Assembly (NCBI GenBank): GCA_934177485.1
Contig: CAKPPF010000005.1
Coordinates: forward strand, 11,241-75,240
Reading direction: 5' to 3'
Origin: an uncultured Clostridia bacterium
GTDB taxonomy: Bacteria; Bacillota; Clostridia; TANB77; CAG-508
DNA length: 64,000 bases
The position numbers and the translations under genes were made by a program. Below, piece after piece: positions 1-64,000 of this stretch (positions are counted from its first letter, which is position 1; every line of letters begins with the position of its first letter). The notes beneath the pieces were generated by a model. That model saw nothing but the letters and a program-made list of their open reading frames with translations. It had not been told where the DNA came from and searched no databases.

Positions 1-9596: not shown

Positions 9597-10706
9597 TTAA
9601 TTCATAAATATTGTTTTCTGTCTTCTTCCACTTATATTTAGTAGTAAACCTATACACATAAAGTTTGTTATCATTGATGTTCCTCCATAGCTTACAAATG
9701 GAAGTGGTACACCAGTTATTGGAAGTAATCCCATTGTCATTCCTATATTTTCCATCATATGAAACAAGAACACACCAGCAATTCCAATTGCTATATAAGA
9801 GCCTAAATCATTTTTGGCTGTTTTTGCAACATAAATAGATTTTGTTATCATAATTACATATAAAATTATAATTCCCGCTGCAAAAACAAATCCCATTTCT
9901 TCACCAATAACAGAAAAAATAAAATCTGTAGTTTTAGGGTACAAATAGCCTAATTGAGTTTGGTTTCCCTTTAACAAACCCATTCCAAAGAATTGCCCAG
10001 CACCAATTGCAAGTTTAGATTGAAGTATATTATATCCAGCTCCTCTTGGTGCTAGATTTGGATTTAAAAATACTTGTATTCTTGTTTTAGCATGTTCTGG
10101 TAATATATATATGTATGAAATTGGAACCAAAATTGCAATTAACAGTAAAGTAACTATAATATATTTTTTATTTATCCCTGCTGAAAAAAGCATTAAACAT
10201 AATGCAACAATAAATGCCATAGCTGTTCCATAGTCTGGTTGTAATATTATTAATACTAGTGGCACTCCTGCTGCTAATAATACAATTAATAGTTTTAATA
10301 TTTTGTTTATTTCGTTTTTATCATTTCTTTGTATTCTTACCATTAATGTGGCTATAAACATTATTACAAATATTTTGGCTAACTCACTAGGTTGAAACTT
10401 TAAGTTTTCAGAAATTTCGTACCAGCTTCGTGCTCCATTGACAGGTTTTGTAAATAATACACCTATTAGCAATATAATAAACAAAACATAAAAAAATGGA
10501 GCTGCTTTAGCAATTGTATTATAATCTATAGCTGTTACAATTATTAGAACTGGAATACTTACTAAAAACCATAAAATTTGTTTTTTAAATTCTGAATAGC
10601 CTTTAGCTTGTGTTGCAGAAAACAGTGCAACTAGTCCTATACATAAAAGAAGAATACTACATATTAATATTCCCCATTCTACATTTCGCAGAAATTTTTT
10701 TCTCAT
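9597..10706 (-). CDS. rodA: SEDS-family peptidoglycan glycosyltransferase RodA/FtsW
   Basis: Ten-TM profile. C-terminal GGTSM...GLLLNIS motif typical of RodA/FtsW. Confidence 0.85.
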   Translation of the reverse strand: MRKKFLRNVEWGILICSILLLCIGLVALFSATQAKGYSEFKKQILWFLVSIPVLIIVTAIDYNTIAKAAPFFYVLFIILLIGVLFTKPVNGARSWYEISENLKFQPSELAKIFVIMFIATLMVRIQRNDKNEINKILKLLIVLLAAGVPLVLIILQPDYGTAMAFIVALCLMLFSAGINKKYIIVTLLLIAILVPISYIYILPEHAKTRIQVFLNPNLAPRGAGYNILQSKLAIGAGQFFGMGLLKGNQTQLGYLYPKTTDFIFSVIGEEMGFVFAAGIIILYVIMITKSIYVAKTAKNDLGSYIAIGIAGVFLFHMMENIGMTMGLLPITGVPLPFVSYGGTSMITNFMCIGLLLNISGRRQKTIFMN

Positions 10707-10761
10707 TTTAAACCTGCCCTTACAATATTTAAAATTTATATTTTTTGCTGAATTGTATTTT

Positions 10762-10783
10762 GGGCAGGTACAAGACCTGCCCT
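10762..10783. repeat. Module-A repeat, copy 2
   Basis: gggcaggtacaagacctgccct, between rodA and minE. Confidence 0.8.
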
Positions 10784-10812
10784 ATTATATTTTTTCAAGA
10801 CGAACGATTTTC

Positions 10813-11310
10813 TTATTCTTCTTTACTTTCTTCTTTTATTTCTTCTACTATTTCTTCTGCCTTTTCTATTATTTCTTCTGTTTTTTTATTGTCACTTAAT
10901 ACTTCACTTTTTTTAACAGCTTCTTTATTATTTTTCTTTTCTTCTTTTATTTCTTTTTTATTTTCTTCAGATTTCTCTTCCTGCTTTTTTTCTTTTCTAA
11001 CTTCCTCTTTTGCTTCTTCCTTTACACTTACAATTGGAATATTTGCATATAAAACTGGAGCACCTGTTGTTCCATCATCATTAGATTTATTAGTTAATCT
11101 AACATCTATTGCATTTTCGTCTACATCAATATATTTTTTTATTACTTCAATTATTTCTTGTTTCATTAAAGCTAAAAAGTCGGCTGAAATATTTGCTCTA
11201 TCTTGCATTAAAACTAAATGTAATCTTTCTTTTGCTGCATCTTTTGATTTTACTTCTTTTTCGTTCTTTCCTAAACCTTTAAAAAACTTTATTACATTTT
11301 CAAACATCAT
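10813..11310 (-). CDS. minE: Cell division topological specificity factor MinE with a long K/E-rich C-terminal extension
   Basis: N-terminus MMFENVIKFFKG...KERLHLVLMQDR...IIEVIKKYIDVD is a canonical MinE. GGAGGA RBS before the ATG-ATG at 11310 (track used TTG 11322). About 75 extra Lys/Glu-rich residues follow. Confidence 0.8.
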   Translation of the reverse strand: MMFENVIKFFKGLGKNEKEVKSKDAAKERLHLVLMQDRANISADFLALMKQEIIEVIKKYIDVDENAIDVRLTNKSNDDGTTGAPVLYANIPIVSVKEEAKEEVRKEKKQEEKSEENKKEIKEEKKNNKEAVKKSEVLSDNKKTEEIIEKAEEIVEEIKEESKEE

Positions 11311-11333
11311 GTGTTCCTCCAATCAACTATATT

Positions 11334-12131
11334 TTATTTATCTCTTGAAAAAAGTCTCTTTAGTTTAGCAAAGAATCCTTTCTCTCTACCTGGAATTGTT
11401 ATTTCTATATTTTCGCCTAAAATTCTTTTAGATATTTCTAAATAAGCCTTTCCAGAAGGTGCCTTTTTATTTGAAATAACTGGCTCTCCTTTATTTGTTT
11501 GTGTAATAATATACTCATCATCTGGTACAACACCAATTAAATCTATGGATAATAAGTCAACTATGTCATCTACATCCATCATTTCGCCTTTTCTAACCAT
11601 GCTTGGGCGTAATCTGTTTACCACTAATTCTGGATTTTTTATTTCAGATGATTCTAGTAAGCCTATTATTCTGTCAGCATCTCTAATTGCTGAAATTTCA
11701 GCTGTTGTAACTACTATTGCTCTATCTGCTCCAGCAATAGCATTTTTAAATCCTTGCTCAATTCCTGCTGGACAATCTATTAATATATAGTCAAACTCTT
11801 CTTTTAGTTTGCTTGTTAGTTCTCTCATTTGTTCTTCATTTACAGCGCTTTTATCTCTTGTTTGTGCTGCAGGTAGTAAAAATAGTTCATCAAATCTTTT
11901 GTCTTTTATAAGAGCTTGTCTTAATTTACATTTTTCTTCAACAACATCAACAATATCATATACTATTCTATTTTCTAAACCCATAACAACATCTAAATTT
12001 CTAAGTCCAATGTCTGTATCAACTAATGCTACTTTTTTTCCTTCTAATGCTAGGGATGCACCCAAATTAGCAGTTGTTGTTGTTTTTCCTACTCCACCTT
12101 TACCTGATGTTATAACTATAACTTCTCCCAT
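11334..12131 (-). CDS. minD: Septum site-determining ATPase MinD
   Basis: GKGGVGKTTTTANLGASLA deviant Walker A. AGGAGGA RBS. Confidence 0.92.
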   Translation of the reverse strand: MGEVIVITSGKGGVGKTTTTANLGASLALEGKKVALVDTDIGLRNLDVVMGLENRIVYDIVDVVEEKCKLRQALIKDKRFDELFLLPAAQTRDKSAVNEEQMRELTSKLKEEFDYILIDCPAGIEQGFKNAIAGADRAIVVTTAEISAIRDADRIIGLLESSEIKNPELVVNRLRPSMVRKGEMMDVDDIVDLLSIDLIGVVPDDEYIITQTNKGEPVISNKKAPSGKAYLEISKRILGENIEITIPGREKGFFAKLKRLFSRDK

Positions 12132-12255
12132 TATTATTCCTCCTTGACTATAATGCCTTCCGTAGTATTTTATCGATTTTTTATTACATCTATTTTATAC
12201 GGATTTTCGTATAAAGTCAATGAATATAGAACAAAAAAAGTGAAAAAAGCAACTA

Positions 12256-12765
12256 TTAATTAAAATAGTTGCTTAAAGTTTGTAAACCTGTAAAATTATC
12301 TTGTTTTAAAATTTCATATGCTATTATAGCTACTGAATTTGATAAATTCAGTGATCTTAAATTTTCTCTCATTGGTATTCTTATTGCATTATTCATATTT
12401 GTTTCAATTAAATCTTCTGGTAAACCTTTTGTTTCTTTTCCAAACAAAACAAATACCTCATCAAAATTTGTATAATCAACATCTGAATAAATATGCTTTG
12501 ATTTCGTACTAGCAAGAAAAACATTATTTTTTAATTTTTCATTTTCATATCCATATTTATTTAAAAAAGTTTTTAAATTTTCATGTTCTTCAATGTCTAA
12601 TTTATCCCAATAATCAAGTCCAGCTCTTTTTAAATATTTGTCTGTAATTTCAAACCCTAATGGTTTTACTAAATGTAATTTTGCTCCAATTGCAGCACAT
12701 GTTCTTGCTATATTTCCAGTATTTTGCGGTATTTCTGGTTCAACCATAACTATATTAATTTTCAT
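12256..12765 (-). CDS. trmL: tRNA (cytidine/uridine-2'-O)-methyltransferase, SpoU family (TrmL/CspR)
   Basis: MKINIVMVEPEIPQNTGNIARTCAA... SPOUT-class N-terminus. About 169 aa. Confidence 0.8.
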   Translation of the reverse strand: MKINIVMVEPEIPQNTGNIARTCAAIGAKLHLVKPLGFEITDKYLKRAGLDYWDKLDIEEHENLKTFLNKYGYENEKLKNNVFLASTKSKHIYSDVDYTNFDEVFVLFGKETKGLPEDLIETNMNNAIRIPMRENLRSLNLSNSVAIIAYEILKQDNFTGLQTLSNYFN

Positions 12766-12766
12766 A

Positions 12767-14116
12767 TTATTTATTTTCTCCTAATGCATAATATTCAACA
12801 TCAAATTTAGAATTAATTAGTTCTTTATTTGATGTTTCTCTATTAATACCATATACTTCTAGCGTAGAGCCTTCTTCGAATAAACTAATTGTAGGTAATT
12901 CTACTGATTCTGTCTTTGGTGTTGTTAACCCATAAAATACTGTTGCACCATTATCTAAACTTCCTGTATTACTTAGGTAATCTGTAGTAATACTCTCACC
13001 GTTATAGCTTTCAATTATTCCAACATTTCTCACAACTTTTTTAGTTTTAAAATCTATATAATCTTGATAATTTCCAACCTGTCTTAGTGGCTCTGTTAAT
13101 TCTATTTCATATGTGTTACTAATTTCATTTTTAGATACAACAACCCTATACTTATTATAATCACCCTTTTCAACATATCCGTTTTTAATTTGTTCAATAT
13201 ATTCATTTAAACTTGTTCCAGCCGAAAATGTTCCTGTTCCATCATTTGTATAAAACTTTTTTTCAACATCATCATACATTCCTAATACATTATCAGATAA
13301 TCTACGACATGGTATTAAATTTCTAGCTAAATTGCTTTCATCGGTATTGGCCCCATTATATATTTTGCAATAATAAAGATTTCCTTTAAATATATATCCA
13401 GTATCTGTAGGAGTTCCTCCATAGGCCCCAAGATATAAAGGCACTGAATCTTTGCTTCCAGTAGATGTGTTATTACCAATATTAGTTCCATTAATAACTA
13501 TTCCATTTGTGTATGCAGCAACTTCATATGTTTTGTTAAGAGCAAAACTAACTTTTGTACTGTTAAATTCAGAGCTTCCTCTTTTAGCAAAAATAGGCGA
13601 AGAACTATTATTTCTTATCAATGGGAAAAAATATGTTTTACTTGATAGAATATGTGGTCCATATGTTCCAGATTTTGCAGTTATCATGTATTTATATTTT
13701 GCATTTGTATTAGCATCTGGATAAAATTGTGTATTTATGTATTGTATTCCTGAAGTTGAAATATAATCAAGCTTTTCATAGATTTTTTCACTTGTTGATG
13801 CATTTTCTATATTAACATTACTTCCATATATAGTGTAATTAATTAATTTTGCATCTCCCGAATCTGATAAAATCAATATTCCATCAGTAGTAGAATTTGT
13901 TTTGCTTATCAAATTTGTGTTTCTTGTTTCCCCATAAAGTTTTTCATATGATTCATTATCTGAATCTTTATAATATATTCCACTAATTATATTAATTTGC
14001 TCACCTAACGCCTTTTCTTTATTAACATTACTTCCATATAAAATTAGTAGATACGATGTCATAAATAGAAGTCCTACTAAAACAAAAATTGTAGCTGAAC
14101 CCTTTTCTTCTTTCAT
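12767..14116 (-). CDS. Secreted or membrane-anchored Asn/Thr/Gly/Tyr-rich hypothetical protein (449 aa)
   Basis: The AAGGAG RBS supports a start at 14116 (MKEEKGSATIFVLVGLLFMTSYLLILYG). The N-terminal hydrophobic anchor loosely resembles TadE-type pseudopilin leaders. No family recognised. Confidence 0.5.
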   Translation of the reverse strand: MKEEKGSATIFVLVGLLFMTSYLLILYGSNVNKEKALGEQINIISGIYYKDSDNESYEKLYGETRNTNLISKTNSTTDGILILSDSGDAKLINYTIYGSNVNIENASTSEKIYEKLDYISTSGIQYINTQFYPDANTNAKYKYMITAKSGTYGPHILSSKTYFFPLIRNNSSSPIFAKRGSSEFNSTKVSFALNKTYEVAAYTNGIVINGTNIGNNTSTGSKDSVPLYLGAYGGTPTDTGYIFKGNLYYCKIYNGANTDESNLARNLIPCRRLSDNVLGMYDDVEKKFYTNDGTGTFSAGTSLNEYIEQIKNGYVEKGDYNKYRVVVSKNEISNTYEIELTEPLRQVGNYQDYIDFKTKKVVRNVGIIESYNGESITTDYLSNTGSLDNGATVFYGLTTPKTESVELPTISLFEEGSTLEVYGINRETSNKELINSKFDVEYYALGENK

Positions 14117-14313
14117 TGGTTTTTCTCCTTTGATTTCTTTTATATTATTTATAATATTATAAATAGTATAAAATTTCAATAGATTTATATGTACAAATTT
14201 AAATTTATGAAAAAATTACCAGTTTATTTTTTTTTAGAATGCAAAATATAACTATTGAAAAACATTTAGTTTTTCTTATAGATTAATTTAATTTCCTAGG
14301 AGGTGAATTAGTA

Positions 14314-14508
14314 ATGGCAAGAAGTACAAACAAAGTAGTTCCTGAAGCAAAAGCAGCTTTAGAAAAATTCAAATATGAAGTAGCTAGCGAAGTAGGTGTT
14401 AACTTAAAACAAGGTTACAACGGAGATATATCTTCAAAAGACGCTGGAAGAATCGGTGGTAACATGGTTAGAAAGTTAATCCAACAAGCTGAAAACAACA
14501 TGAAATAG
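14314..14508 (+). CDS. ssp: Small acid-soluble spore protein, alpha/beta type
   Basis: MARSTNKVVPEAKAALEKFKYEVASEVGVNL...IGGNMVRKLI matches alpha/beta-type SASPs. Strong AGGAGGTG RBS. 64 aa. Confidence 0.88.
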   Translation: MARSTNKVVPEAKAALEKFKYEVASEVGVNLKQGYNGDISSKDAGRIGGNMVRKLIQQAENNMK

Positions 14509-14674
14509 TAAATTACAGGGCAATATTTAAAGGACAAATATAATTAATCTATTTTGTTCTTGTATAATTTAAATATTCAATTATAAGGAGAAAGTTTAAA
14601 TTATCGTGTTCTTAGTAAGTTATTAATTACTATTATAAGACAGGGATATAAATCTTATCTTTTATGAATACATA

Positions 14675-14706
14675 AAAGGCAGGAATTATGTTCCTGCCTT
14701 TTTTAT
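14675..14706 (+). terminator. Rho-independent terminator downstream of ssp
   Basis: aaaaggcaggaa-ttatg-ttcctgcc hairpin plus T6. Confidence 0.7.
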
Positions 14707-14761
14707 ACCGCTGACGAAGTATAGAACAAATAAGAAAAATTTTAAATTTTTCTTTGATTTG

Positions 14762-14862
14762 TTCTCGCCCGATTTGAGTTTTCGACTAAAAGGAAAAATT
14801 TAAAAGGGCTAGCGATTATAGTTTTTTATATAATAGGAAAGTATTACTTTCCTATTATATAA
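14762..14862. repeat. Composite intergenic element: modules C + D
   Basis: gttctcgcccgatttgagttttcgactaaaaggaaaaatttaaaagggctagcgattatag (C) + tatataataggaaagtattactttcctattatata (D). Confidence 0.7.
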
Positions 14863-14924
14863 AAATATCTTGCTTATTGTTTTTGTATTAAAAGTATTAA
14901 AAAGTTAATACTTTTTCGATAATT

Positions 14925-15971
14925 TTATTTTTTCATATATTTTGTATTTCTTCCACTTCCTATTATTTTAACTGCACCATTTTTTACCATTGTTCCTAAT
15001 ACCGATTCCACTGTTGTCGGACTTACATCAGGTAAGATCTTGCATATTTCTGCTTTTGAAATAGGAGTTAAATTATTTAATACTGTTGCTTCGATTCTTG
15101 CTTTTTTTGTAATTTTATTACTGTTTACAATACTAAATCTTTTGTCTAATTCTTTATAACACATATATAATGTTAATAAGAAATTTTCTATAAATGGAAC
15201 ATAACTCTGCTCATTTTCTATCCAATTAATAGAAGAAAGTCTCAATGCTTCATAATAGTTTCCTTTACTATTATTTATTTGGTCTTCAAATGAAATATAT
15301 TTACCAACATCGAATCCATTTTTATATAATAATAACAGTGTTAATAATCTAGACATTCTTCCATTTCCATCTCTAAATGGGTGTATACAAAGAAAATCAA
15401 GAATAACACAAGGTATTAAAAGCATCTGATTAATATTTGTATTATTACATGCATCATTATATGCTAGTACAAGTTGTTCCATTGCATTTGGAGTTTCTCT
15501 AGGAGCTAATGGTTTAAATCTAACCTTTCTATTTCCTTGTCTATCTTCTTCAATTACATAATTTTGATTGACTTTATATTTTCCTGCATCTTCAACTCCT
15601 GTATATGCCATCATTATTTCATGTAACCTTAATATTGTATCTTCATTAAACTCTATATCATCATAATGTAAATGTATTTCATTTAATGCATCTCTATATC
15701 CAGCAATTTCCTTTTCATTATGATTTAACGGTTTACTATTTTGATTTACTATTTCCTCTATACGCTCATCACTAGTTATAATCCCCTCTATAGCATTTGA
15801 ACTTTTAACAGATTGGACAATCGCTATTTTTTCTAACTCTGTAAATATTTTTTCATATTCACCTTGCCTAATTTTTGCTCCTGCTTTTAATGAATAAATT
15901 GTTCCTGTAATATTTATTAAATTAGCTGGTAATAGTCCATTATCCAAAAAAGAATAATCAAATTTTTTCAT
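14925..15971 (-). CDS. fic: Fic-family protein (Fido domain AMPylase-like) with a C-terminal wHTH
   Basis: Canonical Fic motif HPFRDGNGRMSRLL. 348 aa. Confidence 0.88.
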   Translation of the reverse strand: MKKFDYSFLDNGLLPANLINITGTIYSLKAGAKIRQGEYEKIFTELEKIAIVQSVKSSNAIEGIITSDERIEEIVNQNSKPLNHNEKEIAGYRDALNEIHLHYDDIEFNEDTILRLHEIMMAYTGVEDAGKYKVNQNYVIEEDRQGNRKVRFKPLAPRETPNAMEQLVLAYNDACNNTNINQMLLIPCVILDFLCIHPFRDGNGRMSRLLTLLLLYKNGFDVGKYISFEDQINNSKGNYYEALRLSSINWIENEQSYVPFIENFLLTLYMCYKELDKRFSIVNSNKITKKARIEATVLNNLTPISKAEICKILPDVSPTTVESVLGTMVKNGAVKIIGSGRNTKYMKK

Positions 15972-15984
15972 TTTTTCTCACTTT

Positions 15985-16078
15985 CTGCATATTATATTTA
16001 TTTTTATATGCATATTTTTTGTTTTCTGCATATATATTATCACTTTATATGCAGATAGTCAATAATTATATGCATATA
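15985..16078. promoter_or_regulatory. Array of five TGCATAT / ATATGCA half-site repeats in the fic upstream region
   Basis: ctgcatat (15985), atatgcatat (16017), ctgcatat (16026), atatgcag (16047), atatgcatat (16069). Confidence 0.4.
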
Positions 16079-16236
16079 AATATATTTTGTCTAGTGGATA
16101 TTGATTTGTTGTGGCTATCTCATGCACATTTTACTACGAATATTAGATTATATATATTTTTTAGGTGATTGCTTTTTTTATTTTTCTACTTCAACTTTGA
16201 AATAGAATAGTTACATTACCAGGTTTAACTTTTTGC

Positions 16237-16279
16237 GGGCAGGCATGTAGGGATAGGTCTTGTGCCTATCCTTCCTGCC
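16237..16279. repeat. Module-A repeat, long palindromic variant, copy 3
   Basis: gggcaggcatgtagggataggtcttgtgcctatccttcctgcc. Contains the short unit in inverted orientation. Confidence 0.75.
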
Positions 16280-16587
16280 TCTAAAACTTTTGAATTTATA
16301 TTTACCGCTAAATTATATTTCGTCTTTAATTATTTTTATATGGTCTTTATTTGCAATTCTAAAGTCTATACTAACTTCGCAATTTGCCGAAACAGAGTTT
16401 TTAGCACTGCCTCCGTTTATTGTTCCTACATTCATTGTGGTATATGGAACTTCATAGTTATTATCTTCATATTCTTTAATTTTTTCATTTATATGTTGAT
16501 ATTATAATAAGTTAATGACGCATACAGTCTTATTTATTTGACATAAATTAGCATATATAATATAATTGTTGTATAGGAGGTTTTTAC

Positions 16588-17469
16588 ATGGAAGTAGAAA
16601 AGAATTTGAAAAGAGTTAATAAAAATACATATGTTTTAATAGATGAGTGCACAGGTGAGACTGTAAATTATAAACTTATAAGAAGCTTCTTAGATGGAGA
16701 AAGCGGAAATAATGAACAAATATTAAGAAAACTTAGTGAAGAAGGTATGGTAATTGTAAATACTCTTACTACTAATAACACTACAGGTCCTAATTTAATA
16801 TGTATAGATGCTAAAAGATTTGCATCTATGTCAAAAGATGATGAACACATACATTTATTAGAAAAATCTGATATAATAGAAAGAAGAAATGCAGAGAAAA
16901 CAATTCAAGATGGAAATATTGATCAATTGCCTGCTGGAGACATTACAATATGGAACCCAAATAAGGATAAGGTTATGGGATTAATGTTTTCTAACTCTGC
17001 TCCAACTATAACAATAAAAAGTAGTAATGGTATGGTTGGTATGGGTGTACTTAGAAGACAATATATTACTAAAGACTTTTTAGAAAAATTGCAAAATGTA
17101 ATGGGAGGAGAAATCTCTATAGAAGTAGTTTCATCAGCAATGGGGAAATATCCAACTGCTAAAGACGGAACTAGATTGTTACAAGATGCATCAGACGATA
17201 CACGTGAATATAGTTTACCTGAATATATAAAAGATGTTTGTGACCAAATAGGCATTACATGTAATATTGAAGACTGTTATGATATTAATGATGATAAAAA
17301 TCCATTTTTTAAAGCAGGAGAAAAGAAAAATTTAAAATTAAAAGATGGTTCAATTATAGAAACACTAGCTAATACTGCTATTGTATTCGATCCAAGCGAT
17401 TCATTAGCTCCAATTGAAAAAGAAGGTCCTAAAGAAAAAGCAGATGATTATATAATAGGTGAAAGATAA
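16588..17469 (+). CDS. Hypothetical protein (293 aa), divergent from fic
   Basis: Strong RBS (TAGGAGG-N7-ATG). Acidic soluble protein. No motif recognised. Confidence 0.55.
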   Translation: MEVEKNLKRVNKNTYVLIDECTGETVNYKLIRSFLDGESGNNEQILRKLSEEGMVIVNTLTTNNTTGPNLICIDAKRFASMSKDDEHIHLLEKSDIIERRNAEKTIQDGNIDQLPAGDITIWNPNKDKVMGLMFSNSAPTITIKSSNGMVGMGVLRRQYITKDFLEKLQNVMGGEISIEVVSSAMGKYPTAKDGTRLLQDASDDTREYSLPEYIKDVCDQIGITCNIEDCYDINDDKNPFFKAGEKKNLKLKDGSIIETLANTAIVFDPSDSLAPIEKEGPKEKADDYIIGER

Positions 17470-17475
17470 AAGCAA

Positions 17476-17512
17476 AAAGATGCAAGAAGTTATATTCTTG
17501 CATCTTTTTAAA
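17476..17512. terminator. Bidirectional terminator between the 293-aa gene and hpf
   Basis: aaaagatgcaagaa...ttcttgcatctttt hairpin flanked by A/T runs. Confidence 0.6.
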
Positions 17513-17521
17513 ATTCCTATT

Positions 17522-18058
17522 TTATGCCTCAGGTTCAACTAAACCATAATTGTCTGAGTCTTTTAATTTAAATATTACATTTACTTTTCCTGTATCTACG
17601 TTTATAAAAGTTAAGAATATATTTCCTGGCTTTTCTTCTAACTTTATTTTTGCATCTTCAACAGAAATTGGTTTTATATCGTAGTATAATGTTTTTATTA
17701 CTTCTTCTTCAACGGCACTTTCACCATTTTCAAGTGTAACTTCTTTTAGTCTTATTGAATCATCTTTGTTCATTTTTTCTTTTTTTGTTTTTATTTTTCT
17801 TATTTGTCCTTCAAGAATATCAATATCTTTATCTATTGAAGCATATAGGTCTTTTGTTTCTGTAACTGCTCTTATGTTGTAAGATTTAACATTAATTTGC
17901 ATTTCTGCAATTTGTCCAGATTTTTCAGTTTTTATTTTAACTGTAGCCTTAATATCTTCTCCTTCAAAATATTTTTCTATTCTTTCTAATTTTTTTTCTA
18001 CATAATCTTTTATTGCATCTGTAGCTTTAAGGTCTTTTCCTGTAATTGTTATGTTCAT
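17522..18058 (-). CDS. hpf: Ribosome hibernation-promoting factor (long form)
   Basis: MNITITGKDLKATDAIKDYVEKKLERIEKYF... with a C-terminal dimerisation domain. RBS AAAGGAGTGA before the ATG at 18058 (track start 18103 is upstream). Confidence 0.85.
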   Translation of the reverse strand: MNITITGKDLKATDAIKDYVEKKLERIEKYFEGEDIKATVKIKTEKSGQIAEMQINVKSYNIRAVTETKDLYASIDKDIDILEGQIRKIKTKKEKMNKDDSIRLKEVTLENGESAVEEEVIKTLYYDIKPISVEDAKIKLEEKPGNIFLTFINVDTGKVNVIFKLKDSDNYGLVEPEA

Positions 18059-18139
18059 TAAAATCACTCCTTTGTTAAATTTAAAAATTCTAGATTCAAA
18101 CATATTATATAAATATTTTTATAGTTTGTCAATTAAATT

Positions 18140-18949
18140 TTAATATCCAATATATCCTTGTGGGTTTATAGAACCACCATTAATTCTTATTTCAAAGTGT
18201 AGATGCGAACCTGTTGATCTTCCAGTTGAGCCAACTTTTGCTATAACATCTCCGGCAGAAACAGTCTGTCCGGCTGTTACTAAAAGTTTACTGCAATGAC
18301 CATAATATGTTTGTATACCATTTGAATGTGTTACAACAACCAAATTTCCAAGTTCCCCTTTCCAACCTGAAAAGGTTACTTTGCCTGAAGCTGCACATTT
18401 TACAGCAGTTCCAGTAGGTGCTCCAATATCAATACCTGTATGAGTTCTTCCCCATCTATATCCATATCTAGATGTTAGAACTCCTGAAACAGGTCTAGTT
18501 AATGACATACCTAAGTTAACTTTGTTATAATTTAAAGCTCTGCTTGTACTAAAATTTTTTGATCCAGTTGCTGCATATCTAGTAACTGATGGAGTAACAA
18601 CCTTTTTTTCATATAGTTTTGATACTGCATCATCTGTGCTTGCAAGCTCAGGTAATTCAGTTTCATATTTTTCTACTATTGTTAAATCTGAAGCATTATT
18701 ACTATTTTTATCTTTTAGTTTATCTACAACATCTTCTGCATCTTCAAAATTATTTAGATATACCTTTTCATCTCCGTCATCTGAAACTGCATAATACCTA
18801 TAATATGTAATACCTGTTTCTTTTACTATATTAAAAATCTCATCGTCGTTTGTTGTTATGCCTTTCTTCTGCAAACACATTTTATATTCAGGTAAGTCAT
18901 CTATCTGCACAAAAGCAACATTTTTTTGGTTTTCATCTCCATTTTTCAT
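18140..18949 (-). CDS. M23/LytM-family metallopeptidase, paralog 1. The in-frame open reading continues upstream to ~19167, encoding a TM anchor without a canonical start
   Basis: C-terminal HTGIDIGAP...HLHFEIR (HxxxD + HxH). In-frame upstream codons encode LKLLSLATVATIIIAAAIIAIY, preceded by AGAGGTG and ATA/ATT codons. Confidence 0.75.
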   Translation of the reverse strand: MKNGDENQKNVAFVQIDDLPEYKMCLQKKGITTNDDEIFNIVKETGITYYRYYAVSDDGDEKVYLNNFEDAEDVVDKLKDKNSNNASDLTIVEKYETELPELASTDDAVSKLYEKKVVTPSVTRYAATGSKNFSTSRALNYNKVNLGMSLTRPVSGVLTSRYGYRWGRTHTGIDIGAPTGTAVKCAASGKVTFSGWKGELGNLVVVTHSNGIQTYYGHCSKLLVTAGQTVSAGDVIAKVGSTGRSTGSHLHFEIRINGGSINPQGYIGY

Positions 18950-19292
18950 GAAGTTATTTATTTTATTTTGTAATGCATCTTTATTTTGGCAATAGCCAAT
19001 CTTTTCTCCATTTATTGTTACTTTATATATTGGTTTGTATATTGCAATAATTGCTGCTGCTATTATAATAGTTGCAACTGTTGCTAGGGATAAAAGCTTT
19101 AAAGTAGTTCGTATATATATATATATTCGTTTAATTGCCCTAATTATTTTTAATACACCTCTTCTATTTATATTAATTCATTTATATTATTTTATAATAT
19201 TTTTCACATTTATTCAATAGAAATTTAATAATATTTTTTGAATCTATGTTCTTTGCTAATTTTTTTATGGCAGGTATTAACATAAAGAAACA

Positions 19293-19326
19293 GGACCTAA
19301 GGTATTGTTTCAACCTTTAGGTCCTT
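19293..19326 (-). terminator. Terminator hairpin downstream of the 2,404-aa adhesin gene
   Basis: aggacctaaggtattgtttcaacctttaggtcct is a perfect 12-bp stem. Confidence 0.6.
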
Positions 19327-19331
19327 TAAAA

Positions 19332-22300
19332 TTATCTTTTGATTACAAATTTCTTAATTCCAAATATGCCTACCGCCAAGATGCATAATGATGCTAAACC
19401 AACTATGTAGTATGTTATTCCAATTGCTCCTCCATCACCTGTTGGTGGGTGAATTACTATTTCCTCTGATGTTGCTGTATCTCTACTTCCACCAGGTACA
19501 ATTATATGTCTGTCTGTTGTTCTTACTCTGTCTCTTAATGTGTCATCACCAGTGTTATTATAGTTTATTTCTTGTATTTCTATTGTGTTCATATATCCAA
19601 CAAACATATTTTGAATATCTTTCATTGTTATTCCAGAATCGTTAGAAGATAATACTCTTTCTAATACTAACTCTACTTCTTTCTTTTGGCCTGTTGTTGC
19701 ACTTAAGATTGGGTTATTAGGTGTAGTTTTAATGATAACTTTATATTTGTTTGAATCACTTGCTACCGTGCTCTGTGGCTCTAAGCTATCTCCATTTAAT
19801 TTTAACTTTTTATATTGTTCTTGCATCTCATCATAAGAAGTTAATTCCCAATATTTTGAATTTTCGCCTAATGTTTGGTTATACTCTAAGTTATTATCTA
19901 TAAAGTCATATAAACCTTTTATAGTTGGAGTTATACCTTCTTCATCATTATAGTTCTTTTCAACTTTTATTTCAGCTGAAATTGCATACGTAATACGTAA
20001 TTTAGCTCCTTGTAGTTTTTCATTCTCAATGCTTACGTCTATTGGCTCGTTAACTCCAGCTGCTAAAACCTCTCCGTTTACAACGTTATAATTGCCATCC
20101 TCTTTTAGAACAATTTTTGCTATTGTATTTATACCTGCAGAATCTACTATTTCAAGTTCTTTCACATGTTTTTGCAAGTCAATTGTTGATACTGGAACTT
20201 CTGCAATACCAAAGTTCATATTAGTAATTACATAATCAGTAAATGTCTTGTTTTCAGTACTATTACTATTTATAGATGCTTTTTCAACATCAAACTTCAT
20301 AGCTTTAGTGTTTGCATACATATATGTTCCATTTATCAATTCTCTAATGTCTTCTTCTTTAAATTTCTTTCCACTTCTTATATCATTTAGTGTATTCATA
20401 AAGCCATACTTATTATATATAAAATTACTTACGTCTATTCTTCTTGTAGATTCATCTGTAGCAGTTGAAACACCTATTTTTTCATTAGCTAGATACCAAT
20501 AGTTTTCTGTAGGTGATATACTGTATGCACCATAAGTTCCAGTATTATTTGTTGCTTGATAATCTTCACCATTAAATGATTTTTGGTTTATTCCATTACT
20601 ATATGTATTTAATATAACTGTATCAATTGTGTCACCATATTTGAAACGAATTACATAATTTCCTGGTAAGAAACCTTCAAAACTATAATATCCATTTTCG
20701 TTTGTTTTTGCTGTAAATCTAGTTTTTTGATCATTTCCAACTTGCTCTAATAGTTCAACTGTTGCTCCATAAACTTTTAGTTCATCAGTGTCCATTATAC
20801 CATTACCAGTTCTTACATTTCCAATTTCTAAATGTGTTGCATCTTCAAATACATTTCCTTCAATTTTTCTCATATTTCCATCTTTTACAAAGTATAATAC
20901 TGGAGCAGTAAATGTATCGTCTTCGAATTTAAATCTGTTTAAGTTTTGTGCATTAAAATAATATTGTACAGTTGAAATATTACCTATTTGACCATTTGTT
21001 AATCTAACGTTTTCAATTTCTGCACTACCTGGTGCTGAGTCTACATCTATTAAGCCTCTTGTATATTCTGATTGACCTTCTGCACATTCAGATTTATATT
21101 CATAAATTTCTGCCATGTTATATGTTGGTAATTTTTCTCCCATATTCAAATCTTTTAATAAGTCTACTGGATTATTTAAAACAAGTGTTACATATATGTT
21201 TCTAGATTCTCCTGGATTTAATGTTCTAGTATCGTCTACATTTATAATTAATTCCTTGTAGTTTCCTTTATTAGTAATATTGCCATTTCCACCCACAATT
21301 GTGACTAGGTTATATCTACTATCAAAGTAATTTACAATTTTTGTTGCAGTTCCTTTTGTTATTGAACTTTCATTTGTTACTGTTATTTTATATATAACTT
21401 TTATGCCTAATCTTGTTTCATCATAATGCGTATTAGTTATATCAGTTGCTCTAATTTTCTGATCTACACTAGTATATCTTGTTGTTCTAATTTCATTATG
21501 TATATGTGCAGCATCTGGATATATATCCTCTCTTCTAACATTAACTTCATTTGCATAATTATATGTTCCAGTTTGTCCATTTACAGTTACATATACTGAA
21601 GATACATCAGAAGTTAATTCTAAGTCTAAAGTATCTCTTCCTCTTAGACCTAAATTTACATGTTGTAAATATGTTTCGTCTGTTTTGCTTGAGTAAGCTC
21701 CAATATTAATTTTTTCTGTTGAAGATTTTATTGACATACTTCCACTATCATATACATATCTTGATTGTGGTAAATTGTCTGCTTCGTTTATTGTCTCATA
21801 AGTAATATCTTTAGTATTATCAATTGTTGAAAAACGGTCATTTAGGTCTTTTCTATCTGTTTTTCCTTCTTCTGCATTTGAATATTGAGTAGTAGCATAT
21901 TGACTTTCTATGCTGTTTTCCTTTATATTCCAAATTCTTTTTTCATTACTAAATGTAGAAGTATATTTAATTCCATCATATTCAAATTTTACTATATATG
22001 AATAATATCCACTTTTTATATCCCATTTATTATTATCTTCCTGAATTTTTGCTTTAATATATCTTTCTTTAGGATTTGTTATAACATTAGGATCTAAACT
22101 TGAATTTTTAAAACAATAATATCCATTTGAATCTGTCGTTGTTTGTGCAACTGCCGTTTCTACGCCATCTCTATATAAGTAAACCTGTATACCTTCAAGT
22201 AATTTATCTTTATTATCTCCCTTATCATATTGGCCGTTATAGTTTGATGATTTTTTATCAAATGCAACATCATTCCATACAATACCTGCGATAATTGCAT

Positions 22301-25300
22301 CTTCTGTTACTTCTTCATTTATAATTGCCCAACTTTTTTCAGAAAGTTTGTATGTACTTACTGATATTCCAGCTATTGAAGTTGTTTCTGCAACAGTATA
22401 TTTATATTCTATGCCATACTCATCGTATTTTTGTAAATTTGTCCATTTGTGTATCCAATTTTCACCTTCGCTTAATGTTACCACATTTCCACATGCATTA
22501 CCATTTCGATATAATTGTACTTGTATTGCTTTTATTAAACTTTTGTTATCTACGTTCCAGCTTTTTATTACAGAAATTTCTGTTTTATTATATGTATTTA
22601 CAATAACATCATATGCAGTGCTAGAATCGTATCTTACCATATAATTACCATTTGTTGTAAAGTCTGCTATTGGGTTATCGTTTTGGTCTAATTCTTTAGC
22701 AGTATAGTTAATTTCAATTCCATTGTCATCGTATTTTAGTAGGTTATCCCATGTATAAATTTGCATATCAGAATTTTCTGTAGAAATTTCTTGTGTCCTA
22801 ATTAATTCATTATTAGCATATAACCCTACTTTTATTGTTCTTGGTCTTTGTGCAGTTTGGTTTTCGTCGCCCTTCCATTCTTTAATAACTGTTTTGCTTA
22901 CATATTCATTTTTATATGTATTATTAACAATGAAACTTATACTATTGCTTCCTTCGTCGCATTCTATAACTGCTTCGTATCCATTTGGTACTTCCACTTC
23001 TTCTACTGTATATTCAATTTTATTTTTTTCTTCATCATATTTAAGTAGGTTTTCCCATGAATGTTTCCACGAATTAGATGCATTTAATTCTTTTTCTTCA
23101 TATAGCTTATCATCTTGGTATAGTTTTACCTTTATACTAGCTGGTCTTGCACTAGTACTGAAGTCTTTCCATACTTTTTGAACTAATACATTTATCTTTT
23201 CTGAGTCTGGAGTATCTTTAGTATTAGTAATTGTCCATTCATTTTCTGATGTACTTTCTATTTTAGTTATAAAGTTTCCTGTTGTCTTTTCTTCTATTTC
23301 ATATTTTGCGTTTTTGATTAAATTAGTCCAAGTATATGTCCAGTTATTATCAGCATTTAATTTAACTGTTTCAATTTCTGTTCCGTCTTTTTTTAAAGCC
23401 ACCTCTATATCGCCTATTGTTTTAATTTCATTATCTGTAAATCCTTCCCATACTTTCTTTACAGTTTTGCTTATATAATCTGGCACATTGTATTCATTAA
23501 CAATTATTATGTTTGTACAATTGTTATTTCTATCATATTCTATTGATGATTTATATCCTTCTGGTACACTTACTTCTTTTACTGTATATTCAATTTCATT
23601 TTTGTTTCCATCATATTTAGGTAGGTTTGTCCATGAATGTTTCCACAAATTAGATTCATTTAATACTATTACATCTCCATATTGATTACCATCTTTGTAT
23701 AGTTTTACCTTTATGCTATCTGGTCTTTTTCCATATAGATTATTCGAATCATTCCATACCTTTTTAACAGATACTTGTGTGTTTTCTTCTATTTTTTTAG
23801 TATTTGTAATTTTCCATACATTAGTAGATATTTCATCTATTCTAGAAGTAAATTTAGATATGTTTGATATTTCTTCTACTGTATAATTAATTTTATTTCC
23901 GTTTTTATTAAGTTTCTCTAGATCATTCCATATATATGTCCAATTATTTGAACTATTTAATGTAGCTTCTTTAATTTTTGTTCCGTCTTTCTTTAATGCT
24001 ACCTTTATCTCGCCTATTGTTTCAATTTCATTATCTGTAAATCCTTCCCATACTTTAAATACTTTAACAGACAATGGTTGTTGTTCTGGATTCATTTTAA
24101 AGTAGTCGCTATCTGTATTATTATATGGAGTGGAGTCCATTACATATTTATTATTTTTATTATTTATATGTTTTATCTCTGCTGTATTTTTATATGTATC
24201 AATTGATAAGTTAGGTGCATCAGTTCTAATTGTTATTTCAATGTCACAATGTTCACCACTATTAAGGCTTATTTTATCAGTCGTATTTATAATCTCAATA
24301 TTATTTTGAGTATTCGTTTCATCAAAAAATGAGTTAAACGTATTACTACGGGTTTGTTCACCAGCTTTATTATAATAAGTTATTTTGTCCACTTTATATT
24401 TATAATATTCGGTTAAATCATTAGGTAAAAGATCTTCTACAGAAACGAATTTAACAAATGTGTCTCCATCATTATTTAATCTTACTAAATATGTAATTTT
24501 ACTTCCGCAATCTGCACTTACAACATTTGTATTTTTATACATGTTTTTATTTGGTGTATATCCCTCTTTGTACTCTTCTTCGTTGTACATGTGTTCTGCA
24601 CGGTTACATCTATCATCATGGCTAGTTGTATGATTTTTAGATGTAACAACTTGTTTTATGTATTTTTCTAAGCTAACTTTATATTCTTTTAATTTAACAT
24701 GATCTTCATCTTGGTTATTATCTGTTCCATCCCAATCTAATACCGTACGATTTTTTTCGTTTTTTATCTCTCTTATTTTAGCTTTATTATAATAATCTGG
24801 TTTTTTATACCTAGGGTCCCCATCTATTGTATATTTAATTGTAATGTCCTTCCATTCTTTACCTACAAGTTCTATAGGTGGATTAAGTGTTATTATTTCA
24901 TGTGGATCACCATTTTCTGTTGGAGTAGTATAGCTTCCAACATTTTCTTTCAAGTATTCCTCATCAATGGTTAATTCACTTGAGTGCCAGTCATCAATTT
25001 GTGTAATTTTTACTTTGTTTGTTCCAGTATTCATCAATCTTATTGTAAATGTTATTTTGTCTAAATATTCTACCGGAACAGGATTATCCAATTTATATGT
25101 ATTAAAGTTTTCACTACTTGGATTAGATGCATTTATTAAATCATAATTATATCTCTTACTATTTCTTCCTTCTACCTTTTGACTTCCATCTAAGCTTTCA
25201 ACATTTGTTACAAATTTTTCTAGACTGACAGAGTATCTTCTTAGTATAGCATAGTCGCCGTCATAAGTTCTATATTCTGTTCTGTTAACCGGATTAGTAT

Positions 25301-26546
25301 TATTGTTTTGAAGTCCTACCTCATTTCCAAGGAACTTATCACCGTTTCCAGTATAATTATATTTTAGTCTAACATAAATTGTTCTTTTCTTTATCGTTCT
25401 AGTTAATGTTCTGCATCTAATATAAATCTTTTTGCCATCACTATACCAACGTGCAGCCATGTCCAATTTTTTGCTTGTATCTTCGTCATATGTCCTACCT
25501 GATTCCCATATTTCTTGTACATTAAAAGAAGCTGAAGGTGCATCAGTCAAAATTATATTTTTTGCCTTTGTCTCAGAATTATTATATAGCTCTATTGCAT
25601 ATACTACTTCATCTCCATCAATAATCTCTACCGGATTATCCCATTTGTACCCTTTGTTCCATATATTTTCATTGCCTGAACTTGGATTTTTTATAATGCT
25701 TGGAGACCAATAGCCATAATTTTTATTTCCAATCCAATAATTATGTGAGTCTAATTCCCTTCCATCTGTTGGAAGTGGTTTTAATACCATATTTTTTCTA
25801 TCTGTTCCTAAATCATCAACCGTACCATCTTTATGTATAATTTGTGTGATATATTTTTGTAGAGAAATGTTAGCACTTATTACTGGCCACGTTATTTCTG
25901 TTTCATATCTATATTTTGTAGATTTTCCAACAAGCATTGATTGATTACCTTGCTTTGTATACTCATATGCCTCGCCATCATAAAGCCAATAATCATAGAT
26001 TACTGTTAATTTTGTTCCAGCTGAATATGTGCTCGGATCAAGCTCAATAGAGCCTCCATTTTTTATTACTTGATTACTTAAACCGGGAATTATTACTTGT
26101 GGACATCCTTGCTTACAAGAAAATGCAATACATACCTTATTATTATTTACACTGACAGTAATTTCATCATCTGTATGTGAATGGCTCGCATAATTAGCAT
26201 AGTCTATTGCTCTATAATAAATCGATTTACCATTTACATATCCAAAAGTACCATATTCTTCACTCGTGCAATGATCTTTTACATTTTCTTCATTATTCTG
26301 TGTTAACCATATAGCGACATTTGTAGGTTTTCTCTTTGCGCTATTTGTTTTAGTTATATCATCTACGTTATTTAAACTACTATTTTCCTGTCCAATTATG
26401 TATTTTATTACATTAACTTTATATGAGTCATTTAATTTTTCATAGTAATTATCACCGTCTAATATATGTTCCTGTACTAGCACCTTTATACATATCATTA
26501 CAAAACACACCATTTTTATAATGATATGTGCTCTTAGAATAAGCAT
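19332..26546 (-). CDS. Giant cell-surface adhesin (2,404-aa frame) with multiple Cna-B-type/SpaA-fold repeats and a C-terminal sorting-signal-like segment (HPPTG + TM + KKFVIKR)
   Basis: Repeated KVWEGFTDNEI...NNWTY(I/T)W(N/T)DL...Y(T/E)VEE modules match the Cna-B domain. The frame is open upstream of the first ATG and joins the signal-peptide ORF 26452..26700 through a +1 frameshift. Confidence 0.8.
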   Translation of the reverse strand: MLILRAHIIIKMVCFVMICIKVLVQEHILDGDNYYEKLNDSYKVNVIKYIIGQENSSLNNVDDITKTNSAKRKPTNVAIWLTQNNEENVKDHCTSEEYGTFGYVNGKSIYYRAIDYANYASHSHTDDEITVSVNNNKVCIAFSCKQGCPQVIIPGLSNQVIKNGGSIELDPSTYSAGTKLTVIYDYWLYDGEAYEYTKQGNQSMLVGKSTKYRYETEITWPVISANISLQKYITQIIHKDGTVDDLGTDRKNMVLKPLPTDGRELDSHNYWIGNKNYGYWSPSIIKNPSSGNENIWNKGYKWDNPVEIIDGDEVVYAIELYNNSETKAKNIILTDAPSASFNVQEIWESGRTYDEDTSKKLDMAARWYSDGKKIYIRCRTLTRTIKKRTIYVRLKYNYTGNGDKFLGNEVGLQNNNTNPVNRTEYRTYDGDYAILRRYSVSLEKFVTNVESLDGSQKVEGRNSKRYNYDLINASNPSSENFNTYKLDNPVPVEYLDKITFTIRLMNTGTNKVKITQIDDWHSSELTIDEEYLKENVGSYTTPTENGDPHEIITLNPPIELVGKEWKDITIKYTIDGDPRYKKPDYYNKAKIREIKNEKNRTVLDWDGTDNNQDEDHVKLKEYKVSLEKYIKQVVTSKNHTTSHDDRCNRAEHMYNEEEYKEGYTPNKNMYKNTNVVSADCGSKITYLVRLNNDGDTFVKFVSVEDLLPNDLTEYYKYKVDKITYYNKAGEQTRSNTFNSFFDETNTQNNIEIINTTDKISLNSGEHCDIEITIRTDAPNLSIDTYKNTAEIKHINNKNNKYVMDSTPYNNTDSDYFKMNPEQQPLSVKVFKVWEGFTDNEIETIGEIKVALKKDGTKIKEATLNSSNNWTYIWNDLEKLNKNGNKINYTVEEISNISKFTSRIDEISTNVWKITNTKKIEENTQVSVKKVWNDSNNLYGKRPDSIKVKLYKDGNQYGDVIVLNESNLWKHSWTNLPKYDGNKNEIEYTVKEVSVPEGYKSSIEYDRNNNCTNIIIVNEYNVPDYISKTVKKVWEGFTDNEIKTIGDIEVALKKDGTEIETVKLNADNNWTYTWTNLIKNAKYEIEEKTTGNFITKIESTSENEWTITNTKDTPDSEKINVLVQKVWKDFSTSARPASIKVKLYQDDKLYEEKELNASNSWKHSWENLLKYDEEKNKIEYTVEEVEVPNGYEAVIECDEGSNSISFIVNNTYKNEYVSKTVIKEWKGDENQTAQRPRTIKVGLYANNELIRTQEISTENSDMQIYTWDNLLKYDDNGIEINYTAKELDQNDNPIADFTTNGNYMVRYDSSTAYDVIVNTYNKTEISVIKSWNVDNKSLIKAIQVQLYRNGNACGNVVTLSEGENWIHKWTNLQKYDEYGIEYKYTVAETTSIAGISVSTYKLSEKSWAIINEEVTEDAIIAGIVWNDVAFDKKSSNYNGQYDKGDNKDKLLEGIQVYLYRDGVETAVAQTTTDSNGYYCFKNSSLDPNVITNPKERYIKAKIQEDNNKWDIKSGYYSYIVKFEYDGIKYTSTFSNEKRIWNIKENSIESQYATTQYSNAEEGKTDRKDLNDRFSTIDNTKDITYETINEADNLPQSRYVYDSGSMSIKSSTEKINIGAYSSKTDETYLQHVNLGLRGRDTLDLELTSDVSSVYVTVNGQTGTYNYANEVNVRREDIYPDAAHIHNEIRTTRYTSVDQKIRATDITNTHYDETRLGIKVIYKITVTNESSITKGTATKIVNYFDSRYNLVTIVGGNGNITNKGNYKELIINVDDTRTLNPGESRNIYVTLVLNNPVDLLKDLNMGEKLPTYNMAEIYEYKSECAEGQSEYTRGLIDVDSAPGSAEIENVRLTNGQIGNISTVQYYFNAQNLNRFKFEDDTFTAPVLYFVKDGNMRKIEGNVFEDATHLEIGNVRTGNGIMDTDELKVYGATVELLEQVGNDQKTRFTAKTNENGYYSFEGFLPGNYVIRFKYGDTIDTVILNTYSNGINQKSFNGEDYQATNNTGTYGAYSISPTENYWYLANEKIGVSTATDESTRRIDVSNFIYNKYGFMNTLNDIRSGKKFKEEDIRELINGTYMYANTKAMKFDVEKASINSNSTENKTFTDYVITNMNFGIAEVPVSTIDLQKHVKELEIVDSAGINTIAKIVLKEDGNYNVVNGEVLAAGVNEPIDVSIENEKLQGAKLRITYAISAEIKVEKNYNDEEGITPTIKGLYDFIDNNLEYNQTLGENSKYWELTSYDEMQEQYKKLKLNGDSLEPQSTVASDSNKYKVIIKTTPNNPILSATTGQKKEVELVLERVLSSNDSGITMKDIQNMFVGYMNTIEIQEINYNNTGDDTLRDRVRTTDRHIIVPGGSRDTATSEEIVIHPPTGDGGAIGITYYIVGLASLCILAVGIFGIKKFVIKR

Positions 26547-26700
26547 CGTTCAAAGTAAACCAAAAATCACTTGGAAAATCACCAGATAAGTTTTCGTCTT
26601 TATTAGGCCATTGTGTTGTTGCTGCAATAACAATATATATTGTACTTAATAATATACAAATTAAAATACTTAATATTAATAATTTACTTTTTCTTTTCAT
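26452..26700 (-). pseudogene. 5' fragment of the adhesin gene encoding its signal peptide (MKRKSKLLILSILICILLSTIYIVIAATTQW...), separated from the body by a frameshift
   Basis: GGAGGA RBS and ATG at 26700. The reading frame ends at 26452, while the main frame is open from 26546 downward. A single extra base in the tatatt run near 26455-26470 would rejoin the frames (...GASTGTYI|DGDNYYEK...). Confidence 0.6.
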
Positions 26701-26723
26701 CTTTTTTTGCTTTCCTCCTTTCC

Positions 26724-29700
26724 TTATATATTTACACTTAAAACTTTTTTCTTTATTATATAAGCCCCTGTTGCAAATGTTGTTATACAACATAAAGTTA
26801 TACCTAAATATAGCCATGCTGAGCCTGTTTTAATTGAAATTGCAAGTATAGCAGAAGAATTATTATTTTCTTGTGCTTGCATATTTTCTTGCACATTTGC
26901 TAAATTACTTATCTTTGTTAAGCTTGCATTGTTTGTAAATATACCTGCATTATCTTCCGTCATTGTTTTTGTTAATACAAGTTCAACTTCTTTTGTTTCG
27001 TTTGGATTTATTGCTACTTTAGAAAGTGCAGATGTATATAGTTTTCCATCTGTTCCTTTATACCAATCCTTATTTAGGTCTGAGCTGAACTCTAGTCCGC
27101 TTGGTAAATCATCTTGTAAACTATCAACAAAACCTGCAACATCTCCCTCGTTTGTAACTGCAAATTTATATGTAACTATTACATTAGTTCCTTTCATATA
27201 TTTTGCTTTAATATCTATTTTTGCAACATCGTCTGTTGGTTTATATTCTTCTGTTTGTGTTCCTTCTTTATTAATTATAGATATTTTAGAAATATATTTA
27301 TTTAAACTTAAATCAAATTTTGCATTTTCCAATAATCCTATATTTATATTTACTTTACTTTCAGTTAGTGCTATTTCGTCTGTAACTGCTGCTGTTTTTA
27401 AATTACCATTTATTCTAACTTGTGTTAAAATTACATCTGAGTTTATGCTTTCATCTACACCAGCCCTTTTGTATGTTGTAACTGTGAATGTATTAGTGTC
27501 AAATTCGAATAGCACTATATAATTTCCTTTTGGAATATTTGTAAACTCATATTTACCATTATTATTAGTTGTTGTGGTTATTTTATTTCCATTTGCATCT
27601 AATGCAAAGTTTCCTGTATCTTTATTAACCAAAGTTACCACTACGCTATGTTGTAAAGCTTCTTCATCATCCTTTTTACCATTTTTATTTGAATCTACCC
27701 ATGCTATTCCAGAAATGCTATATGTTTCTTTTTCAGGTGTTGTTGATTCTTCTGGTTTTGTTGATTGTTCTGGATTTTCAGGTGTTGTTGGTTCTTCTGG
27801 TTTTGTTGGCTGTTCTGGATTTTCAGGCGTTGTTGGTTCTTCTGGGTTTGTTGGTTGTTCTGGATTTTCTGGTGTTATTGGTTCTTCTGGGTCTTCTATT
27901 TTTTTAGGCTCATATTTTATATTAAAAACTACCTCATTAGATTCAATTTCAACTAAACCAACTGATAATTTCACCTTATTCTTTATAGCAATTGTTTCCT
28001 CTTGTTCAACTTCTTTTTCTTTTATAGTTCCTGTAATAATAGCTGTAAATTTTTCTCCTGATTTTAAATTTTCTGTTAAGTTAATTGGTGTTTTCGGTGT
28101 ATATATTAATTTATCTTTTCCATATTCTACCTTTTGAACATTTATATTATCAGAAATTTCATCTAAAAGTATAAATTCACAGCTAGTTTCTCCTATATTT
28201 TCCACCGTTATTTTATATTCTATATTATCTCCAGCTTTTTTAGTTTCATCTTGCACATTTGAGGTTAAATTTACAGCAAAATATGCTTGCGAAATTTTTG
28301 TATATTTATTATTAGATTCATAAACATCATTTTCTTTACCTATTGTTACATTTGCAATAGTGTTTAGTTTAGCTGAATATCCATCTACCAATTTTATTAC
28401 TTTAGCATTTATAACTACTTCTGTTTCTTCGTTTGGTTGTAATTTTTTAATTGTATATTCAAAGGCGTTATTGTTGCATATACCATTGTCTGTTATTTCG
28501 TATTTTCCATTCCACTTTGCTAAACCTCCATTAATAAACTCAACTTCTTTTGGAATGTTATAGCTAATTTTTAAATCATTTAAATTATTAGTTGTTATGT
28601 TTTTAACATATATATGGTATTCAACATTATCTCCAATATTGTATGTGTTTTCATATATACTTGTCTGTTCAATATCCGTTGGTAATTTTAAGTTTACCTC
28701 AATTTTCGCTGGTTTTAATACTAAAGTGTTTTTTATTGGCTCATTATTTTCTACTTGCACAGTATTTATTATGTTTCCTTCTATAGCTGTGTTTGCCATT
28801 TTTAAAGATATTTCAAATTCTTTAACTTCATTTGCCTTTATTTCTTCAATTTTCCATAACATTTCTTTAATTGTCGTATCTTCAACATTTTTAAAATAAT
28901 AATCTTCAGCTTCTTCTATTTTTTTTCTGTACACATATATTGCATTTTCTGGTATTATATCTTTTACTGTTATATTATTTAAAGTTTTATCTGATTTATT
29001 TTCTACCTTTATAGTGTAGTTTACTATTTGATTTGAATGTACATAGTTTTGTGTTATTTGAGGTATTATTGTAACTTCTAATGGTATTGAATTTTGCTCA
29101 TTTTCATTTAATTCATTTTTTGTTTTATTTTTTCCAATATCGTTTTCTGGTGTTTGTAAACCAAGTATCATTTCTTTCTGTTCGTAATTATTATTTATGT
29201 TATATGTCATGCCTAATTTTAAAAAGCATTTTTCGTTGTAGTCCATTTGTTCTGGTATTTGTACATATTCTTTTATTATTATTGTTTGTTTTGCAAGTAA
29301 TGTATTATTATTTAGTTCTACTTTATATGCTTTTGCATTTTTAGTAAAATCTGTTGTCCAAGTGTTATCGTTTACATCACTATTTTCATTTTCTGAGTAA
29401 TATACTTTTGCATTTTCAACTTCTACAGGTTTTGTTAATTTTGTAATAAAAGTTGAGTTTTTATTTTCTGTATTTGTTCCTAATCTTTCTATAATAACAA
29501 CATTTGTTAAATCTTCCTCATTGTTATTAACAAGTACAATATTTCTTGTAGCTTCATATGTATCAGCATTATTTTTTATTTCTACTGTTTTGTTTTCCAT
29601 TGTTATTTCTTGCGTGTTATTTCCATCAAAATTATTTAATGTAGATAAAATTAATACGCCTTCTTTTGATACTATATTAACATCACATGATGCTTCTATT

Positions 29701-31334
29701 TGTTCTTCACCTTGCACACATGTTGCAACTATTTTGTCTTTTCTAGAAGCCAGGGTATTTCTATATTGTAAATCTTCTAGGTTTAAAACTATACTTGTTC
29801 CACCAGAAATATTTTCTAAGTCATACTCTGTTTGTTTTCCTTCTAATTCTATGTATATAACATTATTTCCTTGTGTTTTTACGCTTTTTATTTCTAGCCC
29901 ATTTCCGTTTAAAATTTCTGAATGTGATACGTTTCCATAAGCAATTCCTTCTGGTAATGTAATTTTTATTGTTGGAGCATTAAATAATTTAGCTGATGGA
30001 TTTGTATCGTCTAATTTTACTATTACGTTTGAGTTTGTTTTTTGTAATGTTGTAAAGTTTGGCTCGTTTGTTTCTACAGATATTTTTGTTCTTGCCTCGT
30101 TTAACATTATTGTTTGTTTTGCAAGTATTTCGTTAACACTATTTGTTATTTCAAGTTTTTCTATATTTTCTACATTTGTTCCATAATTAGCGTTGTTTAA
30201 AATTGTAGCTTGATTTTCAAAATGCATATTTCCTTCTGCTATTGGTTTTGTTGTTTTTATTTTTAAAGCAGTTAAATTTTGTTTGTATTCTATTACAATA
30301 CTTTCTTTACCATCTTCTATTTGAGAATGGCTTCCATCTATGTATGTAACAGAAAGTTTATTGTTATTTTCTATATTTAGATAGCTAACAGTTGCAATTA
30401 CTTCTTCGTTTTGGTAAATTTCTATTTTACCGTTTTCGCCTAAAATTCTATCAAATTCATTTTTGCTTATTCCTGTTGCAGAATAAACAACATTTCCATT
30501 TGAAGAAATTTTTTCGTTTGACTTTAATAAAAGTTCTGCTTCGTTTGTTTGCATTATTATTTCATCTACGGCATTTGAATTTAACACATTTAGTGTAGAT
30601 ATTGTTTTAAAATCTGTATTATATTTTGTACCGTTTTCAACATTTGAGTACATAAAGCCTTTGTATATTTTATCTTGTATGTCTGTTGTGTTATATGATA
30701 AAATGTCGCCTTTATTTTCTGTTTCTGTTGTTTTTATTGTTTTAGCTGTTTCTGAAGTTAGTACCCCACTTTCTGCTTTGTATTGTATGCTTGCACTTAT
30801 GTTGTATGTTAAATTAACTTCCTCCATATTTTCTGTAACAGCTTCTGCTGAGTATATATATATAATTTCTAATTCATCTTTTGAATCTTGAACAAATTTT
30901 GTGTATTCATTTTCATTTGCGTATGACAAAGTTAATAAACCAGAAGTTTTATCGTAGTTCTGATTTATTTTTACATTTTCTTTTTCACCTGTTGTTTGCA
31001 TTGTTTTTGCAAGTACAACATTTGCTCTTTCTGGGAAATGTGAATTAACTTCTGGAAGTTTAATTTGCACTTCTACAGAAGTTGTTGGTAAATATGTTTC
31101 TTCACTTTGTTTGGAATTAACACTTACTTTTGTTTGAACAGCAAGCCCTGTATAGTTTTGAGTTTGTGTTTTAACAAATTTTGTATTCTCTGCATTTAGT
31201 TCAATTTCTGGTAGCATAGCATTTTCTGCAATTGCATTTGCAATTCCAACACCACAAATAGAAACATTTCCAAACACAATTGATATTGCCATAAATGTTG
31301 CTATAGTTTTTGTTAAAATGTTTTTCAAGTTCAT
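26724..31334 (-). CDS. Large surface adhesin (1,536 aa) with a signal peptide, Pro-rich PEEPTTPENPEQPTK repeats, an SdrD-B/Cna-B-like domain and a C-terminal sorting-signal-like tail (SIKTG + TM + KKK)
   Basis: AGGAGG RBS. Signal peptide MNLKNILTKTIATFMAISIVFGNVSICG. Domain GIAWVDSNKNGKKDDEE...GNYIVLFEF. Confidence 0.82.
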   Translation of the reverse strand: MNLKNILTKTIATFMAISIVFGNVSICGVGIANAIAENAMLPEIELNAENTKFVKTQTQNYTGLAVQTKVSVNSKQSEETYLPTTSVEVQIKLPEVNSHFPERANVVLAKTMQTTGEKENVKINQNYDKTSGLLTLSYANENEYTKFVQDSKDELEIIYIYSAEAVTENMEEVNLTYNISASIQYKAESGVLTSETAKTIKTTETENKGDILSYNTTDIQDKIYKGFMYSNVENGTKYNTDFKTISTLNVLNSNAVDEIIMQTNEAELLLKSNEKISSNGNVVYSATGISKNEFDRILGENGKIEIYQNEEVIATVSYLNIENNNKLSVTYIDGSHSQIEDGKESIVIEYKQNLTALKIKTTKPIAEGNMHFENQATILNNANYGTNVENIEKLEITNSVNEILAKQTIMLNEARTKISVETNEPNFTTLQKTNSNVIVKLDDTNPSAKLFNAPTIKITLPEGIAYGNVSHSEILNGNGLEIKSVKTQGNNVIYIELEGKQTEYDLENISGGTSIVLNLEDLQYRNTLASRKDKIVATCVQGEEQIEASCDVNIVSKEGVLILSTLNNFDGNNTQEITMENKTVEIKNNADTYEATRNIVLVNNNEEDLTNVVIIERLGTNTENKNSTFITKLTKPVEVENAKVYYSENENSDVNDNTWTTDFTKNAKAYKVELNNNTLLAKQTIIIKEYVQIPEQMDYNEKCFLKLGMTYNINNNYEQKEMILGLQTPENDIGKNKTKNELNENEQNSIPLEVTIIPQITQNYVHSNQIVNYTIKVENKSDKTLNNITVKDIIPENAIYVYRKKIEEAEDYYFKNVEDTTIKEMLWKIEEIKANEVKEFEISLKMANTAIEGNIINTVQVENNEPIKNTLVLKPAKIEVNLKLPTDIEQTSIYENTYNIGDNVEYHIYVKNITTNNLNDLKISYNIPKEVEFINGGLAKWNGKYEITDNGICNNNAFEYTIKKLQPNEETEVVINAKVIKLVDGYSAKLNTIANVTIGKENDVYESNNKYTKISQAYFAVNLTSNVQDETKKAGDNIEYKITVENIGETSCEFILLDEISDNINVQKVEYGKDKLIYTPKTPINLTENLKSGEKFTAIITGTIKEKEVEQEETIAIKNKVKLSVGLVEIESNEVVFNIKYEPKKIEDPEEPITPENPEQPTNPEEPTTPENPEQPTKPEEPTTPENPEQSTKPEESTTPEKETYSISGIAWVDSNKNGKKDDEEALQHSVVVTLVNKDTGNFALDANGNKITTTTNNNGKYEFTNIPKGNYIVLFEFDTNTFTVTTYKRAGVDESINSDVILTQVRINGNLKTAAVTDEIALTESKVNINIGLLENAKFDLSLNKYISKISIINKEGTQTEEYKPTDDVAKIDIKAKYMKGTNVIVTYKFAVTNEGDVAGFVDSLQDDLPSGLEFSSDLNKDWYKGTDGKLYTSALSKVAINPNETKEVELVLTKTMTEDNAGIFTNNASLTKISNLANVQENMQAQENNNSSAILAISIKTGSAWLYLGITLCCITTFATGAYIIKKKVLSVNI
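27720..27900. repeat. Three tandem ~60-bp in-frame repeats encoding the Pro/Glu/Thr-rich linker of the 1,536-aa adhesin
   Basis: ttctggttttgttgg(c/t)tgttctggattttc(a/t)gg(c/t)gttgttggttc is repeated 3 times. Confidence 0.7.
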
Positions 31335-31665
31335 TAAAATTTCCTCCTTAGAAATTAATAATTATTATATATTATATATAAATTATATATTATGTACACT
31401 ATTATTTTTATTATACAACATTTTTTTCATAAAATCTAGACTTTTCTAGCAAAATCTCTCTTTATTTATATAAAAAAACAGATATTTTTCAACAAAATAT
31501 CTGCTTTTATTATACGGATATACACATTTAGTAAATTGCCTAATATTAATATTAAGTTTTTGTTACAATTTTTAAGCAAAAGATGCAACATTTAGCGTTT
31601 TCCTTAGGGAATCAAAAATATAGAGTGAAGGTTTTAAATTTATATTTATTACTAAATTCTGTTTT

Positions 31666-31693
31666 GAGCAGGCATAAAACCTGCCCCCCTACA
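31666..31693. repeat. Module-A repeat, copy 4
   Basis: gagcaggcataaaacctgcccccctaca + T6. Confidence 0.75.
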
Positions 31694-31708
31694 TTTTTTG
31701 AATTGGAT

Positions 31709-32560
31709 CTAATTTTTGCATAAATAATCTGCAATTTGCGCGTATTGTTCCATCGTTAGTTCTTCTCCTCTTGCTTTTTCGCTTATTTTAAAACTATTTA
31801 GCATTGTTTTTATTTCATTTTTATTGTTAAAAAATTCTGTTTTTTCCCATGCGTTTACTAGCGTTTTTCTTCTTTGCATAAATGCATATTTTATTAATTT
31901 AAACATTAAATCTTTGTCATTTACATTTATATTTTTTTCTTTTCGTATATTTAGTTGTATTACTTTAGACTCTACAGCTGGCTCTGGTATAAAAGATTGT
32001 GGCATTACTCTTAATACTTCTTTTGCTTCTGCATAATAATATATTGAGTATGTTATAGCTCCTGAATTTTTTCCACCTGGCACTTCAGTTAATCTATCTG
32101 CTACTTCTTTTTGTATCATAACTGTTATTGTTTCTATTTTTAGTTCTTCTTCTAATAATTTCATTATTATTGGTGTAGTTATATAATATGGCAAATTTGC
32201 AACAATTTTTACTTTTTTAAAGATATTATTATTCTCTATTAGTTCCTTTAAATTGATTTTTAATATGTCTTGATTTATAAGTTCAAAATTGTTATATAGC
32301 TTAAATCTATCTGATAATATTTCTATCATTCTTTTATCTAATTCTATTGCAACAACTTTTCCTGCTTTTTCAAGTAGCTCTTTTGTGAGTGTCCCTAAGC
32401 CTGGGCCAATTTCTATTACTAAGTCTTCCTTTGTAATTTCCGCACTTTCAACTATTCTATTTACCACTTCGTCATTTATTAAGAAATTTTGTCCTAGACT
32501 TTTATTTGCAGATATACCATATTTTTTTAGTATGAATTTTGTTTCATCGTATGTATTCAT
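31709..32560 (-). CDS. rsmA: 16S rRNA (adenine1518/1519-N6)-dimethyltransferase
   Basis: LGQNFLINDEVVNRIV...VIEIGPGLGTLT, the KsgA SAM-binding motif. Confidence 0.88.
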   Translation of the reverse strand: MNTYDETKFILKKYGISANKSLGQNFLINDEVVNRIVESAEITKEDLVIEIGPGLGTLTKELLEKAGKVVAIELDKRMIEILSDRFKLYNNFELINQDILKINLKELIENNNIFKKVKIVANLPYYITTPIIMKLLEEELKIETITVMIQKEVADRLTEVPGGKNSGAITYSIYYYAEAKEVLRVMPQSFIPEPAVESKVIQLNIRKEKNINVNDKDLMFKLIKYAFMQRRKTLVNAWEKTEFFNNKNEIKTMLNSFKISEKARGEELTMEQYAQIADYLCKN

Positions 32561-32620
32561 ATTTGTTTTTCCTTTCTAAAATTAAAATTTATATGACAAA
32601 TATAATTGTAATCAATTTAT

Positions 32621-32724
32621 TTTTGAGAGCATTTTTTCAAAATTAGACCCTCCAGGCTAGCGGGTATTCCCCGCCTCAAAGGGCTGTCAGGCCGTAATTT
32701 TTCAAAAAAGTCTCAAAACAGATT
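32621..32724 (+). mobile_element. MITE-like ~100-bp element with ~20-bp terminal inverted repeats and a GC-rich core, copy 1
   Basis: ttttgagagcattttttcaaaatta | gaccctccaggctagcgggtattccccgcctcaaagggctgtcaggccg | taatttttcaaaaaagtctcaaaa. Confidence 0.55.
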
Positions 32725-32949
32725 GATATATAGTAGCGCGAAGCTATTGGTTTTTATTTTTTTAGAAAGTTACGGGTGGGGACCGGCGAGTTTATAGAAT
32801 GTTTAAAATTTATTAAAATAAATTTTATTACATTCTATACGAAGTTGGGGCGTTTCGTAAAAAATAAAAACAAATAGCTGGGAGCGGATTAATTTTGCAA
32901 ATTACAATTTACATTATATCATATTTTTTTATTATATAGGAAAAAATCG

Positions 32950-33020
32950 AAGATTTTTACGTATATATCAAGGTTAAGTTACCTTAGGCAGTGCATATTT
33001 GCGAAACCACTTTTCCTATT
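32950..33020. repeat. Module-E-like repeat (also at 3476-3546 and 8448-8520)
   Basis: caaggttaagttaccttaggcagtgcatatttgcgaaaccacttttcc is related to the rc of 8448-8520 and to 3476-3546 (caaggttaagttacatttatgtaatacatatttaagaagcaaaataaccatatggcgaagc). Confidence 0.55.
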
Positions 33021-33099
33021 ATTCTCAAAATTCTTGCTTTTTATCTTTTTTTAATGTAAAATAAATGCATAAATTCCTTACGGGAGGTTGATTTTACTT

Positions 33100-35313
33100 A
33101 TGAAAAAAACTAACAGAAATTATAGAAAAAAATCTAATAAAGAACCTATTTCTATTGATAGATCACTACCTATTAAAAGGCTTAGAGTTATCTTGTTTTG
33201 TGGAGTTCTTATACTTGCTTTGTTAATTCTTAGAGTTTTTTGGATTCAATTTATTAATGGCTCATGGCTTAAAGAAAAAGCTTATAGGCAACAAACTGCA
33301 AGTAAAATTATAAGTCCTGAAAGAGGTAAAATTTTTGATGTTAACGGAAAAGTTTTAGCTACCAGTGAAAAAGTAGATACGATTTCAATTAATCCTACAA
33401 AAATTAAAGCAGATAAAAAAGAATTATATGCTAGAGGCCTATCTAAAATATTTGAACTTGATTATGAAGAAACTTTAACAAAAGTTAATAGTACATCTGC
33501 TGTTGAAACTATTGCTAAAAAAGTTGAAAAAGACAAAGTTAAAGAGCTTGAAGCATGGATGAAAGAAAATAAAATATCTGCAGGTATAAATATAGATGAA
33601 GATAATAAAAGATATTACCCATACAATGAACTAGCATCTCAAGTTATTGGTTTTTGTGGAACCGATAACAGTATTGCTGGTATTGAGCTTTCATATGATA
33701 GTGTTTTGAAAGGTCGTTCTGGTAAAATTATTACCACAACAGATCTAAACAGTAGTGAAATATCTGATAATCATGCAACATATGTTGAAGTTGAAAATGG
33801 TAGCGACGTTTATTTAACATTAGATGTTAATATTCAATCAATTGTAGAAAAGTATATTAAACAACCAGTCGAAGATGGAAAATGTGAGGCAAGTAGTGCA
33901 ATTATAATGGAACCATCTACAGGAAACATATTATCTATGGCATCTTATCCTAACTTTAATTTAAATACTCCATTTGTTCCAAATTCCGAAGAAGTTAAAG
34001 AAAAATGGGCAGATATGTCTGTTAAAGAAAAAAATGATTATTTAAGTAAAATGTGGAGAAACAAAAATGTTTCTGATGGTTATGAGCCTGGTTCTCCATT
34101 TAAAACTATTATTGCATCTATTGCATTAGAGGAAAACATTACGGAAATAGACGTTAAGAACGATTTTTACTGTAAAGCTTATGAAGAGATTTCTGGCACT
34201 AAAATTAGATGTTGGACAACTAATGCTCATGGCTATCAAACTTTAAAACAGGCTTTAGCTAATTCATGTAACCCTGCATTTATGCAATTAGGTAAAAGGA
34301 TCGGCGTAGAAACTTTATATAAATATTTTGAAGCTTTTGGTTTATTTAATAAAACTGGAATATCACTTCCTGCAGAACCTTCAAAAGGCATATTCCATGA
34401 TGAAAGTCGTGTTGGTCCTGTTGAACTTGCTACCATGTCATTTGGTCAGAGGTTTGAAATAACTCCTATACAATTAATTACTGCTGCTTCTTCTATTGCT
34501 AATAATGGCGTACTTGTAAAACCCCAAATAGTTAGTAAAGTAATAAACACAGATTCTGGCTCTACAACAAGCACACAAACTGAAGAAGTTAGAAAAGTAA
34601 TTTCAAAAGAAACTGCAGACAGTGTTATAAAGATGATGGAATATGTTGTAACAGATGGTACTGGTAAGCCTGGTGCTGTCAAAGGTTACACAATTGCTGG
34701 AAAAACTGGTACTTCAGAAGCAAAAGTTGGATCTAAAGATGGTAATACTTTATCTTACCTTGCTATTGCACCAGCTGAAAATCCAAAATTAGTTGTTTTA
34801 GTTATTTTATATAATATGAACATTAAAAATGCTCATGGTGGTACAGTTGTTGGTCCTATAGTATCTAATATTCTTTCAGAAGTATTGCCATATATGGGAA
34901 TTACCTCTGATGATGCTAATATAAATTCTAGTAACAATTCAGTTACAATTCCTAATGTTGTAAACAAAACTGTAACTGAAGCAGAGAAAATAATTAAAAA
35001 TGCTGGTCTTGATTGTGTAATTGCCTGTGATGGTGACAAAAATTCAACTTTAGTTGAAGCTCAAGTACCAGAAGCAAGAAAAATTGTATTAAAGGATTCT
35101 GTTGTTATGTTATATGGAACTGAAAATTCTACTAGAACTTCTGTAACAGTTCCAGACTTAAGTAAAATGACTTTAACTCAAGCAAAAAATACTTTGAAAC
35201 AAAAGAATTTAAATATTTCATATACGGGTACAGGGCTTGTTGTAAGCCAAGATATAAAAGCTGGCTCTTCTGTTGAAGAAGGTTCAATTATTGAAGTTAA
35301 GTTATCATACTAA
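33100..35313 (+). CDS. Class B penicillin-binding protein with two C-terminal PASTA domains (SpoVD/PBP2B-like)
   Basis: N-terminal TM, transpeptidase core, and two PASTA repeats (TIPNVVNKTVTEAEKIIKNAGL / TVPDLSKMTLTQAKNTLKQKNL). ATG at 33100 after GGGAGG (track used TTG 33088). Confidence 0.85.
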   Translation: MKKTNRNYRKKSNKEPISIDRSLPIKRLRVILFCGVLILALLILRVFWIQFINGSWLKEKAYRQQTASKIISPERGKIFDVNGKVLATSEKVDTISINPTKIKADKKELYARGLSKIFELDYEETLTKVNSTSAVETIAKKVEKDKVKELEAWMKENKISAGINIDEDNKRYYPYNELASQVIGFCGTDNSIAGIELSYDSVLKGRSGKIITTTDLNSSEISDNHATYVEVENGSDVYLTLDVNIQSIVEKYIKQPVEDGKCEASSAIIMEPSTGNILSMASYPNFNLNTPFVPNSEEVKEKWADMSVKEKNDYLSKMWRNKNVSDGYEPGSPFKTIIASIALEENITEIDVKNDFYCKAYEEISGTKIRCWTTNAHGYQTLKQALANSCNPAFMQLGKRIGVETLYKYFEAFGLFNKTGISLPAEPSKGIFHDESRVGPVELATMSFGQRFEITPIQLITAASSIANNGVLVKPQIVSKVINTDSGSTTSTQTEEVRKVISKETADSVIKMMEYVVTDGTGKPGAVKGYTIAGKTGTSEAKVGSKDGNTLSYLAIAPAENPKLVVLVILYNMNIKNAHGGTVVGPIVSNILSEVLPYMGITSDDANINSSNNSVTIPNVVNKTVTEAEKIIKNAGLDCVIACDGDKNSTLVEAQVPEARKIVLKDSVVMLYGTENSTRTSVTVPDLSKMTLTQAKNTLKQKNLNISYTGTGLVVSQDIKAGSSVEEGSIIEVKLSY

Positions 35314-35336
35314 ATAAAGCAAAATACTGATTTTTC

Positions 35337-35382
35337 GGGCAGGCGGTGTAGGGGTAGGTCTTGTGCCTACCATTCCTGCCCC
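35337..35382. repeat. Module-A repeat, long variant, copy 5 (doubles as a terminator after the PBP gene)
   Basis: gggcaggcggtgtaggggtaggtcttgtgcctaccattcctgcccc + acaattttttt. Confidence 0.75.
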
Positions 35383-35410
35383 ACAATTTTTTATGCAAGA
35401 AAGGATTAGA

Positions 35411-36037
35411 ATGGAAACAATTTTTTTAAAAAATGAAGACGTACTAGAAGCTACAAAAATTTTAAAATCTGGTGGAATTGGAATTTTTCCCACAGATACC
35501 GTTTATGGCATTGGATGTGATTTTATAAATGCTACTAGTTTAAAAAGATTATTTAAAGCAAAGAAAAGAGATTTAAGCAAGCCTATAAATATTCTAGTAT
35601 CTAATATTAATATGTTAGATGGTGTTGTAACAAATATCAATGATATAGAGAAAACTTTAATGGAAAGTTTTTGGCCTGGTGCATTAACTATAATATTTGA
35701 CAAAACAAATTTAGTTCCAGATCTTTTAACATCAGGTTTAGATACTGTTGGAATTCGCATGCCAGATAATACAGTTTGCCTAAATTTAATTAATAAATTT
35801 GGAAAACCAATTGCAACTTCAAGTGCAAATATTTCAAATGAACCAGCAACAAATTTTGTAGATGAAAATTTAATAAAAAAGTTTAATAATAATGTTGATT
35901 TTATATTAGATTCTGGTAAAATAGATGGTAATGTTCCATCTACCATTGTTAGGGTAGTTGGAAATAAAGTAAATATTTTAAGAGAAGGTCCAATTTCTCT
36001 TGATGATATAATGGAGGTTATAAAAAATGTTAGATAA
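35411..36037 (+). CDS. tsaC: L-threonylcarbamoyladenylate synthase (TsaC/YrdC family)
   Basis: GGIGIFPTDTVYGIGCD...LVSNINM...TSSAN motifs. RBS GAAAGGA before the ATG at 35411. Confidence 0.8.
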   Translation: METIFLKNEDVLEATKILKSGGIGIFPTDTVYGIGCDFINATSLKRLFKAKKRDLSKPINILVSNINMLDGVVTNINDIEKTLMESFWPGALTIIFDKTNLVPDLLTSGLDTVGIRMPDNTVCLNLINKFGKPIATSSANISNEPATNFVDENLIKKFNNNVDFILDSGKIDGNVPSTIVRVVGNKVNILREGPISLDDIMEVIKNVR

Positions 36038-36509
36038 TATAATAGTAAAATATTTAATTACATTCTTTTTAGGAATGTGCCCAATAATAGAAATAAGAGG
36101 AGCAATTCCTGTTGGAGTTGGACTAGGTCTTAGTTACTTTGAATCTTTTGTTGTTGGTTTTATTGGAAATATAATTCCTATATACTTTATTGTTAAATAT
36201 ATTGGTCCTATTTTTGATTTTTTAAGTAGATTTAAAATATTTAAGAAAATAATAGATTGGGCAAGTAATAAAGCCACAAAACATATAGAAGAAAGTGAAA
36301 GATTACAAAATTTTACTGCTTTAGGATTATTTTTATTTGTTGCAATTCCACTTCCAGGTACAGGTGCATGGGTTGGATCTCTAATTGCTAATTTCTTACA
36401 TGTACCACTAAAAAAAGCTTGGTTACCTTTAGCATTAGGTGTATTTGCAGCAGGATGTATTGTTCTTTTTGCAACTGGTAGTGTAGTAACAATATTTCAG
36501 CATATATGA
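36027..36509 (+). CDS. Small integral membrane protein (COG2426-like putative small multidrug export protein)
   Basis: Four predicted TM helices. Overlaps the tsaC stop by 11 nt. Confidence 0.55.
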   Translation: MLDNIIVKYLITFFLGMCPIIEIRGAIPVGVGLGLSYFESFVVGFIGNIIPIYFIVKYIGPIFDFLSRFKIFKKIIDWASNKATKHIEESERLQNFTALGLFLFVAIPLPGTGAWVGSLIANFLHVPLKKAWLPLALGVFAAGCIVLFATGSVVTIFQHI

Positions 36510-36516
36510 GATTAAA

Positions 36517-36545
36517 AAAAAAAAAGCCTTATAGGCTTTTTTTAT
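36517..36545. terminator. Bidirectional terminator (A12-hairpin-T8) shared by the membrane-protein gene and acpP
   Basis: aaaaaaaaaaaagccttataggcttttttt. Confidence 0.7.
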
Positions 36546-36549
36546 CGTT

Positions 36550-36804
<255 letters not shown>

Positions 36805-36924
36805 TTAAAACCTTTCTTACGTTTCTTATAATTGTTATATTATAAGTATATACATTTGTCAAGAAATTTTTATATTTTTATTAAAGAATTTAAATTTATG
36901 TTATTTGTGGTATGTATAAGAATT

Positions 36925-37974
36925 TTAATTTTCGGTTTTCTGTTTTTTAAATGTCTCTATGTTTGAAAACTGTTCTATCATCATATCAACACTTTTTTTC
37001 TTTGCAAAAGCTTCTGCTTGTTTTATTGTATAATGAAATAACTTTTCATCACTACTTCCATGTGCTTTTACAACTGGTTTTTTTACACCTAAAAATAAGG
37101 CTCCACCGTATTCTTTATAATCAACAGTTTTAGCAAATCTTTTTATTCCTGGCATTGCTGGAAGTGCAGCAATTGTTGAAAAAAATGATTTTTTTATGCT
37201 TTCTGTTAAAGATTTTTTCACTAATTTTCCAAAACCTTCTACTGTTTTTAAAAATACATTTCCTGTAAAGCCATCACACACTATTGCATCTATTTTTCCA
37301 GAGAATGCATCTCTTCCCTCTACGTTTCCAACAAAGTTAATTCCAAGTTTTTCAGATTCGTTTTTAAGTATTTGATATGTTTCTTTTACTAAATCATTTC
37401 CTTTAGTTTCTTCTGTTCCTATGTTTAGCAAACCAATTGCAGGTTTTTCTATTCCAAAAGTATTTTTTAAATAAATTGTAGCCATTTGTGCAAATTGCAC
37501 TAGATTTAAGGGTTTACAATTTGTATTTGCTCCTGCATCTATTAGCATTAATCTTTTTTTGTAAGCAGGAAGCATTGGTGCCATTGCTGGTCTATCTATG
37601 CCCTTAATTCTTCCTACAAGCAAAGTTGCTCCTGTAAGCAAAGCTCCTGAATTTCCTGCAGAAATAAATACATCACCTTTTCCATCCTTTAATAAATTAA
37701 ATCCTACAACCATTGAAGAATCCTTTTTGTGCTTTATTGCATCTGTTGGTTTGTCTTCCATTGTTACGACTTCTGTTGTATTATATATAGAAAATTTTGG
37801 TGACATTTCTTCTAGTTTATCTTTTCCATAAAACTCTTTTACTTTTTTATTTATAATTTCTTCATTTCCTATTAGCATTATATTTGCTTCAACTTCATTT
37901 ACTGCTTTAACAGCTCCTTTAATTACTGCATCTGGAGCATTATCTCCACCCATTGCATCTACTAAAATAACCAT
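36925..37974 (-). CDS. plsX: Phosphate acyltransferase PlsX
   Basis: MVILVDAMGGDNAP... N-terminus typical of PlsX. 349 aa. Confidence 0.88.
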   Translation of the reverse strand: MVILVDAMGGDNAPDAVIKGAVKAVNEVEANIMLIGNEEIINKKVKEFYGKDKLEEMSPKFSIYNTTEVVTMEDKPTDAIKHKKDSSMVVGFNLLKDGKGDVFISAGNSGALLTGATLLVGRIKGIDRPAMAPMLPAYKKRLMLIDAGANTNCKPLNLVQFAQMATIYLKNTFGIEKPAIGLLNIGTEETKGNDLVKETYQILKNESEKLGINFVGNVEGRDAFSGKIDAIVCDGFTGNVFLKTVEGFGKLVKKSLTESIKKSFFSTIAALPAMPGIKRFAKTVDYKEYGGALFLGVKKPVVKAHGSSDEKLFHYTIKQAEAFAKKKSVDMMIEQFSNIETFKKQKTEN

Positions 37975-38122
37975 GTATTGCCTCCTGTTATTATATTAAG
38001 TTATAATAATATCTATGAATATGTATAATATTTTATTATTAAATAATTAAAAAATCAATACTTTTTAAATATTTAAAGGTATTAAATTATTTTTAAAATT
38101 GGGATTTATTTTTGAATTAAAC

Positions 38123-38449
38123 TTAAATTAATAATAGTCTAGCTGCATGCCAAACTCTTTGAATTATAATAAAATTAGATCTAATTTCATATATTATTCT
38201 ATATTGTTTAAAAATAATTTCACGTATATTTTTGTTATTATATTCTAAAACTTTTCTTCCCATATATGGCATAACAGTTAAGTTTGTAGTAATTTTTACT
38301 ATTTTATTAATTGTTTTTAAAGAATAATAAATTGAATCTCTTGAAATATAATTATAGATTGAATATAAATCTGCCTTAGCATTTTTTGACCATATTACTT
38401 TTACCAAATATTTCTTCCAGTACTTCCTCTGTAGTATAGTATTCCGCAA
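38123..38449 (-). CDS. ParE/RelE-superfamily toxin, copy 1
   Basis: YRIIYEIRSNFIIIQRVWHAAR C-terminal signature. Overlaps the upstream antitoxin ORF. Confidence 0.65.
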   Translation of the reverse strand: MRNTILQRKYWKKYLVKVIWSKNAKADLYSIYNYISRDSIYYSLKTINKIVKITTNLTVMPYMGRKVLEYNNKNIREIIFKQYRIIYEIRSNFIIIQRVWHAARLLLI

Positions 38450-38591
38450 TACCGTTTTCTTCCTCTTTATGTTGTAATTCTATTGAGGCTATAATTATAT
38501 CTGATTCAGCTAAATTAGGATTATCGATTATTTTCTGTAATTCTTTTATTGTTTTGCTTCTGTAATATAAAATTTTTTCTTCATTGCTCAT
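38376..38591 (-). CDS. Putative antitoxin, copy 1 (71 aa)
   Basis: MSNEEKILYYRSKTIKELQKII.... AAAGGAG RBS. Immediately upstream of and overlapping the ParE-like toxin. Confidence 0.55.
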   Translation of the reverse strand: MSNEEKILYYRSKTIKELQKIIDNPNLAESDIIIASIELQHKEEENGIAEYYTTEEVLEEIFGKSNMVKKC

Positions 38592-38641
38592 AACATCAGC
38601 TCCTTTTGAATGGCATTTAATAATTTAATACCTTTTAAAGT

Positions 38642-38669
38642 ATTATATATTATTTTTTCTATTTGTCAA
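38642..38669 (-). promoter_or_regulatory. Consensus sigma-A promoter (TTGACA-16/17-TATAAT) driving TA cassette 1
   Basis: Minus-strand reading: TTGACAaatagaaaaaataataTATAAT. Confidence 0.55.
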
Positions 38670-38775
38670 TATTGGCTTAGTACTAAGTTAAAAAGATTAA
38701 ACAGATACACGACATATTACCTACATTTTGTAATATTTAAAGGTATTAAATTATTTTTAAAATTGGGATTTATTT

Positions 38776-39102
38776 TTAAATTAAATTTTTAGAAATTAAT
38801 CTTCTAGAATGAAATATTCTTTGAATGTAAATAAAACTTTCTTTTATTTGGTATATAATTCGATAAGATTTATAAATCAACTCACGAATATATTCTTCAT
38901 TATACTCTGGTACTTTCCTGCCCATATAGGGCAACAAATCCAAGCCTAATATTTTTTCTCCAATATTTTCTTTTGTTTTTACAGCATAATATATAGAATT
39001 TAATTTTATGTATTCAAATATTTGTTGAATATCAATGTTGGCATCATCTGAAATTATAATAATACTGTTCTTATCCAAATACTTCCTCGAATGTATGTAC
39101 AT
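38776..39102 (-). CDS. ParE/RelE-superfamily toxin, copy 2
   Basis: YRIIYQIKESFIYIQRIFHSRR. Paralogous to 38123..38449. Confidence 0.65.
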   Translation of the reverse strand: MYIHSRKYLDKNSIIIISDDANIDIQQIFEYIKLNSIYYAVKTKENIGEKILGLDLLPYMGRKVPEYNEEYIRELIYKSYRIIYQIKESFIYIQRIFHSRRLISKNLI

Positions 39103-39244
39103 TTCCTAATTCATAGTTTTTGTTACCTAGTTCAATTGATGCTATAATTATATCTGATTCATCAATAGTCTCATCTCTAATTATTTTTCTCAGTTCTTTT
39201 ACTGTTTTGCTTCTGTAATATAAAATTTTTTCTTCATTGCTCAT
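39071..39244 (-). CDS. Putative antitoxin, copy 2 (57 aa; below the ORF-track cutoff)
   Basis: Manual translation gives MSNEEKILYYRSKTVKELRKIIRDETIDESDIIIASIELGNKNYELGNVHTFEEVFG. Same RBS and promoter as copy 1. Overlaps the toxin start by 32 nt. Confidence 0.55.
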   Translation of the reverse strand: MSNEEKILYYRSKTVKELRKIIRDETIDESDIIIASIELGNKNYELGNVHTFEEVFG

Positions 39245-39294
39245 GACATCAGCTCCATTTGAATGGCATTTAATAATTTAATACCTTTTAAAGT

Positions 39295-39322
39295 ATTATA
39301 TATTATTTTTTCTATTTGTCAA
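39295..39322 (-). promoter_or_regulatory. Duplicate of the TA promoter (TTGACA-N16/17-TATAAT) driving cassette 2
   Basis: Sequence is identical to 38592-38690 over ~90 bp. Confidence 0.55.
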
Positions 39323-39352
39323 TATTGGTTTTAGTATTAGGACAAAAAATTA

Positions 39353-39399
39353 GGCAGACATGTATAGGTAGGTCTTGTGCCTCCCATTTTCGCCCTACA
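39353..39399. repeat. Module-A repeat, degenerate long variant, copy 6, fused to modules E and C (39405-39528)
   Basis: ggcagacatgtataggtaggtcttgtgcctcccattttcgccctaca. Confidence 0.65.
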
Positions 39400-39535
39400 A
39401 TACATAAGAAAAGTGGCTTCGCCACACTTTTCTTATCGCCGATTTGAGTTTCCGAATAAAATGAGAAAATCTCAAAGGCAACAGCGATTATAGCATTTTT
39501 GTTGAATAGAAAAATCTTTGATTTTCCTATTCAAC

Positions 39536-39567
39536 AAAAAAGACGACTTTTAAGTCGTCTTTTTTTA
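39536..39567 (-). terminator. Rho-independent terminator after tuf
   Basis: aaaaagacgactttt-aagtcgtcttttttt. Confidence 0.7.
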
Positions 39568-39581
39568 TTATAAGCTTTTAA

Positions 39582-40784
39582 TTAAGCAATTATTTCTGAA
39601 ACTATACCAGAACCAACTGTTCTTCCACCTTCACGTATAGCGAATCTTAATCCTTTTTCTATAGCAATTGGTGTGATTAATTCGATAGTCATTGAAATAT
39701 TATCTCCTGGCATTACCATTTCTGTTCCTGCAGGTAATTCAATAACACCTGTAACGTCTGTTGTTCTGAAGTAGAATTGTGGTCTGTATCCATTGAAGAA
39801 TGGTGTATGTCTTCCACCTTCTTCTTTGGTTAATACATAAACTTCTGCTTTGAATTTTGTGTGTGGATGTATTGTTCCTGGTTTTGCTAAAACTTGACCT
39901 CTTTCGATGTCTTTTCTATCAACACCTCTTAATAGAACACCTATGTTGTCTCCTGCTTCTGCTTGATCTAATAATTTTCTGAACATTTCAACACCTGTAA
40001 CAACTGTTTTTGAAGCTTCTGATTTTAATCCAACCATTTCAACTTCATCACCAACTTTTACAACACCTCTTTCAACTCTACCTGTTGCAACTGTTCCTCT
40101 ACCAGTAATTGTGAATACGTCTTCAACTGGCATTAAGAATGGTTCGTCAACTGGTCTAGATGGTGTTGGTATATAACTATCAACAGCGTCCATTAATTCT
40201 TTCATGCATGCATATTCTGGAGCATTTGGATCTGTAGATGTACTTTCTAGTACTTTTAATGAAGATCCTTTTATAACTGGTATTTCATCTCCTGGGAAAT
40301 CATAGCTTGATAATAAGTCTCTAACTTCCATTTCAACTAAGTCTAATAGTTCAGGATCGTCAACCATATCACATTTATTTAAGTAAACAACTATATATTT
40401 AACACCAACTTGTCTAGCAAGTAATATATGCTCTCTTGTTTGAGGCATTGGTCCATCAGCTGCTGAAACAACTAATATAGCACCATCCATTTGAGCAGCA
40501 CCTGTAATCATGTTTTTAACGTAGTCAGCATGTCCTGGGCAGTCAACGTGTGCATAGTGTCTGTTTTCTGTTTCATATTCAACGTGAGCTGTATTAATTG
40601 TGATTCCTCTTGCTTTTTCTTCTGGAGCTCCGTCGATTTGATCGTAAGCTTCATATTTAGCTTTTCCTAATAATGATAAATATTTTGTAATAGCGGCTGT
40701 TGTTGTTGTTTTTCCATGATCTACGTGACCGATTGTACCGATATTAACATGTGGTTTTGTTCTTTCAAATTTAGCTTTTGCCAT
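39582..40784 (-). CDS. tuf: Elongation factor Tu
   Basis: [17 protein letters not shown] and NKCD motifs. 400 aa. Confidence 0.97.
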
Positions 40785-40948
40785 TTTTGAATTCCTCCTT
40801 TAATTTTTATTTTAATTTTAATTTTAAATTTAATAACTTAATTTAAATAGCACCTGTATTGTATACTAAGTTTGCTATTTTTGCAATAGAAATTTAATAT
40901 TTTATAATAATTTCTATTTATAAGACTGTTTCCATTTTCATTAAAATA

Positions 40949-43033
40949 CTAGTCCTCTTTTTTAGTTCTAGAAGCAACAATAGCTTCAAATACTGATTTT
41001 GGAACTTCTTCATAATGAGATGGTTCCATAGAATATGTTCCTCTACCTTGTGTTTTTGAACGTAAGTCTGTAGCATAACCAAACATTTCTGATAATGGCA
41101 CAAATGCTCTTATCTCTGATGTTCCGTCAACTGTTTCCATTCCTTCCATTCTACCACGTCTTGAGTTTACATCTCCTATAACATCTCCCATGTATTCTTC
41201 TGGAACTGTTATTTCAACTTTCATTATTGGTTCTAGAATAACAGCTTTTGCTTTTCTACATCCTTCTTTGAAAGCCATAGATCCAGCAATTTTGAAGGCC
41301 ATTTCTGATGAGTCAACATCATGGTAAGAACCATCAACTAATGTTGCTTTGAAGTCGATAACCGGGTATCCAGCAAGTACTCCGGCTTCTGCAGCTTCTC
41401 TAACTCCTTCTTCAACTGGTTTGATGTATTCTTTTGGAACAACACCACCAACTATTTTGCTTTCAAATTCTATTCCTGAACCTGGTTTTAATGGTTCCAT
41501 TTCTAACCAAACGTGTCCGTATTGTCCACGTCCACCAGATTGACGTATGAATTTTCCTTCAACTCTAACTGCTTCTTTAATTGTTTCTTTGTAGGCAACT
41601 TGTGGTTTACCTACATTACATTCAACTTTGAATTCTCTTTTTAATCTGTCAACAATTATATCTAGGTGTAATTCACCCATACCAGCTATAATTGTTTGAC
41701 CAGTTTCTTGGTTTGTATAAGCTTTGAAAGTTGGATCTTCTTCAGCAAGCTTTGCTAAAGCTATACCCATTTTTTCTTGAGCTGCTTTGTCTTTTGGCTC
41801 AATTGCTATATCAATAACTGGTTCAGGGAATTCCATTGATTCTAGAATTATTGGATGGTTAGGATCACATAATGTATTTCCTGTTGTAACCTCTTTTAAT
41901 CCAACTGCAGCTGCTATATCACCAGCATAAACTTTGTCTATGTCTTCTCTGTGGTTAGCATGCATTTGAAGAATTCTTCCTATTCTTTCTTTTTTATCTT
42001 TGCTTGAATTTAAAACTGTTGAACCAGACTCTAATGTTCCAGAGTAAACTCTAAAGAAACATAATTTTCCAACGAATGGGTCTGTAGCAATTTTAAATGC
42101 TAATGCAGCAAATGGTTCTGAATCAGAAGTTTTAGCTTCTGTTTCTTTTCCGTCTAATGTTTCACCTTTAATATGTGGTATATCTAATGGTGATGGCATA
42201 TAATCAACTATGTTGTTTAATAACTCTTGAACACCTTTATTTTTGTATGAAGAACCACAACATACTGGAACTATTTTATTTGCTATTGTTCCAATTCTTA
42301 AGCCTTTTTTAATTTCAGCTTCTGTTAATTCTTCTCCTTCTAGGTATTTCATCATTAATTCTTCATCTTGATCACATGCTGCTTCTATCATGGCAGCTCT
42401 ATATTCTTCTGCCATAGATTTCATATCTTCTGGTATATCTGTTTCTTCAATTACTTTTCCTAAATCATCTTTATGGATGAATGCTCTCATTTTAATTAAA
42501 TCAACTATACCTTGGAAGTTATCTTCAGCTCCTATTGGTAATTGGATTGGAACTGCGTTTGCTTTTAATCTGTTTTTTAATTGGTCAACGCAAAGCATAA
42601 AGTTAGCTCCTGTTATATCCATTTTGTTTACATATACCATTCTTGGAACTTGATATTTATCAGCTTGTCTCCAAACTGTTTCTGTTTGTGGTTGAACTCC
42701 ACCTTTTGCAGCTAAAACTGTAACGGCACCATCAAGAACTTTTAAAGATCTTTGAACTTCAACTGTAAAGTCAACGTGTCCTGGGGTATCGATAATATTT
42801 ATTCTATTACCATTCCAGAAACATGTTGTAGCAGCAGAAGTAATTGTTATACCTCTTTCTTGCTCTTGTTCCATCCAGTCCATTGTAGCTGCGCCTTCGT
42901 GAACTTCACCTATTTTGTGAGTTTTACCTGTATAGAATAGTATTCTTTCTGTTGTTGTAGTTTTTCCTGCATCTATATGTGCAACTATTCCTATATTTCT
43001 TGTTTTTTCTAACGAATAAGCTCTTTCAGCCAC
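40949..43033 (-). CDS. fusA: Elongation factor G
   Basis: [15 protein letters not shown]. 694 aa. Confidence 0.97.
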
Positions 43034-43078
43034 GGATTTATCCTCCTTTTTATATTTTGTTTCATTGGTTGTAATTTT

Positions 43079-43549
43079 TTAAAATTTGTAGTGTGCAAAA
43101 GCTTTATTAGCTTCAGCCATTCTATGTGTATCTTCTTTTTTCTTGTATGCTCCACCGTTTTGGTTTGTAGCATCAATTATTTCACCAGCTAATTTTTCTG
43201 CCATTGTTTTTTCATTTCTTTTTCTTGCATAAGTAACAAGCCATCTTAGACCTAAAGTTTGTCTTCTTTCAGCTCTAATTTCTAATGGAACTTGGTATGT
43301 AGCTCCACCAACTCTTCTTGCTTTTACTTCAAGAACAGGCATTATATTATTTAAAGCTGTTTCAAATACTTCTAATGGATCTTTTTGCTCTTTTTCTTTT
43401 ATGATATCAAATGCACCATAAACGATTTTTTGAGCAACTGATTTTTTACCATCTAACATTATATTGTTAATTAGCTTTGTAACAACTTTGCTATTATAAA
43501 TTGGATCTGGTAATACATCTCTTTTTGCTATATATCCTTTTCTTGGCAC
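43079..43549 (-). CDS. rpsG: 30S ribosomal protein S7
   Basis: [28 protein letters not shown].... 156 aa. Confidence 0.95.
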
Positions 43550-43744
43550 TATTCTTCACTCCTTTTTTTGAAATTAGAGGTTAGATATTAATTTATCTTT
43601 TCCTCTTTTTGAGTATTTATAAAAATACTCTTAAAGTTACTCTGGAAACCTCATGTTTCCCGTATAGTGCTATATCTATTCTAAATTTAAGTAGCCTTAA
43701 ATTAGTAAGTAAATACGCACTAATCAAAATGGTTTATTTTCATT

Positions 43745-44158
43745 TTATTTCTTTGGGCGTTTTGCTCCATATTTAGAACGCGCTTGCATTCTATCTTTAA
43801 CACCAGCTGTATCTAATGTTCCTCTTATAATATGATATCTAACACCAGGTAAATCTTTTACCCTACCACCTCTTATTAAAACAACACTGTGTTCTTGTAG
43901 GTTGTGTCCTATACCAGGAATGTATGATGTTACTTCATAACCATTAGATAAACGTACCCTTGCAACTTTTCTTAAAGCTGAGTTTGGTTTTTTAGGTGTA
44001 ACTGTTTTTACTACTGTACAAACTCCTCTTTTTTGTGGAGATCTAGAATTAGTTAATTTCTTTTTTCTAGAGTTAAATCCATGTTGTAAAGCTGGAGCTG
44101 TTGATTTTGTAGTAGTTGTTTTTCTACCTTTTCTTACTAATTGATTAATTGTTGGCAC
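43745..44158 (-). CDS. rpsL: 30S ribosomal protein S12
   Basis: [12 protein letters not shown]...[11 protein letters not shown].... 137 aa. Confidence 0.95.
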
Positions 44159-44225
44159 TTAAATTTCACCTCCTAAATTTGTATTTTGTTTTGCTGTTTT
44201 TAAAAGCAAGCAAAACAACTATTAT

Positions 44226-44254
44226 ATTATACCTTTTTAATAGTTAAAAGTCAA
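44226..44254 (-). promoter_or_regulatory. str-operon promoter (TTGACT-17-TATAAT), followed by a 5'UTR hairpin (44187-44218)
   Basis: Minus-strand reading: cTTGACTtttaactattaaaaaggTATAAT. An 8-bp stem gttttgct/agcaaaac lies downstream. Confidence 0.5.
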
Positions 44255-44283
44255 GAGTTTTCCTACGGAATTATAAGGAAAGT

Positions 44284-44303
44284 GGCAGGTACAAGACCTG
44301 CCC
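44284..44303. repeat. Module-A repeat, copy 7
   Basis: ggcaggtacaagacctgccc + ttttaattgttttt, between gatB and rpsL. Confidence 0.8.
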
Positions 44304-44315
44304 TTTTAATTGTTT

Positions 44316-45758
44316 TTATTTTGTCATTTCTTCTACAAACATTTTGTTTAGCATTTGAGGATTTGCTTTTCCTTTAGTTTGTTTCATTGCTTGGCCTACT
44401 AAGAATCCTAATGCTCTATCTTTTCCTGCTTTATAGTCTGCTACAGATTGAGGGTTTTCTGAAAGTATTTTTAATACCACTTCTTTTATTGCTCCCTCAT
44501 CTGATATTTGTATCCATCCTTTTTCTTCTATTATTTGAGATGGCATTTTTTCTCCATTTTCAAACATTTCTTCTAGCACTTTTTTTGCTATTGCTGTACT
44601 AATTGTTCCTTTATCTATTAAAGATATTAATTCAGCCAAGCTTTTTGCTGAAAATGGTATTTCGTTTGCTTCAATTTCTTTTTCATTTATTATTCTTGAA
44701 ACATCTGATAAAAGCCAGTTTGCAACTGCTTTTAAATTGCCACATATTTTAGAAGATTCTTCAAACATATTTGAAATATATTTTGACGCTGTTAAAAGTT
44801 TTGCTTCTTTTTCTGTTAATTTATATTCTTCTATATATCTTTTCTTTCTACTTTCTGGCAATTCTGGTAAATTGTCTTTTATATTTTGAATATATTCTTC
44901 TGATAATTTAATTGCAACTAAGTCAGGATCTGGAAAATATCTATAATCTTCTGAGTTCTCCTTTTCTCTCATCGGGAATGTTTTTCCAGATACATCATCC
45001 CATCTTAAAGTTTGTTGAATAACTTTTCCACCATTTTCAAGAACTTGAACTTGCCTTTCTGCCTCATATTCAATTTCCCTTACTATACTTCTAAAAGAAT
45101 TCATATTTTTGGTTTCTGTTCTTGTTCCTAATTTGGTATCACCTTTTTTTCTTACGGAAACATTAACGTCGGCTCTTAAAGATCCTTCTTGCATTTTGCA
45201 ATCTGATACCTCTATATATTCAAGAATTGATTTTAACTTTCTTAAATATGCTTCTACTTCTTCTGCACTTCTAAAATCGGGTTCTGATACAATTTCTATT
45301 AAAGGTACCCCTGCTCTATTTAAATCTACAAGAGTTCCTCCACCATATGGGTTATGATTTAGTTTTCCTGCATCTTCTTCTATATGAATTCGTACAAGCC
45401 TTATTTTTTTAATTCCCTCCGAAGTTTCAATTTCTACATATCCTTTTTCACAAAGTGGTTTATCAAATTGAGATATTTGATAAGATTTTGGCAAATCTGG
45501 ATAAAAATAATTTTTTCTATCGTTTTTACTATCTCTTGCTATTGTACAATTAGTTGCAAGTCCAGCTTTTACTGCATATTCTACTACTTTTTCATTAAGT
45601 ACTGGTAAACTACCTGGCATAGCTGTACAAACTGGGCATACATGTGTATTAGGACCTTCGCCAAATTCTGTAGGGCATGAGCAAAATATTTTTGTTTTTG
45701 TTGAAAGTTCAGCGTGTACTTCTAAACCAACTATCATTTCATAATCTTCTCTTAACAT
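44316..45758 (-). CDS. gatB: Asp/Glu-tRNA(Asn/Gln) amidotransferase subunit B
   Basis: MLREDYEMIVGLEVHAELSTKTKIFCSC.... AGGAGG RBS before the ATG at 45758 (track start 45839 is upstream). Confidence 0.9.
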   Translation of the reverse strand: MLREDYEMIVGLEVHAELSTKTKIFCSCPTEFGEGPNTHVCPVCTAMPGSLPVLNEKVVEYAVKAGLATNCTIARDSKNDRKNYFYPDLPKSYQISQFDKPLCEKGYVEIETSEGIKKIRLVRIHIEEDAGKLNHNPYGGGTLVDLNRAGVPLIEIVSEPDFRSAEEVEAYLRKLKSILEYIEVSDCKMQEGSLRADVNVSVRKKGDTKLGTRTETKNMNSFRSIVREIEYEAERQVQVLENGGKVIQQTLRWDDVSGKTFPMREKENSEDYRYFPDPDLVAIKLSEEYIQNIKDNLPELPESRKKRYIEEYKLTEKEAKLLTASKYISNMFEESSKICGNLKAVANWLLSDVSRIINEKEIEANEIPFSAKSLAELISLIDKGTISTAIAKKVLEEMFENGEKMPSQIIEEKGWIQISDEGAIKEVVLKILSENPQSVADYKAGKDRALGFLVGQAMKQTKGKANPQMLNKMFVEEMTK

Positions 45759-45771
45759 ATTGGTCCTCCTT

Positions 45772-47241
45772 TTATTTTTTAAATTCTGGTTTATAATTTT
45801 CTCTAAATTTTGTTTTTTGCTCATATGTATAAGCTGCATTTAGAATTGTTTCTTCTGAAAAATGTTTTCCTATAATTTGCATTCCTATTGGAAGACCTTC
45901 TTTATCTACTCCACATGGAATTGATATTGCTGGAACTCCTGCAACATTTATTGGAACTGTGCATATATCCGCCATGTACATTTCTAATGGATTATCTGAT
46001 TTTTCTCCAATTCCAAATGCTGTGACAGGTGATGTAGGAATAATTAATATATCATATTTTTCAAATACTTTGTTAAATTCATTTTTAATTAATGTTCTAA
46101 CTTGTTGTGCTTTTTTATAATATGCATCATAGTATCCTGAAGAAAGTACGTATGTTCCTAATATTATTCTTCTTTTAACTTCTGCTCCAAAGCCTTCAGT
46201 TCTTGAGTTAACAAATAGTTCTCTTAAATTTGAATAATTATTTGCTCTATATCCATATCTTATTCCATCAAATCTTCCTAAGTTTGAACTTGCTTCTGCG
46301 CATGAAATTATATAATATGTTGCTAATGTATATTCTGCAATTGGTAGACTGCATTCTTCAACTACTGCACCCATTTTTTTGTATTCTTCAATTGCATTTT
46401 CTACTTTTTCTTTTACTTCTGGATTAATTCCTTCTGCAAAATATTCTTTAGGGACACCTATTCTTAGACCTTTTACATCATTTTTTAATGCCTTTGTATA
46501 GTCTTTTTCTCCTATATCTACTGATGTTGTGTCTTTTTCATCTTTTCCAGATATAACGTTTAAAAGCATTGCGCAGTCTTCTACATCTTTCGTAAATGTT
46601 CCTATTTGATCTAATGATGATGCATATGCAATCAATCCATATCTTGAAATAAGTCCATATGTTGGCTTTAATCCTACTATTCCACATAAGCTAGCAGGTT
46701 GACGAACAGATCCTCCTGTGTCTGATCCTAGTGCCCATGGTACCATACCAGCTGCTACTGCTGAAGCACTTCCACCAGATGATCCTCCTGGTACTTTATT
46801 TAAATTCCATGGATTACGTGTTTTTTTGAATGCTGAATTTTCTGTAGATGATCCCATAGCAAATTCATCCATATTTAATTTTCCAAGTGGAATCATATTT
46901 TGTGAATTAATTTTCTCCATAACTGTTGCATCATATGGTGCAATAAAATTTTCTAGCATTTTTGAACTACATGTTGTTTTTATTCCTTTAGTACATATAT
47001 TGTCTTTTATTCCTATTGGAATTCCAGCCAAACTAGATGTAATGTCTCCATTTTCAATTTTTTCTTCTATCTTTTTGGCTTTTTCTAATGCTTCATCTGT
47101 TAATAGTGTCATAAATGTGTCTAAATCTTTTTCTTTTTCGTTGATTCTGTCTATATATGCTTTATTTATTTCACTAATAGTAAGTTCTTTTTTTGATAAT
47201 TTGTCTTTCAACTCGTGTACTGTTAAGTCTGTAATGTTCAT
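45772..47241 (-). CDS. gatA: Glutamyl-tRNA(Gln) amidotransferase subunit A
   Basis: Amidase signature GGSSGGSA. 489 aa. Confidence 0.92.
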
Positions 47242-47266
47242 AAGTTACCTCCTTCTTATTTAGTGT

Positions 47267-47551
47267 TTATAATACTTGTGGTATTTTAAACATATTGTCT
47301 TCTTCCTCTGGAGCATTTTGAAGTAAAGCTTTGTTATCTTCAAATACTTTAATTTCATCTTTTCTAAATACATTATAGTTTTCCAATGCTCCTATAGATG
47401 TATCTAGTCCTTCTATTGGTGCACTATCTACAATATTTGCATAATTTAAAATATCTTGAAGATTTCTAATATATTCTTCTATTTCGTCTTCACGTATTTT
47501 TAAACATGCAAGATCTGCTATGTGCAATATTTCTTCTTTGCTAACTTTCAT
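47267..47551 (-). CDS. gatC: Glutamyl-tRNA(Gln) amidotransferase subunit C
   Basis: MKVSKEEILHIADLACLKI.... RBS spacing favours the ATG at 47551 over 47560. Confidence 0.85.
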   Translation of the reverse strand: MKVSKEEILHIADLACLKIREDEIEEYIRNLQDILNYANIVDSAPIEGLDTSIGALENYNVFRKDEIKVFEDNKALLQNAPEEEDNMFKIPQVL

Positions 47552-47637
47552 GCATATCATCTCCTACTTTAATTTGTGTCATATTATATAACGAAAAAAA
47601 AGAAAAAACAAGCAATATGCCTATTTTTTCTTTTTCA

Positions 47638-48432
47638 TTAATATAAAAATTTTTGTGGATTTACAGATGTTCCATTTACATGTACTTCAAAATGCAAATG
47701 ATATCCTGTTGCTGCTCCTGTTTTTCCTACGGCAGCTATTGAATCACCAGCATTAACTGTATCACCATTTGATACATAAATATTATTGCAATGTCCGTAA
47801 TATGTTTGAACACCATTTCCATGGTCTATAATAACTAACTTACCAAGACTACCTTTATATCCTGCACTAATTACCTTTCCACTGGCAGCTGCTTTTATTG
47901 TTGTTCCTTGTTTTGCTGCTATATCCAATCCTTTATGGTTTGTACTTCCTACACCACCACCAGGTGATGAACGTCTACCATATCTTGATGTAATTGTACC
48001 AGATACTGGTCTTACTGAAAGTTTAATTCCTTTTAAATCCGCTTCTTTTACACTATTACTAGTTTTTACGGTTTTAGCCTTTGTAGCTGCAAGTTTTAAC
48101 TTTGTAGCTTTAATATCTTTTTCTTTAATTTCTTTTACTTCTGAAGAAATTACATCTTTAGCTTCATCATTTTTAGATGAACTAATTTCTTCGTAATTAC
48201 TTGAATATACTTGAACTATTCCAAGACTATCTGTATATTTTTCTGAATATTCTTCTTTTATTTCATCTACAATTTCTTGTGCTTCATCTTTGCTAGCTAC
48301 ATATACTTTATTTTCGCCATCTATTGAAATTGCATAATTAGTATATTCTATTGAAATTTGTTTTCCTATTTCTTCTTTTATTTCATTCTTATTTTCATCT
48401 AAATTTCTATTTACAAGTTCTAATTTTAGCAT
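47638..48432 (-). CDS. M23/LytM-family metallopeptidase, paralog 2. The in-frame open reading continues upstream to ~48640, encoding a TM anchor without a canonical start
   Basis: HKGLDIAA...HLHFEVH (HxxxD + HxH). Upstream in-frame FLKISFVAFIIVITIILI, preceded by AAGGAGAG and an ATT codon. Confidence 0.75.
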   Translation of the reverse strand: MLKLELVNRNLDENKNEIKEEIGKQISIEYTNYAISIDGENKVYVASKDEAQEIVDEIKEEYSEKYTDSLGIVQVYSSNYEEISSSKNDEAKDVISSEVKEIKEKDIKATKLKLAATKAKTVKTSNSVKEADLKGIKLSVRPVSGTITSRYGRRSSPGGGVGSTNHKGLDIAAKQGTTIKAAASGKVISAGYKGSLGKLVIIDHGNGVQTYYGHCNNIYVSNGDTVNAGDSIAAVGKTGAATGYHLHFEVHVNGTSVNPQKFLY

Positions 48433-48797
48433 TGGAGTATTTTTTATTTCTACAAATGCTATATTTTTACTACTTTCTTTTTCTATGTTTTCATTTATAA
48501 AACTATCTATTTCTGTTTTTGAATTAACATATCCTATTTTGCTATTATTTAATGAAACACTATACTTAGGTGTATATTTTATTAATATTATTGTGATAAC
48601 TATAATAAAAGCTACAAATGATATTTTAAGAAATTTTATTGCCTCTTTTGTGTAGTACTCTATATTTCGTTTTAAAATAAATTACACTCTCCTTTTTACT
48701 CATCTTGCTATTATTTTTTACAACATAAATATAATTATACTACATATTATTACGTTTTGTCAAATTATGTATACTTTTAGCAGATAAATTACTACTG

Positions 48798-49685
48798 CTA
48801 ATTCTCTCTTCTCCAGTAAAATAAGTACTGTTGAGCTATTCCTGCAAGTTTTCCAAACTTTTCATTTGCGAACTCTAATATTTTAGCATTTTCTTTATTA
48901 TGTGTTTTTTTATTCGATATTTTTATATTTTCAATTTGTTTTCCGTATAATTCTGTCATAACTCTTTTTACCCAAACATCTATAGGAAATACATCAAATT
49001 TTTTCATTGAAAATAACATTATACAATCTGCAACTTTAGGTCCTACTCCAGGAAGTTTTAATAATTCTTCCCTTACATCTTCAGTGTTGCTCATATGTTC
49101 TAATTTATTTAAATCAACTTTTCCCATTTGTATTAATTTTGTTGTTTCAAAAACTCTTTCATCTCTAAATCCGAGCCCCAACTCTCTTAGTTCTTCTACT
49201 GTTGCATTTGATAATTCTTCTACTGTTGGAAATGAATAATATTCCTTATTATCCCATACGTACTTTTTTCCATATTTTTGAGATAGCCTTTCTATAATAC
49301 CTTTTATTCTAGGTATATTATTATTAGCTGAAATAATAAAACTAATTGTGGCTTCCCATGCATCTTGTTTTAATATACGTATTCCGCTTCCATATTCTAT
49401 ACTCTTCTTTAGATTTTCATCTACTTTTGAAAAGTACTCTTTTATATCTTTATAATTTGTATTTAAATCAAAATATTCTTCACATACATCTTTAATATTA
49501 CCATTACATAGCCCTTTTATTATAATATTGTTTTTATCTTTTATTATTTTTAATACACCATCTTTTATTACTCCAATATAGCTTCCATCTTCCTGTTTAT
49601 TCCATCTAAAGCACTGGCCACATTCAAATATATGCTTTGGTTCAAATTCTTTTTCATTTTTTAATATATATTCTTGTTCTTTCAT
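48798..49685 (-). CDS. ogg: 8-oxoguanine DNA glycosylase/AP lyase (Ogg, HhH-GPD superfamily)
   Basis: LLKLPGVGPKVADCIMLFS helix-hairpin-helix / GPD motif. 295 aa, matching the clostridial Ogg size. Confidence 0.82.
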   Translation of the reverse strand: MKEQEYILKNEKEFEPKHIFECGQCFRWNKQEDGSYIGVIKDGVLKIIKDKNNIIIKGLCNGNIKDVCEEYFDLNTNYKDIKEYFSKVDENLKKSIEYGSGIRILKQDAWEATISFIISANNNIPRIKGIIERLSQKYGKKYVWDNKEYYSFPTVEELSNATVEELRELGLGFRDERVFETTKLIQMGKVDLNKLEHMSNTEDVREELLKLPGVGPKVADCIMLFSMKKFDVFPIDVWVKRVMTELYGKQIENIKISNKKTHNKENAKILEFANEKFGKLAGIAQQYLFYWRREN

Positions 49686-49829
49686 TTTTACTACCTCTTA
49701 ATAATTATATTTATTTTTATTATTAATGTCAAATCAAAAGAGGTGGTATGTTGCAACTTTAAACAACTTTTATCTTTGATAAAATGATTTTACTACCAGT
49801 AAAAATTATAATAATGAAATGGAGTTCAA

Positions 49830-50090
49830 ATGGAAACAAAAGTCGATTTAGAAAAAGATATTTATTATTTAGTAGGTCAAAATATTAAAAAGCAAAGAAA
49901 ATTGAAGGGTCTAACTCAAAAAAAGTTATCTGAAATGACATTTTATAGCTATGAATTTGTTAGAAAAATTGAGTCTAAAAGTGCTTGCAGAAACACTTTT
50001 TCTTTAGATACTGTTGATAAAATTGCTAAAGCTTTGGGTGTTAATATAAAGGTTTTATTTGATCCTTTAGACGAAGATAAGGTTTCTTAA
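49830..50090 (+). CDS. XRE-family HTH transcriptional regulator (86 aa)
   Basis: LKGLTQKKLSEMTFYSYEFVRKIE helix-turn-helix. GGAG RBS. Confidence 0.75.
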   Translation: METKVDLEKDIYYLVGQNIKKQRKLKGLTQKKLSEMTFYSYEFVRKIESKSACRNTFSLDTVDKIAKALGVNIKVLFDPLDEDKVS

Positions 50091-50960
50091 TTATTTAAAA
50101 CCTTTACCATATACTTCTCTAACATTTGTTATTACAATAAATGCTCTTGAATCAACTTGATTTGCAATCTGTCTAATTCTTATTATCTCATTTCTAGATG
50201 CTATACACATTAGCATCATTTTTTCTTTGTCTGTGTACATTCCTTTTGAATATATTCCTGTAACTCCTCTTGTTACTTTACTCCCTATCTCATTTGATAT
50301 TTTATTATAATCTTTTGATATAATAAATACCATCTTAGAAAATCCTATTCCTTCAAATACAATATCTATTATTTTTCCCATTAAATATATTGATATTGCA
50401 GAATATAATCCAATTTCAAGTTTTTTAAAACAAATGACATTTAATAATATAACAACAGAGTCAAACATAACAATTAAATTACTTGTTAAAAGTCCAGGTT
50501 TAAAGCTTTTAATTATATAGCTTACTAAGTCGCTTCCTCCTGTTGATCCTTCCGCTTTTAAGACTATTGATGTTCCTATTCCTATTATTATTCCTCCATA
50601 TATACATGCCAAAAATTTATCATTTGTTAATGGTTTTACTTTATCTAAAATATCAATAAAAAATGATAAAAAAGTTGTACCAATAATACTTTTAAATACA
50701 AATTTTTTTCCTATTCTTATAAAAGCTAATAAAAAGAATGGAATATTAAGTAATAGTATAACTGTACCCATGTTCCAATTAAATAAATAATATGTTATAG
50801 TTGCAATTCCTGCAAATCCACCAGATGATAATTTATTAGGCAATAAAAATAGAGATGTTCCAACAGCCATAACAAAAGTACCTATGGCAATTTGAAATAT
50901 CTCATATATATATTTTTTAATTATTAATTTATATTTTAATTTTTTCTTTGTATTTTCCAT
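50091..50960 (-). CDS. YitT-family membrane protein (DUF161 + DUF2179)
   Basis: Multi-TM N-terminus with SGGFAGIA motif and a C-terminal soluble domain. 289 aa. Confidence 0.7.
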   Translation of the reverse strand: MENTKKKLKYKLIIKKYIYEIFQIAIGTFVMAVGTSLFLLPNKLSSGGFAGIATITYYLFNWNMGTVILLLNIPFFLLAFIRIGKKFVFKSIIGTTFLSFFIDILDKVKPLTNDKFLACIYGGIIIGIGTSIVLKAEGSTGGSDLVSYIIKSFKPGLLTSNLIVMFDSVVILLNVICFKKLEIGLYSAISIYLMGKIIDIVFEGIGFSKMVFIISKDYNKISNEIGSKVTRGVTGIYSKGMYTDKEKMMLMCIASRNEIIRIRQIANQVDSRAFIVITNVREVYGKGFK

Positions 50961-51004
50961 AATTACACCTTAATGTAATTATTTGTATTTTTTTTATTTT
51001 TATT

Positions 51005-52090
51005 CTACAAACTTATTTTTTCTCTCATTTGTTCCAAATATTCATCATATGTTTGTAATATTATTAATTCAGATTTTCCTGGTTTTATGCTATTATCAAC
51101 TTCTACAGCAACATTAACATCATACGTTTCTTTTATTTTTGTAATATTTGATTTTTTGTGTCCAATTGCGTTATTCATGTCCACAAAATTAACTTTTAGT
51201 TTTACTTCTTTAACTTTATCATTTATTTTTTTTATTTTATCTACAATACTGTCAAACCAAATGCTATCATAAACCAATTGTCCAAATGCAGGATGAAATG
51301 GTCCTGCAACAACTTCGCTATTTTTGCTACCTGGGCTTGTAATTTCGTCTGTATTTTGAAGTCCAACTCTAATAACCTGTATATTTTTCTTGTTAAATAA
51401 ATACATTAATTCTTTACATCTTTCAACTGCTTGAAGTACTGTTAATGGTTTATATTCGCCAATTTCTAATTCTTTTTCTAGTTTTGTTCCTTTAATAACT
51501 AAAACTGGGTAGATTCGTACCATTTTAGGTTTTAATTTTATTAAATCTTTCGCACTTCTTATTTCGTCTAACTTTGTGCTTTCTGGAAGTCCGACCATCA
51601 TTTGATGCCCCAAATTAAATCCATACCATCTGATTAATTTAGAAGCTTTTTTTACATCTGCAAATGTATGCCCTCTGTCACATCTTTTTAGTATATAATC
51701 ATTTGTAGATTGTACCCCTAATTCTATTGTTTTTACATTATATTTTTTTAGCATTTTTAGTATTTCTTTATTTATATAGTCTGGTCTAGTTGATAAACGT
51801 ATTCCATCTACTTTTTTATTCTTTACATATTCATTTGCAATTTCTAAATATTCTTTTTGTTTATCTACATCAATTCCTGTAAAGCTTCCTCCAAAAAAAG
51901 CAATTTCTATATATGCATTTTCTTCTTTAAAGCTTTTTAAATTACTCTCTATTATGCTAATTACTTCATCTTTTGTTGGCATTTTTGTTTTACCACTTAT
52001 ACTTTTTTGATTGCAAAATGAGCAATCATTTGGGCAACCTAAGTGAGGTATAAACACTGGTATTATGTACTGTTTTTTTGCTTTTTTCAT
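51005..52090 (-). CDS. Radical SAM protein (ELP3/YhcC-like family commonly found between rnc and smc in Firmicutes)
   Basis: CPNDCSFC (CxxxCxxC) cluster at residues 19-26. Confidence 0.75.
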   Translation of the reverse strand: MKKAKKQYIIPVFIPHLGCPNDCSFCNQKSISGKTKMPTKDEVISIIESNLKSFKEENAYIEIAFFGGSFTGIDVDKQKEYLEIANEYVKNKKVDGIRLSTRPDYINKEILKMLKKYNVKTIELGVQSTNDYILKRCDRGHTFADVKKASKLIRWYGFNLGHQMMVGLPESTKLDEIRSAKDLIKLKPKMVRIYPVLVIKGTKLEKELEIGEYKPLTVLQAVERCKELMYLFNKKNIQVIRVGLQNTDEITSPGSKNSEVVAGPFHPAFGQLVYDSIWFDSIVDKIKKINDKVKEVKLKVNFVDMNNAIGHKKSNITKIKETYDVNVAVEVDNSIKPGKSELIILQTYDEYLEQMREKISL

Positions 52091-52103
52091 AAGGTCTCCT
52101 CCT

Positions 52104-52775
52104 TTACATATTTTCTATTGCAGCTTTTGCAGCCATCATTTCAGATTCTTTTTTTGTTTTTCCTTTGCCTTTTCCTAAAACTTTACCATTACATTCAACC
52201 TTAGATTCGAATTCTTTATCATGGTCAGGTCCAGATTCTTTTGTTATATAATATTTTATTTCTACATTTCCATGTATTTGTAGTTTTTCTTGTAACACAG
52301 TTTTATAGTCTTTGTTTCCAACATTTTTTGTTGCTATTTCTATTGGTTCTTTTAAATTTTCAATTATAAATTTTTCAGCGCATTCCAATCCAGAGTCTAA
52401 ATAAATTGCAGCAATAAGTGCTTCAACGCTATCTGCTAAAATTGCTTTTGATAAATGTGCGTTATTTGAGCTTTCACTTTTTCCTAAATATAAGAAATCA
52501 CTAAAATTATGCTTTAAGGCTATTTTATATAGGCTATCTTCGCATACAACTGTTGCTCTAACTTTAGTCATTTCTCCTTCTTTTAATTTTTTATATTTTC
52601 CATATAAATATTTACTAGATAGAAATTCTAATATGCTATCTCCCAAAAATTCTAGTTTTTCATTACTTTGAACATTATTTTCGTATGCATATGATGTATG
52701 TGTTAGTGCATTTTTTAATAGTTCTTTATTTTTAAATGTGTATCCAATGTTTTCTTCTAATTTATTAAAATTCAT
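52104..52775 (-). CDS. rnc: Ribonuclease III
   Basis: ERLEFLGDSILE RNase III signature plus a C-terminal dsRBD. 223 aa. Confidence 0.92.
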   Translation of the reverse strand: MNFNKLEENIGYTFKNKELLKNALTHTSYAYENNVQSNEKLEFLGDSILEFLSSKYLYGKYKKLKEGEMTKVRATVVCEDSLYKIALKHNFSDFLYLGKSESSNNAHLSKAILADSVEALIAAIYLDSGLECAEKFIIENLKEPIEIATKNVGNKDYKTVLQEKLQIHGNVEIKYYITKESGPDHDKEFESKVECNGKVLGKGKGKTKKESEMMAAKAAIENM

Positions 52776-52890
52776 CTTTTCACCTCCTTAAAAATTCTAC
52801 TCTATTATATAACATTTTTTAAGCCTTGCAAAGAGTTTTTAGAGATTATAGCATTTTTATTAAATTTATATAATTTATGATTTCAAGACA

Positions 52891-52990
52891 TTTTGAAACT
52901 TTTTTGAAAAATTAATGCCCGACAGCCATTTGAGGCATACGGATTACTCCTTGTCCTGGAGGGTTTAATTTTGAAAGAAAGTTCTCAAAA
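52891..52990 (-). mobile_element. MITE-like element, copy 2 (inverted relative to copy 1)
   Basis: The reverse complement aligns with copy 1: ttttgagaactttctttcaaaatta|aaccctccaggacaaggagtaatccgtatgcctcaaatggctgtcgggcat|taatttttcaaaaaagtttcaaaa. Confidence 0.55.
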
Positions 52991-53015
52991 TGGTAGTGTA
53001 AACTAATTTTGTTTC

Positions 53016-53041
53016 GGGCAGGCACAAGACCTGCCCCTACA
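53016..53041. repeat. Module-A repeat, copy 8
   Basis: gggcaggcacaagacctgcccctaca. Confidence 0.8.
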
Positions 53042-53154
53042 TCTCTTAAATTAATGTTTATTGAAAAACTGTATTTTGAAATGGGCGCAAAATATTTTTG
53101 ATATTAAGCAAAAAATAATCCCTTTATTAAGGGATTATTTTTTAACTTATTTTA

Positions 53155-53865
53155 TTATATATTTTTATATTTTCTATAAGATACATAAGATGCTAATGCT
53201 ATTGCTCCAAGTGCTATTACTAATAATATATTTACATCTTCTATACCTGTTTGTGGTAATTTTTTAGTGTTAGAATTATTAGACTTGTTAGAATTACTAT
53301 TAGACTTACCACTATTATTATTGTTTGTATTACTGGAATTATTGTTACCATTATTAGTATTATTGTTATTATCTTCATTGTTTCCAGCTGTTGTGTCATC
53401 AGCTTTAATAGTAACTATTACTGAATCATTAGCAACATTTACATTTTCTTGTTGAGAATTTTCATTTACTAATGCTAATGTTACATTTGAAATACTAATC
53501 TCAGTTGCTCCTTCAGCTGCATTATCCAAAACCTTAAATGTTATTGTATATAATGTTCCTGATTTTGACAAGTTTTCACTGTTTGTTGATACAATTGAGA
53601 TTTCTTTGCTACCTGATAAATCTGAAAAACCTGTTCCAGCTTTTTTATTGTCTATTTCTAACTTACTTGTGTCATAGCTAAGATCTGCTTTTAATCCTGT
53701 TATGTTTCCATCTGCTGTTCCTGCAAGTGTTATTGTAAAAGTTTTTCCTTTAAGAACGCTGTCAGAACTTGCACCAAAAGATATATTTCCTGTTGCTGCT
53801 TTTACAGTTATAGCCATGGATATAATAAAAATCATTGTTATTATTGAAACTAAAACTTTTTTCAT
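53155..53865 (-). CDS. Cell-wall-anchored cohesin-domain protein (LPQTG sortase substrate)
   Basis: Signal peptide. Cohesin-like beta-sandwich segment (KADLSYDTSKLEI ... TLYTITFKVLDNAAEGATEISISNVTLA). Asn-rich linker. LPQTG + TM + RKYKNI. Confidence 0.75.
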   Translation of the reverse strand: MKKVLVSIITMIFIISMAITVKAATGNISFGASSDSVLKGKTFTITLAGTADGNITGLKADLSYDTSKLEIDNKKAGTGFSDLSGSKEISIVSTNSENLSKSGTLYTITFKVLDNAAEGATEISISNVTLALVNENSQQENVNVANDSVIVTIKADDTTAGNNEDNNNNTNNGNNNSSNTNNNNSGKSNSNSNKSNNSNTKKLPQTGIEDVNILLVIALGAIALASYVSYRKYKNI

Positions 53866-53948
53866 TTTTTACCTCTCTTTTCTTATTTTATAGTATATAC
53901 ATATTGTTAAATAAAATCAAGTTTTTTTTGAATTTTTAGGTATCTTCG

Positions 53949-53972
53949 GGGCAAGTTTTTACGCTTGCCCCA
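53949..53972 (-). terminator. GC-rich hairpin downstream of the giant dockerin-protein gene
   Basis: ggggcaagtttttacgcttgcccc. Confidence 0.5.
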
Positions 53973-54025
53973 AGCCGGGGAAATCCAAACCCAGCTTTAT
54001 ATAATGTTTTTATTATATACTTTCA

Positions 54026-57000
54026 TTAAAGTTCTTTAATTATACCTAATCTATAATTGTTTATTGCAACTATATCTTGTATAAAATCAATTGTACTATT
54101 ATTGTTAATGTCTGATGCTAATTTTTGTACAGTTGATAAGCTTATTATTCCTATTCTGTAATTATTTGCCATAACTACGTCTTCTAAGAATGTAACTTTA
54201 CCGTCTCCATTAACATCACCTTTTACTGCAATAATATATTTAGTTTCTCCATTTAGCAATATTTCACTTCCAGTTTTTAGTTTTCCATCTTCAGTTAAGT
54301 TTTTATATTCTGGAGTTACTCCGCAAAGCGCTGTTTTATTCATTTTGTCAGTTAATAATTCTTTTGTAGTATTTGGAGAAATTTTTACATATTTTACTCC
54401 ATTTATTTGTATTATTGCCAAGTCCTCAAATATTATTTCTGGTTGTCTTATATCTTCTATATTTTCAACAGAAAATTCTACTTTTGTTACTTCTGATGCA
54501 TTGTTGGCTGTATCTATAGCTTTTGCATATAGTGTATATTTACCTGGTTTTGTAGATTTTTCAGATACTTTTATTGATGTATTAAATTCATTTGAGTCTA
54601 TCCATGTTTTATTATCCCAACTATATGAAATTTTAGCTAGTTCATTTGTTTTTATGTTTGCCTCTATTGGCATTCCAACAGTTACAGTTAATGACATGTA
54701 TTCAAATGTTATTGTTGGTGCTGTTGTATCTACAACAGCTGTATTTTCTCCAATTGTTATATTTCCTGCTTTATCTTTTGCCCATACATAGAATGTTCCA
54801 TCTTTTGTTGTTGAAATTGTATTTGATGAACTCCATTCTACTGGTACTTCTGTTGTTTTAGTTACCGCATATTCGCTTAATCCAGATAATTCATCATTTG
54901 CAGTAATTGTTATGTCATTTCCGTTTACTTCAACTTTTGAAATAACTGGTTTAACCTTATCTATGTTTGAAACTTTTATTATTTTTTCTGTTGAGTTTCC
55001 GTAAATATCTGTTGCTTTAAATGTATAGTCACCATTTTCTTTTATGATTACTTTCATTTTATTTTTTAATATATCTTCACCATTTACAGTTAATGCTGAT
55101 AAATTATCGTAGCTTATAACATTTAATTCAATGTCCTCATTAGTCCAGTGTTCAAGATCTCCTTGAACTTCAAATTTTGGCCCTTCAACATTTTCCACAG
55201 TATATGTCATCTTTACACTATTTCCGCATATATCTTCTGCTGTTGCTGTAACTACAGTTGATTTAAATATTTCGGCATTATTCTCATATACAATTCCATC
55301 TTCATCATTTGTTAATGTAATTCTTTGATTTTCACTTAAATTATATCCAAAGTCTACATATACAATTGATTTTTCTCTTGTAAATTTGATTGTGTTTTCA
55401 GCAGCTGGTGCATATATTACTTCTCCATTTTCTCCTTTAAGTTTATTACTGTTTGCAACTGTAAATGCTTCAGATTTATATATTGTTGTGTTCTCTGCTT
55501 TATCTTTTGCTATTACATATATATAATATGTGCCTTCAACTGCGTTTTCTATTTTTGCTTCTGAGTAATTTTCTATTGTAGTAAAGCTTAATCCAGCATT
55601 TTCTTTTATGTTTTCAGGTGTTACATTCTCAACTGATGTATTTATGTTTGTAATTGCATATTCAATACTACTTAAGTTTTCATCTTCTACATTTATTATA
55701 GATTTTATAGTTGCTTTGTCTTTACCTGTTCCAATAACTAAATTTCCACCATTTGTTTCAAGCTTAACAATTGGACTTTCTTTATCTATATTAGTAATTG
55801 TAGTTTGATTAAATACTTTGTTTCCTACTTTGTCAGTTGCTTCTGCATATAGTATTCCGTTTTCAGGAATGCTATATTTTATTTTGTCGCCATCTGTTCC
55901 TATTGCGTTTAATTGAACTATATCTTTTGAATTATTTGCCTTAAATAATACTTTTCTATTATCTGTTAAGCCTTTTCCAAATTCAACTTTTACTTCTAAA
56001 TCTTTATTTGTATATTCATCATTATAATCAAAGCTTATACTTGAATAATATACAATATATACTTTATTAGTTATTGTTTGATTACCTGCTAAGTCTGTTG
56101 CTTTAATATAAAGTGTGTATTTTCCAGTCTCTTCAAATGTTTTTGATGGGATAGCAATATCACTTGATGATGAATAATTTTTGACTTCTGTAAATTCTTC
56201 TTCATCCCATTTATATTCAACTTTAGATATCTCTTCATTTATTTCAATATTAGGTCTTATTTCAATTTTTCCAATATTAGTTGGTATTACATACTCTCCG
56301 CCATTATATTCAGATATAAATCTTACTAATGGGCAAGTAAAGTCAATTGTAACTCCATCTAATCTTGCAAATTCATTTAAGTTTCCGGCTCTATCTTCTG
56401 CAACTCCATCTTGTAATATTAAAGACTGTACTCCTTCTGTTGTTGCCTGAACATCAATTGTAAATATATTTTTATCAGTTCTTTTTACATTTATAACGTT
56501 TCCATTTGTAACTAGTATTTTATCAACATTAGAAAGGAATATATCTTCACTCATTGTTACAATGTATTTTATTGAATTTGCATTTGTTCTGCCAACAGTT
56601 ATAACTGCGTCTTTTCCTTCTTCTTTTGTATATGTTGCAATTTCATTATCTCCTACCATCGCAACAATACTTGTTACATAAGGTCTTATTGTATCTGCAA
56701 TTACATTGCTATTTTCATCTGATGAATTTGCATAATTTGTTTCAATACTATTTAGTAATTCATTAGCTTTTCCATTTATCTCATCTTTATTTTCGTCTAT
56801 ATAAATTTGTTTAATATCTCTTTCTCTTAATCCATCGCTAACTTTACCAATTAAAGAAATTATGTTTAATGCACCATTTTCATCTACTATAGTATAACTA
56901 TATCTTGCAACTTTAATATTTTCAGTATTTTCAATGTCATATTTATCATATGAACCATCTAATTCTTTAACTGTATCTCCTAGTCTTATTTTTAATTTAG

Positions 57001-60000
57001 GTACATTAGTTAGTTTTGTTTGTTCTTCAAATCTTGCAACTATTTCAATAACTTTTCCTTTATTGTAGAATCCTATTGGAGTAACAACTTTTATGTCTTT
57101 AAATATTGGAGATGTTGTGTCCCCATTACCTAAATCTATTGACCAAATATTTCCTGCTCTATCATAAACAGTTCCGCTTATTAGATTTACACTTATGTTT
57201 CCAGTTTTATCTATCTTTGTGATATCTTTTTCATATGTTAACTTTGTTTGTCCATTTTCTTGTTCAACTTTAGGATTTTCTGCAGTGTCTTCTAAGTTTC
57301 CATTTATAAATATTCCCATAACAGGTATATATGTCAAATCTGTTAATGTATTTTCTGACATTGAGTATATTATCTCATTAAACATTCCTTCTGCTTTTAT
57401 TCCAGTTATTTGTCCATCTTCATTTTTTATATATTCTATATTCCATTTAGCTGTTCCATCTGTATTTACTGCTACATATGGTGCTGTTGTATCTGCATAT
57501 ATATTTTTTATTATTTGAGCATCTTTTGCAGTATTGCTATTTCCTGCTGCATCTGCAAATTGACCTTCTGGAACTTCTACCCATAAATATCCATTATCTC
57601 CATCTTTTATAGTATATGTATATTCAACGGTTGTACTATTTACATTCCAATCACTTTCATAACTATATTCACTATAGCTTTGTGGTTTTTGGTCCGCATT
57701 TTCTGAAAAGCCTACTAAAATTTTTGGTTGTATTTTAGCTGAATTTACTTTTTCACTAAAGGTTAATGTTATTTTTATATCATTACCTGCTTTATAATAT
57801 GGATCTGTTCCTAATATTAATGGGTTTTCAACTGTTGCAGTAATACTATCAACATATGGTCTTATTGTGTCAACATTTATTTCATTTCCTGTTTGATTTA
57901 CTGTTAATGTTGCTATATTTCCAGCAATATCACATACTTGTGCATTTTGGACATTTTCAATTTTAACTATTGAAACTATTCCATTATCTCCATTATATGT
58001 TAGTTTTCCTTGCTCGTCTTTTTCTTCGCCTCTAATCCTATATGTATACACAAGTTTAGTTTTATCTATTTTTCCATTATTTGTTCCGTATTCAGAAAAT
58101 GACAAAGATATTTCTTCAGAAGCTCCAATTTTAATATTTACTATTGGTGCTGTTTTTTCTGTTACATTTTTTATTTCATTGTTTTCTAATACATAAACTT
58201 CTTCATCAAATATTGCTTCAACAGCAACAACTGTTTCTGCTTTATATATTCCACTAGCTGGTGAAATAATCTTCAATTCTTTTAGATTTGGAGATATTGT
58301 ATCTGCAATAATTGTGTCTCCATCTAAAGCTCTTTTTGTAACTACAGTTTTGTTACCTGCGGCATCTACCACATTTCCTGTAAATCCTTTTACTGAAAGT
58401 TCTCCATTGTCGTTATCTGCTAACACATATGTATATATGATTTTGTTTCCGTCAATCTTTTCTGGTAATTCAACATTATTTTTAGCATTACCACTTTCAG
58501 CAAATTTTAAGGCTAAATCTGGAACTTTATCATCAACTAAATTTATATTTTCGTTAAATGTTGCAATTATTGTTACTTTTTCTCCTGCTTTATAATATCT
58601 TTTTACAGAGTCAACTTCACTATTTACTTTAATCTCGTTTTCTGCATATGCTTCTAGTCCAATTAATATTGCTGCTTGTCTATCAACTCTTATCTCGTTT
58701 TCAAATCTTTCATTTGAATGTCCAACGATATCTTTTACTGCATCTCTATTAACTATAACTTTTATTGTTCCGTTGCTTCCATCTGCTATGTCATTTTTTA
58801 CTACTAATGTATATAAAGTTTTATCGTTTTCATCTTGTATTAACTCTTTTGGAGTACCATTTATAATTGTTAAATCTTCAATTGTAAATCCAAATACCTC
58901 TTCACTCCATTTAAATGAATATTCTATTTCACTTGCATTTGTTAAGCCATTTTCTATAATCTCATTTGTATCAATATTTTTAGCAGATATTTTTACTGTT
59001 GGTGCTGTGGTATCAGTTTTTATTTTTCCAGTATCAATTTCTGTATTAGAATTATATATAAATAAATTACAATTGTTTATATCTATTGGTGCTATATTTC
59101 CAGGTCCAATTGGATTATGTAGGCTTTTATCAGTATCTGGCCATTTTGCTACATTTGGCCACATTGTAACATTAGAATACATATACATATTCATTAATTT
59201 TGAATTTTTCAAATCCTTTATTGTATATTCATATGTAATAGTATTTCCGCTTTCATTTACTTGTTGTGCAGACATATTGATTTTTTCATTAGCTGAAGTT
59301 TCAATATAAAGAATTGGAGCTTCATTTTTATTTATTAGTTTTCCATTATCTCCATTATATAAAGCATTTTTAAATTTTACAATTACTTTAATTTTGTCTC
59401 CATCTTCAAAATATGTTGCTTTTTTAAAATCTGTTAATTGTTTATCATTTTTATATATCTCATAAGATACTGTATTTATTTCATCTATAGTTTGATCAAG
59501 TTTTACTTCTCCATCTGTTATTTCTTTTGGAGTTGCAGCTAATAATGATTTGTTTCCTACGATATCTCTAATTTCGATATCTGAAGCATAATCTATAATT
59601 ACATCTCCATCATCACCATTTTGAATTGTATAAATATATTTCCATACAGTTTTTCCATCTTCTTCTGTTATATCTACAAGTCTAGCATTTCCTTTTTTAG
59701 AATCTGTTTGGAAGTTATCTTTACCTAAGCCTGAATTTGAGAATAATACATTTATTTGAGGTATTGTTTCTTCTGCATTAGGAATTATTTCACTTGCAAC
59801 TGCTGATATATTTAAATTTGTACCTTTAGTATATACATTGTTTTCATTAGCTACATCGACACCGACGTTAATAGCTACAGTTGGTGCAACAGTATCAAAA
59901 TAAATATTAGCCTGTGTTATATCTATATTCTTTTTTTCTTTATCTGTTGTGTAAAATTCTGCTCTATTACTTTCATTTTCATCTTTTTTGTCTATTAATT

Positions 60001-64000: not shown

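Follow-up and report, generated by a model that had tools for sequence, protein, structure and literature searches.

A dispersed family of long-hairpin DNA repeats with a conserved tip in the intergenic spaces of uncultured gut Clostridia

The locus shown above raises a simple question: what is the sequence of about 100 bp that occurs twice, in opposite orientation, in the window (the whole 64-kb stretch of DNA analysed here)? [quoted passage not shown] Both copies proved to be members of a hairpin-repeat family, not described before, that litters the intergenic spaces of some uncultured gut Clostridia. The family is unreported; the general class is well known.

Results

The window holds two inverted copies of one hairpin element

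Alignment of copy 1 (+ strand) with the reverse complement of copy 2 gave ~84% column identity over ~100 nt, and this corroborated the two inverted copies that the sequence-only reading had placed at 32621-32724 and 52891-52990. Three sub-patterns of 20 to 24 nt each occurred at two places in the window, which were exactly the two copies; the number expected from shuffled sequence was 0.00 to 0.01. A covariance model was built from an alignment of 42 distinct full copies of the family, with duplicates removed. Run over the 64 kb with its filters off, it returned only copies 1 and 2 (scores in Table 1), and the next match scored 22 bits. The window copies are genuine members of a dispersed long-hairpin DNA repeat family.

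Folding gave a single long hairpin for each copy, both as RNA and as DNA (z -2.0 to -5.2). For copy 1 the z value was -4.5 in both cases, and for copy 2 it was -5.2 as RNA and -3.9 as DNA. The 'C-strand' orientation of the tip is carried by the + strand in copy 1 and by the - strand in copy 2. As first described, the arms are A/T-rich and inverted and the centre is GC-rich. The arms are not terminal inverted repeats (TIRs) in the sense of ends conserved for transposase binding, however, but form the variable stem of a long hairpin. The extent of the copies also needed correction, as the hairpin of copy 1 is slightly longer than proposed and the repeated units around both copies are larger again (Table 1).

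Gene annotation agreed with the flanks given in the sequence-only reading. The neighbours of copy 1 are a KsgA/RsmA-type rRNA dimethylase gene and a PBP gene, which are divergent, and those of copy 2 are an RNase III gene (rnc) and a gene for a cohesin/LPXTG protein, which are in tandem. 'Module-A' repeats had been reported beside both copies. This holds for copy 2, which abuts a GGGCAGG...CCTGCCC palindrome, but not for copy 1, from which the nearest such repeat is ~930 nt away.

Table 1. Coordinates of the hairpin elements and associated features in the window
Feature	Position	Strand	Basis
Copy 1, long imperfect hairpin; outer pairs TCAAT/ATTGA, main arms 32621-32645 and 32695-32718	32612-32726		Sequence, alignment to copy 2, folds, covariance-model score 63.7 bits
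Copy 1 tip ('core'): CCCTCCAGG, cassette CTAGCGGGTATTCCCC, then GCCTCAAAGGGCTGTCAGGCC	32648-32693	+	Boxes invariant in 42 members
Composite unit with copy 1, ends (GT)AATTT...AAATT(AC)	32587-32911		Paralogues and boundaries
'Module 2', second long hairpin nested in the copy 1 unit	32734-32874		Missing from L046; TAG(C) direct repeat flanks
Copy 2, long hairpin CATTTTGAAAC...GTTCTCAAAATG	52889-52992		Sequence, folds, covariance-model score 82.7 bits
Copy 2 tip	52917-52963	-	45 of 48 positions equal to the consensus tip of the termite-gut Oscillospiraceae family; arms unalignable
Copy 2 unit: hairpin, linker and REP-like palindrome	52876-53040		95% over 165 nt to L093, unrelated flanks
GC-rich palindrome GGGGCAGGTCTTGTGCCTGCCC, with GTAG before it (- strand reading)	53012-53043	-	Repeat families D7/D11/D14, sequence

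Members occur in human-gut and termite-gut Clostridia

The prediction that further copies would exist in other genomic contexts was borne out by scans of species genomes and of metagenomes. An exact-pattern scan of 185,579 species genomes yielded three true sources: a contig of a Hadza-gut 'Clostridia bacterium' MAG (L020), a contig of another Clostridia MAG (L024), and a single termite-gut Oscillospiraceae MAG (WRFS01) with at least 21 copies. Among the matches listed, the metagenome scan added L046 and L093 (human gut), L050 and many termite-gut contigs. Members among the matches listed came only from the human-gut Clostridia lineage of the window, two other Clostridia contigs and the termite-gut Oscillospiraceae MAG. 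The copy count is 2 in the window, at least 3 more in related contigs and dozens in the loci of the termite MAG, where the covariance model finds many additional, more divergent copies. An independent palindrome search covering 128 kb of termite sequence (16 loci) gave ~38 tip-bearing hairpins, a density that is inflated because these loci were picked for having at least one copy. High-GC matches of the pattern scans were discarded as chance or coding sequence. No copy was found by blastn in plasmid and phage collections, and the pattern scan of viral contigs returned just two matches, both of them chance matches in coding sequence.

The copies lie between unrelated housekeeping genes, all of them outside ORFs, and show no consistent gene association. 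Those of the termite organism are found between genes such as infB/rbfA, truB, ruvX and dprA. Most copies take up the spacer of a tandem or convergent gene pair. A housekeeping protein common to the window organism and the termite organism is only ~60% identical, compared with near-identical tips in the two lineages. Besides 'replication competence', horizontal transfer or functional selection could account for tips this similar in lineages whose proteins are this far apart.

A nearly invariant tip is carried on a drifting, covarying stem

Members of the family are near-perfect hairpins of 100 to 240 nt. In the palindrome search, arms of 22 to 36 bp or longer enclosed a non-palindromic centre of 45 to 55 nt. 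The tip (~45 nt) consists of the box CCTCCARG (C(C/T)TCCA(G/A)G), a cassette of ~20 nt and then the box GCCTCAAAGGGCTGTCG, and both boxes are essentially invariant in 42 copies. The cassettes fall into type A (GGTCAAGGGGTAATCCGTAT), type B (AGCCTCCGAAGACTCCATGG), the type found in copy 1 (GGCTAGCGGGTATTCCCC) and a few other types. The copy 1 variant also is present in L020 and L046, and in L050 with a compensated stem change. Identical arms can bear either cassette A or cassette B (L015 6751-6858 versus L126 379-486), and one hairpin was found with no tip at all (L008 1865-1910). Oligo-T and oligo-A runs adjoin the tip on both sides in every lineage, while the arms differ.

The sequence of the arms varies between copies and lineages yet stays Watson-Crick complementary. 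In the 42-copy alignment, double changes were seen in 20 of the 26 arm pairs, and 166 compensated cells were observed against 44.6 in shuffles (0 of 500 shuffles reached 166). As a control, the partners were slid against each other, and arm pairing dropped from 90.6% to 44-54%. Transversions (G-C to U-A or A-U) account for many of the swaps, and a one-sided G-U state is seldom seen. Structural covariation, one of the features to be checked according to the sequence-only reading, therefore is documented for the arms by the 20 doubly changed pairs. The same reading had proposed compensatory changes in a core stem (atgcc/gggcat versus gcc/ggc), and this did not survive: the 5' side of that stem (the GCC of GCCTCAAAGGG) does not vary among the 42 copies, which rules out covariation there.

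Two further candidate structures of the tip were rejected. A competing pairing (CCC/GGG with CAG/CUG) has one doubly changed pair (39-89, C-G to U-A, in 4 copies), and 6 or 7 copies break it. A distinctive fold of the tip alone was likewise dropped, as its folding energies are ordinary (z -0.1 to -2.8) and several variants do no better than shuffles; the tip helices are short and irregular (3 + 3 bp with internal loops).

The base of the termite elements is conserved and asymmetric: one side reads TCCGCTYCC and the other TCRCGCTAY(TCTAC). In nearly all of the 42 termite copies read, this base has the same polarity with respect to the tip (TCCGC left, GCTAY right). The conserved parts of the element are the tip and, in the termite family, this asymmetric base.

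The elements form composite units that disperse and turn over

Copy 1 is part of a 325-nt unit with three parts: the tip-bearing hairpin, the nested module 2 and a short base. L020 has 327 nt in common with window positions 32586-32911 at 97% and nothing else, and L046 has the copy 1 unit minus 32738-32871. In L020, L046 and L093 alike, the repeat unit alone is shared with the window and the flanks differ. Module 2 has a DNA fold of -32.2 kcal/mol (z -8.0). Its base, read on the - strand, is TCCGCTCCC...TCGCGCTAC and equals the base of the termite elements; its tip differs. Turnover was seen in two termite-gut metagenomes, in which the loci L017/L118 and L122/L126 have genes 86-94% identical and carry different elements in corresponding spacers. 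The family is scattered among unrelated genes, turns over fast at orthologous sites and nests with other hairpin modules. A clean pair of filled and empty sites was not recovered at the loci examined, and public assemblies often break inside these repeats.

The MITE proposal had pointed to target-site duplications (TSDs) and to a related insertion sequence (IS) or transposase. No TSD was found at any boundary examined, namely, those of the window copy 1 unit, L020 and L046, the ksgA junctions and the flanks of the 42 termite copies inspected. The sole flanking direct repeat is the TAG(C) around the nested module 2. The T/A tracts beside the tip were considered as a TSD and rejected; they are inverted in the termite copies, and a 10-nt direct repeat (TTTTTCAAAA) is present only in the window subfamily. 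No related IS, transposase, RAYT or recombinase was found in the window ORFs scanned or next to copies (Pfam on 30 ORFs). All-against-all clustering of ORFs revealed no multi-copy ORF in 490 kb of low-GC sequence, and a crude screen for an HUH...Y motif among the ORFs of the 8-14 kb loci around matches gave nothing convincing. What remains of the MITE proposal is a multi-copy, non-coding, intergenic inverted repeat with a conserved centre, but its TIR/TSD mechanics were not found.

The family resembles REPINs and MITEs without belonging to either

Prokaryotic MITEs are <500 bp, A/T-rich and intergenic, with TIRs of ~4-30 bp, a TSD in young copies and a related autonomous IS (PMC10969869). The family described here is short (<500 bp), non-coding, multi-copy, A/T-rich and intergenic, and it resembles the Correia/NEMIS, ERIC, RUP, BOX, SPRITE and bcr1 MITEs in its size of <500 bp, its A/T richness and its intergenic location (PMC10969869). 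It further resembles the stem-loop MITEs in the stable stem-loops predicted for its transcripts, in clustering and mutual insertion, and in its likely side effects, which are RNase III cleavage or terminator-like behaviour (PMC10969869). Unlike the stem-loop MITEs, it showed no TSD at the boundaries examined and no clear family-wide terminal inverted repeats, and no cognate IS was found among the ORFs scanned. The copies are palindromic nearly end to end with variable arms, and the ends of the composite unit amount to just 5-7 bp, (GT)AATTT/AAATT(AC).

REPINs and REPs are mobilised by RAYT (TnpA-REP) Y1 transposases (PMC3116915, PMC6006769). The family is like REPINs in being extragenic, high-copy and non-coding, in forming a long hairpin as ssDNA or RNA, in its compensatory changes and in the absence of a TSD (PMC3116915, PMC6006769). 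A survey names Clostridia only for subclass 1.1, the IS-transposase class, and other phyla for the remaining subclasses (PMC6006769). Higher-order clusters and nesting are common to both. A possible counterpart of the conserved 5' GT[AG]G foot of REPs is the short asymmetric CTAC/GTAG by the stem, seen at the base of the termite elements, at window module 2 and at other window palindromes. The REPIN pattern of two conserved REPs with a less conserved spacer was not seen. REPINs have invariant ends and are least conserved in the tip spacer, whereas the family shows the reverse, with a nearly invariant tip, variable arms and an exchangeable cassette; its arms also are A/T-rich and much longer than those of REPINs. 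In classic MITEs and REPINs alike, conservation is highest at the ends and lowest in the centre. Because neither a TSD nor a cognate IS was found and the conservation profile is inverted relative to that of REPINs, the family is best described as a variant of the REPIN/MITE kind that falls in neither family.

Two other systems show partial likeness. BIME-1/RIP elements of E. coli have two inverted REPs around a conserved central IHF-binding motif and thus share the plan of inverted arms enclosing a conserved non-palindromic centre, a putative binding site for a host protein. They are unrelated to the family in sequence, however, no IHF-like consensus was recognised in the tip, and the arms are not REPs of a defined consensus. 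In integron attC sites, as here, stem structure outweighs sequence, and asymmetric bulges give the folded single strand its polarity. The tips of attC sites are variable, conserved R/L boxes lie at their base, and the family differs from them in having no integron context.

Taken on this evidence, the copies probably are non-autonomous palindromic extragenic DNA repeats (foldback, REPIN-like or MITE-like) of uncultured Oscillospirales-type Clostridia. The element is a single long hairpin palindrome with an asymmetric conserved tip of ~45 nt, to which an asymmetric conserved base (TCCGCTYCC ... TCRCGCTAC) is added in the termite lineage and in window module 2. Copying may start from single-stranded DNA that has folded, or from an extruded cruciform, and may be carried out by an enzyme acting in trans. 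Candidates are a hairpin-specific HUH/Y1 enzyme (RAYT/IS200-like) and some other structure-specific recombinase, either of which would recognise the base, the tip or both. RNase III cuts dsRNA of at least 20 bp, and arms that are transcribed through would form dsRNA open to it. The tip, with its flanking A-run and T-run, may act as a weak bidirectional terminator. Both RNase III cleavage and weak termination would be side effects and not the reason for which the family exists.

As a counter-point to the REPIN/MITE-kind reading, the tip is the most conserved part of the element, and this would also fit a host-selected function.

A further reading, which we regard as possible but unlikely, is that the tip is the dedicated recognition module of an undescribed hairpin-specific Oscillospirales system, in which the boxes CCTCCARG and GCCTCAAAGGGCTGTCG bracket an exchangeable cassette of ~20 nt atop a long stem with a polar conserved base. 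The module could be read by a new enzyme, unrelated to RAYTs, that mobilises or recombines DNA under the guidance of structure, or the hairpins could undergo RNase III-type processing that yields cassette-bearing small RNAs. Were this true, cassette swapping and a conservation that extends from human-gut to termite-gut lineages would indicate function and not mere selfish copying.

The element is better explained at the DNA level than as an RNA or terminator

The second proposal of the sequence-only reading, a small structured RNA, was disfavoured. It would make the copies sRNA genes or cis-regulatory leaders in which a protein or another RNA meets a conserved apical domain at the end of the long stem; the CCUCC box, for example, is anti-Shine-Dalgarno-like and could pair with GGAGG sites. 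Strong covariation of the stem and a tip sequence that is invariant across lineages are consistent with such a role. A symmetric GA/GA internal loop is seen in the 'G-strand', which folds slightly better in 30 of the 42 copies; the mean difference between the strands is only 2.2 kcal/mol. Among 23 copies between co-directional genes, the split by strand toward the mRNA was 15 versus 8, a mild G-strand-sense excess; both orientations occur, however, and the bias has a p value of 0.21. Predicted G-U pairs are without strand asymmetry (182 versus 184), and one-sided G-U intermediates are rare. The ordinary stability of the tip alone and the inconsistent gene association, both described above, also argue against an RNA.

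Searches for known RNAs gave no support to this proposal either. There was no match to Rfam 15 at the gathering score in the window or in 10 related loci, and identity with a known riboswitch or ncRNA family, which the sequence-only reading had named as grounds for abandoning its own proposal, was accordingly not encountered. Permissive Rfam searches of the window, both intergenic regions, the 10 related loci and one termite element gave generic miRNA-hairpin noise only, and a tRNA/tmRNA scan of the window found none.

The rnc locus allowed the tip to be followed at one site. The hairpin is always there in five strains with identical RNase III, and copy 2 was found upstream of rnc in every strain examined. 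Promoter-like sites in a consensus scan were not commoner than in shuffles. The best one for rnc (TTTGCA-17-TATAAT, 52832-52804) lies between copy 2 and rnc, which leaves copy 2 upstream of it and argues against the RNA proposal. In the tip at this locus, 4 of 47 sites were variable (4-5) compared with 5 of 364 in the rest of the spacer (Fisher p=0.012), an excess that comes from five sites and may in part be due to assembly errors at the tips of hairpins.

The tip thus changes faster than its flanks at rnc and is unprotected at orthologous loci. It is conserved across the family and not per locus, and it therefore bears the signature of sequences needed for copying, which is the opposite of that of a cis-regulatory RNA. 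Family-level conservation without locus-level protection is what would be expected if only intact elements get copied. On balance a structured RNA is quite unlikely, and the family is most likely a DNA-level element, a small parasitic or domesticated mobile element, and not a riboswitch or sRNA.

We consider it equally doubtful that the copies are host-selected bidirectional terminators or insulators, in which the GC-rich tip with an A-run and T-run on both sides halts or attenuates read-through either way. The repeats would then have spread by recombination, being useful between genes, and would resemble the SPRITE-type terminator-like repeats. This notion is consistent with the oligo-T/oligo-A tracts, which are kept beside the tip in every lineage despite differing arms, and with the predominance of copies that fill spacers between tandem or convergent genes. 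In a termite copy, moreover, a small stem followed by AGTTTTTT was called terminator-like on the G-strand, although this is one weak sub-hairpin with a T-run. The compact G+C-rich stem, short loop and T-run of an intrinsic terminator were not found in the copies examined, neither window copy was called in the terminator consensus scan, and the tip helices are short and irregular. Some copies lie inside usual operons (infB-rbfA) or in divergent promoter regions (copy 1). The 30-bp perfect outer arms, the conserved asymmetric base and the invariant loop nucleotides would be left unexplained.

The copy 1 unit occurs in two orientations beside ksgA

KsgA is 100% identical in seven sources, and in these the copy 1 unit is found in two orientations beside ksgA. 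In the window, L153, L154 and L158, the left end of the unit meets the ksgA-proximal sequence (...CATATAAATT / TTAATTTTAG, where the slash marks the junction). In L155 to L157, which are three independent assemblies, it is the right end that meets the same sequence (...TTGCAAATT / TTAATTTTTAG, a junction also read as AAATT / TTAATTTT). One junction of the flipped form was seen, on the ksgA side, and the contigs end inside the repeat before the far junction. On the PBP side, contigs stop 124 nt upstream of the PBP gene, inside repeats, and L153 departs from the window directly past the right boundary of the unit. Both ksgA forms are without the terminal AC/GT found at the ends of the unit elsewhere, and in-place inversion therefore is favoured. 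By these junctions, the 325-nt unit has been flipped, or re-inserted, in place. Inversion through a longer imperfect repeat (AATTGTAAT/ATTACAATT) was ruled out because the observed breakpoint is AATTT/AAATT.

Such junctions could be produced by an inverton, that is, a 325-nt unit between the divergent ksgA and PBP genes that is flipped by a site-specific recombinase and so alters promoter/terminator orientation, with the hairpin as part of the switch. The two orientations at one junction among strains that do not differ in KsgA, the breakpoints at the terminal inverted repeat AATTT/AAATT and the lack of AC/GT on the ksgA side in both variants, as expected for in-situ inversion, are all consistent with this, as are outward-facing -35-like hexamers at the right end of the unit. 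Invertons, the invertible promoters of gut bacteria, likewise are short intergenic segments bounded by inverted repeats and present in both orientations within one species. The segment here, however, is dispersed: the same unit is present elsewhere with different neighbours (L020, L046), and it is therefore a dispersed repeat and not a locus-specific switch. In addition, the terminal repeat is only 5-7 bp, a scan of 20 window ORFs revealed no invertase or other recombinase gene, the contigs did not yield the far junction of the flipped form, and copy 2 has one orientation in all strains. We consider an inverton improbable as the explanation of the copies; as a reading of the ksgA-PBP unit, it is compatible with, and not exclusive of, the interpretation of the copies as non-autonomous palindromic repeats.

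That the likeness of the copies comes from chance or from an assembly artefact is next to inconceivable, since the low complexity of the A/T-rich arms is the sole point in its favour and it is opposed by a shuffle expectation of only 0 to 0.01 and by the recurrence of the same elements in many independent assemblies and samples.

Discussion

If the REPIN/MITE-kind reading is right, the family is a Firmicutes/Oscillospirales counterpart to REPIN- and MITE-type repeats, which are known mainly from Proteobacteria and a few pathogens. Its architecture, a conserved modular tip atop a freely drifting stem, is unusual, and the family offers a tractable case for the question of what keeps the arms of a palindrome complementary amid sequence drift. 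In the termite-gut genome, many of the sampled intergenic spacers hold a copy. The places where metagenome assemblies of the species break at these elements are predictable, and the elements mark rearrangement and inversion breakpoints beside the core genes ksgA, PBP and rnc. They put long hairpins, predicted to form dsRNA, in or near many transcripts.

The GC-rich palindrome beside copy 2 belongs to a separate family with at least 9 copies in the window. Window module 2 has TATAGTAG before it, other window palindromes also begin with TATAGTAG, and the small window palindromes read GTAGGGGCAGG.... The termite elements end in ...GCTAYTCTAC, which is equivalent to GTAG 5' of the hairpin on the other strand. 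In the tip-bearing window hairpins, GTAG lies 2 to 12 nt away and on opposite strands relative to the tip.

Hairpin upstream of rnc

The second window copy of the tip-bearing hairpin family is long and dsRNA-forming, and it lies just upstream of rnc, which encodes RNase III, in all strains examined. In a related-strain contig (L163), the hairpin is kept upstream of rnc although the upstream gene differs. E. coli rnc is autoregulated through cleavage of a leader hairpin. Because the best promoter-like site for rnc in the window is positioned downstream of the hairpin, the association between the hairpin and rnc may be coincidental.

One strand of the tip, the conserved ~45-nt centre of each family hairpin, carries CCUCC, the anti-Shine-Dalgarno (anti-SD) core (e.g., at 32648-32656 and 52955-52963), and the opposite strand has GGAGG. 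As this GGAGG lacks a conserved start codon downstream, no peptide is implied; the tip could conceivably act as an SD/anti-SD mimic at the RNA level.

Other repeats and assembly breakpoints

A second palindrome family, TATATAGTAGGAAATTTC...GAAATTTCCTACTATATA, has the same foot, TATAGTAG, as the one found before module 2, the long hairpin beside copy 1. Further intergenic modules were assigned to repeat-search families I2, I7, D16, D19 and D20 in the window. As a mosaic, repeat modules make up almost all of the ksgA-PBP spacer. In public assemblies of the same species (L155-L158 and L164-L170), contig starts and ends recur inside repeat units, at a distance of 36 to 340 nt from one of three genes (ksgA, rnc or PBP), which makes the repeats systematic assembly breakpoints in this organism.

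Distinct from the tip-bearing hairpins is a multicopy window family of GC-rich palindromes, GGGCAGGYACAAGACCTGCCC, similar to classical REP elements. The window copies usually are located at gene ends, often adjoined by CTAC/GTAG, and may have a second role as terminators.

Coordinates of features in the window, except where L015 is indicated
Feature	Position	Strand
rnc	52104-52775	-
Copy 2 hairpin	52889-52992	
TATATAGTAGGAAATTTC...GAAATTTCCTACTATATA palindromes	7053-7085, 8412-8446	
Intergenic module, inverted pair	32907-33005 vs 8481-8577	
Additional repeated intergenic modules	7102-7152, 8341-8423, 14758-14839, 39429-39511	
GC-rich palindromes	8285-8316, 10758-10789, 16233-16286	
GC-rich palindromes (continued)	31662-31693, 35334-35387, 39348-39401	
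GC-rich palindromes (continued)	44279-44310, 53012-53043, 62200-62253	
L015 tip-bearing hairpins	225-335, 4144-4253, 5646-5755, 6568-6676, 6751-6858	
231-nt direct repeat	38475-38705, 39128-39358	
Tandem 108-aa ORFs	38123-38449, 38776-39102	
400-aa ORF	39582-40784	
694-aa ORF	40949-43033	
Giant ORF with internal repeats, 2404 aa	19332-26546	
Giant ORF with internal repeats, 1536 aa	26724-31334	
Giant ORF with internal repeats, 2664 aa	54026-62020	

Termite-gut loci

Five tip-bearing hairpins occur within the 8 kb of L015, from a termite-gut MAG, and many of the intergenic spacers sampled from this MAG contain a family member. This density is unusually high for a bacterial genome. Two otherwise orthologous termite-gut contigs differ by an indel of ~330 nt (L122 807-1195 versus L126 3914-3975), which does not belong to the hairpin family.

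Coding features of the window

Two tandem ORFs, accompanied by a direct repeat (84% identity), are followed downstream by the 400-aa and 694-aa ORFs. For orthologues of the giant ORFs in related contigs, precomputed Pfam matches include CLIPPER/SdrD_B and dockerin/Big_12, with a small cohesin/LPXTG protein adjoining. Together, these matches and this neighbor suggest cell-surface adhesin or cellulosome-like machinery.

Follow-up and report, generated by a model that had tools for sequence, protein, structure and literature searches.

Two ParE-type toxin-antitoxin cassettes between tuf and plsX are bracketed by an inverted repeat that may pair the ends of their mRNAs

Results

Layout of the tuf–plsX interval

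The interval between tuf and plsX in this genome of an uncultured gut Clostridia bacterium contains two adjoining ParE-type toxin-antitoxin (TA) pairs, both on the minus strand of the window, the whole 64,000-nucleotide stretch of DNA that was analysed. Each cassette is ~650 bp long and has a consensus promoter, a small antitoxin gene and a gene for a ParE-fold toxin; the two reading frames overlap or are coupled in both cassettes. The features are as follows.

39295..39322, minus strand: promoter of cassette 2, TTGACA-16-TATAAT, 12/12 consensus
39272..39291, minus strand: 5′ arm of the inverted repeat of cassette 2, TTAAAAGGTATTAAATTATT
39071..39244, minus strand: antitoxin 2, 57 aa, a shortened family member
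38776..39078, minus strand: ParE-type toxin 2, TTG start at 39078, alternative ATG at 39102; PF05016, E = 2e-12
38736..38755, minus strand: 3′ arm of the inverted repeat of cassette 2, 21 nt past the toxin stop codon
38642..38669, minus strand: promoter of cassette 1, TTGACA-16-TATAAT, 12/12 consensus
38619..38638, minus strand: 5′ arm of the inverted repeat of cassette 1
38376..38591, minus strand: antitoxin 1, 71 aa; AlphaFold2 (AF2) model with four helices, pLDDT 85.6
38123..38407, minus strand: ParE-type toxin 1, 94 aa from TTG 38407; PF05016, E = 4e-18; AF2 and Foldseek
38072..38091, minus strand: 3′ arm of the inverted repeat of cassette 1, 32 nt past the toxin stop codon

The original prediction of two TA units, with antitoxins of 71 and 57 aa, ParE-fold toxins and an identical consensus promoter in each, agrees with this layout. 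Two of its details needed correction. The ribosome-binding sites, described as identical, differ by one base in this strain (AAAGGAG vs AATGGAG), and the bounds 38123-39322 are too short, the repeated unit being 38062-39358. The start of toxin 1 is placed at TTG 38449 by the ORF finder (108 aa) and at TTG 38407 by metagenome gene calls (94 aa). The TTG start of toxin 2 overlaps the antitoxin 2 stop codon; this toxin is 100-102 aa long in metagenome contig calls and truncated to 72 aa in some strains. In cassette 2, 17 nt of the 5′ arm are perfectly complementary to the 3′ arm, and their first base coincides with the predicted transcription start, 6 nt past the -10 box. The 3′ arm of cassette 1 is located immediately upstream of the plsX promoter region. 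Promoter-like matches as a class are barely enriched in the region (20 vs 14.8 expected).

The window contains no tRNA or tmRNA as an integration site, and no Rfam match at the gathering threshold. A permissive Rfam search of 37950-39620 returned only chance-level matches, at the tuf terminator hairpins. A structured element at 39340-39478 was considered as part of the module and rejected, as it occurs in same-species contigs only and not beside the cassettes of other lineages.

ParE-type toxins and an unclassified antitoxin family

Both toxins match Pfam PF05016, with the E-values listed above. The AF2 model of toxin 1 (pLDDT 90.5) superimposes on the ParE structures 6x0a, 5ceg and 5cw7 with Foldseek TM scores of 0.85-0.89. 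Ranks 1-22 are all ParE structures (TM 0.78-0.89), whereas RelE and YoeB reach just 0.6-0.7, placing the modelled toxin nearer ParE than RelE or YoeB. The structure prediction covers toxin 1, and the fold of toxin 2 is taken from PF05016; the proposed RelE/ParE fold thus withstood its check through PF05016 in both toxins and the ParE-like model of toxin 1. The toxins are 48% identical to each other, within the 45-50% estimated originally. An antitoxin homolog is followed directly by a ParE homolog in 12/12 cassettes from 11 reference-genome loci, and the same order is found in further contigs of sufficient reach, barring three lineages; the toxin gene is decayed or was not called in L045, L046 and L047. 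These data support the assignment of the two units as ParE-type type II TA cassettes. By homology, the toxins would be gyrase poisons, each probably neutralised by the C-terminal half of its cognate antitoxin.

The two antitoxins are 60% identical overall. Their N-terminal ~40 residues are common to both (~85% identical in our reading of the alignment), and the C-terminal part is cassette-specific. The 57-aa antitoxin 2 is shortened; most family members have a longer tail with an FGKxxMVxxC motif. The antitoxin 1 model is all-helical and lacks an N-terminal strand. The original prediction left the antitoxin family unnamed, and the libraries that we searched did not name it either: there was no significant match in Pfam (single proteins and 21 members), NCBIfam, PADLOC or PHROGs, nor in the PDB (sequence profile search; Foldseek best E = 1.9). 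No ribbon-helix-helix, Phd/YefM, HTH-Xre or AbrB domain is recognisable, and membership in the ParD, Phd/YefM, RelB, HigA and PaaA2 antitoxins was rejected for want of a domain or sequence match. As judged by these comparisons, the ParE partner belongs to an unclassified antitoxin family. DUF5092 gave weak matches in 11 of 21 members (best E = 4e-4), under the curated cut-off and a hint only. A Rho_N/HeH-like nucleic-acid-binding motif was hinted at in 2 of 21 members at E about 0.01, and we found no description of a SAP/HeH-type antitoxin in the literature searched, whose coverage was incomplete. The family is tiny, with 15 cluster representatives among 1.84 billion proteins, and is limited to a few uncultured gut Clostridia lineages; all named genome records that contain it are metagenome-assembled genomes of uncultured gut Clostridia.

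Shared ends, diverged centres and recombinant haplotypes

In a sliding comparison, identity between the two units is 95-100% over the stretch that starts at the -35 box and ends near codon 17 of the antitoxin gene, falls to 50-75% in the remaining coding sequence and is 90-100% over the final 65 nt. The near-identical ends and diverged coding regions described originally are evident in these values. Direct repeats pair 38475-38705 with 39128-39358 (84%) and 38062-38124 with 38726-38788 (94%). The cassettes share the promoter, leader, 3′ tail and antitoxin N-terminus; the toxin and the putative toxin-binding half of the antitoxin have diverged. This combination suggests that the two cassettes probably have common regulation and separate neutralisation.

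Same-species contigs with an identical PlsX contain both cassettes, cassette 1 alone or cassette 2 alone. The junction lies within the 3′ repeat in the cassette 2-alone haplotype, and in the common promoter and antitoxin N-terminal stretch in the cassette 1-alone haplotype. Chimeric antitoxins occur in both directions (P0006 and P0028). The location of the junctions in shared repeats, together with the chimeric antitoxins, indicates that the cassettes recombine through their conserved ends and that this recombination is ongoing. The original prediction offered either an old duplication followed by gene conversion or integration of two related cassettes at a hotspot. Ongoing recombination refines that picture without deciding between the two or giving the order of events.

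The relatives in other species are located in unrelated contexts, with neither plsX nor tuf in the 4 kb fetched on either side, and one lineage (L017) has cassettes twice within a single 1.6-kb stretch. The description of the cassettes as inserted is plausible because of these unrelated contexts, although no empty site was found: the same-species contigs have one or two cassettes at the site. IMG/VR, PLSDB and INPHARED contain no relatives of the family, and carriage by phages or plasmids was ruled out by this absence.

An inverted repeat brackets the cassettes

The 5′ untranslated leader recurs, as its reverse complement, in the conserved 3′ segment, a relationship overlooked in the original prediction. 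Across the whole family, an inverted repeat of ~14-23 nt brackets every cassette with enough flank, ~24 distinct cassettes in total, leaving out the contigs that end before the 3′ arm (L033, L036, L041, L042, L043, L053 and L055). The predicted transcription start is where the 5′ arm begins, and at most ~60 nt separate the 3′ arm from the toxin stop codon. The window has four copies of the repeat, compared with 0.27 expected by chance; repeat scores across the family are 12-21, and shuffled flanks average 9.7 and do not exceed 14. In 18/22 family cassettes, the equivalent position has a promoter that scores 11-12 of 12, and the helix starts 5-7 nt past the -10 box, that is, at the predicted start, in 14/22. 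The repeat persists down to antitoxins that match the family profile at just E = 8e-5.

The arms have a core, [AG][AG]TATTAAA, that is conserved in all but one of the cassettes that were aligned or compared (21/22), with TATT invariant. The flanks of the core are lineage-specific: they differ among lineages, yet in any one cassette those of the two arms match. Similarity between the arms ends sharply at the helix edges and never reaches the -10 or -35 boxes, and for this reason we rejected the possibility that the 3′ arm is a copy of the promoter in antisense orientation. Similarity between cassettes stops just beyond the 3′ arm. A local leader palindrome that includes the 5′ arm is convincing only in L021-L023, L029, L047 and L050 (in L022 it is 10-4-10, with the 5′ arm as one half), and is absent or chance-sized in several lineages (L018, L019, L031 and L034); a local leader hairpin was therefore ruled out as a universal feature. 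A terminator scan of the window found nothing terminator-like after either 3′ arm. The promoter of the next gene directly follows the 3′ arm in L020, L024, L025 and L027, and lies within ~10 nt of it in L021, L023 and L026.

Co-variation and wobble bias between the arms

In the family alignment of the two arms, 91.2% of cells are paired, compared with 40-50% for slid partners and 80% for shuffles, and 13 of the 20 helix pairs vary on both sides. None of 500 shuffles reached the observed value on four of five measures; three did so on the remaining one, further pair types. In L056, the most divergent member, the repeat is perfect over 18 nt, with a core altered in both arms. Inside the helix, six mismatches are G·U or U·G, none is A·C and one is of another type, while the unselected helix edges have 6 G·U versus 7 A·C; the bias, to which a strand-biased spectrum of mutations could contribute, comes from six events (one-sided p about 0.016). 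When full-length RNAs were folded, the end-to-end helix was in the minimum-energy fold, with a pair probability of 0.85-1.0 in 21/22 runs, a thermodynamic prediction that ignores folding kinetics and translating ribosomes, for a helix that is A/U-rich.

Complementarity and co-variation alone fit inverted repeats at the DNA level equally well. Co-variation and wobble bias together favour an RNA helix that joins the two mRNA ends, with a pair of DNA operators as the main rival.

Discussion

Proposed function of the inverted repeat

Building on the anatomy, toxin fold and gene pairing observed here, and on the repeat with its co-variation and wobble bias, we propose that these are two self-contained type II TA cassettes whose inverted repeat acts in RNA and closes the ends of the mRNA, a model to which we give about an even chance. 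In each cassette, the consensus promoter would drive the gene of a small, all-helical antitoxin together with that of a ParE-fold toxin whose translation is coupled to it. The resulting bicistronic mRNA would pair its first nucleotides with a segment no more than ~60 nt from the toxin stop codon, forming a panhandle whose 3′ arm is followed by no predicted intrinsic terminator. The helix would most likely define and protect both transcript ends, against 5′ exonuclease attack and 3′ trimming; alternatively, it may be a double-strand processing site. Under either role, expression of the cassette would be the same regardless of its genomic site. Recombination between the shared ends generates the one-cassette, two-cassette and chimeric haplotypes in the population. 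The transcription start, the 3′ end, helix formation in cells and the effect on stability are predictions of the model.

A less likely but substantial alternative is that the arms are DNA operators through which the antitoxin or the TA complex represses the strong promoter, the 3′ copy being an auxiliary site that acts through a ~550 bp loop or cooperative binding. The near family-wide conservation of the core with its invariant TATT exceeds a purely structural need and fits a protein-binding site. The 5′ arm directly follows the -10 box, a position also typical of TA operators, and a promoter with a 12/12 match needs repression; in some lineages, such as L022, the arm is half of a local palindrome, the usual TA operator form. 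The antitoxin N-terminal domain is conserved along with the promoter and leader and is swapped between cassettes with them, and the weak Rho_N/HeH-like hints would suit a DNA-binding role. However, the complementarity extends over 14-23 nt, lineage-specific flanks included, more than a ~40-residue domain should read. The transition mismatches inside the helix are all of the type tolerated in the sense-strand RNA (6 vs 0), the most divergent member has altered the conserved core in both arms, and the palindrome is missing or chance-sized in the four lineages named above. We also know of no TA system with an operator half-site after the toxin gene.

We consider it improbable that the family combines protein neutralisation with a hok-like RNA switch. 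The mRNA 5′ end would alternate between a leader hairpin and the 3′-UTR helix, and the N-terminal, possibly HeH-like domain of the antitoxin would recognise the helix or the equivalent DNA. Antitoxin levels would thereby set how stable the closed-loop mRNA is or how well it is translated, instead of or besides controlling the promoter.

Unlikely in our judgement is a role of the arms as DNA recombination or mobility sites, either as the ends of a mobile cassette resembling the Xer-dependent dif modules or as the repeats of an invertible, phase-variable segment. The unrelated contexts across species, the double occurrence in L017 and the end of between-cassette similarity just beyond the 3′ arm would fit such a role, as would a weak Y1-transposase-like gene directly downstream in one lineage. 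Successive arms in the tandem array also alternate in orientation, a pattern seen in arrays of dif modules (PMC13141974; PMC6449649). However, the unit extends beyond the 5′ arm to a promoter conserved at a fixed spacing, so its boundaries are not the arms, and transposon terminal inverted repeats were ruled out on the same ground. As read from the sequences, the arms lack the 11-6-11 dyad of Xer sites; no recombinase gene accompanies the cassette, and the family is missing from the viral, plasmid and phage collections. All ~50 contigs have a single orientation relative to the promoter, which argues against an invertible segment, for which both orientations are expected. The haplotype junctions are in direct repeats, as homologous recombination predicts, and the G·U bias is unexplained by a role at the DNA level.

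That the repeat is functionless, a chance product or a leftover inverted partial copy of the promoter-proximal region, is very unlikely: short A/T-rich repeats are common in a genome of ~28% G+C (our reading of the sequence) and promoter-like matches are barely above chance, but the repeat scores of 12-21 compare with a shuffled-flank mean of 9.7 and maximum of 14, every evaluable cassette has the repeat with compensatory changes, and arm similarity stops at the helix edges without entering the promoter boxes.

Regulation of type II TA systems is understood almost entirely as promoter autoregulation and antitoxin proteolysis, and mRNA end pairing is a hallmark of type I systems. We found no description of 5′-3′ pairing in a type II system in the literature searched, with incomplete coverage. 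If the mRNA end helix proposed here is true, protein-antitoxin modules could also use mRNA architecture, be it for insulation from context, terminator-free definition of ends or control of stability, and the cassettes would represent a compact and portable expression-insulator design. The one-cassette, two-cassette and chimeric haplotypes in human gut populations provide a natural experiment. They separate the shared regulatory half of the antitoxin from its toxin-specific half, so that cross-talk and insulation of paralogous TA pairs are directly testable.

Comparison with known systems

The cassettes resemble ParDE and PaaA2-ParE2 (3kxe, 5cw7, 5ceg, 6xrw and 7r5a) in having an antitoxin gene upstream of, and coupled to, the gene for a ~95-aa ParE-fold toxin. 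Further likenesses are a small helical antitoxin with a toxin-specific C-terminal part, and chromosomal location in multiple copies with decay, seen here in the truncated toxin 2 of some strains. Unlike in those systems, the antitoxin matches no family in Pfam, NCBIfam, PHROGs, PADLOC or the PDB, adding an unclassified antitoxin family as a ParE partner, and the family is confined to a few lineages of uncultured gut Clostridia. To our knowledge, no conserved inverted repeat like the one here has been described as bracketing ParDE systems.

In the processing stalks of rRNA operons, the flanks pair over a long distance and the helix sets the ends of the mature RNA within a read-through transcript. 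The cassettes would likewise have a long-distance helix around a functional RNA, although this helix is shorter (~14-23 bp), A/U-rich and formed around an mRNA. Involvement of RNase III at the cassette helix is a conjecture.

The dif modules of Acinetobacter plasmids consist of TA or resistance genes between inverted pdif (XerC/XerD) sites (PMC13141974; PMC6449649). They are similar to our cassettes in being small TA modules flanked by short inverted repeats, with alternating orientation and varied contexts. However, the arms here do not have the 28-bp layout of XerC, 6-bp spacer and XerD, and the promoter lies outside the would-be module, by which we rejected this assignment. The loci here are also chromosomal and in Clostridia, and the pattern of mismatches points to RNA.

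In the type I systems hok/Sok and AapA1/IsoA1, the two ends of the toxin mRNA, 5′ and 3′, are brought together by fold-back or long-distance pairing (PMC9841398; PMC8594479). Every evaluable cassette likewise has a predicted toxin mRNA whose extreme 5′ end is complementary, over 14-23 nt, to a segment near its 3′ end, and in some lineages the 5′ arm could form a leader hairpin, making a switch possible. The differences are a protein antitoxin, a ParE toxin of 94-100 aa in place of a membrane peptide, and a ribosome-binding site outside the helix. The cassettes do not belong to type I, which pairs an antisense RNA antitoxin with a membrane-peptide toxin; their likeness to hok is a functional analogy, in which a protein-antitoxin module may have its mRNA ends joined in a similar way.

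Two toxin-antitoxin units between tuf and plsX

Two units lie head to tail on the minus strand between tuf and plsX:

39582-40784, minus strand: tuf, one border of the cassette region
39340-39478, minus strand: structured block, about 140 nt long, with the tuf terminator hairpins on one side and the promoter of cassette 2 on the other
36925-37974, minus strand: plsX, the other border of the cassette region

Each unit has a TTGACA-16-TATAAT promoter (12/12 consensus match), a GGAG ribosome-binding site, an antitoxin ORF (71 or 57 aa) and a toxin ORF that probably starts at a TTG codon overlapping the antitoxin gene's end. The ORFs, promoters and repeats of the original prediction were found, and its description of the locus is correct apart from small details. 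Direct repeats connect the units (38475-38705 with its equivalent 39128-39358; 38062-38124 with 38726-38788), and identity between them is a mosaic: 95-100% from the -35 box to about antitoxin codon 17, 50-75% across the remaining coding sequence and 90-100% in the last 65 nt. The toxins are 48% identical; the antitoxins are 60% identical overall, mostly within the first 40 residues.

Both toxins match Pfam ParE_toxin (E = 4e-18 and 2e-12). The toxin search returned 86 proteins, all with PF05016 and, where the source gives a name, mostly called 'toxin ParE1/3/4'. The best PDB matches of an AF2 model of toxin 1 (32 sequences, pLDDT 90.5) are ParE toxins with TM-scores of 0.78-0.89 (Mesorhizobium ParE, E. 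coli O157 ParE2, P. aeruginosa, V. cholerae, M. tuberculosis and Caulobacter), whereas RelE, YoeB and YafQ reach only 0.55-0.7. The RelE/ParE fold proposed from sequence thus stands, since the model matches ParE structures instead of lacking the fold. Its toxin places the locus among the ParE type II systems; the locus is real and, as a ParE toxin-antitoxin pair, ordinary. From family membership, we infer that the toxins would poison gyrase.

The antitoxin is unclassified and rare, outside every described family. The original prediction could not name it, and neither do the libraries searched: Pfam, NCBIfam, PADLOC, PHROGs and PDB sequences all lack a significant match. Antitoxin clusters numbered 31 in a word-indexed search across 5.8 billion proteins; when all 1.84 billion representatives were searched with a profile, 15 reached E ≤ 0.001. 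The AF2 model (pLDDT 85.6) has four helices (residues 3-11, 15-22, 29-45 and 54-62), no N-terminal strand and no structural neighbour with E < 1. A helix-extended-loop-helix motif is hinted at by weak Rho_N matches and by the pattern kTIkELqkII…esDIIIASIE, as a lead only. In genome and metagenome scans, the hosts are uncultured gut Clostridia MAGs, for instance Clostridium sp. CAG:452 and rabbit and Hadza MAGs; the family was not found in the viral contigs, plasmids or phages searched. In all 12 cassettes of the 11 genome loci, the gene immediately after that of the antitoxin encodes a ParE homolog, and the same order is seen in further contigs that reach far enough. Neither plsX nor tuf is near the relatives in any of these 11 loci (4 kb fetched on each side).

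A co-varying inverted repeat

The original prediction had noted a conserved downstream segment. It is indeed near-identical between the copies, but its identity as the reverse complement of the leader was missed. The window has four copies of TTTAAAGGTATTAAATTATT, at 38072, 38619(-), 38736 and 39272(-), against 0.27 expected by chance. The same two-arm arrangement is present in every family cassette with enough flank, about 24 distinct. The first (5′) arm directly follows the -10 box; the second (3′) has its start near the annotated stop codon of the toxin, between -18 and +59 nt, and for most cassettes at +6 to +59 nt. Arms are 14-23 nt long, and arm pairs score 12-21, whereas shuffled flanks average 9.7 and never exceed 14. 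Their sequences vary by lineage (AAGGTATTAAATTATT, TATAAAGATATTAAAATA, GTATAAAAGTATTAAA, ATTTGCAGGATATTAAAT; AAATCATAAAAGTGTTAG in the most divergent member) and match each other within each cassette despite these differences.

Co-variation was counted over a 20-pair helix in 21 aligned arm pairs. Paired cells amount to 91.2%, compared with 40-50% for slid partners and 80% in shuffles, and both sides have changed in 13 of the 20 helix pairs. The observed value was reached by none of 500 shuffles on four of five measures and by 3 of 500 for further pair types. This family-wide, co-varying inverted repeat probably closes the mRNA.

Haplotypes and recombination

Contigs whose PlsX is identical to that of the window carry three haplotypes. 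Both cassettes are present in L002, L006, L008 and L013, and also in L001, L004 and L005, where toxin 2 (equivalent of 38776-39078) is cut to a 72-aa call without a ParE match next to an intact antitoxin 2; in some of the population, the toxin 2 gene seems to be degenerating. Cassette 2 alone is found in L012 and L016, with the junction within the 3′ repeat, and cassette 1 alone in L007, L003/L014, L009 and L010, joined within the stretch of promoter and antitoxin N-terminus that the cassettes share. Two antitoxins are reciprocal chimeras: P0006 joins a type 2 N-terminus to a type 1 C-terminus, and P0028 is the reverse. The junctions and both chimeras therefore indicate that the conserved ends act as recombination substrates. 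Judged from these sequences, the antitoxin N-terminal module is interchangeable between cassettes. Where only one cassette is present, its toxin is still accompanied by the matching antitoxin C-terminal part, consistent with 'shared regulation, separate neutralisation'. The original prediction had offered either an old duplication or two related cassettes at one site; ongoing exchange is evident, and the tandem may have arisen by duplication or by the joining of two alleles.

Several arrangements stand apart. In L003/L014/L028 (OIZL01000590.1 = ERZ1749116 NODE_590), the structured element, cassette 1, plsX and acpP together are ~98% identical to the window, with a response-regulator/HD gene upstream in place of tuf and different genes downstream; either the genome of a close relative has been rearranged or the assembly is chimeric. 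One MAG contig, L017, has two family cassettes (2364-2844 and 4001-4481) at a distance of 1.6 kb, with a gene for a 281-aa membrane protein between them; each has its own promoter and inverted repeat. The pair looks less like a tandem duplication than like two independent insertions. The 59-aa predicted protein P0046 fuses the antitoxin N-terminus (MTNEEKIQYYRSKPVEEL) to sequence resembling the C-terminal end of a P-type ATPase, whose gene lies upstream of the first L017 cassette; it is either a deletion/recombination product or an assembly artefact. In one lineage, a 150-aa gene directly after the 3′ arm (L050:2154-2606, L051:1593-2045) weakly matches a Y1 transposase (PF01797).

Neighbouring elements

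The block at 39340-39478 is richer in G+C than its surroundings. Its minus strand folds into three hairpins (z = -3.6, versus -1.6 on the plus strand), with a T-run after the last of them. Just upstream there is an extended -10 box (TGCTATAAT). The block matches nothing in Rfam, is kept in all same-species contigs even with different upstream sequence (L003, L005, L013), and was not found next to other lineages' cassettes. It may be a small RNA gene. A 21-bp hairpin follows the tuf terminator at 39496-39540; L005 and L013 have a different perfect palindrome there (TATATAGTAGGAAAT…) between conserved flanks. Across the whole 64-kb window, ARAGORN found no tRNA or tmRNA genes and no Rfam family reached its gathering threshold.

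RNA helix or DNA site

Complementarity by itself cannot decide between RNA and DNA. We give about an even chance to a helix between the 5′ and 3′ ends of the mRNA. Internal mismatches, those with three or more matches to either side, comprise six G·U or U·G, no A·C and one other; at the helix edges, where selection is not expected, there are six G·U to seven A·C. This bias inside the helix favours sense-strand RNA, and comparison with related cassettes lets all six internal wobbles be read as A-to-G changes on the sense strand. Sense-strand RNA is also favoured by the helix start, which in 14 of 22 cassettes coincides with the base predicted to be transcribed first, 5-7 nt past the -10 hexamer (0-3 nt past it in six more). 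No terminator-like feature was found after either 3′ arm in the window, and in several loci the next gene's promoter follows the 3′ arm at once or within about 10 nt. Some other feature must therefore define the 3′ end, again favouring RNA. When the predicted RNAs (530-605 nt) are folded at full length, the minimum-energy structure contains the end-to-end helix, and its pairs have probabilities of 0.85-1.0 in 21 of 22 runs.

Paired DNA operators are a less probable reading of the arms, though one with evidence of its own against RNA: the core motif is conserved in sequence, occupies the usual operator position and in some lineages is half of a local leader palindrome. The operator and mRNA helix readings do not exclude each other. 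That the arms are recombination sites is improbable, and chance, taken jointly with readings not thought of, stands equally low.

Proposed mechanism and comparison with known systems

Transcription from the very strong promoter would yield a bicistronic mRNA, and the start of this mRNA would base-pair with its own 3′ untranslated region. RNase J degradation that depends on the 5′ end is impeded in Firmicutes when that end is paired, and 3′ exonucleases are halted by pairing at the 3′ end. The length and stability of the transcript would therefore be fixed by the helix, whatever the genomic surroundings. Such context-independent expression suits a module found in many contexts. Alternatively, the helix may be a site for a double-strand-specific nuclease. 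Autoregulation would presumably be exerted by the antitoxin's shared N-terminal domain, with DNA or RNA as the target. Because the four window arms are nearly identical, a read-through transcript could pair the cassette 2 3′ arm with the cassette 1 5′ arm across a 97-nt loop, a possible route of cross-talk.

The layout is similar to that of dif modules (PMC13141974, PMC6449649), whose defining site architecture is absent here. The locus is not a member of the hok or AapA1 type I families, but its proposed end-pairing would work like the hok fold-back and the long-distance interaction in AapA1 mRNA (PMC9841398, PMC8594479).
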